A stretch of 51,920 nucleotides of DNA, the filler included, from Catajapyx aquilonaris (Eukaryota): NCBI GenBank assembly GCA_000934665.2. It is 2 parts of 2 records of this genome, joined end to end, with 100 filler letters (N's around TTAATTAATTAA, not from the genome) between each part and the next. Parts side by side here need not be neighbours in the genome. Positions count along the whole stretch, not along the records: positions 1 to 25,805 come from JYFJ02005297.1; 1 more part is not named here. The stretch is one strand, 5' to 3'. This document shows, one piece after another, positions 1 through 51,920 of this stretch (positions are counted from its first letter, which is position 1; the number at the start of each line of letters is the position of its first letter). The position numbers and the translations under genes are program-made. The notes under the pieces were generated by a model. It worked only from the letters and a program-made list of their open reading frames with translations. It was not told where the DNA came from and did no database searches.

Positions 1-87
1 GGTAAGAAGGGAAGGAGCAAGCCCCATGCCTGGAGTGGTGGCGTTCAAAAATGATTTCATTTATCTTTAATTGTCTTCTGAGAGGAA
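1..87. repeat. Dispersed repeat fragment; inverted copy at 36828-36915
   Basis: The reverse complement aligns over about 87 bp with a few mismatches. Confidence 0.8.
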
Positions 88-624
88 TTGCTACCACGAA
101 TACCACGAATAAATTTTAAAAACATTGTTTGGAGGATAGAGCACTATGTGAGTGATCCATTAAGTGGTATTTCAATTTTCAGCTTTCATCCGTTCTGCTT
201 TTGTAGCACCAATTGGGTCCTAATGTTCTCATTGGCTGTTTGTCGCCATTTTTGTCGATATTTTAAAACTAAAAATTTTTACTTGTTTCTTATTGGGAAC
301 ATGTTCAGAAAATGCAATAGGAACTGACATTGCGTTAAAAAATTCTTCTCAGGTCTCAGGAGGATATTAGTTTTGCAAGTCCGATCAGGCTACGTGGCCA
401 CTTTCCGCGAGTTTTTGAGCATCCTGTATATATATTTTTAAATTTTTTTTTTTGTATATACCCCATGCTAGGGCCGAACGGCCCTCTTAGGGAAGTGGGA
501 ATACCACCATATGGAACCATGTGTATAATTTACAATTATTTAGTTGGTCCACGATTAGGGACGGTAACACCCTGTATTAAGTTATTCCCATCTGGCATGC
601 TGTATATAATTGGTCACTTTTCAG

Positions 625-733
625 AATGCCAATGATGGGCCACATGAACCCAATGGCACCACCTCCCGGAATGGGTGCATCACCTTCAGCATCCCAGCCA
701 CCAAACAAGCCTCTGTTTCCAGCTGTAGCTGCG
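625..733 (+). CDS. ZNF207: ZNF207/BuGZ internal coding exon (MPMMGHMNPMAPPPGMGASPSASQPPNKPLFPAVAA); upstream exons lie outside the window
   Basis: Acceptor cacttttcag ends at 624; donor GTGAGT at 734 (phase 0). Pro/Met-rich with a KPLFP motif as in BuGZ; in frame with the downstream exons. Confidence 0.88.
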
Positions 734-1590
734 GTGAGTTATTCATTTAATGCTAAGGTAAGACTTTTGAATTTTTTTTCTATACGTGTGCATGTCACAT
801 ATATCTGCAAGGTCACATTTTTCAGTCAAAGTGGGAAAGTACATGTATTGCTACATGTAATGAGTGAAATCTGTCTGAAGCTGAGTTGTTCTGCTTAGAA
901 AAAATATGTGAAAAAGGAACGATGTCCCATTTGATAAGTAAGATGGAGTGGTGCGGCTGTAATGCCTGCACCTAAGGATAGAAACTGTAGCAAAGTGCAG
1001 CCATGAATAAGATACAGGTCAGTTTGCAGGTAGGGCTTGAAAAACCAGGGAAGTGTAATTCTGGAATCAGACTGTCTTGTCTCAGAAGTGGAGTCTTGTG
1101 TGGTGATGTGTTTCCTGGTCCTCCCATGAATTTTCCCAGTCAAATTATGCTTATGCCCAATGTGGTGGCAGTAGGCACAGCTGTTGTTGAAGGGTACAAT
1201 GGTTTCGAACTTGGGGAGGAAAATGGGGAGGGGGGCAGGTGTTAAAGTCAACACTCCTTGTTTTATCAGGGTAGAAAGCCACAAGTTCATGGTTAGTGAG
1301 TGGTTTCTTGTCTGCAACCCAACTGCCATAGGCATGGACTTCAGGCTCACTTTCATCCTTCCAATTTATTAACATGAGAGAAGGTCATTTTTCTGACCCA
1401 TCAAAAATTGAGCAAATACAGCCTCTCGGAATGCTGTAAAATTAGCTGTGATAAATATTCCACAGAAAATTTCTGATGTAATGTCTCCATTCATATGGGA
1501 CACATGCAGCCACAGACGAGTTATAGAGAAATAGAGATTATTTGATATTTGAAGTCATCTAGCCTGAGATTGCAGTGCAAGTTAGCACTA

Positions 1591-2589
1591 CAGTAGGAAT
1601 CAGAACATTATGAACTTTAAAAAAATCGTAGAGCTGTAAATTGCAAGAGTGCAAGGGTTTTGGGCTGGTCATGGTAGGAGGGGGTCAGAGAAGTGAGACC
1701 CTAATCTACCCTCCTTGGGCTTATAGCATATGAGGTAGTGACCTTCTGAATTTATCCGATAACTTTTTTAAAGACGCATCTTTTGCATTTTTGACAGCAA
1801 ATATGGATTCTAAGGTGTTGAAAACCTATCTTTTCATACCTGATTCATACCAGCCATGTCAAAAGTAGATCTAGCATGATAACGTCAACAAGTTTTCATA
1901 ATATACACGTGGGTTTTCGTGGGCCTGGTTGTGACATGCCTGGTACGAATCGAGTATGAAAAGATAGGTTTTCGACACCTTAGAATGCATATTTGCTGTC
2001 AAAAATGCAAAAAGGTGCGTCCTTAAAAACGTTATCAGATTATTTTAAAAGGTCCACTTCCCCACCTGCTATAAGCCTGAGGAGGATAGATTAGGAAGGG
2101 TCTCACTTATCTGACCCCCTCCTACTGTGGGCAGCCCAAACCATGGTTATAGAAGACTCAGGTTAGGTCACTCCCCACCCACCCCCTGCCGAGGGGTTTT
2201 GCAGCGGGTGCTCACCTGAGAGCGCCATGAGACATTTCCCAGAGCAATTATGTGGCGACCCTACCGGACTAGGCTGAACTTTATAGGTACGAATAAGGGA
2301 AGCGCTACATGCTGGCCGAACATGGCCGCCAGCGGCCATGTTGGGCCCCCCAATGTAGCCCTCCCCTTTCGTACCTATAAAGTTCAGCCTAGTCCGGTAG
2401 GGTCGCCACATAATTTCTCTGGGAAATGTCTCATGGCGCTCTCAGGTGAGCACCCGCTGCAAAACCCCTCGGCAGGCGATAAGCCCAGAATTTAGTATAA
2501 GTGTCCGGGGGCTGGCCCAAACCATGGCACTGTTGCAATTTACAGCTCTACCTATTTTTTTTAAGTTCATCATGTTCTGATTCCTACAT
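1591..2589. mobile_element. Old foldback/MITE with long inverted arms (CAGTAGGAATCAGAAC…), interrupted in its right arm by a younger element
   Basis: 1591-1860 matches the reverse complement of 1932-2141 plus 2523-2589; TA on the left flank. Confidence 0.8.
2142..2514. mobile_element. Young palindromic non-autonomous element (arms 2185-2476); second copy, inverted, at about 49835-50227
   Basis: Near-perfect inverted arms; flanked by a direct repeat GCCCAAAC(CATGG) at 2134 and 2515. Confidence 0.85.
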
Positions 2590-2799
2590 TATAACCAGTC
2601 ATGTATGGGTTGAAAGTTTCTGTGTGATAGTAATTTATGTATATAAAAAAATATTGTAAGATACGTATGATTGTAACTCCTTTATTATTGGTTATAGATA
2701 GGGTAGGTTCTTCCTACACTGATGCTGCAGTCTCGAACTACATACTTGATACAAGGTTTTGTCGGTGAATTTTGTGAAGACTTATTTTTCTCTCATTAG

Positions 2800-2906
2800 A
2801 ATACAACATCTGCATCCTCAACACCTGTGGGAGCAGATTTCAAACCAATATCATCTTCAGGAGCAACTTCCATTGGACCTATGAAACCAACGTTTCCAGC
2901 ATACAG
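2800..2906 (+). CDS. ZNF207: ZNF207/BuGZ coding exon (NTTSASSTPVGADFKPISSSGATSIGPMKPTFPAY)
   Basis: Acceptor tttttctctcattag; donor AG|GTAGG (phase 2). Contains PVGADFKP and KPTFPAY motifs typical of ZNF207. Confidence 0.9.
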
Positions 2907-3147
2907 GTAGGATATAACATCTATTCAAGTTCAAGTAGATTTAACTGAGTAGGGTTTTGACCGTAAAGGCAGTCCATCCATCTGGGGTGGTTTTGAGATA
3001 ATCAAGTGAAACATAACTTACAACTAAAGTAACTCTTCTTACCCTCCTGAATTTTGAAATTTTTTGGATTTTCTAATTCTGCTTGGCCTATAGTGTTGAG
3101 CAAACATCACCTCCGCTACTAATTTCCATGTTAGCAGGGTCAAAATA

Positions 3148-3436
3148 CAGCCAAAATGTGATGTTCTGAAGCCACAACACCTGCATCCGGTCGCGAGTCG
3201 CCGGTCTCGGCTGCCCTGTCGCGGTCGCCTTTCATTGCGTCTGTAGCTTTCTCGTGTGCCGCAAAGGAGAAGGGTCATCTTGGAGTCCTGGCTCTCCATT
3301 ATTATAATCACCTGTGACTTCAAAGCGTGCGAGATGACCCTTCTCCTTCACACCACCGGAGAGAGCTACAGACGCGGTGAAAGTCAACCGCAACCGGATG
3401 CAGGTGTTGTGGCTTCGGAACATCGCATTTTGGCTG
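3148..3436. mobile_element. MITE with TA target duplication (Tc1/mariner-type ends)
   Basis: TIR CAGCCAAAATG…CATTTTGGCTG, flanked by TA on both sides. Confidence 0.8.
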
Positions 3437-3438
3437 TA

Positions 3439-3992
3439 CAGTAAAACTTATATAAGTCGAATCTCCATGGGACCGGGGGAAAACTTCCGAGTTATAGAAG
3501 ATTAAAGTTAGAGAAGTTTGGATTTTTAAAAGCACAGCACTCTATAGGGAAGCCTACCTTCATATCCAGCGACGAAAGGTGTTCAAAACTTAAAAATAAC
3601 TGTCACTATCACACTTACAATGTTCCTAATTGTTTTGTTGTAAAAGAAATCTCCATTATGGACATATGCCTACACTTAGATTCAAGGATTCAATTGTCAC
3701 AATCGAGTCAAACACTTGATTCGGTACATCTGGTAGACGGAGATCAGGAAATTGAGCCTTTCTGTACATGTGGCTTACGTACTCTCGACCCTTCGTCTAG
3801 GAAATGAGAAAATTTTCCGTACTCGGCAACATGAACGTCAGGTTGGGAGACTGAAAATGCATTGATATCCCATCGTAAGGCCCTCCCTGCACTTCGAGTT
3901 ATGGAGCACTTCGAGGTATAGAAATTCGAGTTAGGGAAGTTTATTTCCTAGTATTTTACATTGTGACCAACCAAGCTCATAATTTTATTCGA
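3439..3992 (+). mobile_element. pogo/Tigger-like MITE, right end missing; same family as 4990-5651
   Basis: Starts TA|CAGTAAAACTT; direct repeat of 4990-5557. Confidence 0.8.
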
Positions 3993-4989
3993 CCTTGTGT
4001 GCCAGCCCCAGAGGGGGTGTCGACGTGTAGTCGAGGAAGCAAAATATTATATTTTTCATAAACTTTCGTGAACGTTGTATCAACGTTATAGTTACATCTG
4101 CCCCGGGCACCAAATGCCCTTGGTACGCCACTGCCACAGGGTCCGCTGGTGTAATAGGCCAAAGTAACTTCACCTTTTGGCCCAGACATTACTAAATGAG
4201 CTGACAAAATATAATACAAAACGACGCTGCAAAAGTGCATCATTCAGGCTTGTAGGACCAGGTCTTCACTTCACTTTATCTTTTCGCTTACGGAATATTC
4301 CGGAAGCCACACAATGGCTCACGGCCGCCGCTGGATTCCAGCCCTGAGCCAAGTGGTGTGGGTTCCGGAATCGCGAATACTGGGCCTCGTCCAACCACAA
4401 GATGAGGTGCAGATCCGGACCTCTCCCCGACAGCAGGACGTGGATTTAAACAAGCTTCCGAACAATATAATAACATTATTTTTTGGATTATTTGTCTGGG
4501 AATTGTTTCGAGTCAAACTGCTGCCATCCCTGTCCCCGGGAAATCAGCCATGTTGAGCTAGCTAGCAAGTTGTGGCGACCCCCGAGCTGGCCGCAACGGG
4601 TGGGCGGGAGGCTAGCAAACTACCAGGTCTCATCTTGCTAGGCGACGTTGAAAATGGGAAAGCTAGGTGAGGGGGGGGGGGGGTTGACGTCACACACCCC
4701 CTAGCTCCGCCCCAGTGCAGCCTACCAGGACGTTGAAAATGAGCAAAGAACCCAGGCATCCACCTACCGCCAGGTGCGCTCCCTCCGATCTTGGATGCCA
4801 ATTCATGCAGCGACTCAAGATTCTATGTGAAGTTCAGTCAGCTCACTGGTCTTGCCCGCAGTGTACAGTCTTTACTGACTAAGCATTTTCATTCATATAC
4901 ATCACGGCTTTTCCCAAATATTGGGGTGCCAGCGGATAATGAGGAGGATGTCCTCATTACCCTCATGGGTAAATCGGTGTATACAAATA

Positions 4990-5651
4990 CAGTGAAACTT
5001 CTATAAGTCGAATCTCCATTGGACCGGGAAAAAACTTCGAGTTATAGAAGATTCGAGTTAGAGAAGTTTGGATTTTTAAAGCACATAACTCTATAAGGAA
5101 GCCTACATTTATATCCAATGACGAAAGGTGTTCAAAACTTGAAAATAACTGTCACTATCACACTTACAATGTTCCTCGTTGTTTTGTTGTAAAAAAATCT
5201 CCGTAATGGACATTTGCCTACTTTATCTCTCTACTTACATTCAAGGATCCAATTGTAACAATCGAGTCAAACACTTCTTTCGGTACGTCTGGCAGACGGA
5301 GGTCAGGAAATTGACCCTTTCTGTACATGTGGCCTACTCTCGACCCTTCGACTAGGTTACTAGGAAATGAGACAATTTTCCGTACTCGCCAACGTGAACT
5401 TCGACTTAGAGAGACTGAAAATGCATTGATATCTCATCGTAAGGCCCTGCCTGCACTTCGAGTTATGGAGAACTTCGAGTTATAGAAATTCGAGTTAGGG
5501 AAGTTTATTTCCTATTCTTTTACATTGTGACCAACCAAGCTCATCATTTTATTCGACTTATAGAGAACTTCGACTTAAGGAAGTTCGACTTAAGGAAGTT
5601 CGACTTAAGGAAGTTCGACTTAAGGAAGTTCGACTTATAGAAGTTTTACTG
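4990..5651 (+). mobile_element. Complete pogo/Tigger-like MITE with a subterminal 15-bp tandem repeat (AAGTTCGACTTAAGG, about 5 copies)
   Basis: TA|CAGTGAAACTTCTATAAGTCGAA … TTCGACTTATAGAAGTTTTACTG|TA. Confidence 0.85.
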
Positions 5652-5739
5652 TATATGGATTTGATCCTGAGTGATCTGACAGCTGCCCTAAAGTGTGGAA
5701 AGTCTCCAGTTTTTCTGAAGGAGCTGCCTCACACTTTAA

Positions 5740-6139
5740 AGGGACACTCCACTCAAAATACAAGTTGGCCCCCAAAAATCGGGGAAAAAATCCTGATTCC
5801 GAATGTGCAATCGGTTTTTTTCTACGCCCAACGATAACACGGAAAATCATATATCTACACACGTCGTCTGCTAAGAAGGGCGATACAACAGCATCCCACG
5901 GCAAACCGGAGAAGTATAGCGCGCGCACAGTGACAACTGCCGCGCCAGGCACGCCTGGTCTAGTTCCGCCCGGTTCCACTCTGGTGGCGTCGCCACCTGC
6001 ACCACCTGCCCCGCGTGCGGTTTTCGAACAACACACTGGCCTTACCGTTCGTCTCTAAGAAAAACTGCTTATACCCTCGGAATCAGGATTTTTTGCCCGA
6101 TTTTTAGAACCCAACTTGTATTTTGAGTGGAGTGTCCCT
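5740..6139. mobile_element. Kolobok-like MITE
   Basis: TTAA|AGGGACACTCCACTCAAAATACAAG … CTTGTATTTTGAGTGGAGTGTCCCT|TTAA. A TTAA duplication with RR…YY ends fits Kolobok rather than piggyBac. Confidence 0.75.
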
Positions 6140-7475
6140 TTAAACAGGCATCTGATGCCTCTCCTGTATGTGTTCACTTTTCAATTTATGCATTGCAAAG
6201 GTGTCATTCATGGGACTGGGCTGACTTCAAAGGCGCTTTGTGGCAATGAACTAGGACAGGAACATTAGTGGACACCCAGTGAGATTTTATCACCATGGCA
6301 TCTCAGCTTGCCACAACATTAAGTTGCTATTTGTACCTGGAGAAGATATCGAGAGCCATTCCAATGAACTTAATGCTCACTGAGAAAACAAAACCCATTC
6401 CACACATGCAACACATCCATTGTGCATAGTGTTGGTGAATATGGCTTGTCAGTGTTGCTGAAGAGACTGACTGTGTAGAAGAATTCACACATTGATCACT
6501 GATATGAATTTCTTGTGTTAAAATCAAGGGAAAAAGACAGAGTTTATTTTGATTTAATCATGTCAAGAGGTCTTTTCATTTCAAATGGTAACATCTGTGG
6601 TAAACATACTGATGAAGTTCCTTGTCTTCTACTGCCCAAGATAATTTTTGTACTTATGGGTCAAATTGTCATTATTTTGCTGTTAACGATTTTTAAATGA
6701 ACACTTATTAAAATGTTACCACCTCTAGTCAGTTCATTGATGTGTGTGTGTGTTTAGCCTGGTCCGTAAAGGCACTGTTTGGTAGGCTGGGTTACATTCA
6801 TCATGGCGTAGTCCCTTGTTGGGGTAGCCATCGATAACCAGGTCATACAAGCTAGCCATCTCAATGGACATATAGATAAGAATCCTCTGGTGACTGGTCA
6901 GGTGTCCTGTTTTGCTTCTATACCTCCTGAAGTGATAAACCAGCTCATAAACACTACTTGTGAAAATATTCTGAACGTTGCATTGGCTGAAAATCGTACG
7001 CCTTGGTTCGTTACCGCGGGTTTTGTTGCGCTACAATGCAAAGATAGCAGATACTGATACGGCAAGGTGACCGATGGATTCCGCACACTTCCTCCTCTAG
7101 AGAATCTGTATACTGTCCTCACAACCACTTAGAATTCGCAGAGTTATGATGCAATGTAACTAGGTGCAGAAATGCGTGCTCTCAAAATGTGGGTTTGTTA
7201 CTGTGTTTGTTTTTGCTCCTTTGGCACTGTTGAATGATATATTTGTGTTGGAATGATGGAAAAATGCAGCACGCTCGACGTTGAACTCGATGGGGAAAAA
7301 TAATCCTGAAAAGTTTTTCACAGGCATGGGAAAATCGCAAAGAAAGTAAGAAAATTTCGGTCGAACGTTGGTTCATTACCCGCAGAAATGCCCTTGACTA
7401 ATTTCCATCTTGTGGTGGCTGTTAATAACTCAGTAAAGATGTACAATAACCAAGGGCACCTTTTGTCATTCACAG

Positions 7476-7605
7476 TAACGCTGGTGCTGGAGGTACTACT
7501 ACCACAACTCAGTCATCAAGTGGTGATGGAGGGTCAAAACCAGCCCTCATCAACACAACCGGAGCATCAAGTAAAATAATCCACCCACAGGAAGACATTT
7601 CATTG
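7476..7605 (+). CDS. ZNF207: ZNF207/BuGZ coding exon with first half of the GLEBS motif (…GASSKIIHPQEDISL)
   Basis: Acceptor ttttgtcattcacag; phase 2 completes AG+T = Ser. Donor GTAAGC at 7606 (phase 0). IIHPxEDISL is the GLEBS N-half. Confidence 0.92.
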
Positions 7606-8033
7606 GTAAGCTTTCTTCCCCTTCTTCTCACACACATGGTGATTGCAATGGCAAGCTTTTGGGAAAATCTTTCTTGCCGTCTTCCTCTTGATGGGCATTC
7701 GCACATATTGTGACTTGGTAGTAGTAACATTTGGTGGTTGCGGCCCTCTTCTATGTTCATTGTTTCTCCAGAAATCATGGTGATAGTACTGTCATTTGTT
7801 TGGTATTGTATGATTCCTGTCCTTGGGTATCCATCATCCCTCCCTTTTGACTTGGCTGATGGTTTGTTTGGCTTCTTGGTGGGTACTTATGCATGCGGTC
7901 ACGTGCAGCTTCTTGTCGCAGCTGACCCACAGTCAAATATTCTGAGATGAGGAAGCGGGACTTGGAAATGGGGATCAGTAGTTTTCTCCTTTAATGCTTC
8001 TACCTGTTCTTAACACCCACTTTCTACACATAG

Positions 8034-8117
8034 GAAGAAAGACGTGCGAAGATGCCTAAATACCAACCTCGCACTGTTAAAACTGTGGAGACAGTAAGCA
8101 CCTCCACTAATACAGAA
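8034..8117 (+). CDS. ZNF207: Alternative (duplicated) BuGZ exon carrying a second copy of the GLEBS C-half: EERRAKMPKYQPRTVKTVETVSTSTNTE
   Basis: Acceptor ctttctacacatag ends at 8033; phase-0 donors GTAAGC (8094) and GTAAGT (8118). The first 11 codons encode the same peptide as exon 8327, with only synonymous differences. Confidence 0.8.
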
Positions 8118-8326
8118 GTAAGTAAAGGTGTTGGGGAGGCTTGCTAAATGTTTCTTTGGTCTTGTGGGCAAACTGAGACACTGGGCAGCTGAGAGTAAGG
8201 TAGGAATGACTGTTACTACATGTATGGAGTGTGTGTTTTGCGTGTGCACATTATTTTTTGACAGGGACGACACTGATAGCTGCCAGCACAATTTTCAACA
8301 TTTTCTTTTTCTTGGTGTTCTAATAG

Positions 8327-8636
8327 GAAGAGCGCCGAGCCAAGATGCCAAAGTACCAGCGTCCTCTACCACCTTCAGCTGTTGCGGCAGCTGCAGCAGC
8401 AGCAGCAGCTGCTGCTGCCTCAGCAGGATCAGTGGCTGTAGTCATGCCCCCTGCTGTGAGTTCAGTGGCAGCCATGATGCCACCAGTGTCAGCAGCACCT
8501 TTGATGCGGCATGCCATGCCTCCTGGTGCCCTAGCACAAGTTATCCCTGGTCCTCATTTGCATGCAGGGCCTCCAGGACCAGGGCTCATTCACGGAGGTA
8601 ACATGATGCGACCCCCACCCATGGGTTTACCACCAG
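8327..8636 (+). CDS. ZNF207: ZNF207/BuGZ coding exon: GLEBS C-half EERRAKMPKYQ, 12-Ala tract, Pro/Met-rich low-complexity tail
   Basis: Acceptor after ttttctttttcttggtgttctaatag; donor CAG|GTAAAT at 8637 (phase 1). A second phase-1 donor (GAG|GTAAC) is present at 8598. Confidence 0.9.
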
Positions 8637-9465
8637 GTAAATTGCAGCAGGAATGGACTCCTATTCCCAACTTACATTTGTTTCAACCAAATAAGTTAGG
8701 TACTGTCATTTGGATCGCATGTGCATGATAGATTAGAATTGTGCATGTTGACTGAAGAGTGGAGTAAAGTGATAATCATTTGAAGAGCCACTGTCACCTC
8801 ATCAAAAAAAAAATTTGAGATAGTACTCGGATTATGCCCACAAGTGACTTGCCATAGTGAAAGTATTGTCAATCTAGTTGAAATATAGGGTGTATGGGCT
8901 AGGTTATATATCCTTGTTCACTGTGCAAAGGGTTTGAATGATCATATGGAACATGTGAATAAAGGTTTAGGTCAGCGGTTGCCAACCTCTATGTTATCAT
9001 GGAACACTCTTTCCAATACAAAGTCTGTTCCATTTTTAAAACCATTATACTGCAGCAAGTACTTCAGTTGACCAGACTTAGAGTCAGGCATTAACTGAAG
9101 ATCTTCATAAAACTTAACTTCTCATATCGAGGAAATTATGGAAAGCAAGACAAGATCATTTCTTTTAGATATTCTCACAGCCAACAGTAGCACAAACATG
9201 AGGCACAGCAGTTGAGGTCTACCAGCCACCAAAGCATAGCCAGGCAATAGCTACATGTACCCAGTAGCATTTGATCTATTATGAAATTCTCTCCCCCCCC
9301 CCCCCTTTCTCTCCCCTCCTCCCTCACCAATTCAAGAGGCTGTGAAATTTTAAAAATTACATCTCTTATACTGCTGCATCCAGAAGGATATTGAATTTTA
9401 CTTAGGAAGGATTATATGAATATTTTAAAAAAAATTCAAGATTGGTGACAGTGGGTTTTGAAATA

Positions 9466-10172
9466 CAGGGTCATCGAAAAAGAATGTCCCATTTTTTAAA
9501 ACCCTAAAACTCGAAAACTTGTAGACATATGTCGAAAGTTTGAAATGTTAAGAAATGTGTAAAGTTTTGGTCTTACCATAGTTCGTTTCGATATGAGCTC
9601 CATTTGTCGCTCAAAAAATGTAAATAGGGTAATTGGTGTCAGGCCTAACCCGCTCAGGCATGTCTGGCGTTACCGTTGAAATCTTTTCCCGTAGGTGCTG
9701 GAGATGCTGAATCTTTTCACCATACATGCATTTCCACAAAAATGTTCATTGGGGTAAAATCTGGGCTTCTATAGAGGGGCTAAGCATTGGGAAACTTCTC
9801 ATTGAAGACGTCTCACACTGGGAGGCTGAACAAATGAAATTTTTCTACAGCAGGTTTATTTCATGGATGAGGCGACTTTTTTATTTGAACCATCAAGAAC
9901 AATGTCTGTGGTGTGAATATCAGAGATGTCCAGCACCTACATGATAGGATTACGATGGTAACTCCAAATGTAATTGAGCTGGTTGGGCTCGAGACCATAT
10001 ACCGCCTTTTAAATCTCCCAAGCGACAAATGAAGCACATATCGAAACGAACTAAGCTGAAACGAAAACTTTAGACTTTCGTTAGTATTTCAAAACTTAAA
10101 TCATTCATATATGTGTGCAAGTTTTCGAGTTATAGGGTTTTTAAAATGTGACATTCTGTTTTGATGACCCTG
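9466..10172. mobile_element. Tc1/mariner-derived MITE; inverted copy at 23123-23834
   Basis: TIR CAGGGTCATCGAAAAAGAATGTCCCA; internal sequence shared with the 23123 copy. Confidence 0.8.
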
Positions 10173-11120
10173 TGGAACATATTTTTGGCAGAAATAAAAT
10201 TACATAATCCTGGCATACTCAATTGAGAAAATACAATGGTTGTAACTGTCACAGTGGGGGTGGTATTGGTATGAGGCAAAAGATAGATACTATATTGAAT
10301 GACAGTTACATTAAAAATTGTCTCCATCATTTGTCTGATCGATTACAATATGGCTGTGGCCATGCTTGCAGGAAATTGAAGAGGGACATACACAAAATTG
10401 TTTGAAGATTCAAGTCCATTCCCATTATAGACTCGGGGATAGGGAATATGATTTTAATGTGGAAATGATGCATTGTCTTCTCTGTGTGCATCAGCACATC
10501 AACCCTTTTTGACATGGAAACTTTTACTTGCAATATTGCAGTATTTTAAATTGTAGCCAACTTTGTGAGAAGAGAGAATCATCATCATCGTCAAAATGAT
10601 ATGATAATAATAGCAGCAGCAGTAGCAGAGGTTCGCGTTTTTTTCTGTTTTAAGGTCTAGTGTGAATCGATATTATTCGAGCACAAAATAAGGGTGGGTT
10701 TTTTTGTCCCCCGTTAAGTCTCTGCCTGCAGACTGCTACTGACAGTCAGGATTCTCCCGTCAGCTTCGTCATGGGTTACTATGGCTATTAGCTTGTTGAC
10801 AGTGGTACTGTTAACTAGCAGTAGGACGAAAAACCAACCCTAAGTTTTTGTACATGTAATGTTATTATTCCCATGAGGAATTGATTCATTAGTTTCCATC
10901 CATGCTGACCACACTGACATGATCAATTATTGATAATTTGGGATATTACATCGTGATCAGGGTATAATGGCAAGTGCAAGTTACCTGCTAATCTAGAAGA
11001 ACATGATGCTTTCTGTGTCATGTTTAAGAGACTGTCTCTACGGCCTGCTATGTAATGACCCAACATCAAATGTGTCTTCCTCGCAACAGCATTATGTAAC
11101 TTATGGATGGCCTGTATGTA

Positions 11121-11445
11121 CAGTCCGTTAAGCCAAAGAACGACATGCCATCACATTCAGCATGCCTCCACCTGGCTCTTCCTTCTTATCATGTCCCTGA
11201 ATCGCTCTGCAAGCATGCCACTGTTCATGCTCATAAAACACGGCCGATGTGACATCGTGTCATTCTTTGGCTTAAACGACTGTACGGTCGGTTAAAGAAG
11301 TATCTTTTCACAACAGGCCAAGAAATTAGCCTTCAGCAGAGGTGCTGCCTAGGGGAATGTGAGTCATTGCATCAGAGGGAGGCAGCACCTCTGATGGAGG
11401 CTAATTTCTTGGTCTGGTGTGGAAAGATGCTCCTTTAACCGACTG
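11121..11445. mobile_element. Two adjacent small palindromic MITEs (11121-11282 and 11285-11445) sharing one TA
   Basis: Each element has its own inverted ends flanked by TA. Confidence 0.75.
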
Positions 11446-11614
11446 TACACCAAGGGTGTTTGGTAGATTACAATTCTTGGTATGTGATGTAAGCTCACCA
11501 CAGCAGCCATGCTGCACTTGGAAGCATGCTTTCATCCAGACAGGCATCCTCTTAAAGAGGAGCAGAACTGTCCAGACTCTATTGGGCTCTTGCCCCGTTC
11601 TGTTCTCGTTGCAG

Positions 11615-11712
11615 CCCTCCCGCATGGGCCTATTCCACACTACGGCCCTCCTCCCATGGCCTTCCAAGGACATCCAATGCTGGCTCCGATGATGCCTCCA
11701 CGTTTCAGATGA
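11615..11712 (+). CDS. ZNF207: ZNF207/BuGZ terminal coding exon (ALPHGPIPHYGPPPMAFQGHPMLAPMMPPRFR*)
   Basis: Acceptor ttctgttctcgttgcag; G+CC = Ala keeps the frame; TGA at 11710-11712. Confidence 0.88.
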
Positions 11713-11737
11713 TGAGTGCAGTTCATCTAGACGTCAC

Positions 11738-11774
11738 CAGTCAGCCAGCCAGTCAGTCAGCCAGCCAGCCAGCC
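11738..11774 (+). repeat. (AGCC/AGTC)n microsatellite just after the ZNF207 stop codon
   Basis: Visible tandem tetramers. Confidence 0.85.
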
Positions 11775-14700
11775 CGCCCATCAGCCCACTTGAAGATTGT
11801 GTTTGCTAATGGGATGCTAATGGGATGAGGGAAACCTTATCCCAGTCAGTAGGTACCTTGTTTACTTGGTTCCTTATTTCCATTCCCCTTCCCTTCTACT
11901 CACACGTATGCCAGATCCCCACCTATACCACCCATGCACATCACCCCACTTGTATATCCCAGGGTTTTGGTGACTGATTCTGACATGGATTTAGTGTGTA
12001 GGTATAGTGTGCATATTGTTGGTGGACAAGAGAGGATATGACTTCTATCAGGGCTGCTTCATAATGGCTACTGTTATCTTTTTTTGATATTAATCTGTAT
12101 TTTGTGTAGGGGCTGTGCATCAAGGTAAGAGAAAATATTTAGAGGGGGATATGATGGATCACCTGGACACATGTCAGTAGCCTTTTTTGAGATTATTTGG
12201 ATTTTTATGAGGAACATTTTAATATAGGGTGTTGACATTATTGCCACTGGAAGTGCTTCACACTTAGTGTGGGCCATTGGCAGGTCTGCTGTCTGCCTAC
12301 CTCTCACATTGTTGTGATATCGAGCCCAAAATCACTGAATAAAGTGATATTTCAGAATGAGAAATATGACTGCAGGAATTGTGATACCAGAGTAGAATTG
12401 GTATAAGGGCAAACAGTCCATTCTGAATTTTGTCAAACAATTATACTTGAAAACTTCGAAACTTTGAAACCTTTGAAACCTTTTTTGTTAATATATTTTT
12501 GATAATTGTTTGCAAATGACATAGTTGCTACCAGAAGTCATGAAGATCTCTCTCTTGGGCTAGTTTGTCTTGGACGCACTTCTAGGGTTGGTGGGAAAGT
12601 GAGAAAAGGAAGGTGGATTTGAGGCAGAGCAATTCCTTTGAAAATGATATGCACATGTCTTGTTGTAGTTGCCAGGTGAAGAAAAAATATGAATTTAAAT
12701 AATACAGGGAGAGACTCCCTAACTCCCATTAGTTGTGCAGAACTGAAATTTGGTATCAGCTATTTGCTGATTAATCGCTAGAGGGCTTTCATGTGTCATC
12801 TTCTGTTGTCTCTTCTTCACCCACTGCCTTTTTGTAGAATTATTTATGTAATTTTTTTGTCAACTTTTCAATACAAGGAGACTTACGATCTTTCAGTAAT
12901 TCAATCATATAAAGTGAAGCCTTGCTTACTGCCCATCATAATGTAATACTAGTGACTCAGCATTTTCATTAGATTGACGCTAGATTCATTTTTAGTAGGA
13001 TGGTAATGCCTAGCAGGCTGGGTTTCCCCTCCTAAAGCCCTTGACAAGAAGGTGGACCCTGAACGATTCCTTTGCTTTTTGTTAGGTTGGTGACTGCAAC
13101 CAGGTGGTCCATCATATCCCATTGCCCCAACATTTAGAATAAGTTAGCAACATCAGTTGGCGTCCTTTATAATTGTTTATATTGTATTAAAACATAACAG
13201 TGGCAAAATGTAATTCACTGAAGAAGGGTAACGAGAGACCGTCATGGTTTAGGTAAGCTTTTTGTCACCTCAAAGAGTAAGTACACTGCAGGAGTACAGT
13301 GAGTAATGCAGGATGTGTAAATGGAGCCAGAAGTATAATTAGTGATACTAGACCTTTTAAAACCCATAAACTCAATAGCCATCTCATTTTCCCTGCTTTG
13401 TAAAACAATTTGATTATTTTTTTTATCCATTGGATTGATTTTACCCAAGATTTTACCACTGCAAGCAGCAAGGGTTGGGTTATCTATCAGGTTTTGGTAG
13501 CCTTTGGACCTTGCAGATGATGATGATGATGATGATGATGGAGTTTATTCTGTAATTGGCTGAACTGGTAATCTTGGTGGTTGAATTTGACAGTTCCGAA
13601 TTATGAACCATTGTCATACAGCCATCAAGAGGATGCAGGCATAACCCTTCCTCAAAAGAATTGACTCATATTGGAAAAAACATCATACACTAGTCAAAAA
13701 GCATGTTTCTTTAATGGCATGGGCACACGTTTTCACGCCTTCACGAAACATGCATTAGGACAGTGAACAGACATGTCTTCTTCAAGGTGGCGGAATTTCT
13801 TTTAAGTTAAGTTGGGGTAGTAAAAGAATCACACACACATAGGAAGTCTGCCCTCTCAAACCTGGTATCCTGTTGACTAGGGTTCAGCAAGCCACTGGAG
13901 CACTCCATCCTTTTCTGAAGGCATCCCACTGAGGTATTAAACATCTGATATGATAACAACACAGTTGCAAGCAAATGACCTCATGGGCTATTTTTATCAT
14001 TCAACTGAAAGCTATCAGCAGTGAGTAACCATGGAGGCTGATAGGAAAGCTTATTGGAGCATCCCCAATAGCATGTTGCTAATAGATGTATCAGGGCATT
14101 ACCGAAAAAAGGAAATCAGGAAATCGTTTTGTTTTTTTTTCATCTACTAATTCTCTATTAGCGGACTACGTCTTTCAGATGGGATTTTCACATAAGCTCT
14201 TTGGTTTACATGGTGACTGCTGTTGACAGCAGCTAATGTTAGCAGAAGGACAAATAGATCACATCCAATATTTTGTTGAGGGAATTAAGAAGGGATTATG
14301 GCTTTCTCTCAAGGTCTGCGCTTATATTTCTCACTTCATTTGACATTCTGGATATCTTTTCCATTGCTGTATATAACTATAATAAATGGTATGCACAAAC
14401 CTGGGCACTCCAAAGGTGTGGTCGTGAAGTGAAGCAGAGTTGCAGCCATTGCAATGATGAGAGGGTCTAAGAGATGAGAGAGCTAAGTCTTGTGTGGCCT
14501 TGGGGGTGTCCAAAGATTGCTTTTGTGCATTGAAATCACTTGTAATTACTGTGAAGGGTTTCCTATGCACAGTGTCATCTTGTTGTCTGTCACCTGTTGC
14601 AAGTTTGAGTTTGTGGGGGAAATTACAGTGTCGTTAAGGGGCATGGAAAAATGATGGTATTATCCCATTTGGCATTTAGCTTACAGAAATTGCCCGGAGT

Positions 14701-15385
14701 AATGTGCTGCAGTTAAATTGGCCAGGAACAGAATTTTCTGATTATATGCAGTAGGCTTTACCAAATTATATATTATGTAAAGGGGTGGTTGAAAGAGTCT
14801 GACTGTGAGTGCTTACCAGTAACATTATAGTTATTTAACTACAACAGTTGTAAGCAGGGTAATGTAATCCACTTGGATAGACTTCATTGTGTCAGCATAG
14901 TGAGTTGGAAGCAGGGGTACTGTGACATGTAATGCAAATACATTGTGCAAAATTGTGAGCATGGAATGATTTCACCACCAGATGTACAGTCTAAAAGTTC
15001 TAAGTGACCTGAGAACGAGGGTCTTCAGTGCACCAGGAAAGAAATGCACTTAGCTTTTGAATGATTGGTTGTGACAGCACCTTTTTTTCTTTTCACTGTC
15101 ACTGTCCATACTTAACTCTGTAACCATATCTGCTTTCCAAAGAAAAAAATCCTTATCTGCAAAACTGGTATGGTCAAGGGTCACATGCAGGCCCTGCATC
15201 CATCCGCCCTGGTCCAGGGTGCAGATAATACTTTTTTTTCTTGGGACGGAAGATATGTTACTTGTACAATGGTGGAAATTAATGGAGAAGAACAAGTATT
15301 TTCCATGTTCCTATGAAGCTTCTTCATGTAAAGGTAAAATTCCGCCAGGAGGCGATACTTGTGCTTCTCCTTTAATTTCCACCAC

Positions 15386-15641
15386 TGTACAGTCGCCAGT
15401 ACAATTGGTGTACTAGGCCTGAATCAGGGTTATCCGGCTTGCTAAGGCCAAGCAAGCCGTGGAAATGATGCTCTGCCCACCTTCCACCTGATCACGCACC
15501 TGATTGTGGGCCTGATCCATGCCCTGCACTACAGCATCCTCACTTCCAAGACTGTTTGGACTTGGCAAGGTGGTGGCATTTGCCTACCCTTCTGGATAAT
15601 CCTGTTTCAGGCCTGGTATCCTATTGCACTGGTGATGTACA
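15386..15641. mobile_element. Old, diverged MITE-like inverted repeat
   Basis: About 50-bp imperfect inverted ends (TGTACAGTCGCCAGT…/…ACTGGTGATGTACA). Confidence 0.6.
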
Positions 15642-17303
15642 TTACCTGAAAATTACCTAAAAAACTAATCTAGGAAAACCGTGGAACAGCATGACAGGCA
15701 TATTGGAACCAAATGTTACTAAAAGACATGACATTTTTGAATTGCACATGAAGGCTGAGCCTCTACCATCCTTTTTCCACCCGACTTTTACCAAGCTTTA
15801 GAGGCAAGCAGCCTGCACCAAAGCATGGCTCTGTGTTATTGAGAGATGATGCACTGTTGTACTATACAACCCTTCACTCTTGAAGGTAAGTCAATGTTAT
15901 CAGCATTGGGTTTTGTGAATTTCATCTCCACATGCTTGCTTCCATGGGGTGACAAGTTTTCCCATTTTTTTGGCCGATACCAAGCATTCCATGTAACCCC
16001 TTTAATGTATTGTCATGATAAAATCTCATGGTAGTGATGCATTCTGACACTCCTCCACTCTTATACTTTTTTTTAACATGATGTTGGAATAAAAGATGGA
16101 AATAATAGAAGATGTACCAACTCGTGGAATTGTTTCTTTTACTGGGGGTGACACATGCTGTTGCCTGCAAGGTAAGCACCCTCCTGTAAGTAGGCAGTGC
16201 ACATGGATCACTTGGTGAACAAATGAGGCAAGCTCGGAACAGGTGTCAGCGTTGTTGAACAGCATGGTGGTGGTTGCATGACACTGTGTGTCGCAGCATC
16301 CCAGTTTTGACGGGCTGCTGTTGGGCTCCAAGGAAGGAGCCCCCAGCTCCTCTCTCTCTCTTTTCCACACTGGCCAAAGGGAGAAGAGGAGCTTGGCGAT
16401 GTTATCTCTGGGCATTTACCTGCCCTTTCAGTCTTATCACACATCTGGGCACGCACCTGGGAGAAATGAAAGCAAAATAGAGAGGAAGGGCATTGCTTGT
16501 AATGTTGGTTTAGTTTGTGGCATTGGGAGTCGGGTGGGAGGGGGGTGGTCACGTCAAGGTAGGCACCATGCTCCAAAGGGCAGGTTTTTTTGGTACAGAA
16601 TTTGAGGACTGCACAAGAAGGTAAAATGTTGTGATTGCTTCCGTGGCTCATTAGCAAAACACTGCAGTTGTCTTGTCCTCTTTCAACACTGGCATCGTGC
16701 GTTGTGAGCATGACACTTTTGGAAGGAGACCAGAAATTTGACATGCATCTCGGTATGACAGTTTGGACTTGTGGTGACAGCAGAAGGCATAACACGTGGC
16801 CTTGACTTGTAATACCTTAGACATAGGAGGGATGTAGGGTGACCAAATAGTTCTGGTGTGATGAGTGCATCAGTGAACTAGTTCACATGTGACATTTTAG
16901 ATTAAAAAGAACACAGCACTACTGGATTTTCAAATGGCAACAATATTCTGTTCTTCCGCAGGGTAGCACCTTGCCTTTCTCTTCATATGAATTACCTGTG
17001 CGACAAGGAGTTTGGAGGCGGGCAGTGAGTCCTTGTTTTGTTTTGCCCCATTCATACCTACTGATAATATTTTGACCAGTTTTCCTGAAAAGGAAGCATT
17101 CACAGCACTTGCTGTGCTGTTGGACCTCTCCCGGTCCCCAACTCTGCCCTTTTCTGTGGATATACTGCTGGTACGCATTTCCCATCCAAATGCAATTGGT
17201 CACTGTCAAGCACAGTGCTACATTCCCAGAGATTGGCTGGCTGCAGCATACCAGGCAGTACCACAGAATTGTGGAAGGAGTTTGGTGAAACATTATTATA
17301 GAT

Positions 17304-17467
17304 CAGCGTTTCTCAACCGGGGTTCCGCGAGAATAGTGGTAATAGGCTAATCATATGTAAATGTACCCTTGGATCATTAATTGGTACGTAATTTTTACGT
17401 ATGGGTTTCCTGAGACATGAGTATGATTTAAAGGGTTCCCCAAGGGTAAAAAGGTTGAGAAACGCTG
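17304..17467. mobile_element. hAT (Charlie/Buster-like) MITE
   Basis: TIR CAGCGTTTCTCAACC; perfect 8-bp TSD TTATAGAT at 17296 and 17468. Confidence 0.9.
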
Positions 17468-17944
17468 TTATAGATAGTCCTGATTCACAGCACTTGGTTG
17501 CTGTTGGACCATGATGGTCCCCAACTCTCTCTCACTTTTTGGACAGAGGGTTTGGTGAAATGGATGACTATTCTGCTCCTGCTACTGCTGTTGCTACTTG
17601 CTTATGTTATTTTCTTTTCCTCCTGTCTTTTCTCATCTTCTTAAGTGGTTTCCAGTAGCAGGTAGTGGATTTCATTTTTACCATTTTTACTACTTTATTT
17701 GCTTTCATACAGAAGAGCGTTTTTGAATGTCATTGTACGAGGTATAGCTGACTTTGAGAGTAGATACTTTATTGGCCATATTTCTACAGTACTAATGTCA
17801 CCATTGCAAGAAAGGAACCGACCTACTGGAATCATGCGGAAAAGAAAACATTACAACTGCGAGACATACATTACAGTATGTACCTATTGTAGTTATGAAT
17901 TTTTTTGTTGCCTTCGTGACAAGCAGCTTCAATTTTATCAAATA

Positions 17945-18161
17945 CTGTTGGACAAGGTGAGATTGTGCCAGCTGGGGTGAGATTGTGCCAGCGCATTTTT
18001 GCCAGCAGGCATCAAGTAGCGAATTTAGGCTTGTTTCACTACATTGGGGGATGGTCAAGGTTGGCAATGATGAGTAAAATTCGTGGTAGGGCGCACTGTT
18101 GTCCAAAAAATGCACTGGCACAATCTAACCCCACCTGGCACAATCTCACCTTGTTTGACTG
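17945..18161. mobile_element. MITE with duplicated subterminal motif GGTGAGATTGTGCCAG
   Basis: Inverted ends flanked by TA. Confidence 0.7.
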
Positions 18162-19244
18162 TAGCTTTTGACGTGAGTAATTTTTACAGTTTTTATTGGA
18201 TGACATTGTTTTGTACTAGTGCATTAACTGCAAATAAAACAATTATTTGTTACAAATAATTTGATTATTTCCCTCAGATTAATGGCGAGTGGTTACTTGA
18301 AATGGGTATGATAAACAGCGTGCTACATGTTTGTTGCATTTGGCTGTCTGACGGGGAATTGATGTCATGGATGGATATCAAGCAATGAACAAATCAGACT
18401 TCAGCTTCTCATAATTTTCTGGTTAAATTGACTTCATTTTCACACAATCCTGCCATAAGAAAATTGTGCATGCATGAAACCTGAAAATGATTGTCTGCGA
18501 TGATAGGACTAGCCTTGGCCAAGAACTAAGGAGTTGTTTTTCAGCTTCAACCTGGAGGACCACTTCAGCATAGGTTCTGTGACCTGCCACATGACTGGCC
18601 ATCAGCATGACTTCGGAATGTCCCAATTTCAGCACTTATTAGGGCCTGCCATGGAGGGGGATCAAACCTAAGTCAAAAAATGACCTCAGCTGCTACTTTG
18701 AGATCGGACATGCAACAGATTACCTATTTGGTAAGAGTAGGGCAGTAGGGGAGAGGTCAGAAGGTGGCCGGAAGTGATGAATATGTGTTGGTGTGGGGGG
18801 GGGGGGCACATTTCGCAGGATTAAGATACGGAGGGCCAATTAAATCCACTTTTTTCACCAAATAAAATATCTGTACTTATTGTGCCATTGTACCATATCG
18901 CAAAAGATGCTAAATATTGCTTGAAGGTGCGAAAAAAGTCAAAATACATTTGGGGGCAAAATGCCCCAACGTCACGACCTGAGGGTTAAAGGCCATTAAA
19001 AGAGCTTCCGAAATTATGCAACACATTTTGATTCACTTTGGTGGTTCAGAAGTTACGGGCATACATTCAAACCCCTGACAGCATAAAATGAGTGAAAAAT
19101 TGCAACTTAGGTACCCTGGAATTTCACAACCATGTGTCAGAGAAATAAAAACTGTTTCTTACAACGACTAGTAGGGTACTACAAACTTCTGAATTTTGGT
19201 CAACATCGGAAAAGGTTTGTCAGAAGGTGGTCTCAGTTGACGTG

Positions 19245-20051
19245 GAACCTTTTCTTTCAAACCTGGCAACTAAATAGCTCGCCTCCTGTGTGAGTCTTGA
19301 CTGGTATTGACATGTTGTTTTAAATGATCTGAGGGACCAAACATCTTCACACAAATATGACAAGTAAATGGCTTCTCTCCTGTGTGCACTACCATCATAT
19401 GCTTTTCCAATTCTGAAGACCTAGTAAACTCATTCTCGCAAACAACACAACGCCTTAATTTCCTTCCTCTGTGCCACCCAGGGGCCACCTCATACGGGCC
19501 ATCGAAGCAGGTGATGTTTAAAATTGAAGACCTATAGTAAAAAAAGGTAGTAGAGTGCCAAAAATGCGAAAATAGCGATATGCAGTAAAAACAGAAGTAA
19601 ATGCCAAGGGCAATATTGTAAAATAGGCATCAAGTGCCAGAAGCAACCCGTAGTAGTTTTTCTTGCAGTCAATAGAATATTATTTCATATGTCACCTCAT
19701 ATATAGTGATGCCATGAGAAAGACATCATTTTCCGCATTATCCCAAAATGGCACTTAGGCCTACTACCTTCAATTCCCTATTGCAACTTGGGCAACAAAA
19801 TGGCTGCCCTCCAGAATTCTTGCAGATGTGTGCCTTCATATGAGGTGCCAAATCAAATGTGGTACTAATTGGCATTAACGTGGTTTGCTTCTGACGCCAG
19901 CCCCGTAATGTATGTCCAGTTCGATAACATCCTTCACATTTCTTGCCCTCCTCTTCTGCCCAGCCCCCTGACACAGCCCACCTACATGTTTGGTGACGGT
20001 AGGTTAATAACTGTGTCCTGGCCAGACGGTTGGCTGGCAAGTCAATCTGCC
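19245..20051 (-). pseudogene. Decayed C2H2 zinc-finger gene
   Basis: Reads CVVC…F…L..HMMVVH-TGEKPF-TCHIC…LKQHV. A 10-nt insertion (gtcaatacca) shifts frame into KTHTGGELFSCQV*KKRF, where Cys has become TGA. Upstream remnant HMKAH…GGQPFCCPSC; acceptor-like tttttggcatccacccgtag near 20052. Confidence 0.75.
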
Positions 20052-20183
20052 TACGGGTGGATGCCAAAAAAAAACAAAATATGCCGAAAAATAAGTACGG
20101 TACTGCTCGGTACTGCTAGCTATCTTTAGTCATGTCTAAATGAAATAAATAGTACACTTACAATTCAATGTACATTGAATACA

Positions 20184-20370
20184 CCCAGGTAGCAAGTTAT
20201 ATTGGGCCAATATTGGCTAAATATTGGCTTTATTGGCACCACATTGGCCCTATTGCCACTATCTAGCCAATATAGTGGATTATCGGCGCTACATTGGCAA
20301 TATTGCCACTATTTAGCCAATATAGTGGATATATCGGCGCCACATTGGCAATATTGGGTGCAATGTGGGC
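20184..20370 (+). mobile_element. CACTA/EnSpm-like end (CCCAGGTAGCA) with a subterminal tandem repeat of about 49 bp
   Basis: Repeated ATTGCCACTAT..AGCCAATATAGTGGAT units; no partner end found. Confidence 0.5.
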
Positions 20371-21222
20371 GGATGTGGGGCAGCTTCACGCGTCCAGATG
20401 GCGCTGCCTGTCGGTGTACCGTTGCAAGTCTTCTCCGATTTATCCCACAACAATGCGAATTAATTTTGGCCATGACACGTGTGCAAAAGTGGCAGGATAC
20501 TCCACTGCATGCGGCTCATTTACTCCCGAGGTACTTCATTGTGACATTAATTTGCTCGAGTCATTCGATGGCAATGCTGTTTGTTGCGAGAGTTGGATCG
20601 AGCAGTTAACTGCTCGAGGCTTAGTGGCTGCCAATATCATTAATGGTTGTATGAGGCCCGTCTGGTTCGCCAGCGACGGTACTCTCTTCCTCGAGCGGTC
20701 CTCGGACCTGACTCGCATTTCTTGGTTGGACGGGGTGTTTGGGAGAATATCCCACCCCCGTCCCTGGGTTGGACCCGGCATTGCAGTACAGCCGGGGCCA
20801 GCCCTCCTCTCCCCCACCCTTCTCACCCACCCCTACCTTGCAATCCCACACCTTCCTCTCCTACCCCCGGCTGCCAAGGCTCGACTCAGACAGAGCCATA
20901 CAAGCTGGGTAACCCTTCCTACCAACCAACCAACNACATCATCCTCATCCTACCCAGCCCCACCGGCTAAGGAGGGTCAATAACACTCCTGGCCCCTGGC
21001 TGCCAAGGCTCAATACGAAAGAGCCATACAAGCCAGGCATTTCCCTAAAAACCAACCAACCAAGGCTGCTTCGGGCTGCTTCCTTCTGGGCATGGTTCCT
21101 GGAAAGAAGAGAGTACACGTCACTAAAAGTGCAATTTATGTCCAACAGTACATCAACAAAGGGTTCCTGGACCAATATTACAAACTTTTAGACTTTTTCT
21201 CTTGAAAAAAAAGTCTTCTAGA

Positions 21223-22694
21223 ATGCCTAGTGTCAATTGACACTGCGCACCTTGGCTGAAAATGCAGTACAAGCCTGCAAAAGAAGCAGGGGCCAAAATG
21301 AAGATGAGATTGTCGGCGAATATGTGTGTAGCATCCCAAACCTTTTTGCAAATGATTACGTGGCGTAGCTGTTCTGAGGCTGTGTTCAATGTTGGAGGAA
21401 GACTTCAACATTGCTAGTGCTTTTCATGACAAGTGCACTAAGATTATGAGGAATGGTCATCTTTCACTCTCAGCAAATTGGTATTGCCGGTTGATTTCCA
21501 GTCTCCATGTCATGAGCGATTTACAAGTGCTTCATGACGTCAGCAATGATGACGAATCAATTGACATTGACAGATTTCTTCCATTCCCCAAGCTGAACAA
21601 GCTGGTGTCAATTCAAATTCCCCGAACGTTTTGCCACCATCTCGTGACAACAATAGTGGAAAACTGTCCACTTCTGGAAAAGATTGATAGTGGCCAAATT
21701 AATGTATATTGATGTCTGGCAAAACCGGATTTTTCTGACCTAGGCATTTGCAACCATCTGATAAAAATCAGAACCACTCCATTGATCAATTCCAACTGTG
21801 GAATAGTCCTCCTGGAGAAACTTCCCAGATTAGAAATATTGGAGTTGCATGATGTGCAGGATGTTCTCGCATTATGCGAACACCCTTACCTTTGTTTGAA
21901 GGACTTTTTCGCACCCCTTAATGCAAAAAAATCTGAAATTCTTGAAAAGATTGCAACCTACTTCCCAAACCTGGATAGTCTGAACCTAAAATTGAATGGA
22001 GTTGCAGATTTAAGTCCAGTAAACAAATTTACCAACCTCAAGAGTTTACAGCTTAAACTCGGTTCAGCTTCCAGCCTACTCTGCTTGTTGGACAATTGCA
22101 TGAATCAGCTGTCCAGCTTGACTTTGTCTTTTGGGTGGACTCGATTCCATATTTATTCCGGAAAAAAATGTATCCTTCCCACAAATACACTGCCTTGTAT
22201 TATATCCATGCAGTGGAGTCAACTTGGCAGCCATTGGGGAGATTTTCCCGAGCCTAAAATCTTTTGAGGCTCAAGTTAACGACTTCACCCAATTGCATCA
22301 GTACCCAACTCCTCGTGCTTTTCAAGAGATAGAAAGTTTTGTTGTGTATAACACCATGCCGCAAAAGTATGTCAGACATATTATATCCAGTAATCAGTTG
22401 AGGAACCTCCACTTGAAGAACGGTGCAGCAACTGTTTCATATGGATACAACAGATTTTTTCAAGATATAACACTGGAAGCTTTGCAAACACTGAGAGTTG
22501 ATGATGACTTGATGACAAGGGAAGTCATTCCAGTGATTTTGGGGTTAAGTTCTCCTTGTTTAAAATATGTGTTGTTGATTGGCAAACGTCTCATTCTCTC
22601 AAAGAGACAATGTGAAGTATTGTGGAACCAGTTAAAATCATATGACATGAGTTTGGTCATTCGTGGTTCACGGACAAAGTTCAAATATGTATAG
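21223..22694 (+). pseudogene. Disrupted single-exon leucine-rich-repeat gene with an N-terminal BC-box-like motif
   Basis: MP[fs]CQLTLRTLAENAV start. LRR-like units: NCPLLEKID, KLPRLEILEL, YFPNLDSLNL, FTNLKSLQL, IFPSLKSF, LEALQTLRV. Stops at 21366, 21375 and 21710; frameshifts near 21230, 21385 and 22130. Confidence 0.75.
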
Positions 22695-23122
22695 GATAAT
22701 TAATAAGTCCCCAGAGTGACCTAGCCGATGTGGGGTCCTGGACATATTGATTTTGTTATAATCATTATTCCAAATTAAGCAGGTGGCAATATGTCATGCA
22801 GCAGCACCCCAGGCAGGATTTTTTCAGATGCCTAATGTAAGATAAGTTATGTCACAGTGCAATTCCCATGCAAGACCAGAAAAAAAACCTGTTAACTGTG
22901 TAAAATGTGTTTGAATTCATCTCAAACTTTGCTAAGGAGAAAATAATGTAAGAGTGGGTCCCGTTTTTCAGCATATTGTAATGGAAATGTAATGACTGTT
23001 GCAGTGATTTCATGGTCATGAATTTATTCTTTTAAATTTTTAGTTTAGCTCTCATGTAGGCTAATATGACGTGGGCACTTTTTGTAACCAATGCCAATAG
23101 TTTTGCTATAACATTGAAAATA

Positions 23123-23834
23123 CAGGGTCATCGAAAAAGAATGTCCCAATTTTAAAACCCTATAACTTGGAAACTTGTAGACATATCTGAATGATTTAAG
23201 TTTTGAAATGCTAAGAAAGGTCTAAAGATTTGGTTTCACCTTAGTTTGTTTCAATATGATCCATGTGTCGCTCGGCAGATAAAAAAGGCGGTAGTGGGTG
23301 TTGTGCCAAGCCCTATCAATCATATCTGGAGTTACCGTTGCAATCCTATCCTTAGGTAATGAATATCTTGGGTCTTTACGCACATTCCTCTTGATGATTC
23401 ACATAAAAAGTAGCCTCATCCATGAACCAAACTGCCGTAGGAAAGTTTAATTTGTTCAGCCTCCCAGTGTGCGAAGTCTTGAAGGAGAAGTTTTGCCATG
23501 CTTATCCCCTCCAGAAGCCCAGAAATTAACCCCGATTGACTTTTTTGATGTGGAGACACATGTATGGTGAAAAGATCCGGCATCACCAGCACCTATGGAA
23601 TAGGATCACAATGGTAGCAGCCGACATGCGACATGCCTGAGCTGGTTTGGCACAACACCTATTACCGTATTTAAATTTTTCGAGCGACAAATGGAGCTCA
23701 TATCAAAACAAATTATGGTAAGGCCAAAACATTAGACACTTCTGAGCATTTCAAAACTAAAATAATTAAGATATGACCACAAGTTTTCGAGTGATAGAGT
23801 TTTCAAATTGGGACATTCTTTTTCGATGACCCTA
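23123..23834. mobile_element. Tc1/mariner-derived MITE (family of 9466-10172)
   Basis: Same TIR, flanked by TA; opposite orientation. Confidence 0.8.
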
Positions 23835-23968
23835 TATATAGCACCTACGAGATTCACATTTGAGAACATCTTCCTTGGATTCCATCCGCGATTAATGGCG
23901 TTTAGTTTAAATTTTTTGAGCAAATAGCATGAACAGGAAAAAATAAATTATGCACTGATGCTTATATG

Positions 23969-24316
23969 AGGCGCATTCACACGAGCGACCTTCGGCCAGG
24001 AAGTTTCCTGGCCTAAGGTCGCCAAGCCCGTTCACACGCTAGTGGCCAGGTTCGGCCAGGAAGGGAAGGTCGCAACCCGAGCCAGGAAAAGGTGGCTGAG
24101 CTGGCCATGCTCCGGAAGATGGCTAGCCATGCCAGTGATGGTTGCCAGGAGTAACGCATGCGCAGTAGCGGCACTCCCAAGCGCCTCCCGATGCTCACTT
24201 GTCCCCCGACAACGTCGCTCGTGTGAACTGTTACTTTCGATTCCTGGCCAGCCGCTGGCCACGTTTCCGTATTGGCCAGGAATTCCTGGCCAAGGGTCGC
24301 TCGTGTGAATGAGCCT
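23969..24316. mobile_element. PIF/Harbinger-like MITE
   Basis: TIR AGGC(G/T)CATTCACACGAGCGACC; internal GGCCAGG repeats; ends resemble those of 47897-48121. Confidence 0.7.
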
Positions 24317-25805
24317 ATAGTTGGGGCCAAGAGGGCCAAGACTGCATTCCAAGAATGACTCATCACAGCTGGCTTACTGAGAAGGACATGAGCTTATCGG
24401 TAGTGATTCATGAACACATGGAAAACCCAAGTTATTGTAAAATGTAGCCAGCCTTCCGACAATATCAAAAATGAGGGGAGCAACCCCCTAAAGTCTCGAA
24501 CTGATAGTGGGCTCTCAAAAGGAAACAGGTCCAGCATCGGTGCCGCGGCCACAATTTGCCTCAACTACGCATCGGTGCACAATTAATATTTTTTAAATGA
24601 TTGTACTATTTGCTCAAAAATGCAAACTAAATGCCACATATCGCAGAAGGAATCAAGCCATATATTGTCTCAAAGATAAAGCTCAAATGTGGTACACATT
24701 TTGATTGGAATATGCCACTTTCAGGGATCATAGATGAGGTCATAAATCATAATAGAGCGTTTAAGACCGGGACCCACTTCGAAATCAGTGTTGGTCACAA
24801 AATAATTAGTACCATTAAAGATAGACACTACCGGTTTCCTACAATGGCTATATCTCAGCTCCTAGTGGTCCGAATTTAATTTATTCATTTTGTTTTATTC
24901 GCCAGCTATCGTGCGGGATCGAACATGTGTAGATTTGTACACACTTTCATGTCGTACTCTTAATAAATTCACAGACTTGCAGCCATTTACGAGATAAATT
25001 TTAAAAACCTATTATCCTCGCCATTTTTCGAAGATGGCGGTGGATTTTCTAGCTGCAATTGCCTTGAACTTTGAATGTGCTATTCTCCACATTTCTTTGA
25101 ACAATACGGTGAACGATTCATTTCTATTGCAGTTTTTCTGACCCCAAACCTCATTTTTTTCTGGACTAATTTAAACCTGCATACGCTGCTCAAATCGGTG
25201 GCTCAAAATTGGATATTCTTGTGAAAATGGCTCTAGAACATGTTCAAACTGTATTCTGACCTTGAATTCATGTTCAAAGACTTATTCATATTGCTTGGAA
25301 TCGACTCCTCAATGGTCAATTTCCGACCAAAAATACCGATTTTGTACCAATTAACGGCGGCCATTTGATTATTGGCCGCCATCTTGAATCCTAAGGGACG
25401 AAATCAAGTCCTGCGGGCAATGATGCTTATACTCACATGGCGTTTTCCATTGTGACGCGTCATGTCAGCACTCGAAAAACTTTGAATTTCCGAAGCAAAA
25501 AGGATTCTCAACCTGTATATCTGTCTCTTGGAACGCACCAACAATCCTGCTCCCTTGCTGGAGACAGCATGCTGTCTCCAGCAGGATGGCGGAGTGACTT
25601 ACATGGTGACCGGTAACTCCCACGCGTCGCTGGAAGGAGACTGTCATCCCAGCCTGTCCCACGCCACCAGGGTATCTCCAGCCACGGTACGTAGAGTGCG
25701 GTATACTGGTACAACATATTCCAGTGTTTCAAACAGCCCGCGCTCTTCGTCACTGCGCGCGCATTCCCGTGACGTCACTCCCCCACCCGCCCCCCTCCGA
25801 CCGAC

Positions 25806-25905
25806 NNNNNNNNNNNNNNNNNNNNNNNNNNNNNNNNNNNNNNNNNNNNTTAATTAATTAANNNNNNNNNNNNNNNNNNNNNNNNNNNNNNNNNNNNNNN
25901 NNNNN
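25806..25905. other. Artificial 100-bp contig spacer with a six-frame stop linker
   Basis: Exactly 44 N + TTAATTAATTAA + 44 N. Confidence 0.92.
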
Positions 25906-25909
25906 TAGT

Positions 25910-27365
25910 TTCCAAAATGAAGGCTAGTTCCCCATTGTGATCGAATATTATTCTGTCTCAATAAAAGTTTGTGACACCTTTTCAATTTGTCTTCACCTAC
26001 CCGTAAGGCACACATGTTGTTACCAAAGTCCGTGATCTTGATAATGTTGGTGTGTGATTTTTGAAAAAGGATTTCATTGGACAATTTCAAAATAAACATC
26101 ACAGCTTGGGGTCAAATTTCATATTCTATCAAAAAGTGCAAATGATATGCAAAATGAAGGCTTGATGGAACCTGAAAGATGACCCAGAATTAGGTGAAAA
26201 TTATACACTGACATTAAAATATCCAACATTAAACTGTATTTAGATCAACCATTGTTATTGAATTACAGTTTATTTTCCAGCAGCATGGGCATGTCTTAGG
26301 TGTACCTATGACTGCTTTACAAACAATATACGAATACAAAAAAATCTTCCGCTCACAGAGTGTGTATCTGAAGGACAAACCTTCACCATAGGCTCAGTTG
26401 CCATCATCATCTACACCTCAACTTAGAGTACAGTACGGACAAGATAACTCATGCCTTTGGGGAGGTTGCTTGTGTCCTTGGCAACCAAATAATTAACTCC
26501 GCCCCCTACCAGTCGACCAATCAGGATTCGATGTCATAGAAGATGGGCGTATGTTCTAAAACTTCACGAATGTGACGAGTTTATTTACACTGACGCAATT
26601 GGTAAGAATGGTAACCCAGCAGAGAGAAAGTATTTCCCCACCAATCGTTCTAAATTCCATGCAAAAAACTCAGCAGGGGGCGGGGCTAATTATGGTTGCC
26701 AAGGACACTAGCCACCTCCCAAAACGCATGAGTTATCTTGTCCCTACTGTAGGTCTATACTACACTCCCACTGTGGGTGTCATGTTGTTGGCTTTCATCT
26801 CTGAAAACCAGTGGGAACTGCATGACATCAATCTCTTGGTATAAAAGAAATGAAGCATTTTCGGTTAGAAAGGATTATATTAATATTTTTCTGCCAGTCC
26901 AATCAACATGAAAGTAGCCAGTGGGATGCTAAGAGTTGTGAATCTAGGTTGCTCTGGCACCCAGAGCAGGCAAGTATTCAGCTCATTAGAGGAGTCAGAA
27001 GCATTGGAAGGTTGACAACAAATGCACTGAAATAGGGGAAACTAGGCATGCCAAACAGGTTCTCCCAGCATAGTCAGTGTGCATCTGGCTCAACAGAATA
27101 ATTTACTTGTAACAGTAACCTGTACATGATGGGATTTTCCTTTCATAAACACAGTGATTAACTCCAATGGGTATTAATGCAAATATATACCTATGCTAAG
27201 CAGGGTGGAGACACTTTCAGCCTTCCTTTTTTCAACTGCATACATCAGAGCAGGGCCCCGGTGATTCCTTTTCTTATAGCTGGCGCAGAAGACTGAATTG
27301 CCATCACATTTTCTCCAGATATTGCAGTCTTCAAGCTGCTTTCCAAATAACTATCAGTTTCACTC
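25910..27365 (-). pseudogene. Possible decayed ankyrin-repeat gene
   Basis: GPALMYAVEKRKAESVSTLLSIG, then a GT-AG intron (27120-27190), then in frame past one TAA to DYAGRTCL. Further SLHFA and GTSLHF pieces at 25910-26170. Heavily degraded. Confidence 0.4.
26431..26749. mobile_element. MITE with TA TSD
   Basis: About 80-bp TIR CAGTA(C/G)GGACAAGATAACTCATGC. Confidence 0.8.
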
Positions 27366-27525
27366 AAAGAAATAAAAACATAAAACAGATTATATATTTG
27401 CAGTAGTCATTAACATAATAATAATAACAACAACAACAACAACTGCAACAGCCAGCATAATTCCTACCCCTGCAGATGCTCTGACAACACCATAGGATTC
27501 AGGGAATACTCTGTCTATTCTGACA

Positions 27526-28580
27526 AGGAACCTTTCCATGGTGATAATAACGGATCAAGATGAAACTGAATATGCTAATCACTGATCACGGAATCACTGA
27601 ATATGCTAATCAAGGACAATATATGCTAACCAACAATGAAGTCATTTCGAGCTGAGACACATATCTGCAAAAGTTATGAGATGTTAAAGTGCCAAAAATA
27701 GTACATTTCCATACGCAGTGGGATTACATTAGCAACCACATAATTATAATGACATGAAGTATGTAATCAGTTTCATTGTACCAAATTCACATGATTTAAC
27801 TGTTGTACAGTTTATTTATACACAGTTCACTTTTCCATGAATGGTTTATACAGTGTTTATACAGCGGTACATATAGGTGGTTCTGCATAAACCATTCATT
27901 AAAAAGTGAACTGTGTATGTGTAAATAAATTGCATGAAATTGCATGACAGTTAAATAATGTGAATTTGGTACAGTAAAACTGATTACATACTTCAATGTC
28001 ATTATATGTAGTCGCTAACGTCATCCCATTGCGTATGGAAATGTACAATCCCGTTCATAAAGAATGGTACAACTCTATGGACGAAATGTTTATCCTGATT
28101 ATCCAGCATTATTCCCAAGCTTATTTCGACGAAGCCCTATGGACAACCTTTTCTGGACCTCTGGTGACTCGTATGACCCATCCCAATTTTGAAATAAAAA
28201 TTTTAATTACCAAAATGTCCAACCAGACCAATGATCAAGTAGAATTGATGTGCATTTCCCCCCTAAAATTTTCTTAATTTGATTTGTTTTCTTCTCTTTT
28301 TTATTTGATATTGATTCCCTTTTCCCAGACTTCCTCATGGCCCCTAAAAACATGCTGGTGACCCAGGGGTTGAGAACAGGATAAACATTTTGTCCATATA
28401 GAGTCGTACCATTCTTTATGAACGATACTGTACTCTTTTTGGCACTTTAACATCTCTGAACTTTTGCAAATATGAGCCTCTGCATGAAATGACTTCATTT
28501 TTGGTTATCATAATTATATTGTCCCTTATTAGTATATGCAGTTTCTTCTAGATTCGTTATTATCACCCCGGAAAGGTCCT
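27526..28580. mobile_element. Old foldback element with a nested Tc1/mariner-type MITE (28046-28430) and a small central hairpin
   Basis: 27526-27803 matches the reverse complement of 27947-28045 plus 28431-28580; inner TIR CGTTCATAAAGAATGGTAC. Confidence 0.7.
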
Positions 28581-28601
28581 GTGTGAGTTTATTGTATTAT
28601 A

Positions 28602-29290
28602 CAGGGTGTTTCACTAGGTAGTCCCCCACAAAGAATCGACTATATTTTTATTCCTACTCTACCTAGAAACATGATGTTTGGTTTAAAACTCTCGGTAGTT
28701 CATGGGAATGTAGCACCATTCACAATAAATGCTTTACTTGACCTTCAACGACCTCTATATGCACTCGAAGCGATTCGAAGCACCACTCCTTATTATTGAA
28801 ATCCTTCAGCAGCATATCGACATTAATAGTCAGGATAGGTGCACTGAATGTTTTGAACCAATACAGTGGCAAATGACCTCCTTCGGTGGTAGAAAAAACC
28901 GAAAAAATGAAGCACAGGCTGCTGGAATGTCCGAAAAAGTCACCACGATTTTGTCACAAGAAACTGGGTATGATGTTTTTACTTGCCAAAGAGCCGCGAA
29001 TGAAGATATTTGAAGAGTTGTGCTTACAACAGTGACCCTCGACGTTAGAAGACTTGGAAAGCAACATAAATGCAGCAATCCCGAATGAAGATATGCTGCG
29101 GAGGATCTTCGATAATAATAAGGAGATTCGGGTCAGGTTGCGTTCGAGTGTATATGAAGTTCGTTGAAGAACAATCCCAGCATTTAATGCAAATGGTGCT
29201 ACATTCCCATGAACTAAGGTAACTTTTAAACCAAACCTCACCTTTCTAGGTAGAGTAGTAAGAAAATTATAGTCGATTCTTTGGGGGGAA
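28602..29290 (+). mobile_element. Tc1/mariner deletion derivative with a transposase C-terminal remnant
   Basis: TA|CAGGGTG start; inverted subterminal arms; LEDLESNINAAI…DMLRRIFDN remnant near 29045-29140. Confidence 0.65.
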
Positions 29291-29984
29291 GAATATAATG
29301 TGTCATATTTACCTCACTCCCCAAAATGAAGGAGGGGGAATGAAGTGGACTAGGAATAGGGTGTGGAAGTTAAGTCACATGGGGTCACCTGCCTTTCAAC
29401 TGGCCTGGAGTGATCGCAGGCAGAAAAATCAAGAGTTTTGGCCCTTGTTTACATAGGAAGGGATCTAACCTTCTCCTGCAAAGTACCTTATATGACTCGA
29501 AAATCTATCTACCTCCCACTGGGAAAGGGCAATTGGGCCGTGAAAAGGCTCACTAAATCATAAATTGATGTTTTCTGAAAGTTTCATTATGAAACAGGCA
29601 GCCTGGTTTTGATAATGACGTATTCACATACTGACAAGCATTTATGAACTCCACAGCAATGCTGTGGCGTTCATAAATGCTTGTCATTATGTGAATACGC
29701 CATTTAATGCCACTTTTGCTCACTTTGTTCGTAAGGCTGGAGCGCACTGATTGACTAACCAAAAACCAAGGGTTTTGACTCATTACAAAGTGTTGTGGGA
29801 ATAACTCCACCTACAATTAATAAAATGGTGAAACCCATCATTTTTACCGTGATCCCAGCCCTAAGTTTGCAAAATGTTCAAAGTGCACTAATTTGTTCAA
29901 AATGTACCATGGAAGAGTAAGATTCATATTTAATATGTTTCACTCTCACCTTATTAGTCATTATTAATTTCCCAGCCATATGTA

Positions 29985-30125
29985 CCATCAGTCCAAAAAG
30001 AACTTTCCCAGTCATCCTGATGTGTGTGCTGCCCGCTCGACACACACCATGTAACTTACATGGTGTGTGTCGAGCGGCCAGCCCACACGTCAGGATGACT
30101 GGGAAAGTTCTTTTTGAACTGTTGA
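29985..30125. mobile_element. About 140-bp palindromic MITE with a 1-nt loop; inverted copy at 34964-35104
   Basis: Centre CCATGTAA-c-TTACATGG; flanked by TA. Confidence 0.85.
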
Positions 30126-30289
30126 TACAGCCCTGAGTATAAAGGTGGAGACAGCAGGCCCTCTCATCCAGCAAGGTTTTCTGCCAATCCCCGCCATTAT
30201 GGTATCAAATATATGGTAAAATTCACGAACACACACCTAAAGCAGCTACCTGGGCCCAAAGTCCATTAATTTGAGGCGGATAATCCGAA

Positions 30290-30480
30290 GCAGTTGGTGT
30301 GGTGGTCAAGGAGTCTGACTGCTAATAATCGGGAGGTCCTGGGTTCGAGTCCTGGGGCCAGCGATCCTGACCATGGTTTTCTGTGGTTTCCCATGGTCCC
30401 CCCAGGATAATTCCGGGGTCGCTTCCGTATAATAGGCCACAGCCGCTTCCTTCCCTATCCTTGGCCCGATCCACACGCGA
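30290..30480 (+). mobile_element. tRNA-derived SINE with a Deu-like core
   Basis: A box TGGTGTGGTGG and B box GGTTCGAGTCC, followed by GGTTTTCTGTGGTTTCCC…GGCCACAGCCGCTTCCTTCCC. Confidence 0.7.
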
Positions 30481-30572
30481 ATGTTTCAAAAATAATTTGA
30501 GTAGTAAAATGGTGGTATCCCATCCCTCTAATGGAGCGCTGATCCTCCCAATGCAATGGGGTAAAATAAATA

Positions 30573-30970
30573 AGGTCCCTGATGATAATATGGCCATAGA
30601 AGGTAATGTGGCCAATGGACTGTATCTCGGTTAGTTACAGCCGAATCCGGGAGATAGTGCCTGCATGGTGTTCAGGCAGGTCTCTAGAGGGGTGATGCTG
30701 CATATCATTACTTGGTGCCGCGCAGTTCGGTGCCGGCCCGCCATATTGCCGAAAGAATCGTGTCGAGCAAAGTGCGTTCTTAATTTCTGCATGTAAGTTG
30801 GCCATTGTTTTCAGGTCCCATTGGCGTGCAGTTACAATTGTGCGATTGTTTCATATGCACATTTTAATGCTTATTCCAGTACACACATTGTGATTTGAGT
30901 TACTCCAACTATGACGCCTTCATTTAGGATTTTCTATAAAATCGTCTTGGTTGAAATTATGGCTATGTTG

Positions 30971-31006
<36 letters not shown>

Positions 31007-31738
31007 NAATCGTCATTTTGTGAACTCCCCCGGGTGGCTTAGTCTGCCGGAAATTGCCACCCGAAACGAAGCCAGAGATGGCCCAACTCTGCACGAAAGA
31101 AGGTGGGAACCCCGGGTGGGGATTGAACCCGGGACCTTAACTTCCGTGGGCGCGCGCGTTACCGCGGCGCCACTCCGTCTCCCCGATCTATGTTGGCCAT
31201 ATTAGAAAGAAACAAAAGAAACCTACGAAGAAAAGGCCTTCGCAGAAGGAGAATGTAAGGACATTAAGGGGAAATTAAGAAGAAGAAAAAGTTGCAGTGA
31301 TTTCTGAGTCTTCCATTTTCAGCTTTTCCTTACATCCTTCGATTCTTATTGCAGTGGCAATGCAGTGGCATTTATTTGATAAGTACTTATGCAATTAAAT
31401 TTTTTCCTTAGTTTCTATTACTGAACTTAATCTTCATGTAAGGAGTTACAACAAAACACCAGTTACTCTGCTAAATGTTCATGAACATTTTTTTAGGCGA
31501 GCGAAAGTTTGTTGGCCATATTAACATCACATGTTTTTAATATGGCCAAATGGCAGACCTTTGGGCGAAAATGTTTTCCCCATTGTTCCCTTTCAGCTAT
31601 ACGTCGGATTATTTTTTCCTCCACTAGCATGGTTCCAACAACTAGCAAGATACTGTACATTGTTTTTTCAAAATTTACCAATACGGCTTCAGGAAAATTC
31701 GCCAAAGCTTAGCTTGGCCATATTATCATCAGGTACCT
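30573..31738. mobile_element. Non-autonomous TIR element hosting a SINE insertion
   Basis: TIR AGGT(C/A)CCTGATGATAATATGGCCA at both ends; superfamily unclear. Confidence 0.65.
30974..31187 (-). mobile_element. Young tRNA-derived SINE with poly(A) tail
   Basis: Perfect 11-bp TSD CTATGTTGGCC (30963 and 31188); A tail of about 33 nt. A box GTGGCGCCGCGG and B box GGTTCAATCCC; the head resembles tRNA-Arg(ACG). Confidence 0.88.
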
Positions 31739-32002
31739 TAATTAATAAATAAATAAAATAATTTGAGGCGGTTAAAGAATGGTCAGAGTAGGCCTGCAGC
31801 GTCTCCAACTTTATGCTCGGGGCTGCACATAAATACCAACTGAAGCCAGGAGGAGAGTACTTATTAAAACAAATAATTATTTTGAGAAAGTGCAGTACCA
31901 ATAAGGCCTTAAAAATATACTGGAAAAGAACACATCAACACCATAACAAAGAATACGGTACAAGTAACTTACACATAATACTGTCCATATTCTTCCTCTT
32001 CA

Positions 32003-32420
32003 CTACTGGCATCGTTTCCTCTTCTTCCCGCCTGGTGTCTTCCTCTTCTTCCCGCCTGGTGTCTTCCTCTTCTTCCCCAGTACTGCTGCCGCCTCTTTTT
32101 CCTCGTCTTCCCTGGTGTCTTCATCACTCAAGTCTGGCCAGTTGTAAATAATGTTGAAAATACGGACTTCAATATCATCATCATCATCAGACGAGTCCTC
32201 ATCTTCATCTACTGTTTCCCCTTGGCTGTCATCATCATCATCTTCACCAGTAGAATTCTCTTCATCTACTGTTTCCCCTTGGCAGTCATCATCACCTTCA
32301 CCTTGAGAATTCGCTTCACCGCCTTCTTCCAATTGATCACTCTCTTTCTTCACACTATTGGAAGTCTGGTTCTCTATAGTGCTCGGATTGCTCGGGGAAT
32401 GCCCTTCTTCCATACCTTCC
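32003..32420 (-). CDS. Terminal exon of an orphan gene: Asp/Glu-rich region and C-terminal (GKKRKTPG)n repeats
   Basis: Acceptor ttattttatag (32421); phase 2; open to TAG at 32003. Its internal 57-nt and 24-nt repeats both preserve the frame. Confidence 0.75.
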
Positions 32421-32574
32421 CTATAAAATAATCTGAATTAGATGATGCCAAAGATAATTCAGGTGACCCCCAATGGCTTAAGAAGCAAGTAAGTGTTGCA
32501 AGATACCCATAGTTGTGTAGCGTGATGACTGAAGAATGGATTTTTAGAGCCCCAAAAATATCCCCCAAAAAAGG

Positions 32575-32785
32575 TACCGGTAGGCATTTAGGTCCTGAAA
32601 ACAGTCAAAATAGGCAGTAAAAATCAAGCAGGTTCTAATTAATTTTGATTCCTAAACAATACTACAGCCTACTCTTGGTCATGGCATATTGTAGCACAAT
32701 AACTAACACTAGCAGTTGTTCCATAATTATTCCATTGGTTAGTTGGCGACACCAGTCTGACAATACAATCATCTTTATATGCTGA
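32575..32785 (+). repeat. Diverged dispersed repeat; direct copy at about 35750-35958
   Basis: Shared GTAGGCATTT…GCAGTAAAAATCAAGCAGG…CATTGGTTAGT.GGCGAC. Confidence 0.7.
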
Positions 32786-32849
32786 AACTGACTTTTCGAC
32801 ATCACACAAAGTAACTGGATCATACTTGAAACGTGAAATATCTTCTTAC

Positions 32850-32903
32850 AGCTCCAGTTCATCTGGTATGCTTACAGCTTCTTCTTCGTGAGGTGAAATT
32901 AGT
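32850..32903 (-). CDS. Internal exon of the orphan gene (LISPHEEEAVSIPDELEL)
   Basis: AG acceptor and GTAAGA donor; 54 nt; phase 2/2, compatible with both neighbours. The polypyrimidine tract is weak. Confidence 0.5.
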
Positions 32904-33674
32904 CTGTTATTTCAGGCCGGAATAAAATAAAATAAAATAAAATAAAATAAAATAAATAAATAAAAGGGCCTAATGGAAGTTTGCCGGGCCTGGCCTTTTG
33001 AATATGTTATAACCGAAAGTCCATTATATCCGAAGCTGTTATCTACAGATTCAACTGGGTCATTACATCTCAATTCTGTAAATATTCTGAAAAGTTGTGG
33101 CTCAACCCCTTCCGATTTAATTGTAAAAAAAAAAATCAGGTAGGTAGGGATCTGTACCTTATTGCGAAATCCTAAGTGAGGCCGATGAGATGGAGTCAAA
33201 TCTCACAGAGATATACAGGGGTTGGACAAAATAATAGGAACACCTGCAAAAAGCGGCTAAACTTCGCGTCTGGTTTTTTCGAAAACTGGAAAGGTTACAG
33301 AGGTGACTTTTACCAGGTTGTGAAGCTCTGTCAATGTACATTAAATGTACGGACGAAAGCCGTGCCGAGGAAGGGGGGGGGGGGGGNGGAAGTAAGCCGG
33401 AAAGTAAGGTCCGTTATTTATTTTAAAAAACCACAATGCGCCCCCAAAATTTTTATTTACACATCTGAAATCAACAACTGTCTACTTTATTTTTTCAAAA
33501 TAGTTTCCAAACAAATCAAGGCATTTTTCATTTGAGTTACACAAGATTTTGTGGGCCTATATATGTCATCGAGTTCTGCCGCCAGCCATTTCCGTTATCC
33601 CTGAACGCTGGATTGCAACTCCTCGTCATGGTCAACCTTCTGCTATGCAAGTCATTTCTTTGAGCCCCATAGTA

Positions 33675-34032
33675 TTGTGGGGCTCAAATTCGTTTGGCCA
33701 CTTTATCCTGGTATTGAAGCAACCCTTCGCACAGGCCCCACAGTGAAGGCCGGTATCCACGTACGAGATTCTCGCATACGAGGAGCCAACTGCGCATGCC
33801 CGGATACGAGGAAAGAGGAAAAGTTGAAAATTTTCAACTTTAATCCCCTTTTCGAGGGACAAGAGGGGCCCTGAGGCGACAAAGAGTCCGTCTCGACGTA
33901 CAAGTTTTCTCGCATAAGAGGACTCGCATACGAGGAACTCGCACGTCGATACCGGCTTTCGAGGAAGTGTGTTTGTGTGAAGGGTTGCTTCAAGACCAGG
34001 ATAAAGTGGCCAAAAGAATATGAGCCCCATAG
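33675..34032. mobile_element. MITE with TA TSD, abutting the end of a related copy
   Basis: About 55-bp TIR (GGGGCTCA…TGGCCACTTTATCCTGG). Confidence 0.75.
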
Positions 34033-34352
34033 TAGGCCTACATGTCGGTTTTCATAATCATACAATACCGGTATATAGTTAAGAAGTTATTGAGGAATGT
34101 TTGGGTTTCCATTCGCGAGAATCACCCTACGGTACAATAACAATAACAGAGCGTCATACTCTCTATAGATTATGCCCCTTTAAATACGTTTAATCAAAAT
34201 AATAAAATTGACCAAAAATTTTAAGTTTGTTTTCGGACACATGCAATTATGCAAGTGAGGTTGTTACTATCATTGGCAAATGCATTCGGCGGAATAACCC
34301 TATGAAAAAACACTATTCCGTCCGGAACGATGCAATGCTATGATCAGCTTAA

Positions 34353-34639
34353 CCCTGGAACCGTGCCGTGGGGTCTTTTTGGACCCCAAGGGAAAAAATT
34401 CATTAAATGACCATTACAATGAACTTTTGCAATTTTTTTACAGTATATAACAGGAAGTGCAGGTTTATTTTGAATTAGCGATCATTTTAGGCATTGTTCA
34501 AAGAATGATTGTATATAGTCAATACACTGAAAAGTATTATATAATAATTAATAAAAATTAAAATATGGTGAGGTCCGAAAAGACCCCACGGCACGGTTGC
34601 CGTAATACTCGTAGGCACGGCACGCGCACGGTTCCAGGG
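34353..34639. mobile_element. piggyBac-like MITE
   Basis: TTAA|CCCTGGAACCGTGC … GCACGGTTCCAGGG|TTAA. Confidence 0.85.
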
Positions 34640-34963
34640 TTAAGATAGCCGACTTTGGCTGATCACGTTTGACGAAGAGACCGACTTTGGCTAATTTCGC
34701 AGATTTCCGCCTGTTATTGTTATGGACCCCCAAGAAAATTCATTGCGATCAGGCTCTTTGGCTCATTAGGTGCGCCTTCACTTTTAAGATTTTAATGATG
34801 GAGGTGGTGTTAACTCAAAAACCACAAAAAACGAAGAGAGCCTCTTTTAGACCCTGCATGATCCTGTCCACGGACGATCAGAGCAGTTCTATAAGACTTT
34901 CTTTGTCTGCTCTCTGCACCAGCTCTCCGAAGTGACTATACCTCATTGTCCCTACCTGTTGTA

Positions 34964-35104
34964 ACAACAGTGCAAAAAGAACTGTCCCAGTCATCCTGAC
35001 GTGTGGGCTGGCCGCTCGACACACACCATGTAAGTTACATGGTGTGTGTCGAGCGGGCAGCACACACATCAGGATGACCGGGACAGTTCTTTTTGAACTG
35101 ATGA
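34964..35104. mobile_element. Second copy of the ~140-bp palindromic MITE
   Basis: Reverse complement of 29985-30125. Confidence 0.85.
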
Positions 35105-36216
35105 TACCTATAGTGTAGTTACTACAGTGCAGTACTGTACTGTACTGTACATTAGGATGGTCCCCTCTCAACTTCATGTCACAATCACAACCACACGAAC
35201 TCACGAAGCAAGTTTTTGTCAATATAAAAAATCTCACATCTACGGTACCGTATATTCCTGAAACATACTCAAATCATACCGGAAAAAATTATGCGCGATA
35301 AAAAAAATTGAGCGAGCTAATGTCATTTAAATGCTCACTAGAATGGGGTTAAAAAAAACCACGTTTCATGTTACGGTGATGCCCATTTTTCCTGAGGCCC
35401 TACACACCCCTGACGGTAAATTCATGATATGGCCTGCATCGCAGATGTGGAAAGAAAAGTGACCCGTGACGCATATACTGTACAGGTGCGTTATCAGTTT
35501 TTCCCCTTTTCGCACCTTCTGCTACGCAGCAGGAAATGACAAGGAAGCTGGAGCTACTACGGGTAAACAGGGAACATGGCACCTTGCATGACTCAACCAA
35601 GCGTCACAAGCGTTACACTAGATGATTTTTTTTTAAAGAATTACACTTGCAATACCGACCGAATTTAGGATGCTTAAATATTTTACTTCTGCTGTTGATG
35701 TAAGCTAATAATTAAAAACTGATTTTTAGATTCTAAAAAAACCCAAAAAAGGTAGGCATTTGGGTCCTGAATACTTAAATATGCAGTAAAAATCAAGCAG
35801 GTCCTAATTAATTTTCATTTCTATACAATATTACCGCCTACTATTGGCCATTGAATTTTGCAGCACAATAACAAACTAGCAGTTTGTTCCGTAATTTCAT
35901 TGGTTAGTCGGCGACGCGACGCCTGTCGAACACATAACAATACATATTTATATGCTGAGGTTCCAAATCCCGAAATAGGCAATTTTAGGCACTACAATAC
36001 TACAATTTTTGAGGTCCTTGTGCTATAAAACTGATAGATATTTCGGTTCCGGTGTTCTGCCTCCGTAATAAAAAGGAAGTAAAAACCTAGCAATCAGTTA
36101 GTCCTTTTCTCAAGAGAGTACGCACAGACAGAGGTACACGGTAACACGACACATGACAAGTGTTCCAAAAGCAGGCAGATGGAACCAATGTAATGTCTGT
36201 ATGAACCACGACTCAC

Positions 36217-36302
36217 CTTGGGGTATCCCTTCGCACTTTGCTCCTAGTACGTCCGGCTATCGAGGAGCACTGCTGATCCTGTGGAGTTGGCCTGGCTGAC
36301 AT
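36217..36302 (-). CDS. First coding exon of the orphan gene (MSARPTPQDQQCSSIAGRTRSKVRRDTP)
   Basis: ATG at 36302; strong donor AAG|GTGAGT (phase 2); lies just downstream of a promoter-like motif cluster. Confidence 0.6.
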
Positions 36303-36489
36303 AGTTCAATGGCTGATCAAGACGGATTCAGAAAAGACACTACCACACTCGCCAAGATCAAACCACCGTCTTTGCTCCGTTTGCTGTTTCCTGTTTGCCT
36401 TTCACTTCTCCAGCGATTCTCCAGTTCGAGTCTCCAGTCTCCACCCACAAGGGTGTTTACACGTTCTGGTATTGTGGAGTGGGCATAGG

Positions 36490-36601
36490 ATTGGCCGAAG
36501 ATCACGCAGCCAATCAGATGACTCCGAGAGACAAATCGGGCCACTCAAATCACGCGATTTACTGCGCCATCCCAGAAGGATGACGTCAATCAATGACGTC
36601 A
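36490..36601. promoter_or_regulatory. Promoter-like cluster: two CCAAT boxes and two perfect CRE palindromes
   Basis: ATTGG at 36490; AGCCAATCAG at 36508; TGACGTCA at 36581 and 36594. Confidence 0.6.
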
Positions 36602-39137
36602 CAAGAATGGGGGACAGGATGGGAAGGATATAAAATTTAAAATATGATATTTTTACTGACTAGTATCACTGAAATAATTTTAACATAAGCAAAAAACATC
36701 AGGGTTAAGCCCTCCAGGTATCACTTTTCATATGCTGTACCGTACTGTACCGCACAAGTCTTAATTTAGTTCATAATTATGTTGGGTTAGCTTGCGTCGT
36801 GATGTTGATGATGATGATGATGATGATTTCCTCTTCAGAAGACAATTGAAGATAAATGAAATTATTTTTGAATGCCACCACTCCAGGCATGGGGATTGCT
36901 CCTTCCCTTCTTACCCCCTAGCTATCATGATTTTGAATTAGCCTACAACAAATAAATACTGTGCATACGTAATACATTGCAAAGTATACCCAAATTCTGT
37001 ACGAAATTATATGCTACATACAGGAAGTGGAAGAAGGCTCCACATACCACAAAAAAAAACCTTCCCGGAAGGTCCCTGACGTCCCTCCCCCTCCTGCCGG
37101 GCTGGACAAGTGGCCGCGGCCGTGTCTTATGGAAGGGAGGGGGGGGGGGGGCTGTAAAACCTCCATTGACGAACTGACCCTTTTTGCCAAGCTTCTTGCA
37201 GGACACCTGCTCTTTTCTCAGACCCAGGCCACGGGTATTTCAAAGACAAGGCCAGGGTTATTTTACAGCTAGGGAAACTGCTGGCCTCCCCTAAACTGTC
37301 ACCCTAATTAGAATTTACAACCTCCCCATCTGGACTTATAAGATGAACGGCAATACTCAAACAACAAGCATCAGTACAATAGTTTCTTTCCAAAACTCAG
37401 CCGGAGCCCTTACGAAAAAAACACTGCACCATTGATAGATTTATCACTTTTAAAACATAACCCCGAAGAGAGGTCACTTACACGCACTACTGGTTTTATA
37501 AATGAGCCATGAGCCTGGTTGCCTGTGGAGTCTGGGAAAAGGTCAGCAGAAGAGGGTATGCTGCATTTCACCACCCTTCGCCCCAAGGGTCGCAAAACCA
37601 TTCCTTGGTGTCGCATGTCACGGCCAAGCTCGAGTCATGCTTCTTGGGTTACTTTCTGGTCAATAACACATTATTTTTGAGAGACATAAATAGCAAGGAG
37701 GTAGAGAGAGTGCAGTGTAGCGGTTGATTGGATATGTGTGGAACATTAATAGAGTGACTGGTGTGGGTGGGTGGCATTCGAGTTCTATGCCTTATTGACA
37801 CGGGTTTCTGCCGCTCAAAAATGCCGAAAATCCTTTATTGGTCTTTGGAACTCTGCCCTCAGGCATTGGAAGGGAGTCCCCCTTGGGAGTCCGGCCTAGC
37901 AGCTAGAAATAGACAAAGAAAATGATGGACAGAGAACTTTCTCAATGCACGTGCGCCCGATAAGGTCAGTGACTTGGGGGTGAGACACAGGTGCAGCAAA
38001 TTAGGGGTGGGGGAAGCCCAGAGGATCCAGTAAGCAACTAATTTGATTTCGCCCAATGTAATACTACGAGTACGTATCCTACAGTTTAGCAGAGTTGAGA
38101 ATGTCACTGAGATACGACACATTGTAAGATTGTAATACTGGAAGTACCCGTTTTACGCCGCTCTATTTTACGTAGTTTCACATTAACGCCGGTTAAAAAA
38201 TTACATTTGAAATTTTTTATCTAAGTTTTTTTGAGAAATTTGAAGATGACAACACAATCTAAACATAAACACATCACTGCAACACTTCTGAGTCCAAACA
38301 CACAACCGTAAAGGCTCTTCTTTTGTTTTTCCTGGTGCCTTGCAGGTGCCTTGTGGCAGGTTCTATCGATATATACAGTACTGTACCGAACCAGGAACCT
38401 CCCATTCATCCATTCATCAATGTTTGGGAAATTAGGCATTAAAAACAGCAATATTAGTACTGCCTATGGGAAATTTTTGGACATTTTGGAACATACTTTC
38501 TTGAATCATATCATCACCATAAGGTAATGTAATTTCACTGTTTACAGGTCTTTTCATGTTGGCGGATCGAAATGTGCACATATAGGGGGTCGCAACTTTT
38601 ACGATACGATTTTTTGGGGTCGCCAACGAAAGAAATTATTATGAAGCACTGAACTAGAGGCAGCCAGCATGCTCTTCCATAATCGGCATGGTCCGCCAGT
38701 GTCAATGTGCCCCAACTGGTGCCCCGTAGGCATTTTTTTTTTTTACCTTTCTAGTCCTCCTGCTCTTGAGTGACAAATATCAAATGGCCATTGATGCTCT
38801 GTCATTTTGTAGGCAGATATTCTGGCTTGCAAACGCATTATTGGGCAGGGTGATCTAGCACTTCCGTTAGAAGAAAAAATAAAAACTAATGAAAATTGGA
38901 CTCAAATGGTCAAAATCGAGAAAATTTTTACTGCCGCCGAGTCTTTTGCTATTGAATAAATTGAAAATAGGATGTAATGTGGAGCATGTATATCTGCACC
39001 TACCACATAAGCATCAGGTCCGTGAACCTAATAGCCTCTTCAAAAATTTGACTGTGCCATCGTACCCCTGTAGCCATCGTGCCCCGGTCTCCCCTATACT
39101 GTACGTTACACCTGAAAAATTAATGCCTTTTCTAATT

Positions 39138-42100
39138 GGGGAACTGTTCTGAAAACCAACAGGAAATTTTAAACTCATGCTTTTGGAAGAACACGCTGTT
39201 ATGTAATGCATAAATTTGCCTTATTTAATGGTACAGTCACCTGCAAAAAAATCTCCAACATTGCATATTTTGGTCAAAATTCGCATATTTCGCAATTTAT
39301 TACGGCGTTATGGTAAACGTGACGGTTATGCCGATTATATTTTGTGATATACTTGGTGACCCCTTAAAGGTTATGCAATAAAACATTTGCTAGCTCCGCG
39401 TGTCGTTGAGATATGCGAGGTGAAAATATGGCAACAAGCGAAAACACGCATATTTCAAAAATTATTTTCTCAAAAACCCCATTTTTTATTTTTATTTTTA
39501 TTTTTTATTTTACACGGACAGACAGGTTTTAAAACGAAGTAGTGTCAACACCCGGTGCATATTTTTTGTAAGTGAGATACAATTTTTTTGTCAGATGATA
39601 AATTTCGTCATTGTGGTACAATATAGCACACTTCATATAAATATTTTCTCGAAGAAGCCATTTAAATATTTAATCGTTATTTTTTGTATAACAAAGTAGC
39701 ATGAGTTCTATTATAAAATTATATCACAATGGCGTAATTTACTGGTACAGTCATCTTTAAAAAAAATCGCCAAAAGTGCTTGTTTTGTTGAAAAGATTCA
39801 CTTAGTACGCAATTTATTATGGAGTTATTATTAAGGTTATACAAATGAAACCAATTATGTACAACGTAGTTAAAGGGCATGTTGTAAGGACAAATAATAT
39901 CATTAATATCTGCATTCAAAGAAGAGGTACACCTGGTCAAAATATGGTCATATGAGAAAGCATGCCTGAAAGATACATTTTTTATTCAAAAATGCCATTT
40001 TTTATTTTTATTTTTTCTTTTGTGTAGATAATGACGCTCTCTGTCAAAAGATATATTACAAACCCGGGGCACATGCGTAGTAATTGAACGATATTATATA
40101 TTTGAATGTTGCTCTGGGTTAAACCCACTTCATGACAAATGTGTAAATTGTCACAAGCTTTCTTTTTTTCACACTTTGGTGCAATCTTGGTAGAAGCAGA
40201 TACTGTGATGTTATTGCATTTTTACACATGAGCATGTTTTCCTCCGAGAGCTGGACGCGGGTCATCCCTTGGGTCATCCCGCCAAACCCTTCCCGAGGCT
40301 GGCTGTCGTAGGGCGGGGTCGGCAAATTTTGTCAAAGGAAATCACAAGGAGGTGCGAAAAGGGCTGGATTTGGGGACATTCTGGTCGAGGCTGAACAAGT
40401 CCCTTCAAACTATCTGCAATACACAAAGGCAGTTCAGTCTGACTGAGATTGAAAGCGAAGTGGAGAAGTTCTTGTGCCGGTAATTAATACGAGGAAGTTT
40501 TGTTGGTGCACATGACATCATTTTATAGTGCAGACCGTGCTCGGTGTGTGGATTACGGGAACAAGTACGAGAAAGTTGTGTACAATGACGCCAAAAACAC
40601 AAAAAGGTTCCGCAAAGTTGGTTCTTTGGCATCTGAGTTGCAGCGATTGGGCTACGACAGAGCGTCGCAGGACGATGAGTTGTGCAGACACTGCTACACA
40701 CATTACATCACTGACATTGTTGCTGCGGCAGAACTGGAAGATCTTTTGACAGAGGGGTAATTCCATGACAGTTCACCCCAAAAAAAATCCAAATGGCACC
40801 CTACATATTCCAATTTTTACGAAATTTGGCACATGTGTTAAGACCGACATCAGTAGTACGTCCGAATATTTTCAAGTAGCAGAGGTCAATAGGTCAGGAG
40901 GACAAAAATGAAAAAAATGCACATTTTACAACATTTTGCCTTATATCTTCGGAACTATACATGCTAGGAGTATGGCCAATATGTCATTTGATTCACAACA
41001 TTATGGAGAATCTACCACATACCTTGATAGAATTTAGTAGCGTAAACTACCCGCAAAAAGTGGGAGGTCAGTGACATGACCTTTGACCCTTTGAGTATGA
41101 CGTAAGGTAGAAACCTGAAAAAAATATCCACGTGTACCTCTGCTGAATGCCTTTCATTTAAAAAATTTTAAGATGAGCAATATGTTTTGCTTTAGAGAGA
41201 AAAAATCCGAAGCGTAACCCCACCCGACCCGGCCCGCAACCGTCGAACGTCGAACGTGGAACGGTTGCGGGCCGGGTCGGGTGGGGTTACGCTTCGGATT
41301 TTTTTTCTCTAAAGCAAAACATATTGCTCATCTTAAAATTTTTTAAATGAAAGGCATTCAGCAGAGGTACACGTGGATATTTTTTTCAGGTTTCTACCTT
41401 ACGTCATACTCAAAGGGTCAAAGGTCATGTCACTGACCTCCTACTTTTTGCGGGTAGTTTACGCTACTAAATTCTATCAAGGTATGTGGTAGATTCTCCA
41501 TAATTTTGTGAATCAAATGACATATTGGCCATACTCCTAGCATGTATAGTTCCGAAGATATAAGGCAAAATGTTGTAAAATGTGCATTTTTTGTTTCATT
41601 TTTGTCCTCCTGACCTATTGACCTCTGCTAGTTGAAAATATTCGGACGTACTACTGATGTCGGTCTTAACACATGTGCCAAATTTCGTAAAAATTGGAAT
41701 ATGTAGGGTGCCATTGCTTGGGTGAACTGTCATGGAATTACCCAGAGAGCGTCATTATCTACACAAAAGAAAAGAAAAGAAATAAAAAATGGCATTTTTG
41801 AATAAAAAATGTATCTTTCAGGCATGTTTTCTCATATGACCATATTTTGACCAGGTTTGAATGCAGATATTAATGATATTATTTGTCCTTACAACATGCC
41901 CTTTAACTACGTTGTACATAATTGGTTTCATTTGTATAACCTTAATAATAACTCCATAATAAATTGCGTACTAAGTGAATCTTTTCAACAAAACAAGCAC
42001 TTTTGGCAATTTTTTTTAAAGATGACTGTACCAGTAAATTACGCCATTGCGATATAATTTTATAATAGAACTCATGCTACTTTGTTATACAAAAAATAAC

Positions 42101-42636
42101 GATTAAATATTTAAATGGCTTCTTCGAGAAAATATTTATATGAAGTGTGCTATATTGTACCACAATGACGAAATTTATCATCTGAAAAAAAATTGTATCT
42201 CACTTACAAAAAATATGCACCGGGTTTTGACACTACTTCGTTTTAAAACCTGTCTGTCCGTGTAAAATAAAAAATAAAAATAAAAAATAAAATGGGGTTT
42301 TTGAGAAAATAATTTTTGAAATATGCGTGTTTTCGCTTGTTGCCATATTTTCACCTCGGATATCTCAACGACACGCGGAGCTAGCAAAGGTTTTATTGCA
42401 TAACCTTTAAGGGGTCACCGAGTATATCACAAAATATAATCGGCATAACCGTCACGTTTACCATAACGCCGTAATAAATTGCGAAATATGCGAATTTCGA
42501 CCAAAATATGCAATGTTGGAGATTTTTTTGCAGGTGACTGTACCATTAAATAAGGCAAATTTATGCATTACATAACAGCGTGTTCTTCCAAAAGCATGAG
42601 TTTAAAATTTCCTGTTGGTTTTCAGAACAGTTCCCC
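39138..42636. mobile_element. Large foldback element with TIRs of about 900 bp (Sola2-like)
   Basis: 39138-40052 is the reverse complement of 40740-40754 plus 41748-42636. GGG…CCC termini; 4-bp flanks AATT/AATA. Confidence 0.8.
40755..41743. mobile_element. Nested near-perfect palindromic element of about 990 bp (Sola2-like)
   Basis: AGAG|GGGTAATTCCATGACAG … CTGTCATGGAATTACCC|AGAG with a 4-bp TSD; loop of about 17 nt at about 41251. Confidence 0.88.
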
Positions 42637-43462
42637 AATACTCATTGAAAGCAATGGAAAAAGTGCACTTCCCGTGAAGGTTATTTTGGTACCCCTTGAA
42701 AGAAATATTAAAATCTCGATAACTAAATTTAATCTCGTAAAACTGATTGCTCCATAAGGGTTCAATTGGATGTGGGTTTCACATGTATTTTTTAAATCGA
42801 AGACCATGACTGGATTGAAATGGAACCAGCCCACTGAAGGAGAAAGGCTTTTAGCACATGCTCTTGAGCATTAACAAGATTTATAAACGTCAGTCATACA
42901 TATTAGTGCATCCAAATATAGACGAATTGTCCCAAAATGTGGGCAGGGTATGGCGAAGATTACGATAAGCCCGGATAAGCCACAGGGTTTTCCGACCTCC
43001 CAAAGAATGACCAGGGCTATACAACTGGCGGACCGCGGTGCAATTTTGTCCGGACCGCGACGATATACAAGTACAACTGCAGTCATATAGGCCTAATTAT
43101 TACAAATGGAAAAATGTTTCAACATGTCCTGCGATAGGCCCTTGAGCCTTGACCCTTTCTGTACATGTTTCCACTTCCAAGAAAATAATGATTCCTACTT
43201 GAACAGACCCCCCCCCCCCNNNNNNNNNNNNNNNNCCCCGTCATTCGTATAGGAAAGGGGTTAGGCTACCATATGGGATCCATTTACTCCTGGGAAAGGA
43301 CAGAAACTATCATCAGTCGCATTTCCTTTTATCTCATTCTTGCAGGTTCTATAATTATTGGGACTTCTCCGAGGTCTTCGTGCAGATAGCCACTGGTTTT
43401 CCAAGTGACATTCCGAACAGGATTGCACAGACCACTCAGCATTCAGCAAACATGGTGCTTCT

Positions 43463-43880
43463 CAGGGTGGTCCAACTTTTTTGTCCGAACAGCTATTGAC
43501 AAATTCGGCCTAAACTGCTTATGTTGTAGTGCGTTACCTGGCAACCCCGGCCGGTGGGCCAATTCAAACATCAGCACATGGAGAGTGCTTAGATGAGCAC
43601 CATGTCGCACCTCTCAGAGTTGGAGTATGTGCAGGTTCTCATGGTGCTCCTCTGCCACTGGGGCCAGGTTAATTGTGTATTATTAGAGCCCTGGAAGCTC
43701 TTGGCCGGATATGGATATGGAATCGACAATGGAAAGAACACTTATTTATTAGCACTCGTCTCCATGTGCTGATGTTTGAATTGGCCCGCCGGCCGGGGTT
43801 GCCAGGTAACGCACTACAACATAAGCAGCTTAGGCCGAATTTGTCAATAGCTGTTCGGACAAAAAAGTTGGACCACCCTG
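43463..43880. mobile_element. Tc1/mariner-type MITE with TIRs of about 130 bp
   Basis: CAGGGTGGTCCAACTTTTTTGTCCG … CGGACAAAAAAGTTGGACCACCCTG|TA. Confidence 0.85.
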
Positions 43881-46800
43881 TATATGTTTATTACGTTTTG
43901 GCCATAATTTTCACTAACCGAAAAAATTCTCCAAAAAGGGTTCATTTCTAGCCTCTTCCAAAATTTCGGGAGCGGACCCTCCTCAGGGCATTGCGAAATA
44001 TGGCTGAAACTTGATATTTAGCATCGGGGCATAGGGGTGTGTATACTAGTATCAGTTATTAGCTCTTGCTAGTATACAGCTGTGATTTCTTTCACCAAAA
44101 TCCGAGATGATCTAGCAACCACAACAACATACATTTTGTTATAGGACTATCAGACGCGAAATATTTTTCAGATACTATATTCCAGCCTTACATTACCTGA
44201 TAGCTATACTGTACTGATGCATTAACTTAACAATAATTGTGACATCCCTAGCTCTCAAATGAACAAAAAAGGCCCCTTTAAAATTTTACGGCCTGTAAAA
44301 CACCGCTTAAAAGCCCGCCGCCTAGCTATGCCTATCGGGTTCCAATGAATGCATATTAAAAACTCTTTAAAAGCTCGTTAAAATGTCAACATGACCACGT
44401 TCAGCCAACTGAGTAGCGCCAAGGCAATTCACACTTTTTTTGACGGACCTTGTGTCCCCATGTCTCGGGAAGTTACCCGCCCAGTTTGAAGAGATTAACC
44501 CTTTCCAGGAGCACCTGCAATTGACGTCAGCCGTCTCTTCGGCGCCACCCAAGCCGGTTCCCTAAAGTCAGACCCAAATTGACCCGTAGACGCCCATAGA
44601 GCCCCCAAATATACAGAAAGGATCCTTCTTTTTGTTATGGGCGCCTACACTTGTGCTATGCCGCGAGCGTGACCTTTTGGGACATGGCGTGGGGTTTCCC
44701 CACGGACAAGAAAATCCTCAAATAAATTTGAATGGGCCTTCCTGGAGAGAAGGGTCCAAAAGACGCCATGGTTTCGGAGGCTCACAAAGGTTAGTGGTCA
44801 ATAAACCAGATCCTGTATAGGAATGCGTGCAACAACGCTTGGCTTTCAAATACAGGACAGGAAGTCCTCTTGCCCACAGGGCAAACATGGGGGCATGGGG
44901 GTCAGGAGTTGTATAGGGAGGCCATCGCCATTTTCAATAGACCACCTGCAACCTACCTGGAAGGACCATAAGCTTCTACCTTTTAGGATTAGCTAGCTAC
45001 CTGCTGATTGTGAGGGGTTCCGCCATTCACAACGACAATAATGGACACGTGGCCTGTGGGAAAAAGGAATGTTTGCCCTGACCGGTGACATCTTGATCCG
45101 GCTTATTGCAGGCTACTCATTGTTGCATATTCGGTTAGCAACAGCCCCGCAAAGCTCAGATTTGCAGTCATATTTTGGTAACACAATCCATGACGCTATT
45201 AGAAAGAAGTTTTCTGCTAGAGCCCACTGTTGGAAAATTAAATAAAACAATCCCACAAGACGTAATAATGCAACATTCAAATTATTCCATAATTTTCGGC
45301 CTTGTATCATACCTGTACCGAATGGTATATCATTGTAAGGCGCATTTTGGCTGGGTTAAGAGTGGTAATATTAGTTGGTGGTGGCATTAATCACAGTTTA
45401 TAAAAGCAGTCTACACCGGGGGTGTCAAGTGTCGACCGAGGAGTTTTTTCTTCGTCCTTTCGCCCAATTGCCCATTGCTGGGGAGTCGGGGGTTGGGGCC
45501 CCCTCCCAACCCATAATACACAATGTAGGCTGCAATATACCATGAAGGAGAGAGAGAAAAGGGGATGGGGAAGTCACAAAAGTGGCAAATTGGACCGTGT
45601 CCTCGCAAAATCCTCCTTTTTGTCTGCTCCACCAATAATAGTCCGGGTAGCAATAACACTGGTCAACAGCCAAAATGTGATGGCTGATAAAACCAGTCAA
45701 TTTTGAATAGTCTTATTGGCGTTATTGCGCTAAATACGAATATGACATGGAAAAAATTATCGATTCTAGTTTCAACTAAACATTACTATGTATGATCACT
45801 TCACTGGCCAATAAGAAAAAACTTCTGTAATGAAAATAGCAAATCTCGACTAATTTCGAGGTGCTCAATACGAAAATGACAATAAAATTTGCCGATTGGC
45901 TCTAGTTTATGAGATACAGAGGCCATGACTGTATATACGACATACAAGGGAACATCGCGAATTTCTATGTGAAGTTCAAGTTCAAAATGTGTTTTTATGG
46001 TTTTTTATATGCTAGAAAGAAAGCACCTTTCCAGAAAAACCCTGGTTCTCAAGAATTCATGAGATACTGTGGTCAAAAGGTGGCCAAAAGGTCAAAAATT
46101 GACCCATTTTGCAAGGTTCTGAGAAGCTGTATTTTATTAGTGATATCGGCGAGGTTTTTGGTGCATAAAGCTGGCAATTATGAATGATGAAATATAAGTG
46201 CACTTTTCAGGGAAGAGGAAGGGGGGAAGCGTCAAAAATGAGTAAAAAACAGTACCTTATAGTGCATGAATGTAAAACGCGTTTTGAGACATTGACCTAG
46301 ACACCCAAGGGGGTGAATTTCATTATTTATTATTGGAACCTTCAAATCATTAAGAAATGGCTACTTTAGTTGGCAACGCCGGCAGTATAAGTGGACCTTT
46401 ACTGGTGCAAGCCATATGTACAGTACGTATTATTACTAGAAATTATTGCGTATTTCTCAGGAATCGTAGCCAATTTTGGGCTTTCATTGTCATATTCGTG
46501 ATCAGCACCTTCAAAATTTGAATCATTAAGAAATGACTACTTTAGTCGGCAACGTCGGCAGTAAAAGTCCGCTTCTATAGAAGCGGACTTTTACTGGTAA
46601 CGCTATAATTATCCTATATGTACGTAATGGTCTATTAATATGTAAAAAAAAACTATTGCGAATTTCTCAGGATTCGTGGCCAATTTTGGATTTTTATATT
46701 CAGCCCGTGTATATTGTATACCCAAAGACAAAGGGAACATTGTTGCTCCGCTCCGTCGTCGTTGGGTCGCGCTGATTGGAGCACACTTTTGCCTGATTTT

Positions 46801-47805
46801 TGAAATGGAAAATTGGCAAACCTGCAGCCCAGAATAGATTCTATTGTCCATTTCTATAGGACAAAATTTTGTATTAGTATTCCATAATAAATACTGTACG
46901 ACGTACTGTACGTACGTGAATAAAGCATTGAAAAATATGTAAATATATTCTTTATGAAAACCTACCAATTGTGTGTGGATGGGCTAGTCGCACCTCCTTG
47001 CAACAATGCACCAATAACGTTGAACTGATTGATTCATCTGATAGATTCTCAGTGTAAACCAAGACCAAACAGAAGAACTGAACTTGAAGGCAGTGGGAAA
47101 TGACTTTATCCCTGGTTCCCCCCACAGAATAGGAATGTTCGGAACCTTCTAAAAAGTCACTGGTTCTCAAACTGTAGACCATGAGCACCAAGGGTTGAAT
47201 ATTATTGTCCCTTTTTGTCACACATTGAAGTATTTAAAATTCAGTATAATTAGGGGAAAAAAGCTTATTCCAAGAATAAGTACTGTATAGTTTAAGTTTT
47301 CTAATTAAAATATTTGAAACACAATAGAACCCTGATTATCCTATGGGTTATGCGACAGTCCTGCTCCGGAAATAAATGTTTTCTCATGAAAATACTGTAC
47401 TGTTCTATGCATTTGTTTGCTATGCATTAGTAAAATTGTAAATACTGTACAGTGCCGTGCACAATAGCATATAACAAGTGTAAACAACGACTTTGGCGTT
47501 ACCTGGCAACTGGGCGTGTTCGGACATCGGCATGTGGAGAGAGTGCTTAGCGTTCTTTCTATTGATGCTGGGCGACCTAGCGACGGGTGTGCATGCTTAC
47601 CAATAAATGCATGGCATCGAAATAAGCGGGCCGAGGGGATATTATTATTTTGAGAAGTCGCTTTGTTATTATCACACTATCATCACTTCCCACGATGGTG
47701 ACCATGGTGGAGTTACAGAATGGCCGGAAAGATGAGAGGGATGTTCTGGGGATGTTCTATAGTAGTATGTTAGTTGCTATGTCTGGTGGTCTATGGTTTA
47801 TACAG

Positions 47806-48816
47806 CAGGGTGATTCATATAAAACTGACATATTTCTTTATTTATTTATTCGGATGGACATGCACATAATGGCCCCTTTATTTTAGTTTCGAATTAAGGT
47901 GCATTCACATATCGGCGACTGCGACTCCGTGCCCGAGTGACGTCGCGTCGCGGCCATGGTGTCGCCCAGCTGCTGGAGGCCCGGTAGCAGAGCTCTTTGG
48001 GGCACTACATTGTGACAGCATCCACTGGATGGGAACTCCGTCGCTGGGGGCACCGCGTCGTGGATCGACGGGGAACAGAATCGGTCGCTGGGCACGGAAT
48101 CGCGTATATGTGAATGCACCTTTAAGCGGGATCCTTTGCAGTTATGATTCCTTGTCAACGCACAGAGCACATGCTATTGGGCCGTCCAAAATCCACACAT
48201 CATTCATGAAACACCAAATAATGCACCCAGTGAAAGTCGGGGTTTGGTGTGCAATCTCCACACAGAGAATAGTGGGACCATTTTTTTTCCACCGGACTGT
48301 TAACACTGAAGAGTACCGACGCATTTTCATGGAGTTTGTTGAGCAACTGGATGACATATAGCTGGGTAAAGGATATTTTCAACAAGACAGTGCCACATGA
48401 CATACATTGAACAAATCCATGGAGAGAGCTCATTGACAGTTTCTTTGTCGACCGGATAATTTCCAAGAATCTGTAGCCACCGAGATCTCCAGATTTGACA
48501 AGCCCGGACTGCTTACTATTGGGTTTGAGTTTACATCACACGCCACGCCCCCGAACGTTGGACGATTTGAAGCAAAACATACACAAGAGATCAATGGTCT
48601 TGACAACAGCATTCTCCAAAGAACGGCCAGCAACATGGAATGACGTGTTGCGCGGGCATAGAGCAGACGGACGACATTTTCAACATTTCCTCTACAGTTT
48701 CGTATTCTCCCAAGTTACTCTACATTTGAGGTACCGGTACAATAAATAAATAAATACACCATTCTTGTTAAAATTAATTGAGAACGAAATGTGTCAGTTT
48801 TATGTGAATCACCCTG
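47806..48816 (+). mobile_element. Degenerate Tc1/mariner (Tc3-like) element with transposase pseudogene
   Basis: TIR CAGGGTGATTCA(T/C)ATAAAACTGACA. Remnants HPVKVGVWCAIS…IVGPFFF…TVN, YFQQDSAT, PPRSPDLTSPD and PRTLDDLKQNI, with stops and frameshifts. Confidence 0.88.
47897..48121. mobile_element. PIF/Harbinger MITE inside the Tc1/mariner element
   Basis: TTA|AGGTGCATTCACATAT … ATATGTGAATGCACCT|TTA. Confidence 0.85.
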
Positions 48817-49395
48817 TACTACGGTACTATGTTGATGTTGATCGTGAAATAAATCAGTTATTCTCAAAACGTTCTGAGAATCAAGACCTGAATCTCACAA
48901 GGTGAAGAAATCCAACATTTCAGACTCTGACAGTAATTCAGAAAGAAAAGGTGTCTCTTACCCAACCAACCCACCCTCTTTCACACCCTCTCACCCACCC
49001 ACTACTCCCCTTTCACCCGTTACACTGGACTTGATTGGGAGTGGATGACATTCAATGTGGACCTTATATTAAATTGTCAGGCAAGAGCATACCGGACTCC
49101 TTCCCCATCATTCAGTAACTCCATGCATCCTGACTCATGCTGGAAAGTGATGATAATAGTGTGATAATAACAAAGAGCCTTCTCAAAACAATTATATCCC
49201 CTCGGCCCGCTTATTCCGAAGCCATGCATTATTGGTAAGCATGCACACCGTCCCGTCGCTAGGTCGCCCAGCATCAATAGAAAGAACGCTAAGCACTCTC
49301 CACATGGCGATGTCCGAACACGCCCAGTTGCCAGGTAACGCCAAAGTCGTTGTTTACACTTGTTATATGCTATTGTGCACGGTACTGTACAGTAG

Positions 49396-50246
49396 CAGGG
49401 AGCATATACTACATAAGAGGCGCAAACATTCAATTTTTGCGTCTCTCTGTTTATAGAGCGTTGCCAAGACTGGCGGCCATTTTGAAGTGTGTGGTACGCC
49501 AACGAGGTATAAATAGGGTACAGGCAGGCTGTCAAGGTCCGCAGGGGTCCGCCATCTTTGATGGTTTTGGCTGCCATGGCAATACACGGCAATAACAATT
49601 TACTTACCCATTCCAATATCGAATTCAAATTCGCGCGCGTTCTTGCCGTGTAGTTGCCATGGCAGCCAAAACCATCAAAGATGGCGGACCCTATTTTTGC
49701 CTGTACCCTATTTATACCTCGTTGGATTACCACACACTTCAAGATGGCCGCCAGCCTTGGCAACGCCCTATAAACAGAGAGACGCGAACATCAAAGGCGC
49801 CGACAGAAGTTTGCGCCTCTTATGTAGTATAGACCACGGTATAGACCAGCCCACGGACACTACCCCTATCTTCTGGGCTTATCACCTGCCGAGGGATTAC
49901 GCACCGGGTGCTCCCTTGACACCGCCACAAGACATTTCCCAGAGCATTTATGTGGCGACCCTACCGGACTAAGGCTGAACTTTATAGGTACGAAAGGGGA
50001 GGGCTACATTGGGGGGCCCAACATGGCCGCCGGCGGCCATGTTGGGCCAGCATGTAGCGCTCGAGCCCTCCCCTTTCGTACCTATAAAGTTCAGCCTTAG
50101 TCCGGTAGGGTCGCCACATAAATGCTCTGGGAAATGTCTGGTGGCGGTGTCAAGGGAGCACCCGGTGCGTAATCCCTCGGCAGGGGGTGGGTGGGGAGTG
50201 ACCTAACCTGAGTCTTCTACAGCCGTGGTATAGACTATGCTCCCTG
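49396..50246. mobile_element. Foldback element (CAGGGAGCATA…TATGCTCCCTG) with the palindromic element (about 49835-50227) nested in its right arm
   Basis: Inverted arms 49396-49596 and 49640-49830; the nested copy is homologous to 2142-2514. Confidence 0.82.
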
Positions 50247-50540
50247 ACAGTATAGTCTATAGTGTGTGTAAAAGAAAAATACTAAACTATTTCTTAGAAA
50301 TAAACCATAATAATGAACGTATTATTTCCTGTGTTTATGTTTTTGTTGTCTTTTATTCAAGTTTTTTTTACTCCTCTGATAATCTGATTATTATCTGACC
50401 TGTTCGGTTATCTGACAATGACCGGCATGTTGCCAGCTAAAAATTGTGCTGTTCATAAATTACGCAAGTAATTTTGCATTTTTAAATTACTAAGTTACAT
50501 TATTAAATAAATAAAATGTTATTTCTGGAAGGTAGGTTCC

Positions 50541-50592
50541 GATTGGGTCATTAATTATTCATGAGGACGTCACGTCATTGGTCACGTGACGT
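50541..50592. promoter_or_regulatory. Promoter-like motif cluster in a CpG-rich patch
   Basis: ATTGG twice, ACGTCACGTCA, and a perfect GTCACGTGAC (E-box/CLEAR-type) at 50581-50590. No gene was assigned. Confidence 0.35.
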
Positions 50593-51431
50593 GTTCGAAC
50601 GCTCGCGCTTGGATCTGGATGAGAGAGTTGTCTGCTTGGGGGGGAAAGGATCCGGCCTGAAATCCTATCCAAGTGTTGGTCCTTTACGTTTACGAGAAGA
50701 ATTACGAGAATTACGAGAAGTTTGGAATACGTGTACATCCGGGAAGTCAACTCCGGATTTGTAGTTGGATGCGCGCCGAAGTCGGGGGGCTGCCCTGAGA
50801 GAATAAGTAAGCTCACCATCTTTGGAACACTGGTTCAGGCCGGTTCAGGCACTTGGTATTTGAGTGGAAGTCTACCCTAATACATTTATTGGTTAAAACC
50901 ATGTCGCACGGTATGACTCAAACAATCACATGACCAATTGTAAATCAAGAAAAAGATGTACTGGATTAACCAGTGATTACTGAACTAATGTTATTTTTTG
51001 GTGTTGTAGTTTGCTGTTAGCATCAACTCAACGTCGCTGTCTGTGCAAAGATGGAGCGTGGCAGGTGGGTGCAGCCGCCTGGAGGTCAAGCGATGAGTTA
51101 CCAGCAGCCAGATGAACAAGAAGAGGATGATATGACTGCACGGTACTTGTCTCACCTCCCAAGTGCTTATAATGCATGAGAACACTGCATACGAGCATTA
51201 CAAAAGCCATCTCTTGAAGCCTTGCACGTCTGTTCATGACTACTACTCTTCGTGGAATATGCAAAAGAAAGCCTCCAGTTAGGAGAATCTACAGCATGAC
51301 TGCAAAAGTTTCATGTTGCCATTTAACATGTTCTTACATAGAGATTTTACTTAATTTTCTCACTTAGTAGCATGTATGCAAGGCACTTCTTACAGGGAAG
51401 ATGAAATGATTCACACTTGAATCAAGTGGTA

Positions 51432-51591
51432 CAGTATTGGTCACATATCGAGGCAACTGCCAGCGACATTTTCCGAAGCGGCAGAAGAAGGAATCGAAGA
51501 TAAGCATGCTACAAGCCGGGCGAGCAAGATTCCTTCTTCTGCCGCTTCGGAAAATGTCGCTGGCGGTTGCCTCAATATATGACCAATACTG
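51432..51591. mobile_element. Palindromic MITE
   Basis: Inverted arms of about 65 bp (CAGTATTGGTCA…TGACCAATACTG). Confidence 0.8.
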
Positions 51592-51920
51592 TGCAGTACT
51601 TCAGTCTACATGCATTTAACACATCTGGATTGTTATCTCTGGCAACAATTGTGTTCTGAACCGCTTTAGGCTTGGGTTTGGAATTCTGCATGCACATCAG
51701 CCTGCCTTACAATCTACTTTGCCACATCCCAAACGCTGCAGTTGGTAGCTCAGAAGATCAAACATTAGACGCAGCTTTGCCCAACTTGTGAGCTCTTCTG
51801 CACATTCACTTACGTAATTCTTAGTTGAATCACAGAGATGCACTGCATCATTTTGTGCTGCTTCACATGCTAGAGCAATGCAAAGAGGGTTTGAAAATGT
51901 GAGTTGGCTCTTCTGAATGT

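Follow-up and report, generated by a model that had tools for sequence, protein, structure and literature searches.

The window analysed here, a stretch of 51,920 nucleotides (filler included) from the genome of Catajapyx aquilonaris, carries at positions 600-11,712 of the + strand the C-terminal half of a BuGZ/ZNF207 gene. Its six exons (Table 1) join into one open frame of 282 amino acids that ends in ...MMPPRFR and a stop, and along its whole length this spliced model can be aligned with residues 188-449 of P0005, a ZNF207 of cockroach type (56% identity, E 3e-90). The KPLFP, KPTFPAY and INTTGASSKIIHPQEDISL blocks and the ...MMPPRFR end are collinear with those of the named ZNF207 proteins, and the KPTFPAY block, which lies in the exon at 2800-2906, is invariant among the homologues. 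On this alignment we take the gene to be the BuGZ/ZNF207 orthologue, which agrees with the identity given by the first-pass annotation of this DNA. A Pfam scan of four exon translations returned no family at E up to 1, and in a PDB sequence search the sole match was the N-terminal zinc-finger domain 6j0d, with no solved structure of a BuGZ GLEBS motif found. The AlphaFold2 model of P0005 (mean pLDDT 39.2, pTM 0.16) was too poor for use; the only helix in the region, of two turns, lies at 310-316 in the first copy of the motif discussed below, and there is none at the second.

The third of the mapped exons closes with GAA GAC ATT TCA TTG/GTAAGC, so that a phase-0 intron follows EDISL and splits the GLEBS motif, as had been described earlier, with the cut lying just before the invariant EE doublet. 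Behind this intron the starts at 8034 and 8327 (here exons A and B) both encode EERRAKMPKYQ directly after an AG acceptor, and the duplication seen in the first pass is plain in the sequence. Beyond that first description, exon A proves to be 84 nt long, in frame and provided with a consensus donor, while exon B has 310 nt, which is not a multiple of three. The RNA contig described below reaches 172 nt further upstream than its first mapped piece (624), and the 3' UTR extends past 12000.

Table 1. Mapped features of the BuGZ/ZNF207 locus of Catajapyx aquilonaris (positions in the window; joints written as last position > next position)
Feature	Coordinates	Strand	Basis
Upstream coding exon, ...MPMMGHMNPMAPPPG...NKPLFPAVAA	624..733	+	Contig piece 624-732; joint 732>2799, GT..AG (cut +1); aligned to relatives; 5' limit as mapped
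Coding exon, ...VGADFKPISSSGATSIGPMKPTFPAY	2800..2906	+	Contig piece 2799-2902; joints 732>2799 and 2902>7472, GT..AG (cut +4)
Exon with first half of GLEBS motif, ending ...SSKIIHPQEDISL	7476..7605	+	Sequence; donor TTG/GTAAGC; contig piece 7472-7604
Exon A, 84 nt, in frame, encoding EERRAKMPKYQPRTVKTVETVSTSTNTE	8034..8117	+	AG at 8032-8033; donor GAA/GTAAGT (8118); joints 7604>8033 and 8117>8327
Motif copy 1, EERRAKMPKYQ, GAAGAAAGACGTGCGAAGATGCCTAAATACCAA	8034..8066	+	Gives the EE doublet that completes EDISL/EE in the observed mRNA
Exon B, 310 nt, EERRAKMPKYQRPLPPSAV(A)n...NMMRPPPMGLPP, Ala/Pro/Met-rich tail, shorter donor	8327..8636	+	AG at 8325-8326; donor CAG/GTAAAT; contig piece with 0 mismatches; aligned to relatives
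Motif copy 2, EERRAKMPKYQ, GAAGAGCGCCGAGCCAAGATGCCAAAGTACCAG	8327..8359	+	Observed mRNA places it 28 residues downstream of copy 1; would complete GLEBS without exon A
Optional 63-nt in-frame extension of exon B, KLQQEWTPIPNLHLFQPNKL	8637..8699	+	Second donor TAG/GTACTG; open frame
Last coding segment, (V)LVAALPHGPIPHYGPPPMAFQGHPMLAPMMPPRFR, stop at 11710-11712	11603..11712	+	Joints land at 11602/11603; 1,827-nt contig record starts there

Transcribed exons and their order

The locus was found in one public sequencing run (X1, library type not on record) in the form of assembled contigs, which were mapped on positions 500-12,000. The contigs were taken as RNA-derived because they are without the GT..AG introns and because they join two alternative donors to one acceptor; a processed retrocopy as their source is the weaker alternative. 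A contig of 913 nt (depth 10.4) covers 624-732, 2799-2902, 7472-7604 and 8327-8636, with 0 mismatches in these pieces, and between the last two it holds 85 further letters, which correspond to the joints 7604>8033 and 8117>8327, both GT..AG (shorter side 85 letters). Since both joints lie in one contig, the mRNA holds exons A and B in series, and its order is EDISL-EERRAKMPKYQ-PRTVKTVETVSTSTNTE-EERRAKMPKYQ-tail. The junction 7605>8034, which the first-pass annotation had proposed to look for, is thus present in a spliced contig. No joint 7605>8327, the mark of exon A skipping, is listed in X1, and as assembled contigs drop rare variants, this run is uninformative on skipping.

By its structure exon A could serve as a cassette: its length is divisible by three, it is bounded by AG and GTAAGT sites, and the junction formed on its removal stays in frame (EDISL/EERRAKMPKYQ). 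Its acceptor tract holds 13 pyrimidines in 20 positions, which equals the richness of the neighbouring constitutive EDISL exon. For this species the contig shows its inclusion; forms that skip the equivalent insert are known only as annotated isoforms, from two mayflies and a crayfish (see below). Exon A is a genuine, expressed and conserved coding exon, and the remark made in the first pass that the ORF track misses it was right.

It had been suggested that the two exons are alternatives, the two excluding each other or exon A providing an alternative end, and that the gene would switch between a short Thr/Ser tail and the long Ala/Pro/Met tail. Both exons do have an AG acceptor straight before the same 11 codons, and retention of the intron behind exon A would run the frame into a stop 10 codons later (...TNTEVSKGVGEAC, then stop), but exon A itself is stop-free, has a strong consensus donor and is joined to exon B in the spliced contig by the GT..AG joint 8117>8327. 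In addition, exons A and B cannot replace each other, since the phase left by 84 nt is not that left by 310 nt; both copies stand in series within one protein in 11/11 polyneopteran homologues covering the region, and the isoform pairs of relatives have one C-terminus. We consider the tail switch almost certainly wrong, and any isoform difference is a 28-residue internal insert with the same C-terminus on either side of the choice. What survives of the suggestion that each exon can be spliced to EDISL, always completing the GLEBS motif and changing the C-terminus, is its first part, as in the mayfly and crayfish isoforms either exon completes the motif; the C-terminus is common.

The class of mutually exclusive tandem exons was also considered for this pair and rejected. 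Exons of that class never occur together, whereas here 7604>8033 and 8117>8327 are found in the same contig and the exons are co-included, and they are similar in length and phase, whereas here 84 nt stand against 310 nt (373 nt with the extension), the phases differ and only the first 33 nt are homologous.

The 913-nt contig ends at 8636 and has two continuations, one running from 8636 to 11603 at depth 3 and the other through the donor at 8699 to 11603 at depth 10.2; the corresponding joints for the ends of exon B are 8635>11602 (depth 3) and 8698>11602 (depth 10.2). In Periplaneta X2 an unrelated insert of 28 residues occupies the same junction as the 63-nt extension here. With both donors the RNA contigs join the last coding segment at 11603, directly after TG (...CCCCGTTCTG/TTCTCGTTGCAG), and the canonical AG at 11613-11614, 12 nt downstream of 11603, is unused in them. 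The start at 11603 adds VLVA, which aligns without a gap to GLIG of the relatives (GLIGALPPG...PRFR). Either the intron is a true GT..TG intron, or position 11601 carries an A/T polymorphism or an error of the assembly. Human genes with TG acceptors are on record (PMC2374985).

Several other features of the window were recorded. The intronic repeats at 2036-2419 and 4724-5875 are very abundant in X1 (mean word depth 348 and 89-196, respectively), with many mismatches, and are presumably transcribed transposable elements. The ORFs 2163-2441 (-) and 2220-2495 (+) encode nearly the same peptide, which makes them an inverted pair of one element. At about 5585-5645 lies a short tandem repeat with a 15-nt unit, which appears in the ORF list as (RKFDL)n / (KEVRL)n. 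Further downstream, at 21713-22694 (+), two overlapping long open frames have the look of leucine-rich repeats (...LEILELHDVQDV...LNLKLNGVADLSPV...) and may be a neighbouring gene, and an ORF near 20,900 contains an X, that is, an ambiguous assembly base.

The duplicated half of the GLEBS motif

The 33-nt starts of exons A and B differ at 8 of 33 bases, all of them synonymous: seven are third positions and one is the first position of AGA/CGC, and both starts translate to EERRAKMPKYQ. Our recount gave the same figures as the first pass, including the end of the similarity at the motif, since identity of the flanks is at random level (17/60 bases upstream, 15/51 downstream). With about 6 synonymous sites in the 33 nt, synonymous divergence is saturated. 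When 8 substitutions were placed at random, the peptide was kept in 0 of 300,000 placements, and a transition-biased model likewise gave 0/300,000. A degenerate back-translation of EERRAKMPKYQ, run against the whole 51,920-base window with as many as 3 mismatches permitted, returned only these two sites, with 0 in 100 shuffles. These counts, together with the conservation in relatives, uphold the earlier proposal of purifying selection, under which both copies stand. The best-supported reading of the comparison is that the first 11 codons of exon A go back to an old duplication of the codons that open exon B.

Within the GLEBS motif of BuGZ it is the EE doublet that is ultra-conserved and critical for binding (PMC11917139, PMC9147866), and PMC9147866 reports that the EE>AA mutation of BuGZ abolishes Bub3 binding. 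The same source describes the doublet as contacting the top face of the Bub3/Rae1 propeller in the GLEBS motifs of Bub1, BubR1/Mad3 and Nup98, a feature that BuGZ has in common with them. In the present gene the doublet follows directly after the [ED]D[ILV]S[LM] anchor, with DISLEERRA formed at the junctions both with exon A (+A) and without it (-A), and anchor plus EE are present in 168 of 260 homologues. The second copy in the +A form is no complete GLEBS motif: the sequence around its EE is TNTEEERRA, with no DISL half, and it reads as an orphan half-motif. The ELM expression for GLEBS, as quoted in an excerpt of PMC11917139, matches neither the +A nor the -A form and none of the anchor-bearing homologues (0/168); the BuGZ-type motif, unlike the GLEBS motif defined by ELM, lies outside this expression, which on these counts does not describe motifs of BuGZ type.

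Homologues in insects and decapods

With the 43-aa EDISL exon as query, 13 proteins were obtained, 11 of them covering the region; these are insect ZNF207 proteins, named from Gryllus, Anabrus, Periplaneta, Diploptera, Zootermopsis, Coptotermes and Bacillus rossius, with four unnamed. Exon B as a homologue query gave 0 matches among 585 candidates. The tandem layout is found in 11/11 (cricket, katydid, cockroach, termite and stick insect) and takes the form EDISL-EE[VIFY]R[AS][KR]..KY.R..PVKTVDSSTSTPQPQVE-[ED][ED]RR..MP[RS][YF], with the segment between the copies reading PVKTVDSSTST... in the 11 proteins and a degenerate second copy in P0011 and P0012. Of the remaining two proteins, one (P0010) shows just one copy, and the other is a fragment that runs into the intron. 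Exon A aligns to EE[VI]RAKLPKYQRxxPVKTVDSSTSTPQPQVE of the 11 proteins; the polyneopteran ZNF207 thus has the same exon, with its VKTV[DE]..STST signature, in the same tandem layout as here, and about 56% identity in the C-terminal half. Periplaneta X2 (P0008) differs from P0005 in that VE is absent before the second copy (...PQPQ/EERRA as against ...PQPQVE/EERRA), which looks like a 6-nt alternative choice of the splice site that ends the exon A equivalent.

The polyneopteran copies have drifted apart (EE[VI]RAKLPKYQ vs E[ED]RRAxMPRYQ), while here both read EERRAKMPKYQ, which is ancestral-looking. As those copies differ at about 4 of 11 residues (EEVRAKLPKYQ vs EERRAVMPRYQ) and the present ones are identical, it could be argued that exons A and B underwent gene conversion long ago, with drift at synonymous sites thereafter, and owe their identity to it. 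We find this very unlikely, as synonymous sites are saturated, the flanks are unrelated and no recent tract is visible, and both copies match the single-copy outgroups (EERRAAMPKYQ in Ladona, EERRAEMPKYK in P0010), so that retention of the ancestral state explains the identity better than conversion. If true, conversion would alter the history of the exon only and not its function.

The wider sample combined a profile search (120 arthropod proteins among the matches listed) with a second library of 139 unnamed proteins, 260 being examined in all. An EDISL-type anchor was present in 168/260, and a second E[ED][RK]R copy followed it by 26-78 residues in 15 with the strict pattern and in 23 with the loose one. 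The carriers of a second copy belong to Orthoptera, Blattodea, Hemiptera (true bugs, planthopper), a louse (weak), mayflies and decapods; these orders were checked for four species. By eye, the dragonfly, spider, horseshoe-crab and millipede entries have one copy, and the beetle and wasp entries keep the first copy and have a second without EE.

In the mayfly Neocloeon triangulifer the only difference between X1 and X2 is an insert of 72 residues right after EDISL, which starts with EERRATLPQYRP and is followed by EERRALMPRYQ. The entries X1 and X2 of Cloeon dipterum differ by the same 72-aa insert, and EERRA[LM]M[PS]RYQ stands after the insert in both mayflies. Two proteins of Cherax quadricarinatus differ at the same point by 81 residues, beginning with EEKRAGMPRYQ and followed by EERRMKMARYN, and Procambarus clarkii X6 has a 37-residue version. 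From these isoform pairs the insert of mayflies and crayfish reads as an annotated cassette exon, the GLEBS motif being completed by whichever exon follows EDISL. The likeness to the present gene extends to the insert point, the insert's own EE-R-A...Y half, the EERR...RY copy behind it and the common C-terminus. The differences are that the inserts have 72, 81 and 37 residues, with tails that cannot be aligned with the 28-residue exon here, and that in mayflies and crayfish both isoforms are annotated (as automatic predictions), while here only the inclusion form is seen.

From their position and first ~11 residues we infer a single origin for the inserts of decapods, mayflies, Hemiptera and Polyneoptera. 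The alternative is a repeated, independent duplication of the insert among these arthropod groups, to which the unalignable tails would lend themselves, as the homology consists of position and those ~11 residues. As a separate observation, three hymenopteran predictions (P0044 of Harpegnathos, P0054 of Cotesia and P0041 of Eretmocerus) have EDLSL followed by a tail without EE, or a motif cut short, and are either GLEBS-less isoforms or gene-model errors.

A probable cassette exon within the Bub3-binding motif

We consider it probable that exon A is a cassette exon of old, pancrustacean origin with which the Bub3 motif stays intact. To hypothesize, the tail exon would have had its first 11 codons duplicated, an event that gave rise to, or went along with, an in-frame exon in the phase-0 intron separating ...DISL from EE in the GLEBS core. 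In the included form, which is the one observed, exon A completes the core with its first 11 residues and adds a 17-residue spacer rich in Thr, Ser and Val (with TVKTVETVSTSTNTE), and the orphan copy of exon B and the common Ala/Pro/Met tail follow. Since both exons open with the same EE half-motif, the GLEBS motif would be intact with or without exon A, the doublet being supplied by A on inclusion and by B on skipping, and the 28-residue insert is predicted to be placed directly behind the Bub3 contact without loss of binding. Both starts would be held constant by selection that keeps the Bub3 site whole in either splice form, and this role as stand-ins would explain why the peptides are identical in spite of saturated synonymous sites. 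As some relatives skip the equivalent insert and copy 2 has stayed conserved, exon A may well be left out at some stage or in some tissue here too. The insert may have an effect on Bub3 binding.

It seems unlikely, on the other hand, that exon A is constitutive in this lineage and that copy 2 is kept for a job of its own, such as weak docking of Bub3/Rae1 or a part in the low-complexity tail. This would agree with X1, which shows only the inclusion form, with the 11/11 polyneopteran proteins that have both copies, none being without exon A, and with the perfect GTAAGT donor and an acceptor tract (13/20 pyrimidines) like that of the constitutive EDISL exon. However, isoforms that skip the equivalent insert are annotated in two mayflies and a crayfish, and the loss of EE from the second copy in beetles and wasps suggests that copy 2 is dispensable once the first is always present. 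The TNTE before the second EE is, moreover, unlike the conserved DISL half, which speaks against a separate job for this copy.

A further step would be to see in the cassette a regulated module of the Bub3 site, in place since the ancestor of insects and decapods, whose inclusion adds a phosphorylatable Thr/Ser spacer and a second EE half-site and thereby changes the affinity for Bub3 or engages two WD40 partners (Bub3 and Rae1, or two Bub3). Under this proposal a short linear motif could accommodate an insertion for the sole reason that the inserted exon comes with its own half of the motif. We hold this stronger version to be decidedly unlikely as it stands.

Alternative exons are already known in this family, and the exon itself is not new, as related genomes annotate it, some of them with both isoforms. 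The mammalian ZNF207 cassette exons 6 and 9 (isoforms A, B and C) are in frame and switch in differentiation, as described in excerpts of PMC6197280 and PMC8892232, and the excerpted text mentions neither a copy of a GLEBS half nor a position within the motif for them. In a full-text search of the literature no description of a duplicated GLEBS half or of a cassette exon inside the motif was found. Mammalian exon 9 presumably encodes a Ser/Thr-rich stretch upstream of the GLEBS motif.

Among general systems, splicing after tandem exon duplication, as outlined in parts of PMC8373072 and PMC3303723, resembles the present case in that the duplication is local, both copies are under selection at the protein level and they are adjacent. 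The system in PMC2394523 has a tandem duplicate exon spliced in series to give a repeated short helical motif, which corresponds to the use in series here; there, though, a whole exon is duplicated and alternative splicing is counter-selected, whereas here half a motif is duplicated and the exon is a cassette in relatives.

The known function of BuGZ is unchanged by these findings. They establish as real an exon of 84 nt that ORF-based tracks overlook, and they show that the available RNA uses a non-AG acceptor at the last intron of the gene. It is rare for an alternative exon to interrupt a short linear binding motif, since the motif would be destroyed by the insertion. An inserted exon that carries its own copy of the interrupted half would let the motif survive both splice choices, and the insert would then enter the middle of the binding site. 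The cassette reading predicts two natural forms of BuGZ in many arthropods, differing only just behind the EE doublet that contacts Bub3, and these two forms would be a ready-made test of how the flank of the motif affects Bub3 binding or condensation.
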